Source of the DNA: Candidatus Omnitrophota bacterium
GTDB lineage: Bacteria > Omnitrophota > Gorgyraeia > Pluralincolimonadales > Pluralincolimonadaceae
NCBI GenBank assembly: GCA_028716565.1
Contig: JAQUPL010000001.1
Span: 147,545-211,544, forward strand
Direction of reading: 5' to 3'
Length of the DNA stretch: 64,000 bases
Shown: in pieces, positions 1 through 64,000 of the stretch
How the letters are laid out: every line of letters begins with the position of its first letter
Numbering within the stretch: position 1 is the stretch's first letter
Notes under the pieces: model-generated
The model's input: only the letters and a program-made list of their open reading frames with translations
Told to the model about the DNA's origin: nothing
Databases searched by the model: none
Made by a program: the position numbers and the translations under genes

Positions 1-1
1 C

Positions 2-382
2 TTGACACGGGTATTCTTTTTGGGTAAAATTAATACAAAGCAGAAGAAGATTTACGGCATAGTAAAAGAGGCGCAGAGACGCTCAGTCAAGGCTATCAAG
101 CCCGGCGCGAAGATATCTGAGATAGATGGAATTGCGCGGGGCTTTATTAACGCTAAGGGATTCGGAAGCGGATTCGGCCATGCCCTTGGCCACGGCATAG
201 GGCTTGAGGTCCACGAGAGCCCGTCCGTCTCCAGCAGGAACCACGCAAAGATCAAACCGGGAATGGTATTCACAATAGAGCCAGCCATCTACCTGCCCGA
301 TTGGGGCGGTATCCGGATAGAGGATATGGTACTGGTCACAAAGAAAGGGTGCGAGGTATTGACAGATGATATCGACAAGTGA
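2..382 (+). CDS. M24 metallopeptidase (Xaa-Pro aminopeptidase-like), C-terminal fragment; 5-prime end outside window
   Basis: ORF open to the window edge. HGIGLEVHE motif typical of pita-bread M24 peptidases. pepP commonly sits next to efp. Confidence 0.6.
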   Translation: MTRVFFLGKINTKQKKIYGIVKEAQRRSVKAIKPGAKISEIDGIARGFINAKGFGSGFGHALGHGIGLEVHESPSVSSRNHAKIKPGMVFTIEPAIYLPDWGGIRIEDMVLVTKKGCEVLTDDIDK

Positions 383-926
383 TATTAAAAACGGCTTAAC
401 GGTCAAAATAGACGGAGAACTTTTTCAAGTCATAGAGTTCCAGCACGTGAAACCCGGCAAGGGCGGAGCTTTTGTAAAAACGAAGCTGCGCAGCTTGTCT
501 TCCGGAAATGTCCTGCCCAGGACGTTCCGTTCGGGTGATAAGCTCGAGGACGCGTTCATCGAATATAAAAAACTCCAGTTCAGCTACGTCGCCGGCGATG
601 AGTACCACTTCATGGAAGAAAAGACCTTTGAGCAGTTCCAGATGACCTCCAAGCAGCTGGGCGACGTCACCCATTACCTGAAAGAGAACATGGTGGTCAA
701 CGCCTCTTTCTACGAAGGTAAGTTGATGAGCGTAGAAGCCCCCATGTTCGTCGAGCTGGCCGTAGTGGAAGCCGATCCCGGCCTCAAGGGCGATACGGCC
801 AAGAGCGGCACAAAAGCGGTAAAACTCGAGACCGGATATTCCATACAAGTCCCGTTATTCGTAAATACAGGCGACATCCTTAAGATAGATACCCGCACAG
901 GCGATTACGTCGAGAGAGCCAAATAA
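366..926 (+). CDS. efp: elongation factor P
   Basis: 186 aa. N-terminus MISTSDIKNGL...KPGKGGAF matches EF-P including the KPGKG loop. Confidence 0.9.
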   Translation: MISTSDIKNGLTVKIDGELFQVIEFQHVKPGKGGAFVKTKLRSLSSGNVLPRTFRSGDKLEDAFIEYKKLQFSYVAGDEYHFMEEKTFEQFQMTSKQLGDVTHYLKENMVVNASFYEGKLMSVEAPMFVELAVVEADPGLKGDTAKSGTKAVKLETGYSIQVPLFVNTGDILKIDTRTGDYVERAK

Positions 927-945
927 AAGCCCAAAGGGGGATAAG

Positions 946-1395
946 ATGAACGTAAAAGAACTCAAAGAGATGATAGCCCTGATGAACGAGAACGGCCTGA
1001 CCGAAATAGAGATCGAGAGGGAAGGCCAGAGGATCAGGCTGAAGAAAGGATTCTCCGGGGCGCCCGAAGTGACCCAGGAGGGAGTATTTATCCAGCCCCA
1101 GCAGGGCCCTATCCTGGCCGTGCCGCATAAAGAACCGGAACCTGTGAAATCAAACCTTATAGAGATAAAAGCTCCTATGGTCGGGACCTTCTACAGGGCG
1201 CCCGCGCCTGACGCGCCCGCGTTCGTCGAGGAAGGCAGCATGATAGAGCCCGGCCAGGTGATATGCATCGTCGAAGCGATGAAGCTCATGAATGAGATAA
1301 AGTCGGAAGTCAAAGGCAAGGTCGTCAATATCCTTGTCGAGAACGCGCAACCCGTTGAATTCGGCCACGTGCTCTTCCTTATCGAGCCCGCATAA
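946..1395 (+). CDS. accB: biotin carboxyl carrier protein of acetyl-CoA carboxylase
   Basis: 149 aa. C-terminal biotinyl domain with EAMKLMNEI (AMKM-type biotinylation motif). Immediately upstream of accC. Confidence 0.85.
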   Translation: MNVKELKEMIALMNENGLTEIEIEREGQRIRLKKGFSGAPEVTQEGVFIQPQQGPILAVPHKEPEPVKSNLIEIKAPMVGTFYRAPAPDAPAFVEEGSMIEPGQVICIVEAMKLMNEIKSEVKGKVVNILVENAQPVEFGHVLFLIEPA

Positions 1396-1398
1396 AAA

Positions 1399-2757
1399 AT
1401 GTTCTCAAAAATATTGATAGCCAACCGCGGAGAAGTCGCCCTGAGGATCATAAGGGCGTGCAAGGACATGGGGATAAAGTCCGTCGCCGTATATTCCGAG
1501 GCGGATAAAGACTCCCTCCATGTGAAATTTGCCGACGAGGCCATCTGCATAGGCGCCGCGGCGCCGGCAGGCAGCTACCTTAACATACCCAGCATTATAA
1601 GCGCCGCCGAGATATCCGATGTCGAGGCGATACATCCCGGATACGGGTTCCTTGCCGAGAACGCCCATTTCGCCGAAGTCTGCGAATCGTGCAATATTAA
1701 ATTTATAGGCCCTACGCCTGAAGCCATGCGCCTCATGGGCGACAAGATGGCGGCAAAAGATACCATGAGGAAGGCCGGGCTTCCTATCATACCCGGCAGT
1801 TTGTCGGTAGTAAAAGAGAAGGAAGAGGCCCTCAGGGTCGCGCATAAATTGCAGTACCCGGTCATCGTAAAGGCGGCCGCAGGCGGCGGCGGGCGCGGGA
1901 TGCGTATCGCGCACAACGACGTCAGGCTTGTCAGCGTCCTGATGACCTGCCAGACCGAGGCCGAGGCCGCGTTCGGTAATCCGGCGGTATATATCGAGAA
2001 GTATGTTCCCAACCCGAGGCACGTGGAGTTCCAGATAGTCGCGGACAAGTACGGCCACGTCGTACATCTCGGCGAGAGGGACTGCACGATACAAAGGCGC
2101 CACCAGAAACTGCTGGAGGAATCCCCTTCACCGGCGGTCGATCCCAAACTTAGGAAGAAGATGGGAGATGCCGCGGTAAAAGGCGCGAAGGCGGGGAATT
2201 ACACGAATGTCGGCACGATAGAGTTCCTCCTGGATGAAAACGATAATTATTATTTCATGGAGATGAATACGAGGATCCAGGTCGAGCATCCGGTCACCGA
2301 GATGGTCACCGGAATAGACCTCGTAAAGGAGCAGATAAAGATCGCGGCCGGAGAGAGGCTGTCCTACAGCCAGGATGACATCAAATTCAGCGGCCACGCT
2401 ATCGAATGCCGCATAAACGCAGAGGACGCGGACAATAACTTCATGCCATGCCCGGGTAAAGTCACGTTCTTCCATGCGCCGGGCGGGCCGGGCGTGCGCG
2501 TAGATTCGCACGTCTACCAGGGATATACGATACCGCCTTTTTACGATTCGATGATAGCCAAGCTTATAACTTACGGCAAGAACAGGTCCGAGGCTATACA
2601 GGTGATGCAGAGGGCCCTCTCGGAATTCACCATCGAGCCCATCAAGACGACGATAGATTTCCACAAGCGCCTCACCGCAGATCCCGCGTTCCTTCGCGGT
2701 GAGGTCACGACCGAATTCATAGAAAAGAAGATGTCAGAAAAGGAGGCCGCACAATGA
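1399..2757 (+). CDS. accC: biotin carboxylase subunit of acetyl-CoA carboxylase
   Basis: 452 aa. [21 protein letters not shown] start and ATP-grasp motifs (GGGGRGMR) typical of AccC. Confidence 0.95.
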
Positions 2758-3368
2758 AAATATTGAACAGGTTAACGATGATGTTTTTCCTAATAGTCTT
2801 TATCACGATCGGTCTCTTCCTTATTGCCGTATCCATAAGGTCTGTGGAGAGCGAACCGATAATGAACGCACTCGACTCGATCAACGCCTCTACGACTTTG
2901 CGGATCGGGGTGGGAGCGGTCGGTTTTCTTCTCATCGTGATATCATGGGCGAGCTACCAGTTTACGGTCGCGCGCATCCAGAGGCAGAAGAACATAGCGT
3001 TCAACAATCCCGACGGCCAGGTTTCCATCTCGCTTTCGGCGATAGAGGAGTTCATAAGGAAGATAGGTTCGTCCCTTCCCGAGGTCAAGGAGATGAAGTC
3101 GGATTGCATAGCGACCAAGAAGGGCATCGATATATCCACCAAGGTCATATTCTGGGCCGACGCGAACATCCCCGAGTCCACGGAAAAGATACAGGGCCTC
3201 GTGAAGGCGAAGATACAGGAGATGCTCGGCATAGACGAGCCGATCATAATAAAGATACACGTCACAAAGATAGCGACCCGTCCCGACGCCAAACCCGCGG
3301 CAAAAAAGGGCAAGGACAAGGATGATGTGAGCATTCCGTTCGGCGGGTTCGATTACAGGAACGAATAA
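2754..3368 (+). CDS. membrane-anchored Asp23/Gls24-like (DUF322-type) envelope stress protein (tentative)
   Basis: N-terminal TM segments followed by an Asp23-like core ([17 protein letters not shown]...[37 protein letters not shown]). Start overlaps the accC stop. Confidence 0.4.
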
Positions 3369-3393
3369 AAAAGACAAAAGGAGGAAGCACCGG

Positions 3394-4419
3394 ATGAAAA
3401 GGTTGGGAATACTTACCGGCGGCGGGGACTGTCCGGGTTTGAACCCCGTCATCAGGGCGGCGGTCAAGAAGGCTTATGCGGAAGGATATGAAGTCATAGG
3501 TTTTAAGAACGGCTGGAAAGGCCTCATAGAAGGGGATGTGATACCTCTGGACCTGCGTTCGGTATCCGGGATCCTCCCGAAAGGCGGCACGATATTAGGC
3601 ACTTCAAGGACCAACCCCTACAAGCAGGAAGGAGCTGTCCAGAAAGTAAAAGATAATTTCAAAAAGTTCGAGCTCGACGCCCTGATAGCCATAGGCGGCG
3701 AGGACACTCTCGGCGTCGCAAATAAACTTGTGAAAGAAGGCCTGAAGGCTGTGGGCGTAGCGAAGACTATAGATAATGACCTCAACGAGACCGATTTTAC
3801 GTTCGGTTTCGATACCGCGGTGAATATAGTAATGGAATGCATCGACAGGCTGCACACTACGGCGGAGAGCCACAACAGGATCATGATTGCTGAAGTCATG
3901 GGCCGCCATGCCGGCTGGATCGCGATGTACGCGGGTATCGCCGGGGGCGCGGACGTGATATTGATCCCTGAGATCCCGATCAATATCGACGATGTATGCG
4001 CTATAATCAAGAAACGCCACGAGCGCGGCAAGAATTTCTCGATCGTCGTAGTCGCGGAAGGCGCAAAGTTCGGGGATGAGGAGATACTCCAGACCGAGAA
4101 GCTCGATGAGTTCGGGCATGTAAGGCTGGGAGGGATCGGCCAGCGCCTCGGCGAATTAATAGAGAAGAAGACGGGTTTTGAGACGAGGGTTACCGTGCTC
4201 GGGCACATCCAGCGCGGCGGTTCTCCTACGGCGTTTGACAGGGTCCTGGGCACCAGGTTTGGCGTCAAGGCCGTTGAACTTATCATGCAGGGAAAATTCG
4301 GTTATATGGCCAGCCTCCAGGGAAACAAAATAAAGGAAGTCCCGATCGATAAAGCCGTCGGCACCTTAAAGACGGTCGACAAGGATTTCTACGATATGGC
4401 AAAGACATTCTTCGGTTGA
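3394..4419 (+). CDS. pfk: 6-phosphofructokinase, probably pyrophosphate-dependent type
   Basis: 341 aa. GILTGGGDCPGLN, then IGGEDTLG (D at the G104-equivalent position) and GVAKTIDND (K at the G124-equivalent), as in PPi-PFKs. RBS GGAGGA upstream. Confidence 0.85.
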   Translation: MKRLGILTGGGDCPGLNPVIRAAVKKAYAEGYEVIGFKNGWKGLIEGDVIPLDLRSVSGILPKGGTILGTSRTNPYKQEGAVQKVKDNFKKFELDALIAIGGEDTLGVANKLVKEGLKAVGVAKTIDNDLNETDFTFGFDTAVNIVMECIDRLHTTAESHNRIMIAEVMGRHAGWIAMYAGIAGGADVILIPEIPINIDDVCAIIKKRHERGKNFSIVVVAEGAKFGDEEILQTEKLDEFGHVRLGGIGQRLGELIEKKTGFETRVTVLGHIQRGGSPTAFDRVLGTRFGVKAVELIMQGKFGYMASLQGNKIKEVPIDKAVGTLKTVDKDFYDMAKTFFG

Positions 4420-4988
4420 AAATGAAAAAAAAGATAGAAAGCATACTGGAAGAGAGCATCTCCGTAAAGAAAGACCTCCTGGTGTCGCAGGCCGGCGCTA
4501 TCGAAAAAGCCGCCGACGCTGTCATCAAGTCGCTGAAGTCCGGCGGCAAGGTCATAATCTTCGGCAACGGCGGAAGCGCCGCGGACAGCCAGCATATGGC
4601 GGCTGAACTCGTCGGGAAATTCCTGAAGGAGAGGAAGGGGGTCCCGGCGGTAGCCCTGACCACCAACACCTCGATAATTACGGCGATAGCCAACGACTAT
4701 TCTTATGATGAGGTGTTTTCGCGCCAACTCGACGCGATCGCGGGAAACAACGATGTGGCGGTCGGGATCTCAACGAGCGGGAACGCGAAGAACGTCATCA
4801 AGGCGGTAGAACTCGCAAATAAAAAGGGCCTGGTTACGGTCGCGCTCACGGGACGCGACGGAGGCGGTCTGGCCAGGATAGCGAATATCCCAATAATAGT
4901 CCCTTCCGGGTCTACTCCGAGGATCCAGGAAGCCCACGTCACGGTTGTCCATATCCTCTGCCAGTTGGCAGAAGAGGCGTTGTTCTAA
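4416..4988 (+). CDS. gmhA: D-sedoheptulose-7-phosphate isomerase (SIS domain)
   Basis: 190 aa. GGKVIIFGNGGSAADSQHMAAELVGKF is near-identical to the GmhA consensus. Confidence 0.8.
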   Translation: MKMKKKIESILEESISVKKDLLVSQAGAIEKAADAVIKSLKSGGKVIIFGNGGSAADSQHMAAELVGKFLKERKGVPAVALTTNTSIITAIANDYSYDEVFSRQLDAIAGNNDVAVGISTSGNAKNVIKAVELANKKGLVTVALTGRDGGGLARIANIPIIVPSGSTPRIQEAHVTVVHILCQLAEEALF

Positions 4989-5008
4989 TTTACCGGCGGG
5001 GTCCCATA

Positions 5009-5512
5009 ATGACGGAAAAAAAGATAACCTCCTTTTCGAAGTTAAAGGCTCTTGCATCAAGACTTCGCGCAAAAGGCAAAAGGATCGTCTTTACGAACGG
5101 GTGTTTCGACATCCTGCACGCAGGGCACGTGAAATACCTTGAGAAGGCCAGGTCCCTCGGGGATGTCCTGGTCCTGGGGCTCAACAGTGATCGTTCGGTA
5201 AAAAAGATAAAAGGCCCGTCGCGCCCCATAATCCCCCAAAAAGACAGGGCCGCGGTCGTTGCTTCCCTCGGCTTTGTTGACTATGTGGTAATATTCGGCG
5301 ATGCCACGCCCCTGAAACTCATAAAGGCGGTAAGGCCCTACGTGCTCGTTAAGGGAGCGGACTGGAAAGTAGGCAAGATCGTCGGCGCCGACCTCGTGAA
5401 GTCCTACGGAGGGAAAGTCGTCGCTATACCGCTGGTGAAGGGCAGGTCCACTACCGGGCTTATCCGCAGGATATTAAACACTGCGGATATCCGCGGTGCA
5501 AGAAGATCTTAA
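5009..5512 (+). CDS. D-beta-D-heptose 1-phosphate adenylyltransferase (RfaE/HldE domain II only)
   Basis: 167 aa. VFTNGCFDILHAGHVKYL...GLNSD cytidylyltransferase-like motifs of HldE C-terminal domain. No kinase domain fused. Confidence 0.75.
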   Translation: MTEKKITSFSKLKALASRLRAKGKRIVFTNGCFDILHAGHVKYLEKARSLGDVLVLGLNSDRSVKKIKGPSRPIIPQKDRAAVVASLGFVDYVVIFGDATPLKLIKAVRPYVLVKGADWKVGKIVGADLVKSYGGKVVAIPLVKGRSTTGLIRRILNTADIRGARRS

Positions 5513-5922
5513 TGAAAGAGAAGCTTTACAGGATAATTGACGCGAACCTCAACAGGTCGAGGGAAGGCTTAAGGGTCTGTGAGGAGATCGCGAGATTCGT
5601 GCTGGACGACGCGTCCCTCATGAGGGATCTCAAAGGCCTGCGCCACGGCATTTCAGGCTGCATCAAACTCTACCCGGTCAGACTGCGCGGAATTATATCG
5701 GCGCGCGATACCGATGGCGATGTAGGGCGGGGCAGGCAGGCGATCGAGAGGAAGAGAACCGGATGGAAGGAGATCTCGATAGCCAATATGGAGCGCGTCA
5801 AGGAATCCCTCCGCGTCCTGGAAGAATTCTCAAAGCTCATAGACGGAAAGATAGCCGACAGGTTCAAGAGGCTCAGGTTCAAGGCGTATAACGCCGAGAA
5901 GAGGCTCGTCTCGAGGTTTTGA
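5512..5922 (+). CDS. hypothetical protein, translationally coupled between rfaE2 and thiE
   Basis: 136-aa ORF. Start ATG overlaps the upstream TAA (TAATG); no recognisable motif by eye. Confidence 0.3.
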   Translation: MKEKLYRIIDANLNRSREGLRVCEEIARFVLDDASLMRDLKGLRHGISGCIKLYPVRLRGIISARDTDGDVGRGRQAIERKRTGWKEISIANMERVKESLRVLEEFSKLIDGKIADRFKRLRFKAYNAEKRLVSRF

Positions 5923-6545
5923 CCTTGCGTGATTTCAGGCTTTACGTGATCATAGATAAGAAGGCGGTCAAGGGCCGCGACCTGGCCTATGCGGCGAAGG
6001 AAGCGATAGCCGGAGGCGCGGACGTGATACAATTCCGCGACAAGGAATCTGACGCCGCGGATGTAGTCGAGGCCGGCCGCGCGATGCGTGAGGCGATAGG
6101 AAAAGACGAGGCCATATTCATCGTTAACGACAGCCCGGATATCGCGTTAGCCATCGATGCCGACGGCGTGCATCTCGGCCAGGAAGATATGCCGGTAATC
6201 GGCGCCCGCTCCATATTAGGCAGGGGCAAGATAATAGGCCTATCGACGCATTCGCTCGAACAGGCGCGCGCGGCGCAAAACAGCGGCGCGGATTATATAG
6301 GAGTGGGGCCGGTATTTTCTACGCCTACCAAGCCCGGATATAAAGCGGTCGGGCTCGATCTGATAGAACAAGTAAATAATATGAAAGGCCTTCCTTTTGT
6401 CGCTATCGGCGGTATCGACGAGACGAATATCGGCGAAGTTATAGCGGCCGGCGCATCAAGGGTTGCCGTAGTAAGGGCGGTATGCGGCGCGGAAGATATC
6501 AGGAAAGCGGCAAAAAGATTGAAGGATAAACTCACCAAAAGATGA
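5919..6545 (+). CDS. thiE: thiamine-phosphate synthase
   Basis: 208 aa; LYVIIDKK...GADVIQFRDKE...GVHLGQED...GVGPVFST TIM-barrel ThiE motifs. Non-ATG (TTG) start in ORF track. Confidence 0.8.
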   Translation: MTLRDFRLYVIIDKKAVKGRDLAYAAKEAIAGGADVIQFRDKESDAADVVEAGRAMREAIGKDEAIFIVNDSPDIALAIDADGVHLGQEDMPVIGARSILGRGKIIGLSTHSLEQARAAQNSGADYIGVGPVFSTPTKPGYKAVGLDLIEQVNNMKGLPFVAIGGIDETNIGEVIAAGASRVAVVRAVCGAEDIRKAAKRLKDKLTKR

Positions 6546-7822
6546 CCCAATTAGAGTCGGCAAAAAGAGGCAAGATCACGCCCGAGATGAGGCTGGTCGC
6601 GAAAGCGGAAGGCCTCGACTTGAAACTGCTCGTAAGGAAGATATCTTCAGGCAGGATCGTCATACCCTCCAATATCCTCAGGAAGAAGGGAAGGGTCTGC
6701 GGCATCGGCGAAGGGTTAAAGACCAAGATAAACGCCAATATCGGGACATCCCAGGGTTCTTCGAAGATATCGGCTGAGCTGAAGAAACTGAAGGTCGCGG
6801 TCGATAACGGCGCAGATGCCGTAATGGACCTTTCGACCGCGGGAGACCTGCGAGCTATCAGGAAGGCTATACTCAGGGCTTCGCCCGTGCCTGTAGGGAC
6901 AGTCCCTATTTACGAAGCGGCTGTCGGCGCGGACCGCAGGAAGAGGCCTATCTATTCCATGACGGCGGATGAGATGTTCGCCGTGATTGAGGGTCAGGCG
7001 GGGGAAGGTGTGGATTTTTTTACTATCCATTGCGGCGTTACAAGGAAAGCGGTGGATTGCCTTAAGAGACAGGGCAGGGTGATAGGCGTCGTCAGCAGGG
7101 GCGGCGCCATAATGGTTGAATGGATGGCGCATAACCGCCGCGAGAATCCCTTTTATGAGGAGTTTGACAGGGTACTGGAGATCGCGCGCAAATACGACGT
7201 CACTTTAAGCCTGGGCGACGGAATGAGGCCGGGATGCCTTGCCGACGCCAGCGACAGGGCGCAGATACAGGAGTTAATGACCCTTGGCGAACTTTCCGTG
7301 AGGGCTAAACGGGCCGGCGTCCAGGTAATGATAGAAGGGCCCGGGCACGTCCCGATCAACCAGATCGAAGCAAATATCATGCTGGAGAAAGACCTTTGCC
7401 ACGGCGCGCCGTTTTATGTCTTAGGCCCGTTGGTGACGGACATAGCGCCCGGCTACGACCATATAACATCGGCGATAGGCGGAGCGCTTGCGGCCGCCCA
7501 CGGCGCTGATTTCATCTGCTACGTCACGCCTTCCGAACATCTCGGTCTGCCTTCGGTCGAAGACGTGAAGACAGGCGTCATCTCCGCCCGGATAGCCGCG
7601 CACGCGGCGGATGTAGCCAAGGGGGTAAAAGGCGCGCTCGATCGGGACATCGCCATATCTGCCGCCCGCAAGAAGAGGGATTGGAAGAAACAATTCGCCC
7701 TGGCCATCGACCCGTCGCGCGCGAAGGAATACAGGAACCGTTCCAAGCCGGCGGCGAAAGATGTCTGCACGATGTGCGGGCAATATTGTTCAATGAAAAT
7801 ATCGGAGGAATACCTGGGATAA
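6542..7822 (+). CDS. thiC: phosphomethylpyrimidine synthase
   Basis: 426 aa. DAVMDLSTAG and C-terminal CTMCGQYCSMK Fe-S cluster motif (CX2CX4C) of ThiC. Confidence 0.9.
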   Translation: MTQLESAKRGKITPEMRLVAKAEGLDLKLLVRKISSGRIVIPSNILRKKGRVCGIGEGLKTKINANIGTSQGSSKISAELKKLKVAVDNGADAVMDLSTAGDLRAIRKAILRASPVPVGTVPIYEAAVGADRRKRPIYSMTADEMFAVIEGQAGEGVDFFTIHCGVTRKAVDCLKRQGRVIGVVSRGGAIMVEWMAHNRRENPFYEEFDRVLEIARKYDVTLSLGDGMRPGCLADASDRAQIQELMTLGELSVRAKRAGVQVMIEGPGHVPINQIEANIMLEKDLCHGAPFYVLGPLVTDIAPGYDHITSAIGGALAAAHGADFICYVTPSEHLGLPSVEDVKTGVISARIAAHAADVAKGVKGALDRDIAISAARKKRDWKKQFALAIDPSRAKEYRNRSKPAAKDVCTMCGQYCSMKISEEYLG

Positions 7823-8727
7823 TGTCACTCTTGGTCGTAGGCTCAATAGCCTTGGATTCGATAAAGACCCCGTTCGGAAAGGTGGATGAGGCGCTCGGCG
7901 GTTCGGCAGTATATTTCTCCTGCGCCGCTACGTTCTTTAATTCGGCGCGGCTAGTCGGAGTGGTGGGCGCCGATTTCCCGAAAAAATATATTCAATTGCT
8001 GGAAAAGAGGGGCGTAGATGTCACGGGGCTCAAGATTGACGGGGGAAAGACCTTCCGGTGGAAAGGCGAATACGGGTTCGACCTCAACACTGCTCACACG
8101 ATTTATACTTACCTTAACGTGTTCGCCGATTTCAAGCCGGAGATCCCCGCGGAATACCGGGACTCCGATAATGTCTTCCTGGCGAATATCGACCCTTCGT
8201 TACAACTGGATGTCCTGAAGCAGGTCGACGACCCGCGCCTTATCGCCTGCGATACGATGAACTACTGGATAGAGAACAAGCCGAAGGAGCTTAAAAAACT
8301 CCTGAAGCACGTCCATATATTTTTCGCTAATGACAAGGAAGCGCGCGAGTTTTCCGGCGAACTTAACCTCCTCAAGGCCGCAAGATATATATTTTCTTGC
8401 GGGCCGAAAATTGCTATAATAAAAAAAGGCGAACACGGCGTTCTTTGTATCTCAAAAGATTTCATCTTTTCCTATCCCGCGTATATCCTTGAAGACCCGT
8501 TCGACCCGACCGGCGCCGGCGATACCTTCGCCGGAGGGTTCATGGGTTATCTCAGTAAAGCGAAGAGGATCGACGAGACGGTGCTGCGCAAGGGATGTGC
8601 CTACGGGACCATCCTTGCCTCATTCGCGGTCGAGGATTTCAGCGTCAACCGGATATTGAAGTTGACGGAAAAAGATATACAGGGCAGATATAAGAAATTC
8701 AAGATGCTCATGCATCTAGCCGATTGA
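7822..8727 (+). CDS. PfkB/ribokinase-family sugar kinase (substrate unknown)
   Basis: ATG at 7822 overlaps the thiC stop. The ORF-track start at 7681 is rejected because it is inside thiC. C-terminal DPTGAGDTFAGGF anion-hole motif of ribokinase superfamily. Confidence 0.7.
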   Translation: MSLLVVGSIALDSIKTPFGKVDEALGGSAVYFSCAATFFNSARLVGVVGADFPKKYIQLLEKRGVDVTGLKIDGGKTFRWKGEYGFDLNTAHTIYTYLNVFADFKPEIPAEYRDSDNVFLANIDPSLQLDVLKQVDDPRLIACDTMNYWIENKPKELKKLLKHVHIFFANDKEAREFSGELNLLKAARYIFSCGPKIAIIKKGEHGVLCISKDFIFSYPAYILEDPFDPTGAGDTFAGGFMGYLSKAKRIDETVLRKGCAYGTILASFAVEDFSVNRILKLTEKDIQGRYKKFKMLMHLAD

Positions 8728-8846
8728 TTATGTGGTATGCTGTAACGGTTTTTCTTCCGATTAGGAAAGGGGTTCTGTAAAGGGTAAAACAACGTTTTCC
8801 CCTTTACGACAAATTCGCCCAGATTGGGCGATACGAATTTGTCCAA

Positions 8847-8922
8847 GCGGGTGTAGTTCAGTTGGTAGAACGTCAGCTTCCCAAGCTGAATATCGTGGGT
8901 TCGAGTCCCATCACCCGCTCCA
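8847..8922 (+). tRNA. tRNA-Gly (anticodon CCC)
   Basis: GCGGGTGTAGTTCAGTTGGTAGAAC...anticodon stem TCAGC/GCTGA with loop TTCCCAA...GGTTCGAGTCC T-arm...CACCCGC-T-CCA. CCA is encoded. Confidence 0.85.
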
Positions 8923-8944
8923 TTTTTAGGATGGTGTATCATAA

Positions 8945-9625
8945 ATGTCTTATTTTAGGGTTTTATTTATAACTATTCTTATCCTCTCCCTGGCGGGCTG
9001 CGCGGAGACCCCGGTCATTAAGCCGCCGAAAGAAGGCCTGCCAGTCCACGCTAAAGGCGGGACTTACCACAGGGTCGTAAAGGGTGAGACGCTTTGGAGG
9101 ATAGCGAAGAATAACGGCGTAGACCTCGAGACACTTGTCGAGGCGAACGGCCTGGCGGACGCCGGGAATATAAAGGTCGGACAGGATATACTCATACCCG
9201 CTAAACCCGCACAACCCGTGTCGAATATCACGCCTATCCCCGTGTACTCAAAAGAGGATTTTATCTGGCCGGTCAAGGGCAAAGTCATCTCGTCGTTCGG
9301 ACAGAAGAGAGGGTCGACGCCGAATAAAGGGGTAGATATCCAGGCGCGGGAAGGTACGGCGGTCATCGCCTCCAGGAGCGGCAGGGTCATATTCAGCGAT
9401 GATAAAGTAAGGGGTTTCGGGAAGACTGTCATACTGGACCATGGCGACGGCATCCAGACGGTTTATTCGCATAATTCCGAGATACTTGTCAGGATAGGTG
9501 AAGATGTCAGGCAGGCGCAACCGGTGGCTAAAGTCGGCTCCGGGGGAAGGGGCAATTCCCCGTACCTGCATTTTGAGATAAGAAAGAGGCATAAGCCTCA
9601 GAACCCATTTTATTACTTGTCTTAA
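8945..9625 (+). CDS. LysM-domain M23 family peptidoglycan endopeptidase, lipoprotein
   Basis: Lipobox LSLAGC; LysM (YHRVVKGETLWRIAKNNGV) and M23 motifs (HGDGIQTVYSHN, YLHFEIR). Confidence 0.8.
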   Translation: MSYFRVLFITILILSLAGCAETPVIKPPKEGLPVHAKGGTYHRVVKGETLWRIAKNNGVDLETLVEANGLADAGNIKVGQDILIPAKPAQPVSNITPIPVYSKEDFIWPVKGKVISSFGQKRGSTPNKGVDIQAREGTAVIASRSGRVIFSDDKVRGFGKTVILDHGDGIQTVYSHNSEILVRIGEDVRQAQPVAKVGSGGRGNSPYLHFEIRKRHKPQNPFYYLS

Positions 9626-9646
9626 GCCAGGAAGGTTTTATCTATA

Positions 9647-11332
9647 ATGTTATTGGGCCCCGCAACGGGAAATAATTTTTTCGGCAGAGACGATATACTC
9701 GCCCTGCTTAAGAAGCGCGCCGACGGCCTGCGTTTCGGTTACCGCCAGAATGTCGCCATCATAGGGCCTTCCTATTACGGGAAGACCTCGGTCATCTACC
9801 GTTTCATAAGCACCCTCCCTTTTAAGGACACGGTCCCGGTCTATATCGAGGTCAAAAACCAGGGGTTTCCCGCCTTCGCCGAAAAGTTCATCGCCGCCTT
9901 GCTTTTCAGGTATCTCGATTTCGCGGAGTTTAAGGCGTCCGGCACCGGCGGGCTCGTCTCTCTTGCCGCGGACAGGATGCCGAAGACCGCGAAGGCCGTG
10001 AAGGCTATCGAAACGCTGATAAAAGGAGGCAAGAACCTGAAGGCCTACCGCGCCCTGTTCGAACTTCCCGCTACGGCATATTCCGAGACCGGCCTGCGGC
10101 CGATAATCATACTGGATGAATTCCACCGGATCGCGGACCTCGGCATAGAAGACGCGTTTGCCGAGCTCGGGAAGTTCATCATGCTGCAGAAAGACACGAT
10201 GTATATCGTATTATCTTCCCAGATTAACCAGGCCAAAAATATCCTCGCGGAAAAACTCTCCCTGTTATTCGGTAATTTCGAAATATACGAACTCGGGACC
10301 TTTGATATCCGGACGGCCTCGCAGTTTATAAGGGCGCGCATGGCCTGCGGGCCACTTCCGGACGAACTGGTGGATTTTCTCGTCGCGTTCAGCGACGGCC
10401 ACCCGTTCTACCTCGATTCTATCCTGTTGAGCCTGCGGGGCCGGGGCGGTAATATTACCGCGGAAAAAGACACCGATACGCTTACGGCGATGTTCATCGA
10501 GATACTCTTTGATTCGAAAGGGATATTAAACCAGCATTTTTCGGGCGTGATGACCCAGCTCGACGGCATAGACAGGCATTCAGCGGCGGTCCTGCTGGCC
10601 ATCTCCAACGGCGCGAAGAAAGTCCAGGCGATATCGCAGGCCTCCCGCGTCAGGACCACAGAGCTCTCAGCCCTGCTTGAGAAATTGATAGACGCAGGGT
10701 GGGTATCCAGGCAAGGGAAGTTTTACCTGATACGCGATAAGGTATTCGAATTGTGGCTCAGGAACGTCTACCAGATAAAGGAATACCTGCTCGACCCTTC
10801 TTACGAGCCCAAGATATCGATGTTCAGCGCCGAGGTAAAAGGGTTCATAGAGAATTTCGTGAATTCTTCCGCCAGGGATATCGACGACCTTGTCGCGGGG
10901 CTTTTCACCTCGTTCAACGGCGAATTCATGGAATTGGGAGGGAAGAGTTTCCGGCTGCCGTATTTCGGCAACACAGAGGCCCGGGCATCAAAAATAGAGG
11001 GCATTTCGTATTTGAGCCTATTTGCGGAAGGCTGTACCTGGGAACTGATAGTCGGCCGGCGCCCGGTCCGGGACAGCGATGTCATGGATTATCTCAGCCA
11101 ATGCAAAGGCAGGAAAGGCGCGGTCAAGCGGAAGATCGTCCTCTCCCTGGCAGGTATAGGCGCGAACGCCAAACTTCTCGCAAAAGAAGCGAAATGCTGG
11201 ATATGGGACCTGAAGGACCTGAATACCCTGCTCGACATGACCGGAAGGCAGAGGCTGGTCCTGCCGCAATGGGACGCTGAAGGGATAGCTGAATCGCAGA
11301 AAGATCATATTACAAACACGGAGAGCGCTTAA
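9647..11332 (+). CDS. AAA+ ATPase of the archaeal-type ATPase (PF01637-like) family with C-terminal winged-helix-like extension
   Basis: 561 aa. Walker A GPSYYGKTS, Walker B IIILDEFH. Overall FFGRDDIL...ATPase layout resembles Arch_ATPase/DUF234 proteins. Confidence 0.5.
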   Translation: MLLGPATGNNFFGRDDILALLKKRADGLRFGYRQNVAIIGPSYYGKTSVIYRFISTLPFKDTVPVYIEVKNQGFPAFAEKFIAALLFRYLDFAEFKASGTGGLVSLAADRMPKTAKAVKAIETLIKGGKNLKAYRALFELPATAYSETGLRPIIILDEFHRIADLGIEDAFAELGKFIMLQKDTMYIVLSSQINQAKNILAEKLSLLFGNFEIYELGTFDIRTASQFIRARMACGPLPDELVDFLVAFSDGHPFYLDSILLSLRGRGGNITAEKDTDTLTAMFIEILFDSKGILNQHFSGVMTQLDGIDRHSAAVLLAISNGAKKVQAISQASRVRTTELSALLEKLIDAGWVSRQGKFYLIRDKVFELWLRNVYQIKEYLLDPSYEPKISMFSAEVKGFIENFVNSSARDIDDLVAGLFTSFNGEFMELGGKSFRLPYFGNTEARASKIEGISYLSLFAEGCTWELIVGRRPVRDSDVMDYLSQCKGRKGAVKRKIVLSLAGIGANAKLLAKEAKCWIWDLKDLNTLLDMTGRQRLVLPQWDAEGIAESQKDHITNTESA

Positions 11333-11337
11333 CTGAT

Positions 11338-11823
11338 ATGAAGATACTGGTCTTGTCTGACACGCACATACCCAGGATGGCTAAAGATATCCCTAAGGCC
11401 GTCTATGAAGAAATAAAGAAGGCCGACCTGATACTGCACGCCGGAGATTTCGCGGAGATGAGTTTCCTGGAGAAATTAAGGAAGCTCAAAAAGACGGTTG
11501 CCGTATACGGGAACATGGATTCGAAGGAGTTGAGTTCCGCCCTGAAAGCGAAAGAGATTGTGGAAGCCGGCAGATTCAAGATAGGCCTTATCCACGGCTG
11601 GGGCACTCCGGACGGGTTGACCGACCGCATATTGGAAGAGTTCAAGGGCGATAAAGTGGATTGCATCGTCTTCGGCCATTCCCACCGGCCGATGAGTGAA
11701 ATGATAAAAAAGGTGTTGTTCTTGAACCCCGGCAGCCCGACCGATAAGATATTCGCCCCGTACAATTCTTACGGGATAATTGAGGTAAACAGCAAGATAA
11801 CCGCTAAGATAGTGAAACTTTGA
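11338..11823 (+). CDS. metallophosphoesterase (YfcE/MJ0936-like phosphodiesterase)
   Basis: 161 aa. MKILVLSDTHIP...GDF...GNMD...GH..GHSH calcineurin-like motifs. Confidence 0.75.
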   Translation: MKILVLSDTHIPRMAKDIPKAVYEEIKKADLILHAGDFAEMSFLEKLRKLKKTVAVYGNMDSKELSSALKAKEIVEAGRFKIGLIHGWGTPDGLTDRILEEFKGDKVDCIVFGHSHRPMSEMIKKVLFLNPGSPTDKIFAPYNSYGIIEVNSKITAKIVKL

Positions 11824-11833
11824 CGGAGGATTA

Positions 11834-12322
11834 ATGGACAGGCTTTGGGCGCCGTGGAGGACCAAATACATCACTAAGGTGAACACGATGAAGGGCTGCA
11901 TCTTCTGTTCCAAGCCCAAGACGGGAAAAGACAGGAAGAATTACATAGTAGCGCGTACCCGCCACAGCTTTTCCATCCTTAATCTCTACCCCTACAACAA
12001 CGGCCATATGATGATCGTCCCTCTCAGGCACGTTGACAGCCTCACTAAACTTAATAAAGAAGAAACGGCGGACCTCATAAGCCTCCTTAACGCGACGCAA
12101 GAACTCCTTTCGAAGACGATGCGTCCCGACGGTTTCAATATCGGCGTCAATGTCGGGAGGGCGGCCGGCGCCGGCATAAAAGATCACGTCCATATCCATA
12201 TAGTCCCGCGGTGGTTCGGGGACTCCAATTTCATGCCGGTTTCGGCTTCGACGAAAGTCATATCCGAATCTCTCGGCGCCTTGTATGACAGGCTGATAAA
12301 ATGCTCACGCGTAAAGAAATAG
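11834..12322 (+). CDS. HIT-family nucleotide hydrolase/transferase
   Basis: 162 aa. Histidine triad HVHIHIVPRW. Confidence 0.7.
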   Translation: MDRLWAPWRTKYITKVNTMKGCIFCSKPKTGKDRKNYIVARTRHSFSILNLYPYNNGHMMIVPLRHVDSLTKLNKEETADLISLLNATQELLSKTMRPDGFNIGVNVGRAAGAGIKDHVHIHIVPRWFGDSNFMPVSASTKVISESLGALYDRLIKCSRVKK

Positions 12323-13452
12323 AGGAGATAGAGTCGAAGACGCTCGCCCCTTACGCGATGAAGGCGAAGGATTCGAGGGGCAGGGAACATAAGGAAGAGG
12401 AACATCCTTATAGGACCTGCTACCAACGCGACAGGGACAGGGTGATACATTCGACCGCTTTCCGCCGCCTGGAATACAAGACGCAGGTCTTCGTAAACCA
12501 CGAGGGCGATTATTACCGGACGAGGCTGACGCACACCCTCGAGGCAGCGCAGATAGCGGTCTCGATAGCGCGCACCCTAGGCCTGAACCCCGACCTGACC
12601 GAGGCGATCGCCCTGGCCCACGATATCGGCCACCCGCCTTTCGGGCATTCCGGGGAGCAGGAACTGCATGAATTGATGAAAGGCCACGGGGGATTCGACC
12701 ACAACATACAGGGACTTCGCGTCGTGGACCTCCTCGAAGAGAGATACCCGGATTTTAAAGGCCTTAACCTTACATGGGAAGTCAGGGAAGGGATAAACAA
12801 GCATTCCACCCCGTATGACAGATCCGGCGGCCTTCCCCAGCTAGAACCCGAGAAATCGCCTACGCTTGAAGCCCAGATAGTAGACCTGGCCGATGAGATA
12901 GCATACGACAACCACGACATAGACGACGGATTGACCTCGGGCCTGATAAAGGAAGAAGAGATCCGCGATATACCTTTATGGAAGAAGATCTGCGAGGAGA
13001 TCTCCAGGGCCCACCCGTCTATGAGCAACAGCATCAGGAAATACCAGATGGTTAGGTCGCTTATAAACACGGAAGTCACGGACCTCATAAATGAATCCGG
13101 AAAAAGGATCGAGGATTTCGGGATCGCCTCCGCCGAATCGGCAAGGTCGAGGCCGGAGAGGACTATCGCTTTTTCCAAAGGATTACTTGAAGAGAGGAAA
13201 CCCCTCAAGAAATTCTTATATGATAATCTTTATATGCACAAGAGGGTAGTGAGGATGGCGGATAAATCGAAACGCTTTATCCGGGAGCTGTTCAATTATT
13301 ATATCTCGAACCCCGGGCAGCTGCCAGGGGCCGCAGGCCGGGAGGCCGTGGACAGGTACAGGGTGGTCTGCGATTATATCGCGGGGATGACCGACAGGTA
13401 CGCGCTTGACGAGTACATAAAACTATTTAACCCATACGAGAGGATGCAATGA
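12301..13452 (+). CDS. dGTP triphosphohydrolase-like HD-domain protein
   Basis: 383 aa. RTRLTHTLEAAQIA...AHDIGHPPFGHSGE HD motif and overall dGTPase-like layout. Confidence 0.8.
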   Translation: MLTRKEIEEIESKTLAPYAMKAKDSRGREHKEEEHPYRTCYQRDRDRVIHSTAFRRLEYKTQVFVNHEGDYYRTRLTHTLEAAQIAVSIARTLGLNPDLTEAIALAHDIGHPPFGHSGEQELHELMKGHGGFDHNIQGLRVVDLLEERYPDFKGLNLTWEVREGINKHSTPYDRSGGLPQLEPEKSPTLEAQIVDLADEIAYDNHDIDDGLTSGLIKEEEIRDIPLWKKICEEISRAHPSMSNSIRKYQMVRSLINTEVTDLINESGKRIEDFGIASAESARSRPERTIAFSKGLLEERKPLKKFLYDNLYMHKRVVRMADKSKRFIRELFNYYISNPGQLPGAAGREAVDRYRVVCDYIAGMTDRYALDEYIKLFNPYERMQ

Positions 13453-14159
13453 GGCACCGACTTTTATACCTGATCATATTAGTGGCCATACTTTTCGTGG
13501 TCTTCTATTCGCCGCTCACCTCATACCTGCTCAAGGATTTCATAACCTTTAAGCTCGAAAAGGCCCTCGACATGAATGTCGTCTTCGGGTCGGTGCGCGT
13601 GAAGATGCCGGCCCAGCTCACGGTATCCGACATAAAAGCGATGGACAAGGACGGCCTGGCGTTCACCGCGGAGAGGGCGTACCTGCGCCTCGACCCCGCG
13701 AAGTTTTTTAAGGCAAAATTCGTCCTCAGCTGCGATTTCCAGAATGTCGTCTTGAAGTCGGGCCCTAAAGATTCCCTTAATAAGCTCCTCAAGCCCTTCG
13801 GGGTCCCGTCGCAGAATAACTACGCGTTTGACGGGATAACCGGCGTTATAACTACCAGTAAGGGATTTATCTCGATCACTGACCTGAAAGGCGCCGGGAA
13901 GGACTTCAAATTTTCGGGCAATTTCACCAGGTTCCAGGACAAAAAGATAGATTATGAACTCGATTTCGGCATAAATAACCGCCTTGTCGCGGCGGTTCAG
14001 GAACGGGAGAGATCGCTTCTTGGGGAAGAGGAGAAAGACGGATGGTATTCGATAAAACTCTCTCTTAAAGGAGATCCCCATAAGCCTTCCAGTATCTCAT
14101 TCTCATCCGGAGGCATAAAATTTGAGGTAAAACCCGTAGATAAGCCGCTTCCAAAGTGA
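13449..14159 (+). CDS. hypothetical membrane-anchored protein (AsmA-like N-terminus, tentative)
   Basis: 236 aa. Single N-terminal TM; no catalytic motif. Confidence 0.35.
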   Translation: MRHRLLYLIILVAILFVVFYSPLTSYLLKDFITFKLEKALDMNVVFGSVRVKMPAQLTVSDIKAMDKDGLAFTAERAYLRLDPAKFFKAKFVLSCDFQNVVLKSGPKDSLNKLLKPFGVPSQNNYAFDGITGVITTSKGFISITDLKGAGKDFKFSGNFTRFQDKKIDYELDFGINNRLVAAVQERERSLLGEEEKDGWYSIKLSLKGDPHKPSSISFSSGGIKFEVKPVDKPLPK

Positions 14160-14235
14160 TATCTATGTGGTATCAAAAATCGTTTGCTTTCAAATGGCCG
14201 TTATGATAAAATTAGTCTTCCTCGGAGTGATATAG

Positions 14236-14859
14236 ATGCCGCCTTTAAATACCCAAAAACAACAGCAAGAGCTGTTTGATGAGTTTGTAGTAGTAAAGAA
14301 GACGAGGGGAAGGTTTTTCGGCGTATTGAACAAGTTCGATAAGCAGATCTTCCCGCAGTATCGTCTGGCTTTGTCTATTCGTTATGAGACGCTGTTCATA
14401 ATCCTGATCGGCGTCGCTCTTGTGGCGGCTATCATCTTTTCTCTGGGAGTGGAAAGAGGAAGGAGCTTGAACAGCGCGGACGTGGAAGCCCCGGCCCCGG
14501 TCGAACCGGTTGTCGAGGCTCCGTCTGTAAAGCCGGCGCCGCTGCCGGTTGCCGAAGCGCCAAAGACGCTTCCGAAGGCCCCGGAGCCCGTTAAAACGGT
14601 TGCCGTCAAACCGGTTGTAAGCGCCGCGGCATCGGCCGCGGATAAGCCTTTTACGATACAAGTGGCTTCATACAAGGGCCGCGACGCTGCGGAAAAAGAG
14701 CTCTCACGGGTCAAGGCCACGGGTTATACCGGCGAGATAATAAAAAAGGGCAATTATTTCATTTTGTGCGTCGGTTCATTCGCCACGAAAGATGCGGCGA
14801 AACAGACGCTTGCAGCGATGGGAAAGAAGTATAAAGGGTGCCTGGTAAGAAAACGCTAA
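14236..14859 (+). CDS. SPOR-domain peptidoglycan-binding protein
   Basis: TM anchor, Pro/Ala-rich linker, C-terminal SPOR-like domain (FTIQVASYKGRDAAEKELSRVKATGY...FILCVGSFATKDAAKQ). Confidence 0.6.
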   Translation: MPPLNTQKQQQELFDEFVVVKKTRGRFFGVLNKFDKQIFPQYRLALSIRYETLFIILIGVALVAAIIFSLGVERGRSLNSADVEAPAPVEPVVEAPSVKPAPLPVAEAPKTLPKAPEPVKTVAVKPVVSAAASAADKPFTIQVASYKGRDAAEKELSRVKATGYTGEIIKKGNYFILCVGSFATKDAAKQTLAAMGKKYKGCLVRKR

Positions 14860-14875
14860 AATGCAAGGAGAGTGA

Positions 14876-15196
14876 TTGATGTCGATCCATCCAAGTCTGC
14901 GTCCTTCCAAAGGGAAGGGCCATAGGTCGGTTTTTAAGAGGTTCGAACGTATAAAAATGCTGTCGGAAAAAGACAAGTGGAAGGAAGATCAGTCCGTATT
15001 CGGCCTTCCTAAGGTCAAGTCCGTGAAGATCAAGGTCAAAAAAGAGAAGGTCGAGAAAGTCGCGGCTGAAGGTGCCGTAGCGGCTCCAGGGTCGGCGGGA
15101 ACGGCTCCGGCCGCAGGCGCGGCCCCCGCCGGCGCGAAACCGGCGGCAGCGGCTCCGGGCAAGAAGGAGCAGGCAAAATCGAAGGAAGGGAAGTGA
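14876..15196 (+). CDS. hypothetical Lys/Ala/Pro-rich low-complexity protein
   Basis: 106-aa ORF with RBS GGAGAG 7 nt upstream; same strand and tightly spaced with neighbours. Low complexity, so weak call. Confidence 0.3.
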   Translation: MMSIHPSLRPSKGKGHRSVFKRFERIKMLSEKDKWKEDQSVFGLPKVKSVKIKVKKEKVEKVAAEGAVAAPGSAGTAPAAGAAPAGAKPAAAAPGKKEQAKSKEGK

Positions 15197-16176
15197 AACT
15201 TTCTTTTTGTGCAAGGTTTTTTCTCTGCGCTGTAGCCTGCCTTGTTTTTCCTTTTAACCTTTCATACGCGTCGAAAGGATCGCTCGAAGGCGGGCCCTTT
15301 ACCGGGACCGTCTCCGGTGACCGGGTGAATGTGAGGGCCGCCGACAGTATCTCTTCCGAGGTTGTTTGCCAGTTGAAAAAAGGGGAAGAGATAAACGTGC
15401 TGGGGCTTAAGGGCAAATGGTATAAGATAGAGCTCCCGAAGAAGGCGCTCGTCTATGTCACCAAGTCCAAGGTCTCAAAGAAAGACGGCCGGACGGTGAT
15501 CTCGGAAGACAAGATCAACGTCAGGGCCGCGGGCACCGTTTCCTCATCCATCGTCTGCCGCCTGAATAAAGGCACGGCGGTCAAGATACGCAAGGAATAC
15601 CTTGACTGGTATGAGATAGAGGCCCCCAAGGGTTCATGCGGGTGGGTATCCTCTGATTATGTCAATAGTGACGGAAACTCCGAAGTCCCGAAGCCCGCAG
15701 ACCTGCCTGAAAAATTAGCCCAGCTTGACGCTTCATACGCGGCGGAGCTTAAGAAGCCCTTACGCGAGATAGAGCTCAAGTGGATCCTCGAGAGATACCA
15801 GAAATTCGCCGCCGAATACAAAGACACTCCCGAGGAGAAAGAAGCGCTGCTTAAGGCGGAAGGGATAAAATTAAAAATGGCCGAGATAGGGCATCTAAAG
15901 GCGAAAGAGGATTACGACGCCAAGATAAAAAATATCTCCACGCCGCGGCCCGGAGAGGCGCCAATGGTCTCGGGGCTGGTCGATAATGTGGGCAAGGTCC
16001 ACGGACGCTTAAGCCAGTTTAAGATCGTCAAAGACGGCAAGTCCCTGGGCTATCTTACAAGCTCAAAGGTCGACCTTAACCGCTATATCCACCTTCCGGT
16101 GAACGTCTGGGGCATAAGGAAGGACGTGAACGGGACGGCGCTCTACGAGGCTGACGCGGTACAAATAATAGAGTAG
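15193..16176 (+). CDS. exported protein with two bacterial SH3 (SH3b) domains
   Basis: Signal peptide. Two repeats of the VNVRAA.....VVCQL.KG..V.........WYKIE pattern typical of SH3b. Confidence 0.6.
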   Translation: MKLSFCARFFLCAVACLVFPFNLSYASKGSLEGGPFTGTVSGDRVNVRAADSISSEVVCQLKKGEEINVLGLKGKWYKIELPKKALVYVTKSKVSKKDGRTVISEDKINVRAAGTVSSSIVCRLNKGTAVKIRKEYLDWYEIEAPKGSCGWVSSDYVNSDGNSEVPKPADLPEKLAQLDASYAAELKKPLREIELKWILERYQKFAAEYKDTPEEKEALLKAEGIKLKMAEIGHLKAKEDYDAKIKNISTPRPGEAPMVSGLVDNVGKVHGRLSQFKIVKDGKSLGYLTSSKVDLNRYIHLPVNVWGIRKDVNGTALYEADAVQIIE

Positions 16177-16178
16177 AG

Positions 16179-16505
16179 ATGGAATACGTAAAATTCGAAG
16201 ATTTCAAAAAACTCAACATCAGAATAGCCAAGGTCCTGAAGGTGGAAGACCATCCTAACGCCGACAAACTGTATCTCATCACCGTATCGACAGGCGAGGC
16301 GGAAAAGACGGTAGTCGCGGGCATAAAACCTTTTTATAAAAAAGAAGAACTCGAAGGGAAGTCGGTCGTCATGATAGACAACCTCGAACCGGCGACTATA
16401 CGCGGAGCCGTCTCGAACGGCATGATCCTCGCCACGAAGGACGGGGAATCGCTTGCCGTATTGATCCCCGAAAAACCCGTCAAAATAGGCAGCCCCGTTT
16501 CCTGA
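16179..16505 (+). CDS. tRNA-binding domain protein (CsaA/EMAP-like)
   Basis: 108 aa. FKKLNIRIAKVLKVEDHPNADKLY...VVAGI matches the Myf/EMAP tRNA-binding fold. Confidence 0.7.
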   Translation: MEYVKFEDFKKLNIRIAKVLKVEDHPNADKLYLITVSTGEAEKTVVAGIKPFYKKEELEGKSVVMIDNLEPATIRGAVSNGMILATKDGESLAVLIPEKPVKIGSPVS

Positions 16506-17146
16506 TGGATAGTTTTTTAGCAAATTTTGCCGTAACCGTCCTGGATCTTGTTATAATAATCCCGATATTCCTGTTTGCCATGATAATCCATGAGATCGCC
16601 CACGGATGGGTAGCTTATAAGTTAGGCGACCCGACGGCGAAATTTTCCGGAAGATTGACCCTCAACCCCGTTTCTCATATCGACCCTATCGGCACTATAT
16701 TATTACCGATCACCCTGATGATTATGGGATCGCCGGTCGTATTCGGATGGGCCAAGCCGGTCCCGATAAATTTCATGGGGCTTCGCAATCCGAAGAAAGA
16801 TATCGCGTGGGTCGGCGCAGCCGGCCCTTTAGCTAATGTCATGTTAGCCTTTGCGCTTGTGGCGGCTTACCGGCTGTTCCCTTTTTTGCATGAGCCGTTA
16901 TTAAAAGGCCTTATGTTTTACGCGATAAGCATAAACCTGATCCTGGCGGCGTTCAACCTTATACCGATCCCGCCCCTCGACGGTTCGAGGATCCTATTCA
17001 GCTTCCTGCCGCCGAGGATGGCGATGAGCTATATGAGCATAGAGCCGTACGGCTTTATGATACTCTTTGTAATGCTGTGGATGGGTTTTTTAAATTGGTT
17101 CGTTAATCCTATTTTATTTGCGCTCTCAAGGATCATAGGGTTTTAA
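16505..17146 (+). CDS. site-2 protease family (M50) intramembrane zinc metalloprotease
   Basis: 213 aa, polytopic. HEIAHGW HExxH motif in first TM, as in SpoIVFB/M50B. Confidence 0.75.
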   Translation: MDSFLANFAVTVLDLVIIIPIFLFAMIIHEIAHGWVAYKLGDPTAKFSGRLTLNPVSHIDPIGTILLPITLMIMGSPVVFGWAKPVPINFMGLRNPKKDIAWVGAAGPLANVMLAFALVAAYRLFPFLHEPLLKGLMFYAISINLILAAFNLIPIPPLDGSRILFSFLPPRMAMSYMSIEPYGFMILFVMLWMGFLNWFVNPILFALSRIIGF

Positions 17147-17177
17147 ATCTTAAAAAGGAAGGAGGTGCGTAATAACA

Positions 17178-17390
17178 ATGGCAGACGAATTGACCGGAGT
17201 GGTAAAGTGGTTCTCGAACCAGAAGGGCTACGGTTTCATAACTCCGGATAACGGGGGTAAGGATGTCTTTGTCCATCATTCTGCGATAATCGGCGAAGGT
17301 TATAAGACTTTAGCCGAGGGGCAGAAGGTGAAATTCGAGATAGCGAACACCGAAAAAGGCGATCAGGCGTCCAACGTAACGAAGATCTAA
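17178..17390 (+). CDS. cspA: cold-shock protein (CspA family)
   Basis: 70 aa. [15 protein letters not shown] and VFVHHS RNP motifs. Strong RBS AAGGAGG. Confidence 0.9.
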
Positions 17391-17428
17391 CTAAGCGGCT
17401 CCGTAATCATCAATCATAAGGTGATATC

Positions 17429-18520
17429 ATGGCTTCAATACCGGTCCGCCTTGGCGAGCGCAGCTATATTATCGCCATCGAAAAGACTCTTGGAAAGCTG
17501 CCGCGGGAATTAAGAAGGCTTGATCCCGGGACAGACGCGGCAGTCATCACGAATGCGAAGGTCAAGTCCCTTTTCGGAAAGAAGGTCGGAGGTTCCCTTA
17601 AGGGGTCCGGCCTCAGGGTGAAATTCCTGGTTGTCCCCGATTCGGAAAAGGCCAAGTCGCTTAAAGAGGCGATGAGGCTTTTGGCGTCGCTTTCCAGGAT
17701 GGACGGCAAAGGCAAGAGGCTGTGCGCCGTCGCGCTGGGAGGCGGAGTGGTGGGGGACCTCGGGGGTTTCGCGGCATCCGCGTATAAACGGGGGATACCG
17801 TATATCCAGGTCCCGACGACATTGCTTGCCCAAGTAGACTCATCGATCGGCGGAAAAGTAGCGGTGGACCTGCCCGAGGGCAAGAACCTAGTAGGCTCAT
17901 TCTATCAACCCAAACTCGTATACAGCAATATATCTTTCCTCAGGGACCTTTCGGGCCGCGATTTCGCCTCAGGCATGGCCGAGGTCATCAAATACGCCGT
18001 CATAAAAGACAGGGCGCTCTTCGTTTATCTCGAACGCAACAGGCGGAAGATAATAAGGCGGGACGCCGGCACGCTCCTGGAAATAGTAAAGAGGTGCGCG
18101 AAGATAAAAGCCGGGATAGTATCGAAGGACGAAAAGGAAAAGAAGTCTATAAGGACAATTTTGAATTACGGCCATACGATAGGGCATGCCGTCGAGACGG
18201 CGCACGGATATTCCGGCGCCTATTCGCACGGCGAGGCGGTAGGATTGGGGATGATAGCCGCTGCGCGCATGTCGCAGAGATTGGGGATATTCCCGGCTGC
18301 GGGCGTCTCAAGGATAGAAAGGTTGATCGGCAGTTTCGGCCTCCCGGTAAACCTGGAGAAGACCGACACGGCAAAGATCATGGGTTCCCTGTCGCGCGAT
18401 AAGAAATTCATCCGTGGAGTGAACAGGTTCGTCCTCCCGGTAAAAATAGGCAGGGTCGTAGTCAGGGAGGCGATCCCCGAACCGTTAATACGCGAAGAGA
18501 TCAAAAAATTATACCGTTGA
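17429..18520 (+). CDS. aroB: 3-dehydroquinate synthase
   Basis: 363 aa. GGGVVGDLGGFAA...IQVPTTLLAQVDSSIGGK...and His-rich metal site (HGHAVE...H). Confidence 0.9.
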   Translation: MASIPVRLGERSYIIAIEKTLGKLPRELRRLDPGTDAAVITNAKVKSLFGKKVGGSLKGSGLRVKFLVVPDSEKAKSLKEAMRLLASLSRMDGKGKRLCAVALGGGVVGDLGGFAASAYKRGIPYIQVPTTLLAQVDSSIGGKVAVDLPEGKNLVGSFYQPKLVYSNISFLRDLSGRDFASGMAEVIKYAVIKDRALFVYLERNRRKIIRRDAGTLLEIVKRCAKIKAGIVSKDEKEKKSIRTILNYGHTIGHAVETAHGYSGAYSHGEAVGLGMIAAARMSQRLGIFPAAGVSRIERLIGSFGLPVNLEKTDTAKIMGSLSRDKKFIRGVNRFVLPVKIGRVVVREAIPEPLIREEIKKLYR

Positions 18521-18529
18521 AACCCCTCC

Positions 18530-19261
18530 ATGGCAGATAAATCAAGGTCATCCGAACTTAAAAAATTTGAACGGCGGATAAAGTATGTGTTCAGGAATAA
18601 GCGGCTCCTGGCGCAAGCGCTTGTACACCGTTCATACGCTTATGAGCATGCCGGAGGGAAGGGGTCCGATAACGAGAGGCTTGAGTTCCTCGGTGACGCG
18701 GTCCTCGGGTTAGTGATAAGCGGTACTATCTTCAAACGGTTCCCGGATTTTCTCGAGGGAGAGATGACCCGGATACGGTCGGCGCTCGTAAGCCGCCCGA
18801 CGCTGGAAGGCCTGGCCAGGAAGCTCGGGCTCGGAGGGATGATCCTGCTCGGAAAAGGAGAAGCGGCGAGCGGCGGCGCCGAACAGTCGAGGAACCTTGT
18901 GGGCGCGTATGAGGCCGTGATAGGGTCCATCTATATCGACGGGGGCTTCAAAAAAGCCGGAAAATTCATCGAGGGCCAATTTAAGGCGGAATTGAAGAGG
19001 ATCTCGGAAGGCGGCACCACTAAAGATTACAAATCTGTCCTCCAGGAATATACTTCGAAAGCCTACAAGGCCACCCCAAAATATATGGTCATATCCGAAG
19101 AAGGGCCCGAGCACAGGAAACATTTCGAGGTCGCGGTCCTCTTTGGCGGGATGGCGCGCGGAAGAGGGGAAGGGAAGAACAAAAAATCGGCGGAACAGGA
19201 CGCCGCCTATAAAGCGCTTTTTAATGAGGGCTTGCTTGACAAAATGGCTGAGGAGAAGTAA
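18530..19261 (+). CDS. rnc: ribonuclease III
   Basis: 243 aa. ERLEFLGDAVL RNase III signature and C-terminal dsRBD. Confidence 0.9.
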   Translation: MADKSRSSELKKFERRIKYVFRNKRLLAQALVHRSYAYEHAGGKGSDNERLEFLGDAVLGLVISGTIFKRFPDFLEGEMTRIRSALVSRPTLEGLARKLGLGGMILLGKGEAASGGAEQSRNLVGAYEAVIGSIYIDGGFKKAGKFIEGQFKAELKRISEGGTTKDYKSVLQEYTSKAYKATPKYMVISEEGPEHRKHFEVAVLFGGMARGRGEGKNKKSAEQDAAYKALFNEGLLDKMAEEK

Positions 19262-19272
19262 AATCACATAAC

Positions 19273-19728
19273 ATGCAGATCAGACCGATACAATCCAGGG
19301 ACCAGAAGCAGGTAAAGGAGTTGATCAGCGGCATACTCTCCAAAGAGTTCGAGTATGGGCATAACGCTTATCCTTACGGCGATCTCGATTCGATAGATAA
19401 GGTCTACGGCGGAAAGAGGGAGCAATTTTTCGTGATAGAGGATAACGCCGGCATAGCCGGGACCGTCGGGATCAAGGAGGAGTCGAAAAATACCGCCATC
19501 ATAAGGCGGCTCTTTGTCAATCCTTCTTTCAGGAAGAAAGGATTCGGAGGCCTCCTTATAGACAGGGCCCTGGATTTTTGCAAAGAAAAAGGTTATCGCG
19601 AAGCGGTCTTCCACGCCGCGACAACTATGAAGAGCGCGATCAAATTGTGCAGGAGCAGGGGTTTCAAGGAGGACCAGAAGCTCGTCTCCGGCGGCATCGA
19701 CATAATAAAATTTGTAGTCACTTTCTGA
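19273..19728 (+). CDS. GNAT family N-acetyltransferase
   Basis: 151 aa. RRLFVNPSFRKKGFGGLLI acetyl-CoA binding motif (Q/RxxGxG/A). Confidence 0.75.
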   Translation: MQIRPIQSRDQKQVKELISGILSKEFEYGHNAYPYGDLDSIDKVYGGKREQFFVIEDNAGIAGTVGIKEESKNTAIIRRLFVNPSFRKKGFGGLLIDRALDFCKEKGYREAVFHAATTMKSAIKLCRSRGFKEDQKLVSGGIDIIKFVVTF

Positions 19729-19735
19729 GGCCAAA

Positions 19736-20251
19736 TTGTTCTGGAAAAAACCGGATAAAACGGATAAAAATGTAAAGAACCTCACGGAAAAAGATATCCA
19801 GAAGCAGCTTTACGGGAATTACCTCGATAAGGTGGAGGTGATGGATTCCTCTTTTATCGTAAAGGAAAATGAAGAGTCGCCGATACAGGAAAAACCCGAC
19901 GCGAAAATGAAGAAGGAGCTTAATGCCGAACTGGAAGAATTAAAAGGCGAGTTCAAACGGCTTCAGGGCGAGGTCAACAGGCTTAAGAAAGACAAGGAAT
20001 CGCTCGAGCGCCCGGAGATATGGTTCAAGCCGCCTTTCCTTAAGAGCAGGCAGTTGGTGGTGATCGGATCCATTGTGGTCCTCATCCTAGCGGCTTACGG
20101 ATCATTCTTCGCCGTAAAATTATTCATATCGAAGGTCAGCCATAAAGAGCCTGTCCTTTCCGGAACCGCGGTCTCTAAAAAAGTGACCGTTCCTTCCAAA
20201 AATACCGCCGTAAAAAAATCCGTTAAAAAGGTAAAAGGGAAGAAACCTTAA
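19736..20251 (+). CDS. hypothetical coiled-coil membrane protein
   Basis: 171 aa. Charged coiled-coil N-terminal half, one TM, Lys-rich tail. Confidence 0.4.
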   Translation: MFWKKPDKTDKNVKNLTEKDIQKQLYGNYLDKVEVMDSSFIVKENEESPIQEKPDAKMKKELNAELEELKGEFKRLQGEVNRLKKDKESLERPEIWFKPPFLKSRQLVVIGSIVVLILAAYGSFFAVKLFISKVSHKEPVLSGTAVSKKVTVPSKNTAVKKSVKKVKGKKP

Positions 20252-20264
20252 CCCTGCGTAAGGG

Positions 20265-20828
20265 TCAATCCAATTTCAGGACGAAACCCTGGCCTGTCAC
20301 CTCATCCAGCATTTCGACGCTGCTATTATGGATCTTTACGATCCTGGCTCCTTTTATTGAGGCGCCTTCCTCCAGGATCTTATTCTCTATTATGGCGGCC
20401 GGTTTGCCCGCGCCATAGACTATCCCGCTGAGGGTCAGGCGGGGATTTGACAGTTTTGTTATGAAACTGCCGATGGGGGTAACTTCCTGTTTTGAGGGAG
20501 CGGGAGGGGGTACCGTAGAATATCCTTCAGCGGCCGGTCTGCCGTTTGCTTCCGGGGAAGACGGGAGAGATGCGATAACGTTGTTCGCTTCGGTTGTCCC
20601 GTTCTGCGTCCCGCCCTGCGGGAGCGTCAAAAATGCGACAAGGCCGACGATCACGATCGCCGCCGCGGCCATCAGCATTGTCCTCGAGAGGTTAAAACCG
20701 CCGCTGTCAGAGACCCCGGCTACCTCCTCGATCTTTTCTTCCAGGTTTTTGGCCGTAGTTCCGGCGGCAAGCGGCGGGGTATTCCCGGCCGCAGACGCCT
20801 TTTTTAAGGCTTCCAGTATTATGCTCAT
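20265..20828 (-). CDS. GspB/ExeB-like secretion-associated protein (partner of ExeA)
   Basis: 187 aa. One TM, Pro-rich linker, conserved C-terminal domain (LTLSGIVYGAGKPAAIIENKILEEGASIKGARIVKI). Overlaps the exeA-like stop, so translationally coupled. Confidence 0.45.
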   Translation of the reverse strand: MSIILEALKKASAAGNTPPLAAGTTAKNLEEKIEEVAGVSDSGGFNLSRTMLMAAAAIVIVGLVAFLTLPQGGTQNGTTEANNVIASLPSSPEANGRPAAEGYSTVPPPAPSKQEVTPIGSFITKLSNPRLTLSGIVYGAGKPAAIIENKILEEGASIKGARIVKIHNSSVEMLDEVTGQGFVLKLD

Positions 20829-21655
20829 ATTTTTACATACCCCTCGATCTCTTCAACGGAACGCTTTATCATGTCCAGAGTCATTGTCTTTGTCTCCATG
20901 GAGAATCCCAGAAGTAACACCCTGTCGCAGATGAGGTTTATCAGTCTCGGCACGCCTGAGGAGTATTCGTAGATCTCTCCCAGGGCATCCGGCTCGAATG
21001 TTAAGTTCCCGTCGGCGCCCGCGACCCGCAGGCGGTGGTAAATATAATCCCCCACTTCGGTCCTGTCCAGGGGAAGGATATGATACCTTACTGCGATCCT
21101 CTGCCTAAGCTGTTCCAACTCGGGGGAGTCGAGCTTTTCCTTCAGCTGCGGTTGGCCGACGAGGACTATCTGGATCAGTTTTTCCTTGTCGGTCTCGAGG
21201 TTGGAAAGGAGCCTTATCTGTTCCAATTGGGCCGCCTTGAGATTTTGCGCCTCATCGATGATAAGGACCACATTAGAGCCGGCTTTAAGTTCCGCGATCA
21301 GGAACTTGTTGAGCTCGGTAAGGAGGCTTATCTTGGTCTTTGGCTTTGCCGCGAGGCCCAGATCGGTGACTATGGCCAGTAAGAGCTGCATCTCCGGAAG
21401 GTTTGAGTTAAGGATAAAGGCGGTCTTCGTATTTTTGTCGAGCTGGCCCAAGAGGGCGCGGCAAAGGGTGGTCTTGCCTGTGCCGATCTCGCCGGTTATC
21501 TCAAGGAATCCCTTTCTTTCTTTTATGCCGTAGATGAGATGGTCGAAGGCTTCGCGGTGCTTCTTGCTGAAAAAAAGGAAATTAGGGTCGGCGGTTACGT
21601 TGAAAGGTCTTTCTTTTAGGCCAAAAAAACTTTCATACACGCGGAGAACCTCCAA
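20825..21655 (-). CDS. ExeA/GspA(MshM)-type AAA ATPase
   Basis: 276 aa. FFGLKERPF N-terminus and Walker A GEIGTGKTT, Walker B VVLIIDEAQ, as in T2SS ExeA / MSHA MshM. Confidence 0.75.
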   Translation of the reverse strand: MEVLRVYESFFGLKERPFNVTADPNFLFFSKKHREAFDHLIYGIKERKGFLEITGEIGTGKTTLCRALLGQLDKNTKTAFILNSNLPEMQLLLAIVTDLGLAAKPKTKISLLTELNKFLIAELKAGSNVVLIIDEAQNLKAAQLEQIRLLSNLETDKEKLIQIVLVGQPQLKEKLDSPELEQLRQRIAVRYHILPLDRTEVGDYIYHRLRVAGADGNLTFEPDALGEIYEYSSGVPRLINLICDRVLLLGFSMETKTMTLDMIKRSVEEIEGYVKI

Positions 21656-21777
21656 AAAAACCCGAAAAAAAGGATTTCGTGATTTTCATTCTATCATCAT
21701 AATATATGCTTGTCAAAGCAAAAATCCTGTTGTAATGCGCGCTTTTGAAGGTATAATACATTTGAGAGGGAACTAAA

Positions 21778-22140
21778 ATGGGCTGGGGCGGAATCGATAC
21801 CAGAAGAGGCGCGCGGGTCGTCTTCGAATGCGTGGTCATCGTCAAGAAAAAAGAGACCAGCCTTGTCTTCAGGACCCAGACCGAGAACATCTCTACCGGC
21901 GGGATCTGTGTCATACTCGAGAAAGGGTTATTGAGGAATACCCCGGTTGACGTAGAAATTTTTCTCGCCGATGACCCTGTCCCGTTAGCATGCGGCGGCA
22001 AAGTCGCATGGGTCATGCGGCGCAACGAATACGCAAAGAAGAAACCCTCGCAGTTTGATACGGGAATAGAGTTTACCGATATCACGGACGAGGATAAAGG
22101 GCGTATAAAGCGGATCATCGAGGAGTTGCTGGAATATTAG
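21778..22140 (+). CDS. stand-alone PilZ-domain protein (c-di-GMP receptor candidate)
   Basis: 120 aa. RRGAR (RxxxR) and NISTGG (D/NxSxxG) PilZ motifs. Confidence 0.65.
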   Translation: MGWGGIDTRRGARVVFECVVIVKKKETSLVFRTQTENISTGGICVILEKGLLRNTPVDVEIFLADDPVPLACGGKVAWVMRRNEYAKKKPSQFDTGIEFTDITDEDKGRIKRIIEELLEY

Positions 22141-22226
22141 CTTGACTTTTGTTATTGAGGGGTAGATAATAATAACAATAACTGAAAAAGGAGGGCGAGA
22201 ACTGATCTTAAAAACAAGATAGGGGG

Positions 22227-22616
22227 GTGAGGGGGATGAGTGAGAAACGGAAATTCATGCGTTTTGATGTAGCCGTTGAAGTGGAGTATATGGTTCCCGG
22301 AAATGGCGCCCCGATAGAAGGCATCTCCGTTACGCGCAACCTGAGCCGCGAAGGGATGCAGATCGCAGTAAACAGCAAACTCGTTCCGGGCACTGAATTA
22401 GAGATCAAGTTGAGGATCCCCGAGGATATGGCTCCTGTGTACGCGAAAGGAGACCTTGTCTGGGTGGAAAAATCAGAGATCAAGACCGAATCATCCGCCG
22501 GCGTGAAATTCTCCCAGATGTCGCCTTTTGACAGGAACCGCATACTGGACCACGTTTATAAAGAATGGGTGGAAGAGCAGATCGGCCAGAACGCAGCACA
22601 ACCGCGGAACAAGTAA
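22227..22616 (+). CDS. stand-alone PilZ-domain protein
   Basis: 129 aa. KRKFMRFD (RxxxR-like) and NLSREGMQI motifs. Confidence 0.6.
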   Translation: MRGMSEKRKFMRFDVAVEVEYMVPGNGAPIEGISVTRNLSREGMQIAVNSKLVPGTELEIKLRIPEDMAPVYAKGDLVWVEKSEIKTESSAGVKFSQMSPFDRNRILDHVYKEWVEEQIGQNAAQPRNK

Positions 22617-22627
22617 AATATAAACTT

Positions 22628-23008
22628 ATGTCAAGGCCAAAGTCCGAAAGAAGAAAACATCCGCGTGTCGATGAGAAAGTGCCTCTAAAGATAAAAGATG
22701 AAGGCTTCGACACGATAAGCGTAACAAAAAATATCAGTTGTTCAGGCGTTTTTTGCCAGGTTGACGGTTATTTCCCGCTTTTATCAAAAGTCAAGATCGT
22801 GCTCCTGCTCCCTTCCGAAGAAAAATCAAAGGCGCATCCCATACATATAGAGGGCGTTGTCGTCCGTTCGGAACCGGTAAAATCCCCGTCGAATCCCAAT
22901 TGCAGGAACATAGGCGTCTTCTTCAACAGGATAAAGAAACAGGATATGCTGAAGATAACCGGCTATATCAATTCCATCCTGGCCAAGAGGATGGTAATAA
23001 TAAATTAA
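22628..23008 (+). CDS. stand-alone PilZ-domain protein
   Basis: ATG at 22628 chosen, 12 nt after the upstream stop; the ORF-track start at 22565 overlaps the previous gene. RRKHPRVD and NISCSGVF motifs. Confidence 0.55.
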   Translation: MSRPKSERRKHPRVDEKVPLKIKDEGFDTISVTKNISCSGVFCQVDGYFPLLSKVKIVLLLPSEEKSKAHPIHIEGVVVRSEPVKSPSNPNCRNIGVFFNRIKKQDMLKITGYINSILAKRMVIIN

Positions 23009-23012
23009 AACT

Positions 23013-23597
23013 TTGTTGTACGGAATCCTGCGGCCGATCGGGTGGTTGATCTGCAGGATTTTTTTCTGCCTGAAAGTCAAAGGCGTAGAGAATATCCCTG
23101 CCGAAGGCAAAGTCATAATAGCCGCCAATCACTCCAGCTACCTGGATCCCGTCGCGATCGCAGCCGTTGTCCCCAGGCAGATAAAATGGATAGTCCGGAA
23201 AGACGTCTATGATGTTTGGTGGCTGAGGCCTTTGTTCGCTTCGACAGGCATGATAAGGGAGAACGGTTCGGTCGGGAAGGCCATAGACCTGCTCGGGAAA
23301 GGCGAGGCTTTAGGAGTATTCCCGGAGGGGTCCAGGAGTTACGACGGAAGGCTCGGCGCGGGCAGGAGAGGCGCGGCCATTATGGCGTTAAGATCGGGCG
23401 CACCGGTCGTACCGTGCGCGGTCAAGGGCGCTTTCAAGGCCTATCCGCGCAATTCCGTATTGCCGAGGCCCTGTCCCGTAGAAATAATAATAGGAAAAGC
23501 TATCGAACCGGGTAGGATGGATGAGCCGGACGACCGGACGGTAGATTCTTTACTGGCAGGGATAATGACGGCGATCCAGTCGCTGATGGGGCAATAG
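23013..23597 (+). CDS. plsC: 1-acyl-sn-glycerol-3-phosphate acyltransferase
   Basis: 194 aa. ANHSSYLDP (HX4D) and FPEGSRS motifs of the PlsC family. Confidence 0.8.
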   Translation: MLYGILRPIGWLICRIFFCLKVKGVENIPAEGKVIIAANHSSYLDPVAIAAVVPRQIKWIVRKDVYDVWWLRPLFASTGMIRENGSVGKAIDLLGKGEALGVFPEGSRSYDGRLGAGRRGAAIMALRSGAPVVPCAVKGAFKAYPRNSVLPRPCPVEIIIGKAIEPGRMDEPDDRTVDSLLAGIMTAIQSLMGQ

Positions 23598-23612
23598 TAG
23601 TATTGACTTTGC

Positions 23613-23640
23613 CTGCGGCCGTGATATAATTGTATCGGGA
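23613..23640 (+). promoter_or_regulatory. sigma-70-type promoter (TTGACT-16-TATAAT)
   Basis: TTGACT at 23613-23618, 16-nt spacer, TATAAT at 23635-23640. Lies in the plsC to next-gene spacer. Confidence 0.55.
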
Positions 23641-23647
23641 AAAGATA

Positions 23648-23837
23648 TCTACCCTATGCGTGTTAGGATTGGCGCAATGATCAGCAAAGTCGTATAAGGG
23701 GTTTGGAGTTCGGGTACCTTTCGAGGTATTCGACAGGACCCCACCTTGAATAAAGGGTCAAGCGGCCAAGCCCTCACGGTAGGGTTGAGGACTTATTCAC
23801 GGCCTAGGGTAAACCTAGGCCTTTTTTATGAATAGAA
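23648..23837 (+). ncRNA. candidate structured RNA of about 190 nt (6S-like extended hairpin, or riboswitch-type leader of the downstream operon)
   Basis: Bounded by the promoter above and an intrinsic terminator (GGCCTAGGGTAAACCTAGGCC + T6 at 23811-23837). No ORF inside. Long imperfect helix between 23661-23683 and 23774-23797 (ACCCUA/UAGGGU, CGUG/CACG, GGAUUGGC/GCCAAGCC). Internal unpaired region and apical UUCG hairpin (GUACCU-UUCG-AGGUAU). Confidence 0.45.
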
Positions 23838-23846
23838 GGAGTTCAA

Positions 23847-24629
23847 ATGAGGATAACCAAGGAGAAGGTCTACTTCCACGTGCCTTACAGGATACTCTTA
23901 AGCAGCCTCGACTGGATAGCGCAGATCGGGGTGAATTGCGAGATATACGCCAACGGAGAGGCCCTGGACGATTATACCGATGATGAGATAGATAAAATAA
24001 ACGGCGTCTTTGAAAGCCGCGGGATAAAAAAAATAGTGCACGGCCCGTTCCTGGACCTTAATCCCGGAAGCACGGATCCCAAGATAAGGGACCTGACCTA
24101 CGGACGTTTTATATCGGCGCTTGATTTTTGCGAGAAACTGAGGGCCAACCATATCGTATTGCACACCGGGCTCGACCCCATCTTTTACAAAGGCGCCTCG
24201 CGCTTTTTCCTCGACCTCAGCATCCCGGTCTGGAAGGAGGCGATGAAAGCCGCCGAATCAAGGAAGATAGTCATAGCCATAGAAAATTCCGTAGACCCGG
24301 ATCCCGAAGTGGTTGTGGGGCTGCTGAAAGGGATCAACTCCCCGTCTGTGGAGGCGTGCTTTGACGCCGGCCATTATTACGCGTTCGGAAAGATGTCCCC
24401 GTTCGACGCCTTGAAATGGTACCCGGACGGGTCGATAGGCGAATTGCATCTTTCCGACAACAAAGGCGATTTCGATACCCATCTGCCGCTTGGGGACGGT
24501 GACCTGGATTTCAAGAGGCTGCTGATCGAGGCCTGGAAGAAAGGCAGGGAGCCGATCATAACTTCCGAGCCCCATTGCAAGGAACATATAGAAAGAAACC
24601 TCAAATACCTGCTTTCACTGGGCCTTTAG
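23847..24629 (+). CDS. sugar phosphate isomerase/epimerase (xylose-isomerase-like TIM barrel)
   Basis: 260 aa. IVLHTGL...IAIENS...ACFDAGHYYAF...ELHLSDN metal-binding pattern of the AP-endonuclease-2/xylose-isomerase-like fold. RBS AGGAG. Confidence 0.65.
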   Translation: MRITKEKVYFHVPYRILLSSLDWIAQIGVNCEIYANGEALDDYTDDEIDKINGVFESRGIKKIVHGPFLDLNPGSTDPKIRDLTYGRFISALDFCEKLRANHIVLHTGLDPIFYKGASRFFLDLSIPVWKEAMKAAESRKIVIAIENSVDPDPEVVVGLLKGINSPSVEACFDAGHYYAFGKMSPFDALKWYPDGSIGELHLSDNKGDFDTHLPLGDGDLDFKRLLIEAWKKGREPIITSEPHCKEHIERNLKYLLSLGL

Positions 24630-24681
24630 AAGAGAGGCTTGGCCTTTTGAATAGCGGTATGTTATAATAAAAAACGGAGGG

Positions 24682-25245
24682 ATGAAGATGGCTAAAAAAG
24701 AGATCAAAGGCGATGTGGCGCTCTTCCCGTTGCCGGTCGTCCTTGTTACCTGCGTCGGAAAGAACGGCAAGCCGAATATCATAACTTTGGCGTGGGCCGG
24801 CGTCGTCTGCTCGGAACCGCCGATGGTCTCCATCTCTATAAGGCCTCACCGCCACTCCCACCCGCTGATAAAAGAAACGGGGGAATTTACGGTGAATATC
24901 CCCACTTCCGATATAATGAAAGAGACCGATATCTGCGGGATGGTTTCCGGGCGGGACACGGATAAGTTTGCCCTGACGAAGCTTACCCCGGAACCGGCCA
25001 CGCACGTCAAGTCCCCGCTCATAAAAGAGTGCCCTGTAAACCTCGAATGCAAAGTGAAGAGCGCGATGCTTCTCGGAACGCACGAGGTGTTCCTGGCCGA
25101 GGTCGTCGCCGTCCACATAGACGAGTCGGTGATGACGGAGACGGGGAGGATCGATTACGCCAAGGCCAAACCTTTCTCGTATAATTGGGGCGAATACTGG
25201 AGCGTTAAAGAGAAAATAGGACACTACGGATGCTCGAAAAAATAA
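24682..25245 (+). CDS. flavin reductase-like FMN-binding domain protein
   Basis: 187 aa. ALFPLPVVLVT...NIITLAWAGVVCSEPPMVSIS matches the flavin reductase like domain. Confidence 0.7.
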   Translation: MKMAKKEIKGDVALFPLPVVLVTCVGKNGKPNIITLAWAGVVCSEPPMVSISIRPHRHSHPLIKETGEFTVNIPTSDIMKETDICGMVSGRDTDKFALTKLTPEPATHVKSPLIKECPVNLECKVKSAMLLGTHEVFLAEVVAVHIDESVMTETGRIDYAKAKPFSYNWGEYWSVKEKIGHYGCSKK

Positions 25246-26099
25246 TATTCCAAATCGACAGGATCTCCGAGAAGGCCAGCGTTATCTTTGATTTTTTCGG
25301 CGCGCGGACAAAGGCCCTCTTCTTCGGGCATTTCGGGACAAGGCTTACGTACAGGCGCGAGATGGTGGCCGCGCTAATGGTCCTGGCGGCCGTCCTTATC
25401 TTCTTCGCCCCCCGGGGCTGGCTTATCTGGCTGGGGATCGCGGCGATGATGGCCGGCATGTTCCTCTGGCTCATAATCATCTTCTCCTGGACCCTCGATC
25501 CGTTGATAGATTACAAGATACGCATCCATAAGATAAAAAGCTGGGGTGAGAGGCTGCTTAAATACCTGAGCGGCGAATTCAAGGATCTGGAGAACAGGCA
25601 CCATATGGAGGCATACGCCTGGGGCAAACTCGCTTACTTCGAGGAGCTAAAGAGCGAGGTTGATAATTTCTCGAAGACCAACCTGCTCCAGAAGTTCCTG
25701 GGGAGGTTCTTTTCGACCTTCATGTTCCTGATACTCGGTTACGCCTTCATATATTACGGCCTCCATAAGATAACAAATTCAAGTTTCGTTTCGGCCGCGG
25801 AACTGGGCGGGTTCGGCCGTTTCGGCTCGATAGCGGATTTTATATATTACAGCGCGATCACTATCGCCACAGTCGGATACGGGGACATCTATCCGGTACA
25901 TATCCTGGCAAAGTTCTTCGTCTTGACTGAAGTCCTCTACGGCGCGCTCCTGATCATCTTCCTGATAGCATCTTTTACCGCTATATCTATTCCTCTTACC
26001 TCGGAAAGGCAGAAGGCGCTGCTCGGCGAGATCGAGAAGGAGATAAAGAACATCGAAAAGGTCTTTGCCGATATCAAACAATTAAGCGGAGGCGACTGA
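25230..26099 (+). CDS. potassium channel (two-TM pore domain with TVGYGD selectivity filter)
   Basis: 289 aa. N-terminal TM helices and pore loop ITIATVGYGDIYPV. Confidence 0.7.
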   Translation: MLEKIIFQIDRISEKASVIFDFFGARTKALFFGHFGTRLTYRREMVAALMVLAAVLIFFAPRGWLIWLGIAAMMAGMFLWLIIIFSWTLDPLIDYKIRIHKIKSWGERLLKYLSGEFKDLENRHHMEAYAWGKLAYFEELKSEVDNFSKTNLLQKFLGRFFSTFMFLILGYAFIYYGLHKITNSSFVSAAELGGFGRFGSIADFIYYSAITIATVGYGDIYPVHILAKFFVLTEVLYGALLIIFLIASFTAISIPLTSERQKALLGEIEKEIKNIEKVFADIKQLSGGD

Positions 26100-26626
26100 T
26101 GCCGCCTCTCTTTAATAAGGCCTTTGCCGTAATAGCGGCCTCTCTATTCCTGGCTCTTCCGTCCTCCGGACAGGCCGAAGGGGAGGGGGTCCCCGAAAAA
26201 GAATTGGAATTGGGAAATGTGATGGTGACCCTTTACGCCTTAGGAGGGAGCGCGGCCGGCCAAAAGACTTACGGGGAAGAGGTATATTTGGCAAAAGGCA
26301 CACCCCGCCAGGCCCTGATCACACTTAAACAGATGCTGCTTGAAGGCAATAGGCCTTCCCGGGCATTTAAAATGAAGGACCAGATCGAGGTCATTGTTTT
26401 CAGGGGAGCCTTTTTAAAATTAAGTAAGATAGCCGTAAAGAAAGTAGTTTTAAAAGATTCAAGCATCGAGGTATATGCGGAATATAAGGACCTTCCCGGC
26501 ACTGATATCGCTTCCCAGCCCGCGGCTATAATCCCCGTTGGACAGCTCCCCCCAGGCAAGTATACGGTTATTTTATTCGTAGATAATAACTTACGTAAAA
26601 AAACCGAGTTCAGCGTCTCCCGTTAG
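26099..26626 (+). CDS. hypothetical exported protein
   Basis: 175 aa. Signal peptide, no motif. Start overlaps the upstream stop (ATGA). Confidence 0.4.
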   Translation: MPPLFNKAFAVIAASLFLALPSSGQAEGEGVPEKELELGNVMVTLYALGGSAAGQKTYGEEVYLAKGTPRQALITLKQMLLEGNRPSRAFKMKDQIEVIVFRGAFLKLSKIAVKKVVLKDSSIEVYAEYKDLPGTDIASQPAAIIPVGQLPPGKYTVILFVDNNLRKKTEFSVSR

Positions 26627-26688
26627 CCACCAGTCTAATAATTTGACTTTTGAAGACATTGGTGGCATAATTATAATGATTTAAAAAC

Positions 26689-28329
26689 ATGGGAGAAAAA
26701 GACATCCAGGACCAATTTTTTGATATTATTGAATTTCTTCCAGATGCAACCTTCGTCATAGATAGCAACCGAAAGGTCATCGCCTGGAACAAGGCCATTG
26801 AGGAGATGACGGGTGTTGCTAAGAGCGAAGTCATCGGCAAGGGAGATTATGCCTACGCCGTCCCTTTTTACGGGGACAGAAGGCCTGTCCTCGTCGATCT
26901 CATCTTCAAATCCAGCCGCGAGATCGAAAGTAAATACGATTATTTAAAACGTGAAGGTAACGTGCTGTACACCGAGGTTTTTTTGCCGTCCCTGAACCAC
27001 GGCAAAGGGATCTTTGTCTGGGCCAAGGCCTCGCCGCTTTACGACAGGTCAGGCAATCTTACCGGCGCCATAGAATCTATCCGGGATATAACCGAACAAA
27101 AACTCGCCAAAGAGAACCTTGGGAAGCTCAATGAGGAGCTCACCAAATCCAACAGGATCTTCAAGCAGCTCGCCCTCAAGGATTCGCACACCGGCCTTTA
27201 CAACCACCGTTATTTAGGCGAAGTCATCGAGGCCGAATTCTTCCGTGCCAAGAGATATGCTCACCCACTTTCGGCGATACTTACGGACATAGACTATTTT
27301 AAGTCTATAAACGACGTCTATGGCCACCAGTTCGGGGATGTTATACTTAAGCAATTCGCGCGGCAACTCAAGATGGCGGTCCGCCAGTATGACATAGTGG
27401 TGCGCACGGGAGGAGAGGAATTTGTGGTATTATCTCCCGCTACCGACAGGGCAGACGCCGTGGCTCTTGCCGAAAGGATCCTCGAAGTCATCAGCCTCTA
27501 CGATTTCGGGGATGAGTCGCATAAAGTAAAACTCAAGATAAGCGTCGCAGTGGCGTCGTATCCCGAAGATAAGATATCAAAAGGGATGGACCTCATTGAC
27601 CTGGCGGACCACATATTGGTCAAGGTCAAGGACTTCGGGGGGAACAGGGTCTATTCGTCATCCGACCTGAAGAGGCAGGATAAGGGCAGTTCTCCCGGCG
27701 AAACCGAAAAGATGGCCGATGTCAAGTCGCTGAAGAAGGAATTGGAGAAGTTGACCAGGCAGGCGAACCAGGGCCTGATAGAATCGATATTCGCTTTCGC
27801 CAAGACTATTGAACTCAAGGACCATTATACCGGCGAGCATGTAGAGAAGACCGTGCATTACGCTACCGAGGTCGCGCGCGAGCTCAACCTTCCAAATGAT
27901 GAAGTGGACAAGATCAGGAAAGCTTCCATTTTACACGACCTCGGCAAGATAGGCATAAGCGAGAATATCCTCCTTAAAAAAGGGAAGTTGACGAAAAAGG
28001 AATTCGATGAGATAAGGAAGCACCCCCAGATCGCGGTGGACATATTAAGGCCCATCCAATCGCTCCAGGGCGTTATCCCCATGATATACTATCACCATGA
28101 GAGATGGGACGGCGGCGGATACCTGAACGGGCTGAAGGGCGATGAGATACCTATCGGGGCCCGGATAATCGCTGTCTCCGATGTCTACGAGGCGCTGACC
28201 TCTGACCGCCCCTACCGCAAGGCCTTTTCGAGAGATGAAGCGATAAAGATGGTGAGGGAGAGTTCCGGCACACAGTTCGACCCGAAGGTGGTGGACGCTT
28301 TCTTGAAGGTCCTCCAACAGGAAAAATAG
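26689..28329 (+). CDS. PAS - GGDEF (GGEEF) - HD-GYP-like multidomain c-di-GMP turnover protein
   Basis: 546 aa. PAS N-terminus, diguanylate cyclase core RTGGEEFVVL with RYxHPLS I-site-like region. C-terminal HD domain (ILHDLGK...HHERWDGGGYL, GYL variant of GYP). Confidence 0.8.
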   Translation: MGEKDIQDQFFDIIEFLPDATFVIDSNRKVIAWNKAIEEMTGVAKSEVIGKGDYAYAVPFYGDRRPVLVDLIFKSSREIESKYDYLKREGNVLYTEVFLPSLNHGKGIFVWAKASPLYDRSGNLTGAIESIRDITEQKLAKENLGKLNEELTKSNRIFKQLALKDSHTGLYNHRYLGEVIEAEFFRAKRYAHPLSAILTDIDYFKSINDVYGHQFGDVILKQFARQLKMAVRQYDIVVRTGGEEFVVLSPATDRADAVALAERILEVISLYDFGDESHKVKLKISVAVASYPEDKISKGMDLIDLADHILVKVKDFGGNRVYSSSDLKRQDKGSSPGETEKMADVKSLKKELEKLTRQANQGLIESIFAFAKTIELKDHYTGEHVEKTVHYATEVARELNLPNDEVDKIRKASILHDLGKIGISENILLKKGKLTKKEFDEIRKHPQIAVDILRPIQSLQGVIPMIYYHHERWDGGGYLNGLKGDEIPIGARIIAVSDVYEALTSDRPYRKAFSRDEAIKMVRESSGTQFDPKVVDAFLKVLQQEK

Positions 28330-28332
28330 CAG

Positions 28333-29544
28333 TTGGACAGAATAAAAAAGATACTTATCATTTCGTCGGACAAGAGCCTGAGGGAAGTCTTAAGCTTTTG
28401 TTTCGACGGCTGGGGTTATGAGGTATTCCTGCACGAATCCCCGCTTCACGAAGTCATGCCGATAAAGATGATATCTCCCGACGTCATAGTGGTGGATGTG
28501 CATTCCGCCAGCAAGGCGCACCTCGAGATATGCCGCCTTTTAAAAGACGATTTCGTTACCGCCTTTATCCCGGTCATAACCCTCATCAACAAGCGCCAGC
28601 TCAGGACGCAGCTGCTGAACCTGAAACAGGGCGTAGACGACTACCTGATCAAGCCGCCGGACCCGCTCGACCTGCGCGTGAGGGTGGAGATGGCGATGCG
28701 GAGGTCGCAATACGGTTTCTACGCCAGCCCGCTTACAGGCCTGCCCGGAGGGCGGATAATCGAAGAGGCGGTGCAGGAGAGGCTAAAAAAAGACATCTCT
28801 TTTTCTTTTGGATACCTCGATATAGACAGTTTTAAATATTTCAACGATGTCTACGGCTACCTAAAGGGCGACAGGGCCATAATGCAGACCGCGTACGTCC
28901 TTTATACGACTATCAAGAAATACGGCAACAGCGAGGATTTTATCGGCCACATAGGAGGGGATGATTTCATGTTCATAACCTCCATCGATAAATTTAAAGA
29001 GGTCTGCCACAACATGATCCTCGCTTTCGACAGGATCATACCTTTCCACTATTCCCCGGATGACAGGAAGCAGGGGTTCATCTACGCGAAAGACAGGACG
29101 CGCAAGATGGTAAAAGTGGACCTTATGAGCATATCGCTCGCCGTCGTCAACAGGGAAAGCCACTCGGAATTGCGCAGCATAATCCAGATAAACGAGAGAT
29201 TGGCCGAGATCAAAGGCTTCCTTAAGGAGATATCCGGGAGCAAATTCATGGAGGACAGAAGGAACGGCAAGACCGGGGAATTCGTAGGGCCGCAGCTCTA
29301 TAAGAAGCCGGACGTATCTTCGGATCCCTATGTGCCGCTCGGGACTATCCTCCTTGAGAAGAAACTCCTGACGCCGGACCAGCTTGACGAGGCCCTTAAC
29401 CTCCACTGGAGGAGGGGTGTCCTCTTTGGCGAGATACTTAAGGAGCTCGGTTTTATTAAAGAAGAAGAGCTGCGTGAAGCCCTCAGGGAACAGTATAAAA
29501 CGAAGCACCATCCCCGTCCGCCAAAAATTATTCTTGACAAATAA
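28333..29544 (+). CDS. REC-like - degenerate GGDEF (GGDDF) - tandem MshEN/T2SSE_N-like motif protein
   Basis: 403 aa. Receiver-like N-terminus (VIVVDV...LIKPPDPLDL), GGDEF fold with IGGDDF, C-terminal LGTILLEKKLLTPDQLDEALNLH + FGEILKELGFIKEEELREALREQ matching the c-di-GMP-binding MshEN 24-residue motif. Confidence 0.65.
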   Translation: MDRIKKILIISSDKSLREVLSFCFDGWGYEVFLHESPLHEVMPIKMISPDVIVVDVHSASKAHLEICRLLKDDFVTAFIPVITLINKRQLRTQLLNLKQGVDDYLIKPPDPLDLRVRVEMAMRRSQYGFYASPLTGLPGGRIIEEAVQERLKKDISFSFGYLDIDSFKYFNDVYGYLKGDRAIMQTAYVLYTTIKKYGNSEDFIGHIGGDDFMFITSIDKFKEVCHNMILAFDRIIPFHYSPDDRKQGFIYAKDRTRKMVKVDLMSISLAVVNRESHSELRSIIQINERLAEIKGFLKEISGSKFMEDRRNGKTGEFVGPQLYKKPDVSSDPYVPLGTILLEKKLLTPDQLDEALNLHWRRGVLFGEILKELGFIKEEELREALREQYKTKHHPRPPKIILDK

Positions 29545-29561
29545 AATATAGATGGTAGAAT
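29534..29561 (+). promoter_or_regulatory. candidate promoter for metY leader (TTGACA-16-TAGAAT)
   Basis: TTGACA 29534-29539 (overlapping the upstream stop codon), TAGAAT 29556-29561. Confidence 0.4.
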
Positions 29562-29644
29562 TATACAAAATGATAAAGCGGCGATTTGAGGCGTATTGCT
29601 CCGCTTAATAAATGTGCTAAAAAGCAAACAAAGATTATTTGAGG

Positions 29645-29675
29645 CCCGTGCTTTTTAGCGCGGGTTTTTTGTTTT
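29645..29675 (+). terminator. intrinsic terminator/attenuator within metY leader
   Basis: CCCGTGCT-TTTT-AGCGCGGG hairpin followed by TTTTTTGTTTT, 45 nt upstream of the metY start. Confidence 0.6.
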
Positions 29676-29677
29676 AA

Positions 29678-31018
<1,341 letters not shown>

Positions 31019-31025
31019 GGTTAAA

Positions 31026-32156
31026 ATGACAGTCGAGAACAGCGTAGGCACAGTAAAAATAAAATACTTCACTTTCGCGGAACCCCCGCGCGAACTGAAA
31101 CTGGAGTCCGGCCAGGCCCTCGGCCCCATCACTTTGGCTTATGAGACCTATGGCACCCTGAACAGCCGGAAGAGCAACGCGATACTGATAGAGCACGCTC
31201 TCTCAGGCGACGCGCATGCCGCGGGTTTCCACGAAGGGGATAAGGACCCGGGCTGGTGGGATTCTATGATAGGTCCGGGCAAGGCCTTTGATACAACGAA
31301 ATATTTCGTGATCTGTTCCAATGTCATCGGCGGATGCAAGGGGAGCACAGGCCCTTCTTCGGTCAACCCGAAGACGGGGAAGCCCTACGCGCTGGAATTC
31401 CCGCTGATAACGATATCCGATATGGTCCATGCCCAGAGCCATTTGATAGGCCATCTCGGCATAGACAAGCTGCTTTGCGTGGTAGGCGGCTCGATGGGCG
31501 GGATGCAGACACTCCAATGGGTCGCGTCTTACCCTGACAGGGTGCGCTCTGCCATACCCATTGCTTCGGCGCTGAAACATTCCCCGCAGCAGATAGCTTT
31601 TAACGAGGTCGGAAGGCAGGCGGTAATGGCTGACCCGGAGTGGAGGGAAGGGGACTATTACGGGCACGGCCAACCCGAGAGGGGCCTGGCAGTCGCGCGC
31701 ATGGTCGGCCACATAACTTACATGAGCGACCAGTCGATGGAAGAGAAGTTCTCGCGCCGGCTTAAAGAGAAGAATTACAGCTTTACGTTCAAGACCGATT
31801 TCGAGGTAGAGGGTTATTTGAGATACAAGGGCGACGCCTTCGTGAAACGCTTTGACGCCAATTCATATCTCTATATAACCAAGGCCCTCGATTATTTCGA
31901 TCTTTCTGACGGTAAGCTTATACGCCAGGGTAAGGCCGTAGATACCCGCTTCCTGGTCATTGCCTTTAAGTCGGACTGGCTCTACCCGTCTTACCAGCTG
32001 CAGGATATCGTGCGCCAGCTTAAGACGAGGCATGTCGACGCCACGTATTGCGAGGTCAAGTCGACTTACGGGCACGACGCGTTCCTTCTCGAGGTTGAGG
32101 AGGAGACGCATTTGATCAGGCACTTTCTTAAAAAAGTATACAAGGAAGGCGAATAA
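31026..32156 (+). CDS. metX: homoserine O-acetyltransferase
   Basis: 376 aa, alpha/beta hydrolase. GGSMGGMQ nucleophile elbow. Typical MetX length and metW neighbour. Confidence 0.9.
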
Positions 32157-32161
32157 AATAA

Positions 32162-32755
32162 ATGGCTGAAGAAATAAAGAGACCGGACTATAAGATAATA
32201 TACGGGATCGTCGAACCCGGCTCGAGGGTATTGGACCTCGGCTGCGGCGAAGGGGACCTCCTTTGTCTCCTCTCGAAGGGAAAGGGGATAAAGGCGCAGG
32301 GGATAGAGTTGAGCGAAGACGCCATCTATAAATGCGTGGAGAAGGGATTAAGCGTATTCCACGGTGATATAGACAGCGGGCTCACCGAGTATCCGGATAA
32401 ATCTTTCGACTATGTGATACTCAACCAGAGCATGCAGGAGGTTAGGAAGGTAGATTTCGTGATAAACGAGGCGCTGAGGGTGGGAAGGAACGTAATAGTA
32501 GGATTTCCCAACTTTGCCTACTGGAGGGCAAGGTTCCGGCTTTTCCTAAAAGGCAAGACGCCGGTTACCCCCTCGTTGCCATACAGGTGGTATAATACCC
32601 CTAACCTGCATTTCCTGAGCATAAGCGACTTTAAGGAGTTCTGCGCGGAAAAGGGGATCTCTATCATCAGCGAGCATTATCTGGCGAAGGGCGGGGCGGC
32701 CGATTTTTTCCCCAATCTTTTCGCCTTAAACGCCGTATTCGTGATAACCAAGTAG
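32162..32755 (+). CDS. metW: methionine biosynthesis protein MetW
   Basis: 197 aa. SAM-MTase-like VLDLGCGEGDLL. Canonical metX-metW pairing. Confidence 0.8.
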   Translation: MAEEIKRPDYKIIYGIVEPGSRVLDLGCGEGDLLCLLSKGKGIKAQGIELSEDAIYKCVEKGLSVFHGDIDSGLTEYPDKSFDYVILNQSMQEVRKVDFVINEALRVGRNVIVGFPNFAYWRARFRLFLKGKTPVTPSLPYRWYNTPNLHFLSISDFKEFCAEKGISIISEHYLAKGGAADFFPNLFALNAVFVITK

Positions 32756-32775
32756 AAAAAAGAAAGGAGGGGGGC

Positions 32776-33498
32776 ATGAAAAAGATACTTATCATAATTG
32801 CCGCAGTCCTCGTTGTCTTATTTCTCGCGAAAGACTTTATCGCCGGTTCGCTTTTGACCTTAGGGGTAAGTTCCTTTACTGACCTTTCAGCTAGCGTACA
32901 ACACCTCAGCTTAGGCGTTTTCAAGAGCGCGGTCGATGTAAAAGGGTTTAAATTATACAATCCGCCGAAAGATTTCAGGGACAGGGTCATGGTGGATATG
33001 CCGGGTGTTTATATCAGCTACTATCCCGGCTCATTTCTGACCGGCACCAAACATCTCAAAGAAGTAAAACTCAATATCAAGGAGTTTGTGGTCGTAAAGA
33101 ACGCGAACGGCAAGCTGAATCTCGATTGCTTAAAACCTATACAGGCGCAGACGGACCGAAAGAGAGGGGACAAGAACCGGGATAAGAAGTTTAAGATCGA
33201 CGTCCTGGAGCTAAAGATAGACAAGGTCATATATAAAGATTATTCCCGGCCTGGCGAACCGGTGGTGAAAGAGTTCAATATAGGGGTTAATGAGCGTTAC
33301 GCCAATATAACCGACCCGTATTCTTTCGCTTCTTTGGTCGTCTTCAAGGCCCTGGCCAATACCAGCATCGCGTCTCTCGCCCATTTTGACCTTAGCCCGT
33401 TGAAGAGCGCCGCCTCGGATGCGCTCGTTAACGCGACGAAGAATGCGGTCGGCGCGGCGAGCGAAGCAGTAAAGAAACTGTTGCCTTTCGGTAAATAA
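32776..33498 (+). CDS. hypothetical exported/membrane-anchored protein
   Basis: 240 aa. N-terminal signal/anchor. RBS GGAGGGGGG. Confidence 0.4.
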   Translation: MKKILIIIAAVLVVLFLAKDFIAGSLLTLGVSSFTDLSASVQHLSLGVFKSAVDVKGFKLYNPPKDFRDRVMVDMPGVYISYYPGSFLTGTKHLKEVKLNIKEFVVVKNANGKLNLDCLKPIQAQTDRKRGDKNRDKKFKIDVLELKIDKVIYKDYSRPGEPVVKEFNIGVNERYANITDPYSFASLVVFKALANTSIASLAHFDLSPLKSAASDALVNATKNAVGAASEAVKKLLPFGK

Positions 33499-33503
33499 GA
33501 AAT

Positions 33504-33540
33504 AGAGGGAAGATAAGCCCTCTCATGAGATTTTTGTTTT
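33504..33540 (+). terminator. probable intrinsic terminator
   Basis: AGAGGG-loop-CCCTCT hairpin then TTTTTGTTTT. Confidence 0.4.
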
Positions 33541-33576
33541 GACACTTAATTTGTAAAGAGTTATAATAAGTTTGTC

Positions 33577-34359
33577 ATGAGAGTCGGTAAAACCCCTATT
33601 TGTTCGCAAATCAAGGAGCAAACGGCATTAAGTATAACAGCTTATTGTGCCTTGCTCCTTTTTGTTTTGAGCCAATCCGCTTATGCGCAGGACGGGGACG
33701 TCATATTGTGGGACGGGCTTGAAAGTAACAACAATTGGAGCATGAACACCGGCGGCAAAATGGCCGTTACCGCCGACCACAAGACAGAGGGGAACAGCAG
33801 CCTGGCGGTGAACGTTAACGGAGAGATCCCCGCGAGCGGCGTCATCATCAGGAAGACGAACGCCAATCTTAATGTTTCTTTCGCGAACCAGGTGATCCTG
33901 GATATCTATAACAGCGGAGACCCCTGTAAGATAGCGCTCGCTTTCGAGACAGGCAATTACCACGAAAGCGTTCCCAAGACCCTCAAAAGCGGGCTGAACA
34001 AGAATGTCACATTCGAGATCAGCTCAAGAGATTTCAAGGCCCCGTTTGATTATGTCACTACGGCAAATAACGTGATGTTCGTAGTGTATCCCGGCGACGG
34101 TTCGGTAGACCCGGTTTATCTCGATAATATCCGCGTAAAAAAATACGGCGGGCTCACATCGGTGCCTCCCGGGATTTCGCCCGCTATACAAGTTGCCGAG
34201 GCAGAAGAAACGGCTGTCGAAGCGGCCCCGGAATACACAGGCGCTTACAGCATATTAAACGGTTCGGTGCCCAACGAGAATACGGTGCCGGAACACAAGA
34301 CCGCCGTCATATTCGGCCTGGGCCTCGCCGGTCTCCTTTTTTATCGAAAAAAATCCTAA
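33577..34359 (+). CDS. secreted beta-sandwich (CBM-like) protein with PEP-CTERM-like C-terminal anchor
   Basis: 260 aa. Signal peptide; C-terminus VPEHKTAVIFGLGLAGLLFYRKKS (PEP-like motif + TM + basic tail). Domain paralogous to 36762 and 37387 (YLDNIRVKK vs YVDDIMF / YLDDLELVK). Promoter TTGACA-17-TATAAT directly upstream. Confidence 0.45.
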   Translation: MRVGKTPICSQIKEQTALSITAYCALLLFVLSQSAYAQDGDVILWDGLESNNNWSMNTGGKMAVTADHKTEGNSSLAVNVNGEIPASGVIIRKTNANLNVSFANQVILDIYNSGDPCKIALAFETGNYHESVPKTLKSGLNKNVTFEISSRDFKAPFDYVTTANNVMFVVYPGDGSVDPVYLDNIRVKKYGGLTSVPPGISPAIQVAEAEETAVEAAPEYTGAYSILNGSVPNENTVPEHKTAVIFGLGLAGLLFYRKKS

Positions 34360-34370
34360 AAACCCGCCCA

Positions 34371-35078
34371 TTGCGGTATAATATGCGCATGCTTAGATCA
34401 TTTTTTATTACGCTGGTTTTGCTTTTCCTGTTTTATTTTTCCCGAGTTTCCGCGGCTCCGGCATACGGCACCGATACCCCGGACAAAGGAAAGATCTCGA
34501 TAGGATATCAAGCCAACCTTGTATTTAAACACAGCTTAAACGACTCCCACGGCAGGATCAGGAGCTACCAGCATTTTGTCGACCTGTCTTACGGTGTATT
34601 AGACTGGTTCGCGTTCGACGGCAAGCTTGGCGTCGGCGACGTCAGGCAGAGCGGGGGAGACAGGCCGGAGATCAATTACGGGACCGGTTTCGCCGGAGGA
34701 TACGGGTTCAGGATCCTCCTCTGGAACAAGCCCTCGTATAAGGCCAGGGCCACTTTCGGCTTACATCATATAAGCGTCCATCCCACGGATGAGAATGTCG
34801 GCGGTAATTTGTACGAGACTTTCCTCGATGATTGGCAGCTCGACCTCCTCGCGTCCAAGAAATTCGGGAAGTTCGAGCCGTTCGTCGGCGGGAAAGCGTC
34901 ACTGTTCGACCAGGGCTATCGCGTAAACCACGGCGACAGGAAAAGGATGCACCCGAGATATTACGGCGGCGTGATAGCCGGCTTCGGGTTCGACCTCAGG
35001 GAGGACTTGACCCTGAAGGTAGAAGGCCATTTCATAGACGAAGATTCGCTGAGCGCCGGCCTTTATTATAAATACTGA
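34371..35078 (+). CDS. putative outer-membrane beta-barrel protein
   Basis: 235 aa. Signal peptide, alternating amphipathic strands, C-terminal aromatic YYKY. Confidence 0.4.
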   Translation: MRYNMRMLRSFFITLVLLFLFYFSRVSAAPAYGTDTPDKGKISIGYQANLVFKHSLNDSHGRIRSYQHFVDLSYGVLDWFAFDGKLGVGDVRQSGGDRPEINYGTGFAGGYGFRILLWNKPSYKARATFGLHHISVHPTDENVGGNLYETFLDDWQLDLLASKKFGKFEPFVGGKASLFDQGYRVNHGDRKRMHPRYYGGVIAGFGFDLREDLTLKVEGHFIDEDSLSAGLYYKY

Positions 35079-35095
35079 AAGAAGGGAAAAAGGAT

Positions 35096-35590
35096 ATGGA
35101 TATCTTTGAAGCGTTCAAAAGCAGGATAAGCGTCAGGGAATACAGCGATAAACCCGTTGAAAAAGAGAAATTGGAGAAGATGGTAGATGCCGGCCGCCTG
35201 GCCCCGACCGCGAGGGGCGAACAGCCGTGGGAATTTGTAATCGTAACCAACAAGGAAAAGGTAAAGGAACTCGCGGATATCACCGACCACGGCAAATTCA
35301 TGTCCGGGGCATCGGCGGCTATAGTCACGTTCTGCAAGGACACCAAGTATTACCTTGAGGACGGATGCGGCGCTACCGAAAACATCCTTCTCGCCGCCGC
35401 CGCCCAGGGAATAGCATCCTGCTGGATAGCCGGGGATAAGAAAGACTACGGGACAGAGATCGCGAAAGCCCTCAATGTCCCTGCAGATTTTAAATTGATA
35501 AGCATCATCTCGCTCGGATACCCTAAAGAAAAACCTCAACCTCACCAGAAGCGTCCGCTGAAAGAAGTCATGCACTGGGAGAAATTTTAA
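35096..35590 (+). CDS. nitroreductase family protein
   Basis: 164 aa. ISVREYSDKPV...RLAPTARGEQPWEFVIV nitroreductase N-terminal signature. Confidence 0.8.
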   Translation: MDIFEAFKSRISVREYSDKPVEKEKLEKMVDAGRLAPTARGEQPWEFVIVTNKEKVKELADITDHGKFMSGASAAIVTFCKDTKYYLEDGCGATENILLAAAAQGIASCWIAGDKKDYGTEIAKALNVPADFKLISIISLGYPKEKPQPHQKRPLKEVMHWEKF

Positions 35591-35611
35591 AAAACCCGTA
35601 AGGAGGCCGCG

Positions 35612-35845
35612 ATGAAAAAGGTAAAAATCTACAGCACGCCCACCTGCCCGCATTGCATAAGGGCCAAAAAATTCCTGGAAGAAAATAATGTCCCGTTTGA
35701 GAATTTTGACGTCGGCGCGGACCAGCAGAAATCCGAGGAGATGGTCAAGCTCTCCGGCCAGATGGGCGTCCCGGTCCTGGACATCGAGGGCAAGATAATA
35801 GTCGGCTTCGATAAAGAAGAAATAAAAAAAGAATTGGGGATATGA
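35612..35845 (+). CDS. glutaredoxin-like small redox protein (thioredoxin fold, CPHC)
   Basis: 77 aa. KIYSTPTCPHCIRAKKFL active site. Confidence 0.75.
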   Translation: MKKVKIYSTPTCPHCIRAKKFLEENNVPFENFDVGADQQKSEEMVKLSGQMGVPVLDIEGKIIVGFDKEEIKKELGI

Positions 35846-36747
35846 GCGTCTATGACCTTATAATCATAGGCGCGGGCCCGGCGGGCATCACCGCGGCCGT
35901 TTACGCGGCGCGCAAAAAGATGAGCATCCTGGTCATAAGCCCTGATATCGGCGGCCAGGCCGCCTGGAGCGGCGACATCGAGAATTATACCGGCTACCAG
36001 TTCATAAGCGGGCCTGACCTTGCCTCGAAATTCGAAGAGCATATGCGCAAGTATAACATCGCGCTCAAGGAAGGTGAGATGGCCATCGACCTTAAAAAAC
36101 TGGTGGATACATCGTTGGTAAAGACCGACAAGGGCGAGTACAGGGCCAAGGCCGTAATAGTCGCTTCCGGCAAGAAGTCCCGCGAACTGAGGGTGCCGGG
36201 AGAGAAGGAGTTCAAGAACAGGGGGCTGACCTATTGCGCCACCTGCGACGGCCCGTTATTTTCCGGGAAGGATGTGGCCATTATCGGAGGCGGAAACTCA
36301 GCCCTTGACGCCGCCCTGCAAATGGTAAAGATAGCGAAAAAAATATACGTCATAAATAATACTCCGCGGCTCGGGGGAGACCCTGTGATGCGCGAAAAGG
36401 TCGAAAAAGACCCTATCGTCACGGTCTTTAACGAGAGCCGCGTAACCGCTGTTTTGGGCGACAAATTTGTAAATGCCGTAAAGATAGCTGTCAGCGGCGA
36501 GGAACGCACCGTAAGCGTCCAGGGGATCTTTGTAGAGATAGGCCTGATCCCAAACACCGATTTCGCCAAAGACCTGGCCAAGAACGAGGTTGGCGAGATC
36601 AAGGTCAATAGCCGCAACGAGACGAACATCCAGGGCATCTTTGCTGCAGGCGACGTCACCGACGTCCCGGAGAAGCAGATAATCATTGCCGCAGGTGAGG
36701 GCTCCAAGGCCTGCCTGAGCGCGTTCAGGTATTTGTCGGAACACTGA
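35842..36747 (+). CDS. trxB: thioredoxin-disulfide reductase-like flavoprotein
   Basis: 301 aa. FAD motif IIGAGPAG, redox-active YCATCDG, NAD(P) motif IIGGGNSA. Confidence 0.85.
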   Translation: MSVYDLIIIGAGPAGITAAVYAARKKMSILVISPDIGGQAAWSGDIENYTGYQFISGPDLASKFEEHMRKYNIALKEGEMAIDLKKLVDTSLVKTDKGEYRAKAVIVASGKKSRELRVPGEKEFKNRGLTYCATCDGPLFSGKDVAIIGGGNSALDAALQMVKIAKKIYVINNTPRLGGDPVMREKVEKDPIVTVFNESRVTAVLGDKFVNAVKIAVSGEERTVSVQGIFVEIGLIPNTDFAKDLAKNEVGEIKVNSRNETNIQGIFAAGDVTDVPEKQIIIAAGEGSKACLSAFRYLSEH

Positions 36748-36761
36748 GGAGGAATGAACCT

Positions 36762-37373
36762 ATGAAAGTTATTGCTTTATCCGTTCTTTTATTGTGTGTG
36801 CTTGTGATGCCCTGCAGGGCGGCGCTTGCCGCGGACCTTATGGTTGCAAGTTTTGAGAATAACGGCCGCACCGACATCGGCACCGACATCGGCACGTGGG
36901 ATTACAATCCTGCCGACCCTAATCAGAGCTGTTCCATTGAGGTAGTACCCATGAAGGACGTATTGGGCAAAGCAGGGGTCGAGACCCATGTCCTGAAGAT
37001 ATCATATAGCGTGGCGTCGTCTATGCCGGCGTTCAACGGCATCTATATCAAGCTCAACAACGCGGACCTCAGTTCTTACGACGAGATGAGCATGCTGATC
37101 AAAGGCGACAACGAAAGGGGATTTACGACCCAATTCAAGGTCGAGATGAAAAATAACAAGGGCGAGCGCGTGGTATACCTTGTCAAAGACATAACCCTCG
37201 GCTGGCAAAAGATAGTAATACCGATGCAGGAACTAAAGGCGCTTGGCTCGATATCCGATTGGTCGAAGATGAAAGAGCTCGTCTTCACGTTCGACGACAT
37301 AACCGCGGATGTCAGGAAGGGCGCCATTTACGTTGACGATATAATGTTCTCGGAGAAAGAACAATCCCAATAG
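36762..37373 (+). CDS. secreted CBM-like beta-sandwich protein (paralog family)
   Basis: 203 aa. Signal peptide. Shares WQKI.IP...DW..I.E.VF.F......G..Y.DD pattern with 37387 and 33577. Confidence 0.45.
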   Translation: MKVIALSVLLLCVLVMPCRAALAADLMVASFENNGRTDIGTDIGTWDYNPADPNQSCSIEVVPMKDVLGKAGVETHVLKISYSVASSMPAFNGIYIKLNNADLSSYDEMSMLIKGDNERGFTTQFKVEMKNNKGERVVYLVKDITLGWQKIVIPMQELKALGSISDWSKMKELVFTFDDITADVRKGAIYVDDIMFSEKEQSQ

Positions 37374-37386
37374 GAAGGGGACAAAG

Positions 37387-38079
37387 ATGCGCTCGAAGAA
37401 GATAATCCTATTATTACTTTTGGCGGCGGGGCTTTTGATGCCGGGCCCTGTCTTTTGCGAAGAGATGCAGGTCAGTGTCCTCAAGATAGATGATTTCGAC
37501 GGCAAAGTGATGTTCAATTTGCTGGGCGGTAAGACGCAGGGCTATGAGGAAGCCGGGATCAAGTGCATACCGTCGTTTACCGATGACCCCAAAGAAAGGT
37601 ACGGCGACAAAGGCGCGTCGCTCAAGCTTGATTTTGACGTGACCAAGAGAGGGAGTTTCGCTTTTTACTGGACTATGCTGACCGTCAAGAAGAATATCGA
37701 AGTCGAAGGCAGGAATGTCGAGGTAATATCATTTGCGGCCCTGCGCGGCCACGATTTCCTGGAATTCCAATTCAAGGACCCGAAGGGGGGAGCCGACTTC
37801 ACGATAGAGGTGCATGAGGATGCCGACAGCGACGGCGTGTATATGATGGGGGTAGACAGGTCATCTATGGTGAATGCCGATCCGTATATTGACAGGACCG
37901 CCGCCGGAAAATGGCAGAAGATATCGATACCGCTTATCAAATTTGCGAACATCAAGGACTGGGACCGCATCCTTGAGATAGTCTTCGTCTTCAAGAGCGG
38001 ATACGGGATACCCAAGGGGACGGTTTATCTGGACGACCTGGAATTGGTAAAATATCCGAAGGAAGAGCCTTCGCAATAG
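37387..38079 (+). CDS. secreted CBM-like beta-sandwich protein (paralog family)
   Basis: 230 aa. Signal peptide. Paralog of 36762. Confidence 0.45.
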   Translation: MRSKKIILLLLLAAGLLMPGPVFCEEMQVSVLKIDDFDGKVMFNLLGGKTQGYEEAGIKCIPSFTDDPKERYGDKGASLKLDFDVTKRGSFAFYWTMLTVKKNIEVEGRNVEVISFAALRGHDFLEFQFKDPKGGADFTIEVHEDADSDGVYMMGVDRSSMVNADPYIDRTAAGKWQKISIPLIKFANIKDWDRILEIVFVFKSGYGIPKGTVYLDDLELVKYPKEEPSQ

Positions 38080-38101
38080 GGCCCCGGAGATCTCAAAAGG
38101 A

Positions 38102-38632
38102 GTGGAGATGAAAAAAACACTTTTTATTCTTGTTTTAAGCGTCGCCTTGTTTTCTCAGGTTGCCGGCATCAACGCGGAAGAACAAAGGACTTACATGAGC
38201 CCTTATTTCAATTTCGCGATAAATTATCCTTCTTCCTGGCAAGCCAGGGAATTAAGCGGTATGGTATTCTTTTTGTCTCCGCGCGAGGGTAACTCGGACG
38301 GTTTTACAGAAAACGTCGGTGTCACTATCGAAGACCTGGCTAAGAATCCGATGAGTTTGGATGAGTATGAGACGATTTCGCTTAAGAATGCCCCAAGCAT
38401 AATACCGGCTTTTAAATTGATAGAAAAGAACAACGCTAAAATAGACGGCAAGAATGCTTATTTTATGGTTTATACTGGCAGCGCACAGACTAGAAGCCTT
38501 AAATATAAGTCATACACGTTTATCACGGATTCAAAGGCGTTCACCTTGACTTATTCAGCCGAAAAGAAGAATTATGATAAATACCTGAAACGGGCTGAAC
38601 TCATAATGAGATCCATTAAAATAACGCATTAA
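38102..38632 (+). CDS. hypothetical exported protein
   Basis: 176 aa. Signal peptide, no motif. RBS GGAGTGGAG. Confidence 0.4.
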   Translation: MEMKKTLFILVLSVALFSQVAGINAEEQRTYMSPYFNFAINYPSSWQARELSGMVFFLSPREGNSDGFTENVGVTIEDLAKNPMSLDEYETISLKNAPSIIPAFKLIEKNNAKIDGKNAYFMVYTGSAQTRSLKYKSYTFITDSKAFTLTYSAEKKNYDKYLKRAELIMRSIKITH

Positions 38633-38678
38633 TATAGGGGACGCGTCAAAAGGGGAAGGTCAGGAAAGGGGATAAGGC

Positions 38679-39167
38679 GTGATAAAGAGATGCAAAAAAT
38701 GCAGGGTCCCGCTGGAAGGGTTTATGTATATATGGGTAGCGGCCAGGATCTTCAAGATCAAGCCCTCCGAAAAGGACCCGGAATTGTGTAATAAGTGCGA
38801 AGACATCACAAACATCCCGGTCCGGATCACAAGCGCATTTAGAGACCTGGTGGTATTGATCGTCGTCACCGTCATCGTATTGGTCATCTCGTATTTTTTT
38901 AGCGTATTCGAGTTTATCGTAAGCCTGTTCAATAAATATCCCCATTTGATAACTTATGTAGACGAGATCATAACATTCCTTTTGACCTTAAGCATCGGCT
39001 TCGCGATCTTCTCCTGGCGCAGATGGCGGGAAGTCAAAAAAGAGGCCGCTGAATGCATAAGACTGCAGGAAGAGCTTGTCAAGGCTGCCGATACAAAGGC
39101 GGAAACAGAGAAGATCATCAGCAAACAGCTTCACAGCGAGATCGAGCTGCGCAAGCAAAAGCGTTAA
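38679..39167 (+). CDS. hypothetical membrane protein with C-terminal coiled coil
   Basis: 162 aa. Two TM helices plus charged helix. True start uncertain. Confidence 0.35.
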   Translation: MIKRCKKCRVPLEGFMYIWVAARIFKIKPSEKDPELCNKCEDITNIPVRITSAFRDLVVLIVVTVIVLVISYFFSVFEFIVSLFNKYPHLITYVDEIITFLLTLSIGFAIFSWRRWREVKKEAAECIRLQEELVKAADTKAETEKIISKQLHSEIELRKQKR

Positions 39168-39180
39168 AATAATCATAGTG

Positions 39181-39237
39181 GCAAGGGAGGGCTGCAAGGC
39201 CTGCCTGAGCGCGTTCAGATACCTCTCCGAACACTGA
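39181..39237 (+). repeat. diverged duplicate of the last 57 nt of trxB (remnant, encodes ...AREGCKACLSAFRYLSEH-stop)
   Basis: 49 of 57 nt identical to 36691-36747 including the TGA at the same position. Several differences are synonymous (TATTTGTCG vs TACCTCTCC both YLS). Confidence 0.6.
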
Positions 39238-39251
39238 CTCGCCGTTTTCCC

Positions 39252-39280
39252 TTGACAAGGATATTTAAATAACATAGTAT
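39252..39280 (+). promoter_or_regulatory. candidate promoter (TTGACA-17-TAGTAT) upstream of hflK
   Basis: TTGACA 39252-39257, TAGTAT 39275-39280. Confidence 0.4.
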
Positions 39281-39354
39281 GAAACCATAAGACAATTAAT
39301 CGGGTCAGAAATATTAATTTATTTCTGAAGGAGAAGTCAATTTGGATGGTCGGG

Positions 39355-39392
39355 CCGCCATCTGTGAAAAAACAGATGGCGGTTTTTGTTTT
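39355..39392 (+). terminator. intrinsic terminator between the promoter above and hflK
   Basis: CCGCCATCTGT-GAAAAA-ACAGATGGCGG hairpin + TTTTTGTTTT. 30 nt upstream of the hflK ATG. Confidence 0.55.
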
Positions 39393-39424
39393 ATAAGGAT
39401 GAATTAAAACGGGAGGCGTAGATC

Positions 39425-40423
39425 ATGGACTGGCAGAACGTCCCTAATCCCGATGAGATAATCGGCATGGGAAGGAAAAGACTGGTTGATTTTTGGAAAT
39501 TTTTGCGATGGTTCATCGTGATATTCATCATTCTTATCGGCATAAAAGGGGTTGTTTACTCTATCGGCCCGGATGAGGTAGGCGTGATCCAGAGATTCGG
39601 CAAGTATATCGGCTTAAGCTCGCCCGGACTGCATGTAAAATTGCCTTTCGAGATAGACAAGGTGACCCCGGTTAAGGTGAAGAAGGTCTTTAAAGAGGAG
39701 TTCGGCTTTAGGACCGTAAAACCGGGAACAAGGACCGACTATAGAAGCGGAGGCAACAAAGACCAGTCCCTGATGCTTACCGGGGATTTGAATATCCTGG
39801 ACGTGCGCTGGATAATCCAATTCAAGATAAAAGACCCCGTTAAGCTGATCTTTGCCACCCGCAACCCTATGGATAACATCGACGATATTTCCGAAGTGGT
39901 GATGCGGCGTTTTGTCGGCGATTATACGGTCGACGAAGTGCTTACCACAAAGCGTGAGGAGATAGACGATCTCGCGCAGCAGGAGATCCAGAAGATCCTG
40001 GATAATTACAACGTGGGGGTCCAGATAGTCACGGTAAAACTGCTGGATGTTAATCCTCCCGAGAAGGTAAAACCGGCTTTCAACGAGGTAAACGAGGCAA
40101 AACAGGAAAAGGAAAAGATGATCAACCAGGCGTGGGAGGCCTACAACAAGGTCATCCCCAAGGCCAGGGGCCAGGCGGAGAAGACCATCCGCGAAGCGGA
40201 AGGTTACGCTACGGATAAGACAAACAGGGCAAAGGGCGAATCGGAACGGTTCCTGATAACATTAAAGGAATATAACAATGCCCCGGAGATAACCAGGAAG
40301 AGGCTATACTTAGAGACCTTAACGGAAGTCCTCCCTAAGGCAAGAGAAAAATATATAATTGATCCAGAGCAGAGGTCGATTCTTCCTATGCTCGACATGA
40401 AAAACAAGGAGGGCCAACGATAA
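39425..40423 (+). CDS. hflK: FtsH protease modulator HflK (SPFH/band-7)
   Basis: 332 aa. N-terminal TM, SPFH domain, HflK-type coiled-coil tail. Followed by hflC with overlapping stop/start (ATGA). Confidence 0.85.
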   Translation: MDWQNVPNPDEIIGMGRKRLVDFWKFLRWFIVIFIILIGIKGVVYSIGPDEVGVIQRFGKYIGLSSPGLHVKLPFEIDKVTPVKVKKVFKEEFGFRTVKPGTRTDYRSGGNKDQSLMLTGDLNILDVRWIIQFKIKDPVKLIFATRNPMDNIDDISEVVMRRFVGDYTVDEVLTTKREEIDDLAQQEIQKILDNYNVGVQIVTVKLLDVNPPEKVKPAFNEVNEAKQEKEKMINQAWEAYNKVIPKARGQAEKTIREAEGYATDKTNRAKGESERFLITLKEYNNAPEITRKRLYLETLTEVLPKAREKYIIDPEQRSILPMLDMKNKEGQR

Positions 40424-41379
40424 TGAAGAAACTGAGTTCCATTATCGCTTTATCTGTAGGAGTATTGGTCCTGGTGATCGCCGCTTTTGCCACCGGGGCT
40501 GTATATATTGTCGATGAAGTGCACCAGGTGGTGATCACGCAATTCGGCAAACCCATAGGAAACCCGATCACCTCCTCGGGGCTGCATCTTAAGAGGCCTT
40601 TTATCCAGACTGCCCATTATTTTGACAAGAGGCTGCTTGATTGGGACGGGGACCCGAACCAGATCCCGACCAGAGATAAGAAGTATATCTGGGTGGATAC
40701 GACCGCGCGATGGAGGATCGTGGATTCCCTGAAATTCCTGCAGTCGGTGGGTAATGAGATCGGCGCCCAGGGCAGGTTGGACGATATCATCAATTCTGCG
40801 ACCAGGGACGTGGTTACCAGCCATCTTTTGGTCGAGGCCGTAAGGGATTCAAACCGCATCCTGGAGACAAAGATCGAAGGAGAAGACCTGATAGTCACGG
40901 ATGAGGCGCTGGAAAGGATAAGTGTCGGCAGGGAACTGCTGGAGAAGGCTATCCTGGACAAGGCGAAGGTCCTCGCCCCGCAGTACGGCATAGAGATAGA
41001 CGATGTGCGCATTAAACGCATAAACTATGTCGAGGACGTGCGCAATAAGGTCTATGACCGCATGATCGCCGAGAGAAAACGCGCCGCCGAGAAATACCGC
41101 TCCGAAGGCCAGGGAAAATCCGCGGAGATCGAAGGGCAGGTGGCCAAAGAGTTAAAGGAGATCTCTTCGGAGGCATACAGGAAAGCCCAGCTTGTAATAG
41201 GTAAAGCCGATGCCGAAGCCGTCAGCATCTACGGCAAGGCCTACAGCCAGGATCCCGGTTTTTATTCATTTCTGAAGACGCTCGAGACGTATAAGGAGAC
41301 CATCGACGGGAATTCAACGGTGATCCTGACCACCGACAGCGATTATTATAAGTACCTTAAAACCCTTGACGAGAAGTAA
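40423..41379 (+). CDS. hflC: FtsH protease modulator HflC
   Basis: 318 aa. SPFH domain; canonical hflK-hflC pair. Confidence 0.85.
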   Translation: MKKLSSIIALSVGVLVLVIAAFATGAVYIVDEVHQVVITQFGKPIGNPITSSGLHLKRPFIQTAHYFDKRLLDWDGDPNQIPTRDKKYIWVDTTARWRIVDSLKFLQSVGNEIGAQGRLDDIINSATRDVVTSHLLVEAVRDSNRILETKIEGEDLIVTDEALERISVGRELLEKAILDKAKVLAPQYGIEIDDVRIKRINYVEDVRNKVYDRMIAERKRAAEKYRSEGQGKSAEIEGQVAKELKEISSEAYRKAQLVIGKADAEAVSIYGKAYSQDPGFYSFLKTLETYKETIDGNSTVILTTDSDYYKYLKTLDEK

Positions 41380-41428
41380 CATCCAGTCCCGAAGGAAGAC
41401 TAATCCTTTCCATAGGAATAGGCACGCA

Positions 41429-41488
41429 ATCACAACCCTCTGCAATTATAATAGTTGCAGAGGGTTTTTGTTTGGAGTAGAATAAATC
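41429..41488 (+). repeat. about 58-bp terminator-like repeat element, copy 1 (also the hflC terminator)
   Basis: ATCACAACCCTCTGCAATTATAATAGTTGCAGAGGGTTTTTGTTTGGAGTAGAATAAA. Hairpin CCCTCTGCAA/TTGCAGAGGG + T-run. About 86% identical to 48578-48636. Confidence 0.7.
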
Positions 41489-41622
41489 CTGACGGAGTGT
41501 CCCAAAGTGACACGTCCCCAAAATCCCGCAATAGCAGAAAATTAAGCAAAAAAGCAAATATTTCCTCTTGTAATAATGTCAATTAATGGTACATTAGAGT
41601 ATCTTCGATACGTGACGATAAT

Positions 41623-42195
41623 ATGAAAAAATCAACTATTATAATAATCGCGATCCTGCTAACGTTCCCTGCGGCGGCAAGCGCCAATCTGCTGGTCAAC
41701 CCGGGATTTGAGACGGGTAATTTCAGCGGATGGGCTCCTTACGCTTTCGGCTCTGAGAATGTATCAAGCGCAAACCCTTACACGGGCCAGTATGAGGCAA
41801 GAATAACTAACTACGGATGGATAACCCAAACCGTCAATTTAACGCCGAATGCCACCTACAAGCTGTCTTCATACCTGTATATGCCGCAAGACGGCGGTGA
41901 CGCGTCGATCTCCATAACTTTTTATAACTCTACCGGCACGACTTCCTTCCAGCAGGAGCGTTCCTGGCAGCGGATCCCGGGAGACCAGCAATACGATAAG
42001 ATAGAAACGGACTGGCTGGTTGCCCCCAGTTATACCGCTTATGCCAAAGTGCGCTGCTCAGTCGCTTCAGCCGGCAGCTATATTGACTTCGATGACGTCA
42101 GCTTGGATGTTGTGCCGGAACCGAGCTCGCTGGTTCTTCTGTTTACCGGCCTTACAGGATTATTCGGTTTACTGACCCGCCCCAAAGGTGTATGA
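41623..42195 (+). CDS. PEP-CTERM sorting-signal protein with CBM-like N-terminal domain
   Basis: 190 aa. Signal peptide. C-terminus VVPEPSSLVLLFTGLTGLFGLLTRPKG is a classic PEP-CTERM (PEP, TM, basic tail). Confidence 0.6.
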   Translation: MKKSTIIIIAILLTFPAAASANLLVNPGFETGNFSGWAPYAFGSENVSSANPYTGQYEARITNYGWITQTVNLTPNATYKLSSYLYMPQDGGDASISITFYNSTGTTSFQQERSWQRIPGDQQYDKIETDWLVAPSYTAYAKVRCSVASAGSYIDFDDVSLDVVPEPSSLVLLFTGLTGLFGLLTRPKGV

Positions 42196-42228
42196 TATTC
42201 CCGTACTCCAATTAACTGGAGGAAGGGG

Positions 42229-42468
42229 ATGCCTTTTCTGCTGATTTTATTATTGGTTCCTTTAGTCATCTTAATAGCCGGCTTAATATTATTCATTAAG
42301 CCGGCTTCTTGCATTAAATGGCAGATTAAATTCTACAGCAAGATCAACTGGCGAATGGAACCCATCAATATGGAAATGGAGATCAGGAATACGAAGATCA
42401 TGGGATTATTCCTGATTGGCGCGGCTATAGCAACGGTCATCTATCCATTAATTAGGGGAAATAAATGA
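42229..42468 (+). CDS. small hypothetical membrane protein
   Basis: 79 aa, two TM helices. Stop overlaps the next start. Confidence 0.3.
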   Translation: MPFLLILLLVPLVILIAGLILFIKPASCIKWQIKFYSKINWRMEPINMEMEIRNTKIMGLFLIGAAIATVIYPLIRGNK

Positions 42469-44759
42469 AAAAGATCATTTTGATAACGTTAATTTTATTA
42501 TTTTCATTTACAGGCCCTTTGATTCCTGCAAAGGAAGAGAATCTCGCTGATTCTACGCCTCCTTCCGCACCCGTAATCAATACTGATAAGAGAACAAAAT
42601 CACTAGATATGATCGTTGCGCACTGGAAAAGCGAAGACCCTGAATCAGGGATAGCCGAGTATCAGTACGCAATAGGGACGGTCCCGGAAGGCACCGATGT
42701 TCTATACTGGACCTCAAACGGGCCGAACGAAGATTGTTATGTCTATCAGGTAAGATTGGAGAAAAATAAAAATTACTATATCTCTGTGGTCGCAAAAAAT
42801 AAAGCGGGCTTAAAAAGCAAAGTAGCCACAGCCGGTCCGATAAAAGCTGCAAAAGAAGTATATATATCGGTTGAATGGCCAAGGTTTAATTCAATTATAA
42901 GGAATAATGAAACAAGGATAAGTGGCACTGCCGAAGGTGTTGATACTGTAAATATTAACGGCAGGGAATTCGCAGTTAATGATGACGAGTCATTTAAAGG
43001 CCCGACTTTAGTAGCACCCGGTTATGCCGCAAGAAAAGGGATCGATGCAAAAGACCCGAATTATATTATTATGAATTTTCCCGGGAAGACAGATATTAAA
43101 GTATCCGCCGAAGGAGAGGAATCGTTTACAACGTGTTACTATTATCAAGCTTATTTGAAGAGTTCTACAACTTCGGAGAGTTATGCTTATTCTGATGAGT
43201 TCCAATCCTGGAATATGGATGCCTTGGCAAAATCACCGTTTGCCGATTGGAAAGACTATCAATATCCATCAAGGATCAGGACTAAGAAAAATATGTCGGA
43301 AGCCTGGACGCCCTGGCAATATTGCGATTACTACTTTAAGTGGTGGAGATATTATCATAGCGCAATATCATATCCCGGGAAACCGGGCAGATGCACTTCC
43401 TCAATGACGATTCATACACTACCGGCCAAAAAAGGAGAGATTGAGCCGATGATATTGCTATTCCAAGAGTGCATGATATCACCTTATGACTTTAAAGGAA
43501 GGCGTCCTGATATTTCAGAATATAAGATGAATGGCAGACAATTGAAGTGGTTTTACGGTGATGCAAATAAATTGCCCAACTGCGCTTATATCATCCTGGA
43601 TAAGTATGTTCCGGATACCGATATCGAGCTTAAGGTCGAAGCTCCTGTTTTGAAGACCGATACTAAAGGGAATCCAACCGAATTACAGACATTTGCGTGC
43701 CGGTTCATAGATGTATTTGAAATGGAACTCGTACGCGAAACCCCGTTTAACAGCGGAAATTATAGCGTTGTGCAGACTATACCGATTTTCACCCCGGATA
43801 CAGGAGAAGGGCGAGGGTTGCCTTTGGGCGTGATTAACATGCCTTTTTTAAAGCTTAACCTTGATAAGGAATTATCTGATTCGCAGGTTGACCACTTAAA
43901 TGCTGAATTGAGAATAGCTGACAAAGTCACGAAATATACCTTAACGGAAACGTCACCCAATTCGCAGGTGTTTACGGACGAATCTAAGGACTTCGTTATC
44001 AAATTTGAGCCTTTAGTAAAAACTAGCCCAAGCGAACAAGATGATATTGTATGTTTTTTAACCTCAAAGAAAAATAACATAAATGACCAGGTTTTCAATC
44101 TTAGAGAAACCGCCTCGGATTCACTATGTTTTGAGGACGTAAAAGTGTTCATTACGGTCTGGTTTAAAGGAGAATTAAGCGACCAGCAAAAAGATATGAT
44201 GACAATCCAATTCACGAAAGGCATGATGGCTGGCGACCAGGAGCTTACGGAAACGGGCGAAAACTCGTTGGAATTTACGAACAAAGACGGCGATCTTACG
44301 GTGCGGCTTAACAACTATAAGGGTAAATTTAGTGGTGCGCTTGATGTGACTGCCCCGAACAAGGGCTATATGGACCTAAAAAGCCCAAGGCTTATTCTTG
44401 AGAGAGTCGACCCATCAAAATACTGTTTTACAAATGAAAATTTCGGCAACGGCACTAATGTTACCCAAGAAGATCCCGGAATATCCGGCGAGGGTATATT
44501 CAGGGCCAGGATAAGAGGATTGCACGATCTCAATAAATATTCTTTAAATCGGCTGGTAATCGTGATTACAGTTGATGGAGTTTCAAAGAGTTTAAAATTA
44601 ACAAAACACACGGATGGATCGTACATTACCGGAAATCTGCTATTAGTTCTGAAAGATCAAAAGGGGGAAAGGGACTATAAAGGAGTAACCGTATTCCACA
44701 CAGATGGCAAAAAGGGTGTAGGGGCTATTTCAACAAAATTTATGGAAGTAAACGAATAA
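42465..44759 (+). CDS. large secreted protein of unknown function (N-terminal FN3/Ig-like module)
   Basis: 764 aa. Signal peptide, then PSAPVINTD...WKSEDPESGIAEYQYAIGT...module. Remainder has no recognisable motif. Confidence 0.5.
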   Translation: MKKIILITLILLFSFTGPLIPAKEENLADSTPPSAPVINTDKRTKSLDMIVAHWKSEDPESGIAEYQYAIGTVPEGTDVLYWTSNGPNEDCYVYQVRLEKNKNYYISVVAKNKAGLKSKVATAGPIKAAKEVYISVEWPRFNSIIRNNETRISGTAEGVDTVNINGREFAVNDDESFKGPTLVAPGYAARKGIDAKDPNYIIMNFPGKTDIKVSAEGEESFTTCYYYQAYLKSSTTSESYAYSDEFQSWNMDALAKSPFADWKDYQYPSRIRTKKNMSEAWTPWQYCDYYFKWWRYYHSAISYPGKPGRCTSSMTIHTLPAKKGEIEPMILLFQECMISPYDFKGRRPDISEYKMNGRQLKWFYGDANKLPNCAYIILDKYVPDTDIELKVEAPVLKTDTKGNPTELQTFACRFIDVFEMELVRETPFNSGNYSVVQTIPIFTPDTGEGRGLPLGVINMPFLKLNLDKELSDSQVDHLNAELRIADKVTKYTLTETSPNSQVFTDESKDFVIKFEPLVKTSPSEQDDIVCFLTSKKNNINDQVFNLRETASDSLCFEDVKVFITVWFKGELSDQQKDMMTIQFTKGMMAGDQELTETGENSLEFTNKDGDLTVRLNNYKGKFSGALDVTAPNKGYMDLKSPRLILERVDPSKYCFTNENFGNGTNVTQEDPGISGEGIFRARIRGLHDLNKYSLNRLVIVITVDGVSKSLKLTKHTDGSYITGNLLLVLKDQKGERDYKGVTVFHTDGKKGVGAISTKFMEVNE

Positions 44760-44858
44760 AGTCTAATAAGCCAAAGTCTGATTTCATATGCCCGCGCAGA
44801 GAAGACATACGACAAGTCGATCGATAATTACCTGCGTAACAGAAAAAGATAGAATAAT

Positions 44859-45362
44859 ATGAAAATATTAAAGATACTTCTATTTTTAGTTTTAATGTTT
44901 ATTGGGGTTTATTTCTTAATAATCAGTATCGAGGGTTTTATACCCATTTTGACCAGGCATGTTGATACAAATGGAAATGATTTAATTATACTGCTGACGA
45001 TTTGTACTTTTTTCGCGGCAATGTGTCTGATAGGTTCTATTGGAAAATTATTCTTCAGAAAATGGGCCCGCTTCCTAGTAATTGTTGATGTCGCGTTTAA
45101 TATCGCGATTGCATTTTTTCTTTCCGGATTTACTGTAATAATTCAAACTGGAGTGGATACTGCCTACAGCGATTCTGTCGGCATCATTAGATACTGGGGT
45201 TTTCCAATTCATTATTGTTCGAAGGCTCCTGGTTTAGCTTGGGCTGAGTATGATCCTATGCGGTTTTTATTGAATTCATTTGTTTGGTTCATCTTTCTTA
45301 TGGCGTTTTGGTTTTATCGGAGAAAAATAGGACAGAAATCTAAAGAAGCAAGGCCTGAATGA
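44859..45362 (+). CDS. hypothetical polytopic membrane protein
   Basis: 167 aa, 4 predicted TM helices. Confidence 0.4.
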   Translation: MKILKILLFLVLMFIGVYFLIISIEGFIPILTRHVDTNGNDLIILLTICTFFAAMCLIGSIGKLFFRKWARFLVIVDVAFNIAIAFFLSGFTVIIQTGVDTAYSDSVGIIRYWGFPIHYCSKAPGLAWAEYDPMRFLLNSFVWFIFLMAFWFYRRKIGQKSKEARPE

Positions 45363-45688
45363 GGATCTGGGATATAGCGCCAAGAAAATTATGCCGCAAC
45401 CATCTCCTGGGCGAGCACAGGGAACTTCACGCCATCTGGTCTGTCCTGACACGCAAAAAGAAAGGGTATTCCCGTCATCCGGAGACCTTAAGGTGGAAGG
45501 GCAGGTTAAAGGCGCTGTATTCAAGGCACAATAAGCTCATAGCGGAGTTTAAAAGGCGGGGTTACAGGCATTACAGCCCTCTTGATTCGAGGCTGGCAAT
45601 AGGGAAGGGGAGGCAAACGCAATTCGTCAATTCGGTCAGTGAACAGGCTCAAATTTTAGGAAGGAAACACTGCGGCTGTAAGATATAA
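45359..45688 (+). CDS. pyrimidine-dimer DNA glycosylase-like protein (T4 endonuclease V / Pyr_excise family, short form)
   Basis: 109 aa. RNHLLGEHRELHAIWSV aligns with T4 endoV ADQHLMAEYRELPRVFG (catalytic Glu region). Confidence 0.5.
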   Translation: MRIWDIAPRKLCRNHLLGEHRELHAIWSVLTRKKKGYSRHPETLRWKGRLKALYSRHNKLIAEFKRRGYRHYSPLDSRLAIGKGRQTQFVNSVSEQAQILGRKHCGCKI

Positions 45689-45704
45689 AAGGGGACAGTT
45701 CATA

Positions 45705-47384
45705 ATGAAAAAAGTTAATGGTTTTTTAGTATTTATTACGATTATATTGTTAATTTTCCCTTCTAAAGTATCATTTTCTGTTACTGAGGAACAAATAAAA
45801 ACTTATGCTCCGAAATGCATAGAAGTGTTGAAAAGCGAAACAACTTCTGCTGAAGAAAAAAAGGAAGCAGCCACAAAACTTCGGTACTATGTAGATAAAT
45901 CTATAACGAAGCAACTAATAGAGCTTTTGAAAGCCAAGGATCCCATGTCAAGATATACAGCAGTACGATATTTGGACCTCACAAAGGATCCTTTAGCTAT
46001 ACCCGCATTAGTGGATACATTAAAGGATAAAGACGATGGAGTTAGGCGACTTGCAGCATCGGCATTACAAGGTTACTCGGGCAAAGAAGAAAATGCCCCG
46101 GCGTTTAATTCAAAGATGATTTTACGAATAACTCAATCATTACATGATCAAGATGCCAAGGTGAGAAGGTCGGTCCTATTGATATTAGCGTCTCTGAAAG
46201 ATCAGTCGGCGGTTCCGTCTGCTGTAAAGGCTTTGGGTGACCCGGAACCTGAGGTAAGAAAGGAAGCTGTTAATATATTGATAAAGTTAGATGTCTACAA
46301 GGCAGCTCCCTATCTTATGAGGGTTCTGAAAGATAAAAATGAGGATGTGCAACGAGCCGCTATATGCGGTTTAATATGTTCCAAGAACACTTCTATTGTA
46401 CCCAATCTCATAGACTTAACAAAGGATCAAGATGCTAACATAAGAAGACAGGCTATATTTTGCTTACAATTTCTGAATGATAAAAGAGCTATACCTGTTT
46501 TTATTAAATCTTTGGACGATCAAGATAAAGAAGTGAGGCGACGGGCGGTGTATGCTTTAGGCGCAAAGGGATTTGAAGGAACAGAGGTGATCGATGGTTT
46601 AATCAAAGCATTGGGCGATGAATCTGATGAGGTCCGTGAAGCAGCCGCTTTTGGTTTAGGGCATAAAGAGGGAGCTAAAAAAGCCATCCCCGTACTTATG
46701 GATGCTTACAAAAAAGGATCTAACAGATCAAGGATATCAAGCAGTAGCACACTTATTAAGCTATGTGACAAAACTGATATTCCCTTTTTTGTCGGGCTTC
46801 TCAAAAGCGACAATCCTCATCTTAAATCTCAGACATGTTACATATTGGAAAATATCGGCGATAAATCAGCAATTGCTCCTTTGCTCGAGGTTTATAAAAA
46901 AGATGCCGATGAAAATGTTAAATTAAGCGCTTTTCACGCTCTCATAACAATTGATGATTTTCCAGAAATGCGTCCTATCTGTTTAGAGGCATTAAAAATG
47001 TCTAAGCCTCAGTTTAAATGTTATGCATTATATGGGCTAATGAAATTGAAAGACGAGTCTGTATATGATGATGTTATTAAGTATTCAAAAGATGAAAATA
47101 GAGAAGTTCGTAAAGCAGCCATTGTATTTATTGGCTCGTCAACAAATAAAAATGCGTTGAAAGATATTGAACCCTTCTTGGAAGATGCGGATTTGGATGT
47201 TAGGGAAGAAACTGTTGTTTTAATTGTAAAGAAATTGGGCAAAGAATCGATCCCTATATTGGAGCGCCATGTGGATCGAACAAGCGATTCCTCTGACCCT
47301 GTAAAGGTCACCCTGAATGCTTTGAAAGCTGGGAAAGAGCCCGACGCTGCGATAATAGAAATGTTTTATACTTTTCATGAATAA
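45705..47384 (+). CDS. HEAT-repeat (PBS-lyase-like) protein, exported/anchored
   Basis: 559 aa. N-terminal signal/anchor, then about 12 repeats of the AIPALVDTLKDKDDGVRRLAASAL type. Confidence 0.65.
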   Translation: MKKVNGFLVFITIILLIFPSKVSFSVTEEQIKTYAPKCIEVLKSETTSAEEKKEAATKLRYYVDKSITKQLIELLKAKDPMSRYTAVRYLDLTKDPLAIPALVDTLKDKDDGVRRLAASALQGYSGKEENAPAFNSKMILRITQSLHDQDAKVRRSVLLILASLKDQSAVPSAVKALGDPEPEVRKEAVNILIKLDVYKAAPYLMRVLKDKNEDVQRAAICGLICSKNTSIVPNLIDLTKDQDANIRRQAIFCLQFLNDKRAIPVFIKSLDDQDKEVRRRAVYALGAKGFEGTEVIDGLIKALGDESDEVREAAAFGLGHKEGAKKAIPVLMDAYKKGSNRSRISSSSTLIKLCDKTDIPFFVGLLKSDNPHLKSQTCYILENIGDKSAIAPLLEVYKKDADENVKLSAFHALITIDDFPEMRPICLEALKMSKPQFKCYALYGLMKLKDESVYDDVIKYSKDENREVRKAAIVFIGSSTNKNALKDIEPFLEDADLDVREETVVLIVKKLGKESIPILERHVDRTSDSSDPVKVTLNALKAGKEPDAAIIEMFYTFHE

Positions 47385-47421
47385 AAAGTAAGGTAAATAG
47401 AGGTCGCGTCGAAAGGTAGCA

Positions 47422-48077
47422 ATGAAAAAGGTAATCACCTACGTAGCGCTCACATTCCTTCTTAGCTCCGCCGGCTATTACCTGATAATCAATAGTAAAG
47501 CTTTAGGCCTGAGCCCGGCTTTGCTGATGTTATACCTTATGTGGTGTCCCGGGATCTCGGGCATGGCCACCTCGCTCATATATGAAAAGAGCCTCTCCGG
47601 CATCGGCTGGAAACCGGGCAAACTGCGCTGGCTGGGATTGGGGTATCTCCTGCCTATCTGCTACGCGGCCGCCGCTTATGGGATCATCTGGCTCTCCGGC
47701 TTCGGTGGCGTCAACCATGATTACCGTATTAACGCGTTTATACTCATCGTGTTGGGCCCGGCAATAAGCGTGGTGTATGCGGCAGGGGAGGAGATAGGCT
47801 GGCGCGGGTCACGATAACCGCGATGACCTTCGCTATCGGATGGCTAAGGCTGAAATCAGGCAGTGTCTGGCCGGCGATCCTGATGCACGCAAGCCATAAC
47901 TTTTACATCCAGTGGTTATTCGACCCGCTTACGACCGAAACAGGCCCGATGTCCAACTATATGATCGGCGAATCCGGTATCGTTTTAACAGTGATTTTTA
48001 TCGGGCTGGCGTTGGTTTTTTGGAGTCAAAGAGGGCGGCTTCCGAACTTCGAAAATAGAACCGGAGTTGTGCAATAA
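47422..48077 (+). pseudogene. CPBP (CAAX/Abi-type) intramembrane metalloprotease, frameshifted
   Basis: Motif 1 EEIGWRG at the end of ORF 47422-47817, then a stop. Motif 3 HASHN appears in the next ORF (47823-48077) in a different frame. Confidence 0.5.
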
Positions 48078-48102
48078 ACGTGAAAGGAATCTTGATTAGA
48101 AA

Positions 48103-48528
48103 ATGAAGTGGGATATAGCTCAAAAGAAGGTCAGCTCATTTCTTAGAAGCGGCTATGATGAACTAAAAAAGCAAAAAGTGGTAAATATCAATCATTCTTT
48201 TCCTACCAAACCCGGAACTTACATATTTATAAAAGAACGTAAAATCATATACGCAGGTGAAGCTTCTGAATTAAAAAGAAGAATGTACAGACACAAAAAA
48301 AGAACAGAGGTAAGTACTTTAAGAAAATCTATTGGTTTCGTCGTTTTTAAACAAGCAAAATCAGGAATGTTTAGCAAACAAATCGAAAATAGGATAAATA
48401 ACTATATTGCAAATCTTAAAATTAAATATATAGAAGTTCAATATGGTAGAAAAGAATTGGAAGAGTATATTATTAATATAGAAAAACCAATTCACAACAA
48501 AGTATTTAAAGGACCGAGATCTGTTTAA
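48103..48528 (+). CDS. GIY-YIG-like nuclease domain protein (tentative)
   Basis: 141 aa, AT-rich. PGTYIFIKERKIIYAGEASELKRRMYRH resembles GIY...YIG...R...H. Downstream Glu/Asn are present. Confidence 0.45.
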   Translation: MKWDIAQKKVSSFLRSGYDELKKQKVVNINHSFPTKPGTYIFIKERKIIYAGEASELKRRMYRHKKRTEVSTLRKSIGFVVFKQAKSGMFSKQIENRINNYIANLKIKYIEVQYGRKELEEYIINIEKPIHNKVFKGPRSV

Positions 48529-48577
48529 TTGGTACCACCCTAATTTTGTGCGTTGAAAGAACAGGGGTCATAAAATA

Positions 48578-48636
48578 ATCATAACCCTTTGCATTTATAA
48601 CTGTTGCAGGGGGTTTTTGTTAGGAGTAAAATAAGA
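48578..48636 (+). repeat. about 58-bp terminator-like repeat element, copy 2
   Basis: AATCATAACCCTTTGCATTTATAACTGTTGCAGGGGGTTTTTGTTAGGAGTAAAATAAG. Hairpin with G-U pairs + T-run. Confidence 0.7.
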
Positions 48637-48726
48637 TTAGTAGCGTGCTCCTAGGCTGAGTACCTCCATAGGCACACTAATAAGGTGTAGATTTTTTGTC
48701 TTAGTAGTATAAGGAATCCCAAATAA

Positions 48727-50535
48727 ATGATTTATTCAATAAAAATTAAAAATTTTAAAAGCATAGGCAAAGAAGAACAAGTTTTAGATAATTTAGGTTC
48801 AGTCAATGTTTTTATAGGAGAGAATAATTCTGGTAAGACTGCAGGATTGGAAATTCTTTGGATTTTTGGAGAAATATTATTGGAGAATTTAGAAACAACC
48901 GGACGCATTAATTCTATCGGGTCTCTCATAGATCAAGAGTCATCTTTCCCAGCCGGCGATATTTTGGATAAAATTAAGACCATATCATCTAATATTGATA
49001 AAATGACTGATTTTGTTCATCAAAATGAAGGTAATATCGAATTAGAAATTGTATTTAATGCAAACGACTCATTTCGTGAGCATGTTAAAGATTTATCAAC
49101 GTCGAAGCGTAATCTTCAAGAAGAAAGGGTGCTAGAAGAAAAGCTAATAAGAGACGTAAAAGATATAGATTTATTAAAATTAAGGTTTATTTTAGATTTT
49201 AATCGACATGTTTTTAGAATAATTCAGGTTGGATGGGGAAATATAAATTTAGTATGCATTGAAAATAATACTTTAAAATATGTAAGTTTGGATGATTATT
49301 TAGCAGATTCGCACTTTCTAATTGAAAATGCGAATCTAAATCGTAATAATAGATTTTTTAATAATGTAATTGTTCCTCAAATACGTGAATTTCTTTCTTA
49401 TCTTCGACGCACCTATTACATTCATTCAAAAAGAAAAATAGACGAGATTATAAAGGTAGATGATGGACGTCAAGGAATAAAAGGTTCAAATCTTAAAAAA
49501 ATAATGTTTGACTTATTTCATGACGGGGACCAGCGACGTAGAGAAAAATACTTTAAAATATTAGAAGTATTTAAAAAAATTGCAGGTAAACAGATTAGAA
49601 GGGATCCTTATAAAGATAGTAGAAAAGTGGATTTAGTATTTGAAGAGGGGAATATAAGCGTAAATATTGATAATTCAGGCTATGGCTATAATCATCTATT
49701 AAATCTTGTATATAATATTATTATTAGCGATGCGAATACGATTTTAATTGATGAACCAGAAATTTCGCTTCATCCTCAGGCACAGCTGAGATTTATTGAA
49801 TTTATTAAAGAAGTCGCAAATAAAGAAAAGAAGCAATTTTTTATTTCGACTCACTCGCCATATTTCATCAGTTTAGAAGCAATAGATAAAGTATTTAAAT
49901 TTACAAAATCTGATACAATAACTCACGTTACAAGAATCAACAATGAAAAGACTGTACAAGCAATAAAAGACAAGAAGGAGGGTATTTTTAATTTTAGACA
50001 TAGAGAATTATTTTTCATGAATAAAGTAATATTTGTTGAGGGGAGTGAGGACCTAGTTGCTTTGCCGCAGTATTTTACTGAGAGCCTATCCATTTCTAGA
50101 GAATGCCTGTATCAATTAGGGGGAATTAATGATGAGAAAATAGCTCTCTTCTCGTCATTTTGTAACGACCTAGGTATAAAATATGCTTTTATATTAGATT
50201 TTGATTATCTTAGAAAGGATACAAACAAGAAGAGGTTTATCCAGGCGCTAAAAAAGATTGAAGAAAAACCCAAATCTACAAATCGGCTTTTAACGTTACT
50301 CGATAAAAATGGACTTAAAGGTAAAAATAAAGAAATGGTAAAAGATATTTGGTTAAAAGATTGGGCTAGTTATTGGAATAAAAAAACGTTGCAAAATCTT
50401 TTGAAAAAATACAAGGCCAATGGAATATTTATTATGCCATTTTACGATGTTAAAATATTAAAAGAAACAACGGCTACAGATTTCGCTTTTGAGGCTAATA
50501 AAATTATTAGTGAAGTTAATGAATACCTTTTGTAG
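48727..50535 (+). CDS. OLD-family ATP-dependent nuclease (ABC-type ATPase + TOPRIM; GajA-like or class-1 OLD)
   Basis: 602 aa, about 30% GC by eye. Walker A GENNSGKT, Walker B/D-loop ILIDEPEISLHP, H-loop STHSP. C-terminal TOPRIM VIFVEGSED and FILDFD. Confidence 0.75.
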   Translation: MIYSIKIKNFKSIGKEEQVLDNLGSVNVFIGENNSGKTAGLEILWIFGEILLENLETTGRINSIGSLIDQESSFPAGDILDKIKTISSNIDKMTDFVHQNEGNIELEIVFNANDSFREHVKDLSTSKRNLQEERVLEEKLIRDVKDIDLLKLRFILDFNRHVFRIIQVGWGNINLVCIENNTLKYVSLDDYLADSHFLIENANLNRNNRFFNNVIVPQIREFLSYLRRTYYIHSKRKIDEIIKVDDGRQGIKGSNLKKIMFDLFHDGDQRRREKYFKILEVFKKIAGKQIRRDPYKDSRKVDLVFEEGNISVNIDNSGYGYNHLLNLVYNIIISDANTILIDEPEISLHPQAQLRFIEFIKEVANKEKKQFFISTHSPYFISLEAIDKVFKFTKSDTITHVTRINNEKTVQAIKDKKEGIFNFRHRELFFMNKVIFVEGSEDLVALPQYFTESLSISRECLYQLGGINDEKIALFSSFCNDLGIKYAFILDFDYLRKDTNKKRFIQALKKIEEKPKSTNRLLTLLDKNGLKGKNKEMVKDIWLKDWASYWNKKTLQNLLKKYKANGIFIMPFYDVKILKETTATDFAFEANKIISEVNEYLL

Positions 50536-50665
50536 CTATTTTTATTATAGAGAATTCGAAATAACTAAAAATAAAATAGGGGAAGTGTCCAAAGGGATAG
50601 GAAATAATGCACAAAATTATCGGACAAAAAGCATATCAACCGAATAATTAAATAAAGGGGGTAAC

Positions 50666-51853
50666 ATGGATCTAATCTCTTGCTTGGAAGATAAAAGAAT
50701 AAATGCGACAAATCTTGCCTTTGAGATCTCAATAGGAAACTATCTTGAGATTGCGTCCTCTATTTTAGACAGTAACATATTTCAGCGCAGACGGGTAAAA
50801 TCCTCATCAACAATTTATGCGCTTTTAAAAGACGATTTAAAGTTGGGGTGCGTTATTCCTCCTCTTGTCCTGGCGTTTGAGGAAGAAATTGATGCCGGCG
50901 ATTTTGTTAAAGAAGCTAAAGCAAAACCAGAATTTTTGGTGAATTTTATGAAAAAGAATATCAAGCATCTTTTGATTTTAGATGGTCTACAGCGCACCTA
51001 TACTCTATTAGAATTACGCGATGAATTGATGAAACAATTCGATGAGGAATTATTAAAAAAAATCCTTAATAGTAATATAAGAATAGAATTATACATTAGC
51101 GTAAATCGTATTGGCATCCTTTACCGAATGTTAACTTTGAATACAGGGCAAACTCCAATGAGCTTACGGCATCAAATAGAGATTCTTTATTCTGATTATT
51201 TGAATGCTGAAGTGGCAGGACTAAGGTTGATATCCGAAGTTGAGGAGCAAAGAGCAACTCATCTTACTGATTATAAATTTAGAGATGTTATGGACGGATT
51301 TAATTCGTATCTGGAACGTAACGAGTTGCCAATTGATAAATTTGAGCTTCTGGAAAATATTAAAGGGTTAGAAAAACTAGCGAAGGAAAATCAAAACCAA
51401 GATATCTTTCGTGGATTTTTACTGTCATTCCATGTATTTCTCATGAAGATGGTTAGTATTGGTGATAATTGGAAGCTTAACCCAGAAGTAGCAAAAAGTT
51501 TTGGAGGCAATCCATTTGGAGTTGATGTTGAATCAATTTTTAAGAAAAATCAAACGTTATCTGCTTTTGGGGCCGCGGTAGGTAGATTGAAGGATTTCGA
51601 TGTTATTGATAATTTTGAGTCCTTAAATCCTATCATCGCCAATATAAAATTTCAGACCAATCCAGACGAAGGGTATAACAAGCTTCTTAAGGTACTTGAT
51701 GACATTCGCTTAAAATCTAAGAAAATTGGTAATGCTCAACGTATGTATTTTCAATACTTCTTTCGTGAATTATTTAATAGCAATACAGATTCTTATGGCG
51801 TAATAGAAGCAGCTGTTGATAATGCTTATCAGAAATACTTAAGCCAAATTTAA
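50666..51853 (+). CDS. DUF262 / ParB-like nuclease-domain protein
   Basis: 395 aa. N-terminal FQRRRV (pFQRxxVW-type) and LILDGLQRTYTL (DGQQR motif). No DUF1524/HNH tail seen. Confidence 0.6.
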   Translation: MDLISCLEDKRINATNLAFEISIGNYLEIASSILDSNIFQRRRVKSSSTIYALLKDDLKLGCVIPPLVLAFEEEIDAGDFVKEAKAKPEFLVNFMKKNIKHLLILDGLQRTYTLLELRDELMKQFDEELLKKILNSNIRIELYISVNRIGILYRMLTLNTGQTPMSLRHQIEILYSDYLNAEVAGLRLISEVEEQRATHLTDYKFRDVMDGFNSYLERNELPIDKFELLENIKGLEKLAKENQNQDIFRGFLLSFHVFLMKMVSIGDNWKLNPEVAKSFGGNPFGVDVESIFKKNQTLSAFGAAVGRLKDFDVIDNFESLNPIIANIKFQTNPDEGYNKLLKVLDDIRLKSKKIGNAQRMYFQYFFRELFNSNTDSYGVIEAAVDNAYQKYLSQI

Positions 51854-51855
51854 TC

Positions 51856-52944
51856 ATGACATTAACAATAGGAGATATGGAAGGGGAAAAAGTTAATTTA
51901 GGATTACCAAACTTTTTGCCTGGTGAAAAAGTTTTTTCTCTAGAGTTTAATGGAGAAGCAATAAATGTGCCATATTTATTGCAGGTGGAGGAACCATATT
52001 CCGCCGATGCGTTTGAAATGCATTTGTTTATTAATGCTGCAACACATGAAAATGATATTTTTCGTGTTTATGAAGTGGAAAGTGGCGAAATAATCGGATG
52101 GTTGTTTCCTGTTCAGGCGCTTCTTTCAGTTGAGCACGATTATGCCAACGATGAATATTTTCTACCTTGTGCTTTTGCTGCTTTTCAAAAGTTATTACAG
52201 GGCGAAGGCTTACCCGCAAAAACCCCGATTTTAAAAACGGAACAACTATCAATTTTAGATTTTTATAATGACAGCGATATCGTTTTATTATTAGCAAAAA
52301 ATCAAATTAGTAAAATAAAAGATTTTAATATCAAATTTTATCTGCCAGATCTTTTTAAGTATGGTTATCGGTATAAAGATAAAATAGAAACTGTGAATAA
52401 ACGAGTCAGTAAATTTTATGAAGAGTTAGATAAAAATATCAAACTACGTAAGATGTCAAGCAGGCTAATTGCTAATACGTATATATATGACTTATTTACT
52501 GATATATTAGATGATAACGATGTCATTCATGCGTTTTTATCTCTGTATCAAGTTATTGAAATAGTTATATTTGACATTTTTAAAGATGAACTGGCGAAGT
52601 GTCTAGATGATTACTCTAATCTTTCTGAAAATGACTATGGAGGCTTTTTCGATATAGGAGACAAGTTAAATTCTATCAAATCAGAAAAGAATCGAGTTGC
52701 AAATTTATTTAATTATACAAACGACACGTTGGAATTACGAGATCTATGCAATAATCTCTTGCAGCAATTAAGTTTAAAAACTGAAGACAACGCAGCGAAA
52801 GCGCTTTATTCTGTTAGGAGTAACTTGGTTCATGCATATCGATTATTTTCTAAGCCGCAAAAGATAATTTTAGAGGAAGTGGTAGAAGAATTTATTGGTG
52901 TTATCATCGATCTTGTTATTTGTTATAAAAAGGACATAAAATAA
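51856..52944 (+). CDS. hypothetical protein with C-terminal HEPN-like Rx4H motif (Abi-like, tentative)
   Basis: 362 aa. LYSVRSNLVHAYRLF resembles the Abi_2/AbiD-F-type lRNxxAHxxRlf HEPN motif. Starts 3 nt after the DUF262 gene's stop. Confidence 0.35.
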   Translation: MTLTIGDMEGEKVNLGLPNFLPGEKVFSLEFNGEAINVPYLLQVEEPYSADAFEMHLFINAATHENDIFRVYEVESGEIIGWLFPVQALLSVEHDYANDEYFLPCAFAAFQKLLQGEGLPAKTPILKTEQLSILDFYNDSDIVLLLAKNQISKIKDFNIKFYLPDLFKYGYRYKDKIETVNKRVSKFYEELDKNIKLRKMSSRLIANTYIYDLFTDILDDNDVIHAFLSLYQVIEIVIFDIFKDELAKCLDDYSNLSENDYGGFFDIGDKLNSIKSEKNRVANLFNYTNDTLELRDLCNNLLQQLSLKTEDNAAKALYSVRSNLVHAYRLFSKPQKIILEEVVEEFIGVIIDLVICYKKDIK

Positions 52945-53014
52945 AAAGCGTGTTTAAAATGGACAGGTTGTAAGTAACGCGCCTCAAGGTCCTAAATAAT
53001 CCCGCCTAAAAATC

Positions 53015-53043
53015 TTGACACCCACACAAATGTGTGGTATATT
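53015..53043 (+). promoter_or_regulatory. lexA promoter with palindromic operator candidate in the spacer
   Basis: TTGACA 53015-53020, perfect palindrome CCACACAAATGTGTGG 53022-53037, TATATT 53038-53043. ATG of lexA at 53051, so essentially leaderless. Confidence 0.5.
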
Positions 53044-53050
53044 CCTGCCT

Positions 53051-53599
53051 ATGAAACCCCAAGTAGAATTGACCGCCAAGCAAGAGAAAGTCCTGAAATT
53101 TATCCGTGAGAGAGTGGGGGAGAACCTGCCTCCGACCATAAGGGAGATAGCAGGGGAGATGGGTTTTGCTTCCACAGGAACGGTTAGGGACTATCTTAAG
53201 GCGCTCCAAAGAAAAGGTTATCTCAAACGTGAAAACAACAAGTCCCGGGGCATAGCGTTAATAGGCAGTATCGCGGCCGGGGAGCCGAAATTGGCCTATG
53301 AAGATACCGAGGGCTATGTCGAGATCGCCCGGGAGAACACCTTTGCCTTGAAGGTCAAAGGTGAGAGCATGATAGACGCGGGCATTATGGACGGCGACAT
53401 AGCAGTTATCAGGAAACAGAAGACGGCCGACAACGGCGACATCATCGCCGCCTTACTGGATAATAACGAAGTCACCTTAAAAAGATTGAAGACCGGCGCC
53501 GGCAAACCGTTCCTGGAGGCGGCGAACAGGAAGTATCCTCCGATACGTAAAGATTTCACCATCATAGGAAAGCTCGTCAACATTGTAAGAAAGTATTAA
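53051..53599 (+). CDS. lexA: LexA repressor (S24 peptidase)
   Basis: Start at MKPQVELTAKQEKVLKFI (typical LexA N-terminus). The ORF-track TTG start at 53015 is rejected because it is the -35 hexamer. Ala-Gly cleavage site IAAGEP; catalytic GESM Ser and LKRLK Lys. Confidence 0.85.
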   Translation: MKPQVELTAKQEKVLKFIRERVGENLPPTIREIAGEMGFASTGTVRDYLKALQRKGYLKRENNKSRGIALIGSIAAGEPKLAYEDTEGYVEIARENTFALKVKGESMIDAGIMDGDIAVIRKQKTADNGDIIAALLDNNEVTLKRLKTGAGKPFLEAANRKYPPIRKDFTIIGKLVNIVRKY

Positions 53600-53602
53600 G
53601 CG

Positions 53603-53914
53603 ATGCCTATATCAGGCTTCAACCCCAAAGCGCGGTGGGACCGCCACATTCCCGAGACCGAAGACAGTGTCGACCCCGGGATACTGGACGAAAAGATAGA
53701 AGTCCTGGTGTATTTTAAGGGCTTCGGGATCTACCCGCGCGCGTTCATCCGCAACAACAAGGTCCACAGGATAAGAAAGATAACCTATAACTGGCAGGAA
53801 CGCCGCGGCCGGGAGGTCATCAATTTCTTTTCGGTGGATACCGGGACCTGCCTGTACCAGATATCATTTAATAACACGACCTACCGCTGGCAGATAGATA
53901 GGATAATCGAATGA
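53603..53914 (+). CDS. hypothetical protein in lexA-dinB cassette
   Basis: 103 aa, no motif. 4 nt after the lexA stop. Confidence 0.35.
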   Translation: MPISGFNPKARWDRHIPETEDSVDPGILDEKIEVLVYFKGFGIYPRAFIRNNKVHRIRKITYNWQERRGREVINFFSVDTGTCLYQISFNNTTYRWQIDRIIE

Positions 53915-53955
53915 CAGGGACTGTCCCCACATGGGGACGGCCCCTGTCATGACAC

Positions 53956-55116
53956 ATGATCCTGCACATAGACATGGACGCGTTCTTCGCGTCCATTGAA
54001 CAGGCGGCCAATCCGCGGCTCAAAGGCAGGCCCCTGATAGTGGGCACGCGCGAGAACAAGCGCCACACGGTCGTTTGCGCGGCCAGTTATGAGGCCAAGG
54101 CCTTAGGCATCGGCTCAGGGATGCCTTCTGAGGAGGCCTTCAAGATATGCCCGGAACTTAATTTTGTGCCCGCGGAACAGGGAAAATATATCTGGACCTC
54201 GGGCCGGATACTGGAGCTTATCAAAGGATACGGGTTTGAGACAGTTTATGTTTCGATAGATGAATTTCAGGTAGACGTGGGGAACCGTCCGCCTAGCGGC
54301 GGACTGTTATTAGCAAGAGATATACAGCGAAAAATACATGAAAATTTTAGTATAACAGCCTCTGTAGGCATAGCCAAAAATTGCCTCCTTGCCAAACTCG
54401 CTTCAAAGTTAAATAAGCCCAATGGCGTGGCCGCCCTGGACGAAGCAAATTTAGCCGAAATCTTGGCCAAAACACCGGTCGAAAAATTGTGCGGGGTGGG
54501 GGAGAGCACTAAAAAAGTCTTTTGGGATTTGGGAGTAAAAACTTGCCTTGATCTCTACGCTAAATCTCCTGATTTTTTGGAGAAAAATTTAGGCAAAAAT
54601 GGGCTTAATTTATACGCGTCTTTGCATGCGGAAGAATCGCTCAAACCGGTGTCCGAGCCGCGGGATGACGAGCCCAAATCTATGGGCCATTCATATACGC
54701 TGCCCAGATCCACAGCAAATGTTACATTTATTAACGCATGGATACGGCTTCTGAGCGATATGGTCGCGGAGCGCCTGCGCAATGCCGGCCTTGCCGCGGC
54801 CACAGTGCACCTGTGGCTCAATGGCCCTGAGATAGGCAACTTCGGGTGCCAAAAGACCTTCCCGGAAGCCATAGATGACGGCTATGAGATATACCGGCGT
54901 TGCCTTAAGATAATGGCCAAATTAGGGCCAAAAACGCCCAAAATAAGGGCTCTCGGAGTGACAGGCGGCAATCTTACCCATACCAGGTATCCGCCGTTAT
55001 TTGAGGCGCAGAGGAGCCGAGAATCGCTTCTTGGGGCGATGGACCTCATCAATGGCCGCTTCGGGGACGGCTCGATTTATCCCGCCGTAATTACACTTAC
55101 CAGGAAAATGCCTTAA
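53956..55116 (+). CDS. dinB: DNA polymerase IV (Y-family)
   Basis: 386 aa. MILHIDMDAFFASIEQ start and SIDE catalytic motif. Confidence 0.9.
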   Translation: MILHIDMDAFFASIEQAANPRLKGRPLIVGTRENKRHTVVCAASYEAKALGIGSGMPSEEAFKICPELNFVPAEQGKYIWTSGRILELIKGYGFETVYVSIDEFQVDVGNRPPSGGLLLARDIQRKIHENFSITASVGIAKNCLLAKLASKLNKPNGVAALDEANLAEILAKTPVEKLCGVGESTKKVFWDLGVKTCLDLYAKSPDFLEKNLGKNGLNLYASLHAEESLKPVSEPRDDEPKSMGHSYTLPRSTANVTFINAWIRLLSDMVAERLRNAGLAAATVHLWLNGPEIGNFGCQKTFPEAIDDGYEIYRRCLKIMAKLGPKTPKIRALGVTGGNLTHTRYPPLFEAQRSRESLLGAMDLINGRFGDGSIYPAVITLTRKMP

Positions 55117-55262
55117 GCACAAGGGAGTTGTCCACAGCTTATTCCGTGTGCTCACGTACTTAACATAAGATATATTATAGGACGTTGAGCTTGAGAGCAA
55201 ACGGGGCTAAAAAGACGCTGGATTTTGGCTTTTAAGGTAAAGATTTATCGGGGATTTGTGTT

Positions 55263-56045
55263 TCAGGATCTCTTTTTCGACAGTATCTTTGACATCTGCC
55301 GGTGGATCTTTCCGTTTGATGCCAGTATTTCTTTTAGGTAATGGCCATAAGGTTTACCCGAAAATGTGGTCACCTCTCCCCCTGCTTCTTTGACTATGAG
55401 CCAGGCGGCGGCCGTGTCCCAGGGGTTCAGACCTAATTCCCAGTACCCGTCAAGCCTGCCGCAGGCCACATTGCAAAGGTCAAGGCTCGCGCTGCCGGCC
55501 CTCCTTACTGCCTGTGAAACTATGAGGAAACTCCTGAAATGCCTTAGATTTGTCTCCATGGTTTTGCCCAAATTATAGGAAAAACCGGTCATCAAAAGGC
55601 TCTTTTTAAGGTCTTTTTGGGCGCTTACTTTTATGGGTTTGCCGTTCAGGAAGGCGCCCCGGCCGCGTTCGGCGAAGAAAAGCTCGCGGCGTTCGGGGTC
55701 ATATACTATGCCAAGTATAGGTTTTTTGTCTTTTTCAAGGGCTACTGAAATGGAATAAAAAGGAAAACCGTGGGCGAAATTCGTGGTCCCGTCAATGGGG
55801 TCTATTACCCATTTAAGGTCGGAACCCGCCCTTATTTCCCCGATCTCTTCGGACAAAAATCCTATCTCCGGGAATGCCTTGCGCAAAGAACGTATAAGCA
55901 AGCCCTCAACCTCGCGATCGACATTCGTCACGAGGTTTATCGAACCCTTGAAGGCAATGCTCTTGATCTTCCTGCTGTTTTCTTTGAGGTATTTCCCGGC
56001 TTTAAGGACTATCCGGCAGGCGTCTTTACTGAAGCTATTATTCAT
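55263..56045 (-). CDS. inositol monophosphatase family protein (SuhB-like)
   Basis: 260 aa. WVIDPIDGTTNFAHGFP and EE..DxID motifs. Confidence 0.8.
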   Translation of the reverse strand: MNNSFSKDACRIVLKAGKYLKENSRKIKSIAFKGSINLVTNVDREVEGLLIRSLRKAFPEIGFLSEEIGEIRAGSDLKWVIDPIDGTTNFAHGFPFYSISVALEKDKKPILGIVYDPERRELFFAERGRGAFLNGKPIKVSAQKDLKKSLLMTGFSYNLGKTMETNLRHFRSFLIVSQAVRRAGSASLDLCNVACGRLDGYWELGLNPWDTAAAWLIVKEAGGEVTTFSGKPYGHYLKEILASNGKIHRQMSKILSKKRS

Positions 56046-56096
56046 CGAATTTGCCCGCGCCCGGACGCTGGTTACTTCTTCGGGCCCCTATGGGGT

Positions 56097-56663
56097 TTAC
56101 CGGACATACGTTTCTTTCTTCTTTTGGTCCTGAGCCCTCTTGGTACTGCCATCGTTGCCTCCTTTTTTATTTACAGACAGGTGTTTGTCTATGTATTCCA
56201 TAAGCATATTCTGGTGTTTCTTTTCGGTTTCCAGGAACTCAATGCCGACCAGAAAAGTCCGCTTGCCGTCTTTATCGAGGCGCTCAATGCCGTTACAACC
56301 CTCGCACCAGGCGACCTTTCCCCTTAATTTTATGGTCTCTTTTGAGTTTGGTACCGAGATTTCCATATCGATCAGCGAGTCTTTCGGCAGTATCTCGTAT
56401 ACCAAAATGGAAATACCCGACTTGCTTATGTTTTTCGTGTTGGTCATGAAATCAGATCTCGAGGCAGGGATGAGGTTGTATTTAAGGTCGAGTTCGGTAT
56501 CGAAACGTTCGCATCTCCTTCTCTCCTTCTCTCCCGCGCAGTATTCCTCGACCTTCCCGCGCGTGGCGTATTTCTCGTTTATTTTCCTATCTTCCCTGGA
56601 CGAGAGGATATAGATCACGAAAAAGACGACCGCCGTTAAAACGCAAACTAGTATGATGTTCAT
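56097..56663 (-). CDS. membrane-anchored PilZ-domain protein
   Basis: 188 aa. N-terminal TM, then RRRCERF and TKNISKSGISI PilZ motifs. Confidence 0.55.
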   Translation of the reverse strand: MNIILVCVLTAVVFFVIYILSSREDRKINEKYATRGKVEEYCAGEKERRRCERFDTELDLKYNLIPASRSDFMTNTKNISKSGISILVYEILPKDSLIDMEISVPNSKETIKLRGKVAWCEGCNGIERLDKDGKRTFLVGIEFLETEKKHQNMLMEYIDKHLSVNKKGGNDGSTKRAQDQKKKETYVR

Positions 56664-56711
56664 TTGATTTAGAGTATATACGTTATTTTATTACCTGTCA
56701 ATGGATTGCGG

Positions 56712-58892
56712 CTATACGGTCCAGGCCTGGGATTCGTAATCCGGCCCCGGGAGCGTTATTTCTATCTCCCCGGACTCCGGGCAGCGTTCTATCACGGTGC
56801 CGGCGGCCTCGACCGTAACCGTCAGCTTTAGCAGGTCTCCCGGCCCGGCCTTGATGTCATTGAACTTTACGGCCAATTCCAGTATCTTATCATAGGCGAC
56901 GGCGGCGTCTCTTTTTACCTCTGCCCATGTCCCGTCTTTCGATTTTTCGGATATTGTATATTGTGGATCCTTGCTGTTGCGCAAAAGCGGCGCGGAAACC
57001 TTTATCCCTTTTTCCTGGAACAAGAGGTTAAGGCCGTATTCTTCCTTATTTTCGTTCTCCCGGTCCGGGGGAATATCAAACCGTAAATAAAGGGCCTCCG
57101 AATCGAAACCGAAATATATCTGTTTTATTATCGTTTCCGACTGGTGCATAGTGCCGCCGCGCTTGCTGGTATCGATCAGGCCCGCGTTTATCCATTCGAA
57201 ATAGTTCGTGTCCATTCCGTCTATCACGGGTTTTGTGAAACCGTAAGGCTCCCTTACGATCTTCGCCTTCTTTGTCCTTATCGGCAAGGATAGGTACTCG
57301 GGAGGTTCTTTGCCTATCAGGGTGTAGACATTCGCGAGGTGCGACCTGAAGAGCCGGTCAAATTCCTCATCGTTGGCCGAGGAATTGTCATCACCGTACC
57401 ACCAGTTCCAGTCGCTTCCCTCGGCTATGTAGATCTCTTTCCATGCCTTCCTGAGGGTATCGGGGTCAGGCTGCTGCTTCTCGTAGTCCTTAAGTACGCT
57501 CCTGGTCTCTGAGAGATATTCCCACGCTTTATTCTTTTCCTCATGTCCTATCCATATACAGAAGTTAGCGTTTATCCATGAACCCGGATGGAGCCTGTTA
57601 AGCTTATCCTGAACCGGGAACTCGTCCAGGTATTCCGATACCGTTACGAACTTTAAAGCCGGGTCGTTCGAAGCGTTCCTGTATAAACAGTTAAGGAAGT
57701 CGCCGCCGTCGTTAGGATAAAACTCCCACGCGTTCTCTCCGTCAAGGATTATAGGGACAAGATACGGGACTTTGGATTTCGGGAGCCTCCCCTTGATCGC
57801 GCGCAGGCGGTTTAGCAGGTCTCCCGCGGCATTTTCCGCGCTCCAGCTCTGGTATACGAAGCCTATGGAATCCGATAAGGCCCTGTCCCTGAATATAAGC
57901 GATAATCCGCCCTGCTTTCTTTCAAGCATATACGGCCTGTAGAGGGCTTCCTGCGTTTTTTCCCTCCCGAGCGACCTGAAAAGTATCTCTTCGTCCGTAG
58001 CGGCCCATTTAAGCCCCGCGTCTATTATAAGGTCTGCGGCCTGTTCGCTTACCGACCCTTCTGAAGGCCACATGCCCCTCGGCGGCCTTCCGAACTTCTC
58101 CGTATAGAATTTTACCGCCATATCTAACTGTGCCTTGGCGTCTTCCGGATGGCGGAAATTTATCTTGGGCAGCCTGATCTCCGGATAGGATATCTTTGCC
58201 GTGTCGGAATCGCACAGTAAAGGCAGTATCGGGTGGAAGAACGGTGAAACGGACACCTCTATGCTGCCCTTCTCTTGCATATCCTTGTAGGTAGGTATTA
58301 TCTCCTGCATGATCCCTAGCTGTTTTTTCATGACCAACTTCTTGTCTTCCTCGGAAAAGTATTTCCCTTTCCCGGCAAGTTCCTTGAGTTGGGGGTCTTT
58401 TTCCCTGAAGACAGGGTCTATCCAGGCAAGGTTAAAAAGCAGCTGGAGATCGGTGAAATCCTGCGGAGTGAAGCGCTTGATCGCGGCTAGGGCATCTTCA
58501 GGGGAAAAGTGCCTTCCCCTTTTTACCAGCAGGTCGTAATATCTCGGGAAGCGTTTTATCATCGTGTCCCAATTCGCCATAAAAAAATTGCGCAGGATAA
58601 AAAGTTTTTCCTGTTCGGTAAGATCGGCAGGTTTCTTCAGGGTGAGTTCATATGACCTGTCTTTTTTCGAGCCGGGATCAAGCATATCCTCTATCTGTTC
58701 GATAAGGGACGGGACGAGATTAAAGGTCTGGTGGATATACGGGAAACCCTGCAGGATCTTTACCATGTCCAGATAATCCTTGACGGCATGGAGCCGGACC
58801 CACGGCATTACCGTCTCGCCGGTAACGAGGTTCCTATAGAAAGGCTGGTGCATGTGCCAGACAACGGCTATATATAGAGGAGAATCAGACAT
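56712..58892 (-). CDS. glycoside hydrolase family 57 enzyme (alpha-amylase / branching-enzyme-like)
   Basis: 726 aa. N-terminal IAVVWHMHQPFYRN GH57 signature; long C-terminal extension. Confidence 0.8.
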   Translation of the reverse strand: MSDSPLYIAVVWHMHQPFYRNLVTGETVMPWVRLHAVKDYLDMVKILQGFPYIHQTFNLVPSLIEQIEDMLDPGSKKDRSYELTLKKPADLTEQEKLFILRNFFMANWDTMIKRFPRYYDLLVKRGRHFSPEDALAAIKRFTPQDFTDLQLLFNLAWIDPVFREKDPQLKELAGKGKYFSEEDKKLVMKKQLGIMQEIIPTYKDMQEKGSIEVSVSPFFHPILPLLCDSDTAKISYPEIRLPKINFRHPEDAKAQLDMAVKFYTEKFGRPPRGMWPSEGSVSEQAADLIIDAGLKWAATDEEILFRSLGREKTQEALYRPYMLERKQGGLSLIFRDRALSDSIGFVYQSWSAENAAGDLLNRLRAIKGRLPKSKVPYLVPIILDGENAWEFYPNDGGDFLNCLYRNASNDPALKFVTVSEYLDEFPVQDKLNRLHPGSWINANFCIWIGHEEKNKAWEYLSETRSVLKDYEKQQPDPDTLRKAWKEIYIAEGSDWNWWYGDDNSSANDEEFDRLFRSHLANVYTLIGKEPPEYLSLPIRTKKAKIVREPYGFTKPVIDGMDTNYFEWINAGLIDTSKRGGTMHQSETIIKQIYFGFDSEALYLRFDIPPDRENENKEEYGLNLLFQEKGIKVSAPLLRNSKDPQYTISEKSKDGTWAEVKRDAAVAYDKILELAVKFNDIKAGPGDLLKLTVTVEAAGTVIERCPESGEIEITLPGPDYESQAWTV

Positions 58893-58950
58893 GAAGGTCC
58901 TTTATTATATCCCAACAAGCGCGCTTGTTGGGATTACTCGCTTCGCGGAT

Positions 58951-58988
58951 AAAAAAACCCCCTGGGGATTTCGCCCCAGGGGGTTTTC
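58951..58988. terminator. bidirectional intrinsic terminator
   Basis: A7-CCCCCTGGGG-ATTTCG-CCCCAGGGGG-T4 between the OMP gene stop and the GH57 start. Confidence 0.6.
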
Positions 58989-59001
58989 CATCTAACTGAT
59001 G

Positions 59002-60606
59002 TTAGAAGGTTACTTTCACACCGCCAGTCACGATCACAGCAGGGGTCGTGCTCTTGGTGAAACCATCACTGTTGTTGTCATAGAACGTCTCCGGAACGAA
59101 CACGGCGCCAGTCAGATCAAACTGGACATCTTCCGTGTAATCGTACAGGATCGTCGTATCGACCTCATCACCGAGGTTTCTGCTTCTTCCGTCGACCGGT
59201 TTCTTCTCGGTCCAGAAGTGCAGCCATCTCGCCTTGATCGAGAGATCGTCCATCGGTTTCAATCCGCCATCGATATACATCGTTATCGCGTCGGTCGAAC
59301 CTGACGGATCTTTCATGTCTAGCGTCTGGTAGATGTTACCACCGACGTTGTTGAACGCAGCCTGCTGACCGGCCATGTAACCGCGGATCATGGACAGGGA
59401 GTTGCCCCTGAACATCGGATCCCATGCGGTCCACTTGCCGCTGTTGCCGGCGTTCTGGCCTGAAAGAATTTCGACGCCTAAGCCTAAATTAGGTTTGTAG
59501 GCGACTTCTTTCCAGGTATAGTTACCATAGGCATTGATCGCCCAGGCTAACTTGCCTCTGTTGATAGAGCCGTTGTCGGTGCCTTTGCCCCACGGACCTT
59601 CAGAGTCCTTGAGCTGGCCCCACTGTAACGCGCCTTCACCGGAAAGTACGAGGTTCTCGATCGGATCGATATCACCCCTCATACCGAATACATGTGTTTC
59701 TTCCTTCTCGTATACCCTGGCTCCTACGCCCGGAACGGACTGGTCCAATATGAAACCGCCGAACGCGCCGCCGGTCGCTAAGTAATCGACAGGATCAATC
59801 AATCCCATGTCGTCGTTCAAGCCGGGATTATACTTGAAGAAATAGTAGGCTTCGGCTTTCGCATTGTACTGGTCGAACTTGTATGCGACATTGGCTCCGG
59901 CCAACTCTTCATCGACTCTCGCGGTTCCGCTCTGGCTGATCTTCGAGTAGATAGCATCAACCGTCCACGGATCCAGGTCTAAGGTCGCGCGTATAGCGTC
60001 ATAGTATGTAGCATCGCTAAACTGCAAACCGTTAGCACCGCCCGGGAAGTAGAAGTTGTTTCCGCCACCCAGGTTAAACCGGTCAGGCGCCAAGTCCACA
60101 CCAGGAAGAGCGAACGTGCCCTGCGGATCCCTGTAGATACCAGGACCGACTATGAAACCGTTACCGAATCTCAGGTCCTGACGTCCGATCTTTAATGTCA
60201 ACGGCTGATAGAAGAACTCCTTCAATGTGACGAAGGCCTTGTTCACACTAACAGCGTCCCTGGCGATGAGGTTATCTCCCCATTTAGCCTGGTTCGATAA
60301 GACGATCGAAGCCGAGACGTTATCGGTCAGGTCTGAATCCACTCCGACCTTTATGGTCTGGAGAACGAAGGATTCCGAGTCTTCGTTTATGGAGTTGCCC
60401 GAACCTGTCATCTGGCCGGGGTCAACCACAGGCGAAAAGCGCCTTGCGGTGCTTTCTTCGCTCTTTGACGCGAGGTCAAAGTTGGACATGTAGATAGCCT
60501 GTTCCTCTATGGAACCGCTAACTTTAATGTTCTGTACCGCAGCGAACGTAGGAGCCGCTATCGCGACTACTATCGCAGCTACGAAGAGAACTTTCATTAA
60601 CTTCAT
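59002..60606 (-). CDS. outer-membrane beta-barrel protein (porin-like)
   Basis: 534 aa. Signal peptide MKLMKVLFVAAIVVAIAAPTFA. Gly/aromatic-rich alternating strands, C-terminal VKVTF. Confidence 0.5.
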   Translation of the reverse strand: MKLMKVLFVAAIVVAIAAPTFAAVQNIKVSGSIEEQAIYMSNFDLASKSEESTARRFSPVVDPGQMTGSGNSINEDSESFVLQTIKVGVDSDLTDNVSASIVLSNQAKWGDNLIARDAVSVNKAFVTLKEFFYQPLTLKIGRQDLRFGNGFIVGPGIYRDPQGTFALPGVDLAPDRFNLGGGNNFYFPGGANGLQFSDATYYDAIRATLDLDPWTVDAIYSKISQSGTARVDEELAGANVAYKFDQYNAKAEAYYFFKYNPGLNDDMGLIDPVDYLATGGAFGGFILDQSVPGVGARVYEKEETHVFGMRGDIDPIENLVLSGEGALQWGQLKDSEGPWGKGTDNGSINRGKLAWAINAYGNYTWKEVAYKPNLGLGVEILSGQNAGNSGKWTAWDPMFRGNSLSMIRGYMAGQQAAFNNVGGNIYQTLDMKDPSGSTDAITMYIDGGLKPMDDLSIKARWLHFWTEKKPVDGRSRNLGDEVDTTILYDYTEDVQFDLTGAVFVPETFYDNNSDGFTKSTTPAVIVTGGVKVTF

Positions 60607-60891
60607 TTTCGAATCTCCTTGGTTAAGTTATATTACGAAACAGGTTTAAAAAACAAACCCACGTATTTTCCATTTATATTGCTTATCATCATGATTTTGA
60701 TAGCTTCCGGCGTTTTAAGTTCATCCCTCCTCTCTCGCCATGTCTGAAACCATCCATGATGGTAGAGCCTAACTTTGTGCTTAAATTAACATAATAGGGG
60801 GTGTTTGTCAAGCATTTTTTGCTGTTTTTAGGGTATTTTTTAATGAACCATCGGCGGGGGCATATGGCGTTCAGGACGCCCCCGTAAACTT

Positions 60892-61819
60892 CTATTTTCT
60901 TTCCATCTCCACGGAACGTTGGATCACTATCTTGAGCTTGGAAGATTCGGCGCCGCTTATGAGCGCCGCCGCTTCGTCGACAGACATACCGGATACGGAT
61001 TTCCCGTCGATCGAGACGATCTTGTCCTTCGACTTTATGCCGGAAAGATCGGCCGGTTCACCCACTATGACGCTGTTGATCAGGAGGTCGTTGCCTGCGG
61101 CATCCAGGAATATCCCCACCCCGACGAAAGAATGTTTCTGGTAGTCGATCTTTTTCCTGGTAAGTTCGCATTCCCTCTGTATGAGGAAAACAAAAGCGGC
61201 ATTATCGCCCTTAGAAAGGTAGTCGGTTATCTCTTCAAGGGATTTTCCGCCGGCGGCCATATCATTGATCTGTATTATTTCGTCTTTCGGTCTTAACCCA
61301 ACGGCTTCCGCTTTTCCGCCGGAGGCGACATTGGACAGGGCGACCGTGCCGTTTGAAACGTCGATCGTAAAGCCGAACCCGCTTTTGACCTTGTCCTTCT
61401 TTTTAGCCTCTTCCATTTCCCTCTGTTCCAGCTCTCTCCTTTTCTTTGCCTCAGCTTTACCCTTGATCTTTTCCGCTTTTGCGAGCGCGTCTTTAGCTGG
61501 CTGGTAATCCGCGTTCGCCCGGAGGGCTTTATTGTATTGTTCTATGGCGGCATCTAAATTATTTGCAGCGAGGTACTGGTTCCCGAGGTTGACGAAGTTC
61601 TCCTCCGCGGGTATTTTTTTTATTTCCGCCACCATGTCCTTGTTGATCTTCATCGTGCCGATCTTGATCCTTACGTTGTAGTAGTCATTTCCCTCTTCGG
61701 TAATGACCCCTTCCATCTTCCTGCCGTCATTTAAGATGATAGTATCGGCGCAGGCAGTTGGCCTAATACAGACTCCCAAGACAGAGACAGCAAATATAAA
61801 GACAAGAATCATTCGCATT
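60892..61819 (-). CDS. PDZ-domain protein with N-terminal anchor and TPR-like/coiled-coil segment
   Basis: Start reassigned to ATG at 61819 (RBS AAGGGGG; MRMILVFIF signal). Two PDZ-like GLRPKDEIIQIND / GIKSKDKIVSIDG motifs. Confidence 0.55.
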
Positions 61820-61980
61820 TTAACCCCCTTTCTTCTATTCCCCGAAGATGCCTCGGCAGCCGTCTTCGGACCATGATCAAATCCTATTATAGTGATATCA
61901 TCCGGAATTCGCAACTCCTTTTCCGGGATATCATTTTGGCGCAGCTTCCTTAAGACGAACTCGGGGTGGCCGTCAAGCGT

Positions 61981-62436
61981 TTACTTTAAGGGGGATTTCG
62001 GTTTTTCGGATTTCGGGCCTACGGAGATGGTAATCGTGGATTTGGTCCTGCTGCCTTCTATTACAACGATGCAGTTTTGTCCGGGTTTTTCGAAACTCAT
62101 CTGTTTCAGCCCGAATTCTATTGTGTTAATTGGCTGCCAATTGTAAGCGGGCATATGCTGTTTGTAGAACTGCATGACAGATTCCTGCCCGGCCTTGCCC
62201 TCGTATCTCAGGACGCCTGCCCGTACGGACTCGGTCTGGAATATGAACGATTCTTTGGGGAGTTGTGAAAAGCCCGCAGGTACGGGAATATCGTCAAATC
62301 TCAGTAGCGGGGAAACGGCAAGATTTTTTTCAACGGCGGGTGATCCCTGTCCGGTCGTAGCGCAGCCGCCGGCAGACAGGGTGACCAGTGGAATGAGAAA
62401 AAAATAGATCGCGACGCGAAAACAGGGTCTTTTCAT
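61981..62436 (-). CDS. hypothetical lipoprotein
   Basis: 151 aa. Lipobox LSAGGCATT. Confidence 0.4.
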   Translation of the reverse strand: MKRPCFRVAIYFFLIPLVTLSAGGCATTGQGSPAVEKNLAVSPLLRFDDIPVPAGFSQLPKESFIFQTESVRAGVLRYEGKAGQESVMQFYKQHMPAYNWQPINTIEFGLKQMSFEKPGQNCIVVIEGSRTKSTITISVGPKSEKPKSPLK

Positions 62437-62519
62437 CTTTTCCCATAGTAAGAGAGGGACAGAATTTCTTCCATCCCTCTATTTATTATAATGTCCTATA
62501 GGAACTCTATTAACTGATG

Positions 62520-62897
62520 TTAATTCGTCGGCTGTCCGATGAATTCTGGGTTCAACCAGGTTTTTTCATACGGAGGAATCGGGAACGTTACGGTGTCAAA
62601 AAGACCAGAGGCCGTCCTGACAACGCCCTTGACCGTTCCTTTTATGCCGCCAACTATGACACCGAATACCGGATTGCTCTCCTTTATCGACTTATCCATC
62701 GCGATAGGGATCTCAACCCAACCTGTCGCAAAGTTGGCTAAACCTCTGCGCAGTTTGCTTCCGGCGTTAGCGGCATAGCTCGGTACTGCCATTCCGATCA
62801 GCAATGATATAACAAAGAGTACCGTCACCATTTTCCATACGTTGTTCTTGAACATGATTTTTTGTGTCACCTCCTCTCGGTTAACATCATTGAGCAA
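62520..62897 (-). CDS. small hypothetical exported protein
   Basis: About 100-125 aa with signal peptide. KLRRGLANFATGWVEIP motif of unknown function. Confidence 0.35.
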   Translation of the reverse strand: MLNDVNREEVTQKIMFKNNVWKMVTVLFVISLLIGMAVPSYAANAGSKLRRGLANFATGWVEIPIAMDKSIKESNPVFGVIVGGIKGTVKGVVRTASGLFDTVTFPIPPYEKTWLNPEFIGQPTN

Positions 62898-62934
62898 AAT
62901 ATAGCATAGTAGTAATTTTTTGTCAATAAAAAAA

Positions 62935-63576
62935 TTATAAATTGGCTAAAAGTGACAAAGAATTGACGAAAATCGCCTTTATTTGCCCGGCCGAAAGCCC
63001 GCATCCCGTAAGTATATTTTCCGCCATGTCTTCCGTGATCAGGTCTTCCGGATCGTGTGAGTCGGTATTTAAGACGAGCTTTGCCCTCGCCTGCGCGGCG
63101 ACGCGGGCGACATGCCCGTTCGTGAGCGAATGGCCGTTTTTCGCCGTTATCTCAAGATATATGCCGCGTTTCGCGGCGGTCCTGGCGTCTTTTAACGTTA
63201 TGAGGCCGGGATGGGCGAGTATGTCTATGTCGCATTCCAATGCCTCAGCATTGGTCCCGGGTATGACCGGCTCGACTATCGTCTCTCCGTGGACTAAAAT
63301 TAATTTTATGCCGTTGGCGCGCGCGTATGTCACGAGTCCCCGCAGGTCTTTGGGCGGGACATGGGTGAGCTCTATCCCCGGGACCACTTTTATCTTCGAT
63401 GATGTAAGGACCTTGGCCGCCTTGACTATCCTCGGTACGAGAAAATCGATATTGGAGGCGTCGGCGTGGTCGGCCAGGCCAATGCCCTTATAGCCGGCAG
63501 CGTAAGCCCTCCTCACAAGTTCCGACGGCAGGAGCGACCCGTCGCTTAACAATGTATGCGTGTGGAAGTCTATCAT
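62935..63576 (-). CDS. PHP-family metal-dependent phosphoesterase
   Basis: 213 aa. MIDFHTHTLLSDGS PHP motif I and downstream His motifs. Confidence 0.75.
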   Translation of the reverse strand: MIDFHTHTLLSDGSLLPSELVRRAYAAGYKGIGLADHADASNIDFLVPRIVKAAKVLTSSKIKVVPGIELTHVPPKDLRGLVTYARANGIKLILVHGETIVEPVIPGTNAEALECDIDILAHPGLITLKDARTAAKRGIYLEITAKNGHSLTNGHVARVAAQARAKLVLNTDSHDPEDLITEDMAENILTGCGLSAGQIKAIFVNSLSLLANL

Positions 63577-63609
63577 AAAAGGGACCTTTCGTTATCGTCC
63601 TTGGTATAT

Positions 63610-63687
63610 CTGGTGGGCCTGAGAGGACTCGAACCTCCCGCACGCGGTTTAGGAAACCGCTGCTCTATCCAGATGAGCTACAGGCCC
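63610..63687 (-). tRNA. tRNA-Arg (anticodon CCT)
   Basis: Reverse complement reads GGGCCTGTAGCTCATCTGGATAGAGCAGCGGTTTCCTAAACCGCGTGCGGGAGGTTCGAGTCCTCTCAGGCCCACCA. Anticodon loop TTCCTAA. CCA is encoded. Confidence 0.85.
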
Positions 63688-63691
63688 GGAA

Positions 63692-64000
63692 TCAAAATTC
63701 TATCAGCGAGAAGACCTGCCTGTCCTTAAGGCGTTCGCGGCCTTTAAGGAATGTCAATTCGATGAGAAAAGCGACTTCGACTATCTTGGCCCCCATCTTT
63801 TCGATGAGGCCGGATACGGCGCTCATCGTGCCGCCTGTTGCCAGCAAGTCGTCAATCAGCAAAACATTGTCACCGGGGTTTATCGCGTCCTTGTGTATCT
63901 CAAGCGAATCGGTCCCGTATTCCAATTCGTACTCTACCCTGTGTGTCTCATGCGGCAATTTGCCTTTTTTCCGGACGGGGACGAGGCCTGCGCCGAGCCT
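63692..64000 (-). CDS. apt: adenine phosphoribosyltransferase (N-terminus outside window)
   Basis: [20 protein letters not shown]-binding motif; typical APRT C-terminal region. ORF continues to the window edge. Confidence 0.8.

Follow-up and report, generated by a model that had tools for sequence, protein, structure and literature searches.

Does an OLD-family nuclease gene that resembles gajA but has no gajB helicase gene beside it act on its own, or do the genes downstream of it take the place of the helicase? This question is raised by the open reading frame at 48727-50535 in the 64-kb stretch of DNA analysed here (the window). The original prediction offered two alternatives, a stand-alone class 1 OLD or a system in which the downstream DUF262 and HEPN-like proteins substitute for GajB. 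OLD classes are defined by gene context: class 1 is a single gene, class 2 (GajA) has the UvrD-like GajB immediately downstream, class 3 is linked to a retron reverse transcriptase (RT) and ncRNA, and class 4 is the split AriA/AriB (PMC10568477, PMC12392090, PMC7049728). We assigned the class from gene context together with search scores. From the sequence evidence we consider it probable (about 85%) that the gene encodes a stand-alone class 1 OLD anti-phage nuclease in a horizontally acquired islet, and that the Dazbog pair next to it is independent. The features of the locus are as follows.

48103..48528, plus strand: GIY-YIG nuclease gene (141 aa, 29% GC; Pfam GIY_YIG_2, 1e-10)
48571..48726, plus strand: 5' non-coding region of the OLD gene, conserved at 91% in the syntenic locus L005 along with the gene (blastn)
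48727..50535, plus strand: OLD-family nuclease gene, ATG start, 602 aa; open reading frame confirmed at exactly these positions
OLD protein, residues 1 to about 400: ABC ATPase with an inserted dimerisation-type domain; residues about 430-602: TOPRIM
50580..50658, no strand: junction of two modules, 79 bp from the end of L005 homology (50579) to the beginning of L014 homology (50659) (blastn)
50666..51853, plus strand: DzbA (DUF262/ParB-like), PADLOC DzbA 5.1e-137 over the full length; weak Pfam GmrSD_N match
51856..52944, plus strand: DzbB, PADLOC DzbB 6.3e-57 over the full length; starts 2 bp after DzbA

The OLD protein and its islet

The protein had been described as an ATPase-TOPRIM fusion of about 600 aa, and this was confirmed. 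Pfam assigned AAA_15 to residues 1-381 (3e-27) and OLD-like_TOPRIM (PF20469) to residues 429-493 (3e-7). The ATPase part contains a Walker A motif (G31-x4-G36-K37-T), a Walker B motif (D342-E343) and an H-loop (H376), and the catalytic residues of the TOPRIM part are E438, D442, G466 and D491-x-D493. All of these show little or no variation when the nine closest relatives or a broader set of 48 relatives are aligned, and G31..K37, D342-E343 and H376 of the ATPase are invariant in the 48 sequences. An AlphaFold2 model built from the 48-sequence alignment reached a mean pLDDT of 86 and a pTM of 0.87. Among solved structures, Foldseek matched this model to GajA (8SM3, 5.6e-19), TsOLD (6P74, 3.1e-18) and the OLD protein of retron Eco8 (3e-16). 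The conserved catalytic residues and the matching fold therefore indicate a genuine OLD-family ATPase-nuclease that is apparently active. The more specific label of a "GajA layout" did not stand, as the fusion is common to OLD classes 1 to 3.

In the model a helical insertion of about 70 aa (residues 498-564) lies between TOPRIM strands beta3 and beta4, so that the DxD motif is separated from beta4 by about 80 residues compared to 47 in TsOLD. This predicted insertion is reminiscent of the TOPRIM elaborations of class 2. Only about 30 residues follow beta4, and unlike GajA the protein has no long C-terminal helical domain at this position.

The OLD gene belongs to an islet of 4.9 kb that consists of the GIY-YIG, OLD, DzbA and DzbB genes and is located between a CAAX-protease gene and lexA. 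The four genes have a GC content of 29-34% (29% for the OLD gene) compared to about 49% in the window and 49-54% in the immediate flanks. Judged by this composition, the islet is foreign DNA that was acquired horizontally. The non-coding region upstream of the OLD gene presumably holds its own promoter and ribosome binding site. A scan of the locus for promoters and terminators gave background levels only and was uninformative.

Some features of the surrounding DNA were noted besides. No tRNA gene was found flanking the islet in a tRNA scan, and the repeats around it are short and AT-rich only, probably chance matches. This probably also applies to a 14-nt inverted repeat (13/14 complementary) in AT-rich DNA with one arm in each intergenic region around the OLD gene (48541-48554 and 50606-50619). 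The CAAX/CPBP-type protease gene is split into two open reading frames in different frames (47422-47817 and 47823-48077), which points to a frameshift, from either a pseudogene or an assembly error. Further upstream, the GC content is likewise lowered (39-43%) in the region 42000-47400, which may also have been acquired. It encodes a 764-aa protein to which Pfam gave no match, and in addition a membrane protein, a HEAT-repeat protein and a pyrimidine-dimer glycosylase. A match to the nhaA-I riboswitch of Rfam (39302-39363, 38.2 bits at a threshold of 37) is located upstream of two Band7/SPFH genes. On the other side of the islet, a strong sigma-70-like promoter (TTGACA-17-TATATT, 11/12) lies in window 53015-53050 just upstream of the lexA start, which is likely the ATG at about 53051. 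Between its -35 and -10 hexamers the perfect 16-bp palindrome CCACACAAATGTGTGG (53022-53037) is a candidate LexA operator. Downstream of lexA a 103-aa open reading frame is followed by dinB.

The downstream Dazbog pair and the module boundary

The DUF262 and HEPN-like neighbours named in the original prediction are indeed present. No Pfam domain was found in DzbB. Nevertheless, all 70 DzbB homologues aligned have its residues Y318/R321/H326 (RSNLVH, Rx4H motif; 100% conservation), which makes the label "HEPN-like" reasonable and suggests that the effector of Dazbog is a HEPN-type RNase. Based on their full-length matches, DzbA and DzbB are a complete and already known two-gene Dazbog defence system. 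Dazbog was described as a working two-gene anti-phage system whose first gene carries a DUF262 domain; it turns toxic on expression of a phage cytosine methylase, and the published work suggests methylated phage DNA as its trigger (10.1101/2022.08.27.505566; PMC10952713). The system contains no OLD protein or other ATPase, and the OLD gene of the window is thus a neighbour outside Dazbog. The spacing is 2 bp between DzbA and DzbB compared to 130 bp between the OLD gene and DzbA.

More than 2500 relatives of DzbA exist. We surveyed 82 other DzbA loci with 44-73% identity from genome and metagenome contigs; a search of genome contigs alone yielded two loci. DzbB adjoins DzbA in 74 of the 82 loci, including all 72 with room for it, and the pair in the window is arranged in the same way. 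A search with the OLD family profile found no OLD-family gene in the DNA available for the 82 loci, of which 45 extend 2 kb or more upstream. The single weak profile match, in L089, is an unrelated gene on the opposite strand, the PtuA ATPase of Septu. The nearest Dazbog (L014, 73%) adjoins restriction-modification genes and a transposase, and the DNA of the cassette matches it by blastn over 50659-52931 only, which corresponds to just the two genes.

The OLD clade is rare. An indexed search of 5.8 billion proteins revealed nine members, after which the score falls from 659 to 158 bits; the source organism is annotated as a Candidatus Omnitrophica MAG. When 1.84 billion cluster representatives were searched exhaustively with an HMM, eight near-full-length members of the clade scored above 600 bits, compared to 46,564 OLD-like ATPases at E<=1e-3 in the same set. 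The eight are 36-89% identical to one another and keep the catalytic residues. In plasmid and phage collections we found distant OLD matches only (<31% identity, with no more than 38% of the query covered) and no close relative. The genes next to clade members vary: Shedu in L005, a PLD/DrmC-like gene in L004, fatty-acid and aminotransferase (housekeeping) genes in L001-3, a type III Res-like gene in L006, DUF3800 and an integrase in L007 and a histidine kinase in L008. Neither a constant neighbour nor a UvrD-type helicase was found across seven clade contexts. Co-occurrence of close homologues with DUF262 genes had been proposed as a check, and six of the seven other clade contexts have no DUF262 gene.

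Among these contexts, L005 is the counterpart of the window locus in the chromosome of a related genome and encodes an OLD protein with 89% identity. By blastn, L005 1-106 corresponds to window 47936-48041, where the CAAX-protease gene has its 3' end, and L005 122-2132 corresponds to window 48571-50579 at 91%. The homology then ends at 50579, 44 bp past the OLD stop codon. After the OLD gene, L005 encodes at 2179-4958 SduA (Shedu, 8e-82), a PD-T4-2_A/NsnA-like DUF262 protein (3e-68) and a RiboL-PSP HEPN fragment, with the Shedu gene separating the OLD gene from the DUF262 pair. A tblastn search found no DzbA in L005. Since the L005 homology breaks at 50579 and the L014 match is confined to 50659-52931, the OLD gene and Dazbog were inherited separately. 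They are separate cassettes that meet in the 79-bp junction, and the OLD gene is inherited as a single-gene module. The presence of Dazbog in the window and of Shedu with a PD-T4-2-like pair in L005 represents cassette swapping at a defence hotspot.

In both the window and L005, whose OLD genes are the most closely related pair, DUF262 and HEPN-type genes lie downstream as a pair, and these pairs belong to different families. Strictly speaking, a loose functional link between the OLD gene and such pairs is still conceivable. There is a slim chance that the rare OLD clade cooperates with variable downstream DUF262 and HEPN-type modules from otherwise autonomous systems in a Menshen-like manner, or that the TOPRIM insertion confers a specificity for substrate or trigger that is new for class 1 OLDs.

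A slightly slimmer chance is left for a fixed three-gene system of OLD, DzbA and DzbB, in which the Dazbog proteins replace the GajB helicase, with the DUF262 protein as sensor, the OLD-type ABC ATPase as transducer and the TOPRIM and HEPN parts as effectors. The three genes lie on one strand with no terminator predicted between OLD and dzbA, and Menshen provides a precedent in which DUF262 is combined with an OLD-type ABC ATPase and, in some variants, with a TOPRIM-fold nuclease effector (PMC12065111, PMC10952713). Moreover, the NsnB model matches the OLD ATPase at 2e-20, and the OLD gene of L005 likewise has a DUF262 and RiboL-PSP HEPN pair downstream. Menshen comprises NsnA (ParB-DUF262 and ParBDB), NsnB (OLD-ABC and DUF3696) and NsnC (inPIN and effector) in this order (PMC12065111). 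However, the two downstream proteins are full-length matches to the Dazbog models and not to NsnA or NsnC, the DUF262 protein scoring as DzbA only. The ATPase gene comes first instead of following the A-B-C order, a TOPRIM domain is present, and neither DUF3696, which is part of NsnB, nor ParBDB or inPIN was detected. The DUF262 pair in L005 belongs to a different family with Shedu intervening. DNA homology breaks within the short stretch between the two modules, and the large number of DzbA relatives stands against about nine members of the OLD clade. On the 82-locus survey and the module boundaries, a coupling of OLD and Dazbog was rejected. The proposed substitution of GajB by the downstream proteins was not supported, as these form a complete Dazbog pair that occurs elsewhere without an OLD gene and L005 carries other cassettes in their place.

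Absence of a helicase partner and class assignment

We return to the reading of a stand-alone class 1 OLD, which depends on the absence of a partner gene. A six-frame scan of 47400-53100 revealed a single Walker A motif, which is the OLD gene's own, and Pfam found no helicase domain in any open reading frame of at least 360 aa across the 64-kb window, nor in the neighbouring open reading frames. The original prediction that the island has no UvrD-like helicase was thereby confirmed, and a GajB-like gene hidden just outside the gene calls, which it had named as a refuting case, was ruled out by the same scans. No RT domain was detected in the open reading frames neighbouring the OLD gene (Pfam) and no Rfam RNA family within 40-63 kb, which excludes a retron. 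Accordingly, the NCBIfam model retron_eff_Eco8 reached 51 bits at a cutoff of 250. PARIS was ruled out as there was no AriB or DUF4435 signal in Pfam or in the PADLOC models. The TOPRIM region matches OLD-like TOPRIM and the PADLOC Old and GajA models, with no AriB or AriAB model listed for this region in PADLOC, and AriA matches are limited to the generic ATPase part. The gene downstream, DzbA, has no helicase domain as it would in Gabija.

The six next-nearest relatives outside the clade (including L011, L095, L096 and L012) likewise have no UvrD-type helicase beside them, and two of them stand alone. As regards the other contexts, one gene is located between hsdS and hsdR of a type I restriction-modification operon, two follow directly after a Type ISP-like methyltransferase-nuclease and precede a PD-(D/E)XK gene, and one has a 4-bp overlap with a RecQ helicase gene. 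Overall, no helicase, RT or AriB partner was found at this locus or beside the 13 relatives examined. Since OLD classes are defined by context, the lack of these partners places the gene in class 1.

The search scores point in the same direction. TsOLD (6P74) was the sole PDB match of the single OLD protein sequence (1.8e-15), and the family profile scored 9e-47 to TsOLD, 8.5e-26 to GajA and 1.4e-16 to the Eco8 OLD. The best full-length ATPase-TOPRIM model in PADLOC was the P2-type "Old" (3.8e-31), and the TOPRIM region alone scored 36.6 bits to "Old" compared to 31.8 bits to the best GajA model. By these searches the sequence affinity of the protein is highest to class 1, and the first alternative of the original prediction was thus supported by both the missing partners and the best matches. 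The fold search does not separate the classes, with nearly the same values for GajA and TsOLD. As a structural trait, class 1 TOPRIM domains do without the Insert 3 helix and C-terminal helical domain of class 2 and carry a catalytic Arg or Lys in the loop ahead of the last helix; for the latter, a conserved K/R near residue 532 is a candidate in the window protein.

The window protein shares its catalytic residues and the lack of a dedicated partner gene with characterised members of class 1 (P2 Old, TsOLD, Vc OLD and YbjD). Nevertheless, it is only about 15-25% identical to them and belongs to a tiny separate clade. It is also longer than TsOLD (528 aa) and carries the modelled helical insertion. 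Moreover, class 1 genes have been described as usually isolated (PMC10568477), whereas this OLD gene adjoins other defence genes.

It is improbable that the gene represents a degenerate Gabija system, namely a class 2 GajA that recently lost gajB and is now decaying or inactive. Several likenesses to GajA are evident: many PADLOC GajA models match at about 1e-23, GajA 8SM3 is the top Foldseek match, and GajA (8SM3, 8U7I) has the same two-domain fold, a similar length and an alike spacing of the TOPRIM E...G...DxD residues (E379/G409/D432-D434 in GajA, E438/G466/D491-D493 here). Length and TOPRIM helical insertion also resemble class 2 (PMC10568477). However, neither the window gene nor its relatives have the downstream UvrD/PcrA/Rep-like GajB of Gabija, and in sequence searches the protein is closer to TsOLD and P2-type Old than to GajA. 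No gajB remnant was found in the 130-bp spacer between OLD and dzbA, nor a second Walker A motif in six frames. All eight near-full-length clade representatives keep the catalytic residues and none has a UvrD-like neighbour. Therefore, the helicase-less state is old and under selection.

The least probable reading is a two-gene system with the small upstream GIY-YIG nuclease as partner: the genes are adjacent on one strand with 29% GC each, and GIY-YIG domains are known from PD-T4-3, PD-lambda-1 and similar defence systems of a single gene (PMC10952713), but the 529-bp block 48042-48570 that holds the GIY-YIG gene is absent from L005 with its 89% identical OLD, and no other clade member has such a neighbour. 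L005 has 15 bp in place of the block, and this indel shows that the GIY-YIG gene is not an obligate partner of OLD. The gene has the appearance of a single-gene cassette that is mobile or was gained independently.

Proposed function and significance

Single-gene OLD defence is established (PMC12392090, PMC13261556, PMC10568477), and the mechanism proposed here is drawn from the characterised class 1 proteins P2 Old, TsOLD, Vc OLD and E. coli YbjD. By analogy, the domain that interrupts the ATPase would mediate homo-oligomerisation of the protein, and the ATPase would sense or license activity via ATP binding or hydrolysis. The TOPRIM site would then cut DNA by two-metal catalysis, with metal A bound by E438, D491 and D493 and metal B by D442 and an acidic residue near 572. 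The nuclease may nick or degrade 5'-3' phage DNA or replication intermediates, which would either block replication of the phage genome or kill the infected cell by abortive infection. Since DzbA-DzbB would act independently and with the methylated-DNA trigger suggested in the literature, the immunity provided by the islet would be layered rather than coupled.

The OLD gene is a divergent addition to the known class 1, located beside a known Dazbog system. Its helicase-less state is the defining trait of this class and opens no new question. In vivo phenotypes are known for P2 Old, Vc OLD and YbjD alone, and class 1 is reported in about 0.45% of genomes (PMC12392090). The locus is a clean natural case of cassette swapping, in which a fixed OLD gene is accompanied by Dazbog in one genome and by Shedu and a PD-T4-2-like pair in the other. 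Class 1 is the least understood class of OLD proteins, and a divergent and well-delimited clade from uncultured Omnitrophota-type bacteria widens its comparative and structural diversity, contributing a predicted TOPRIM helical insertion for structural work.
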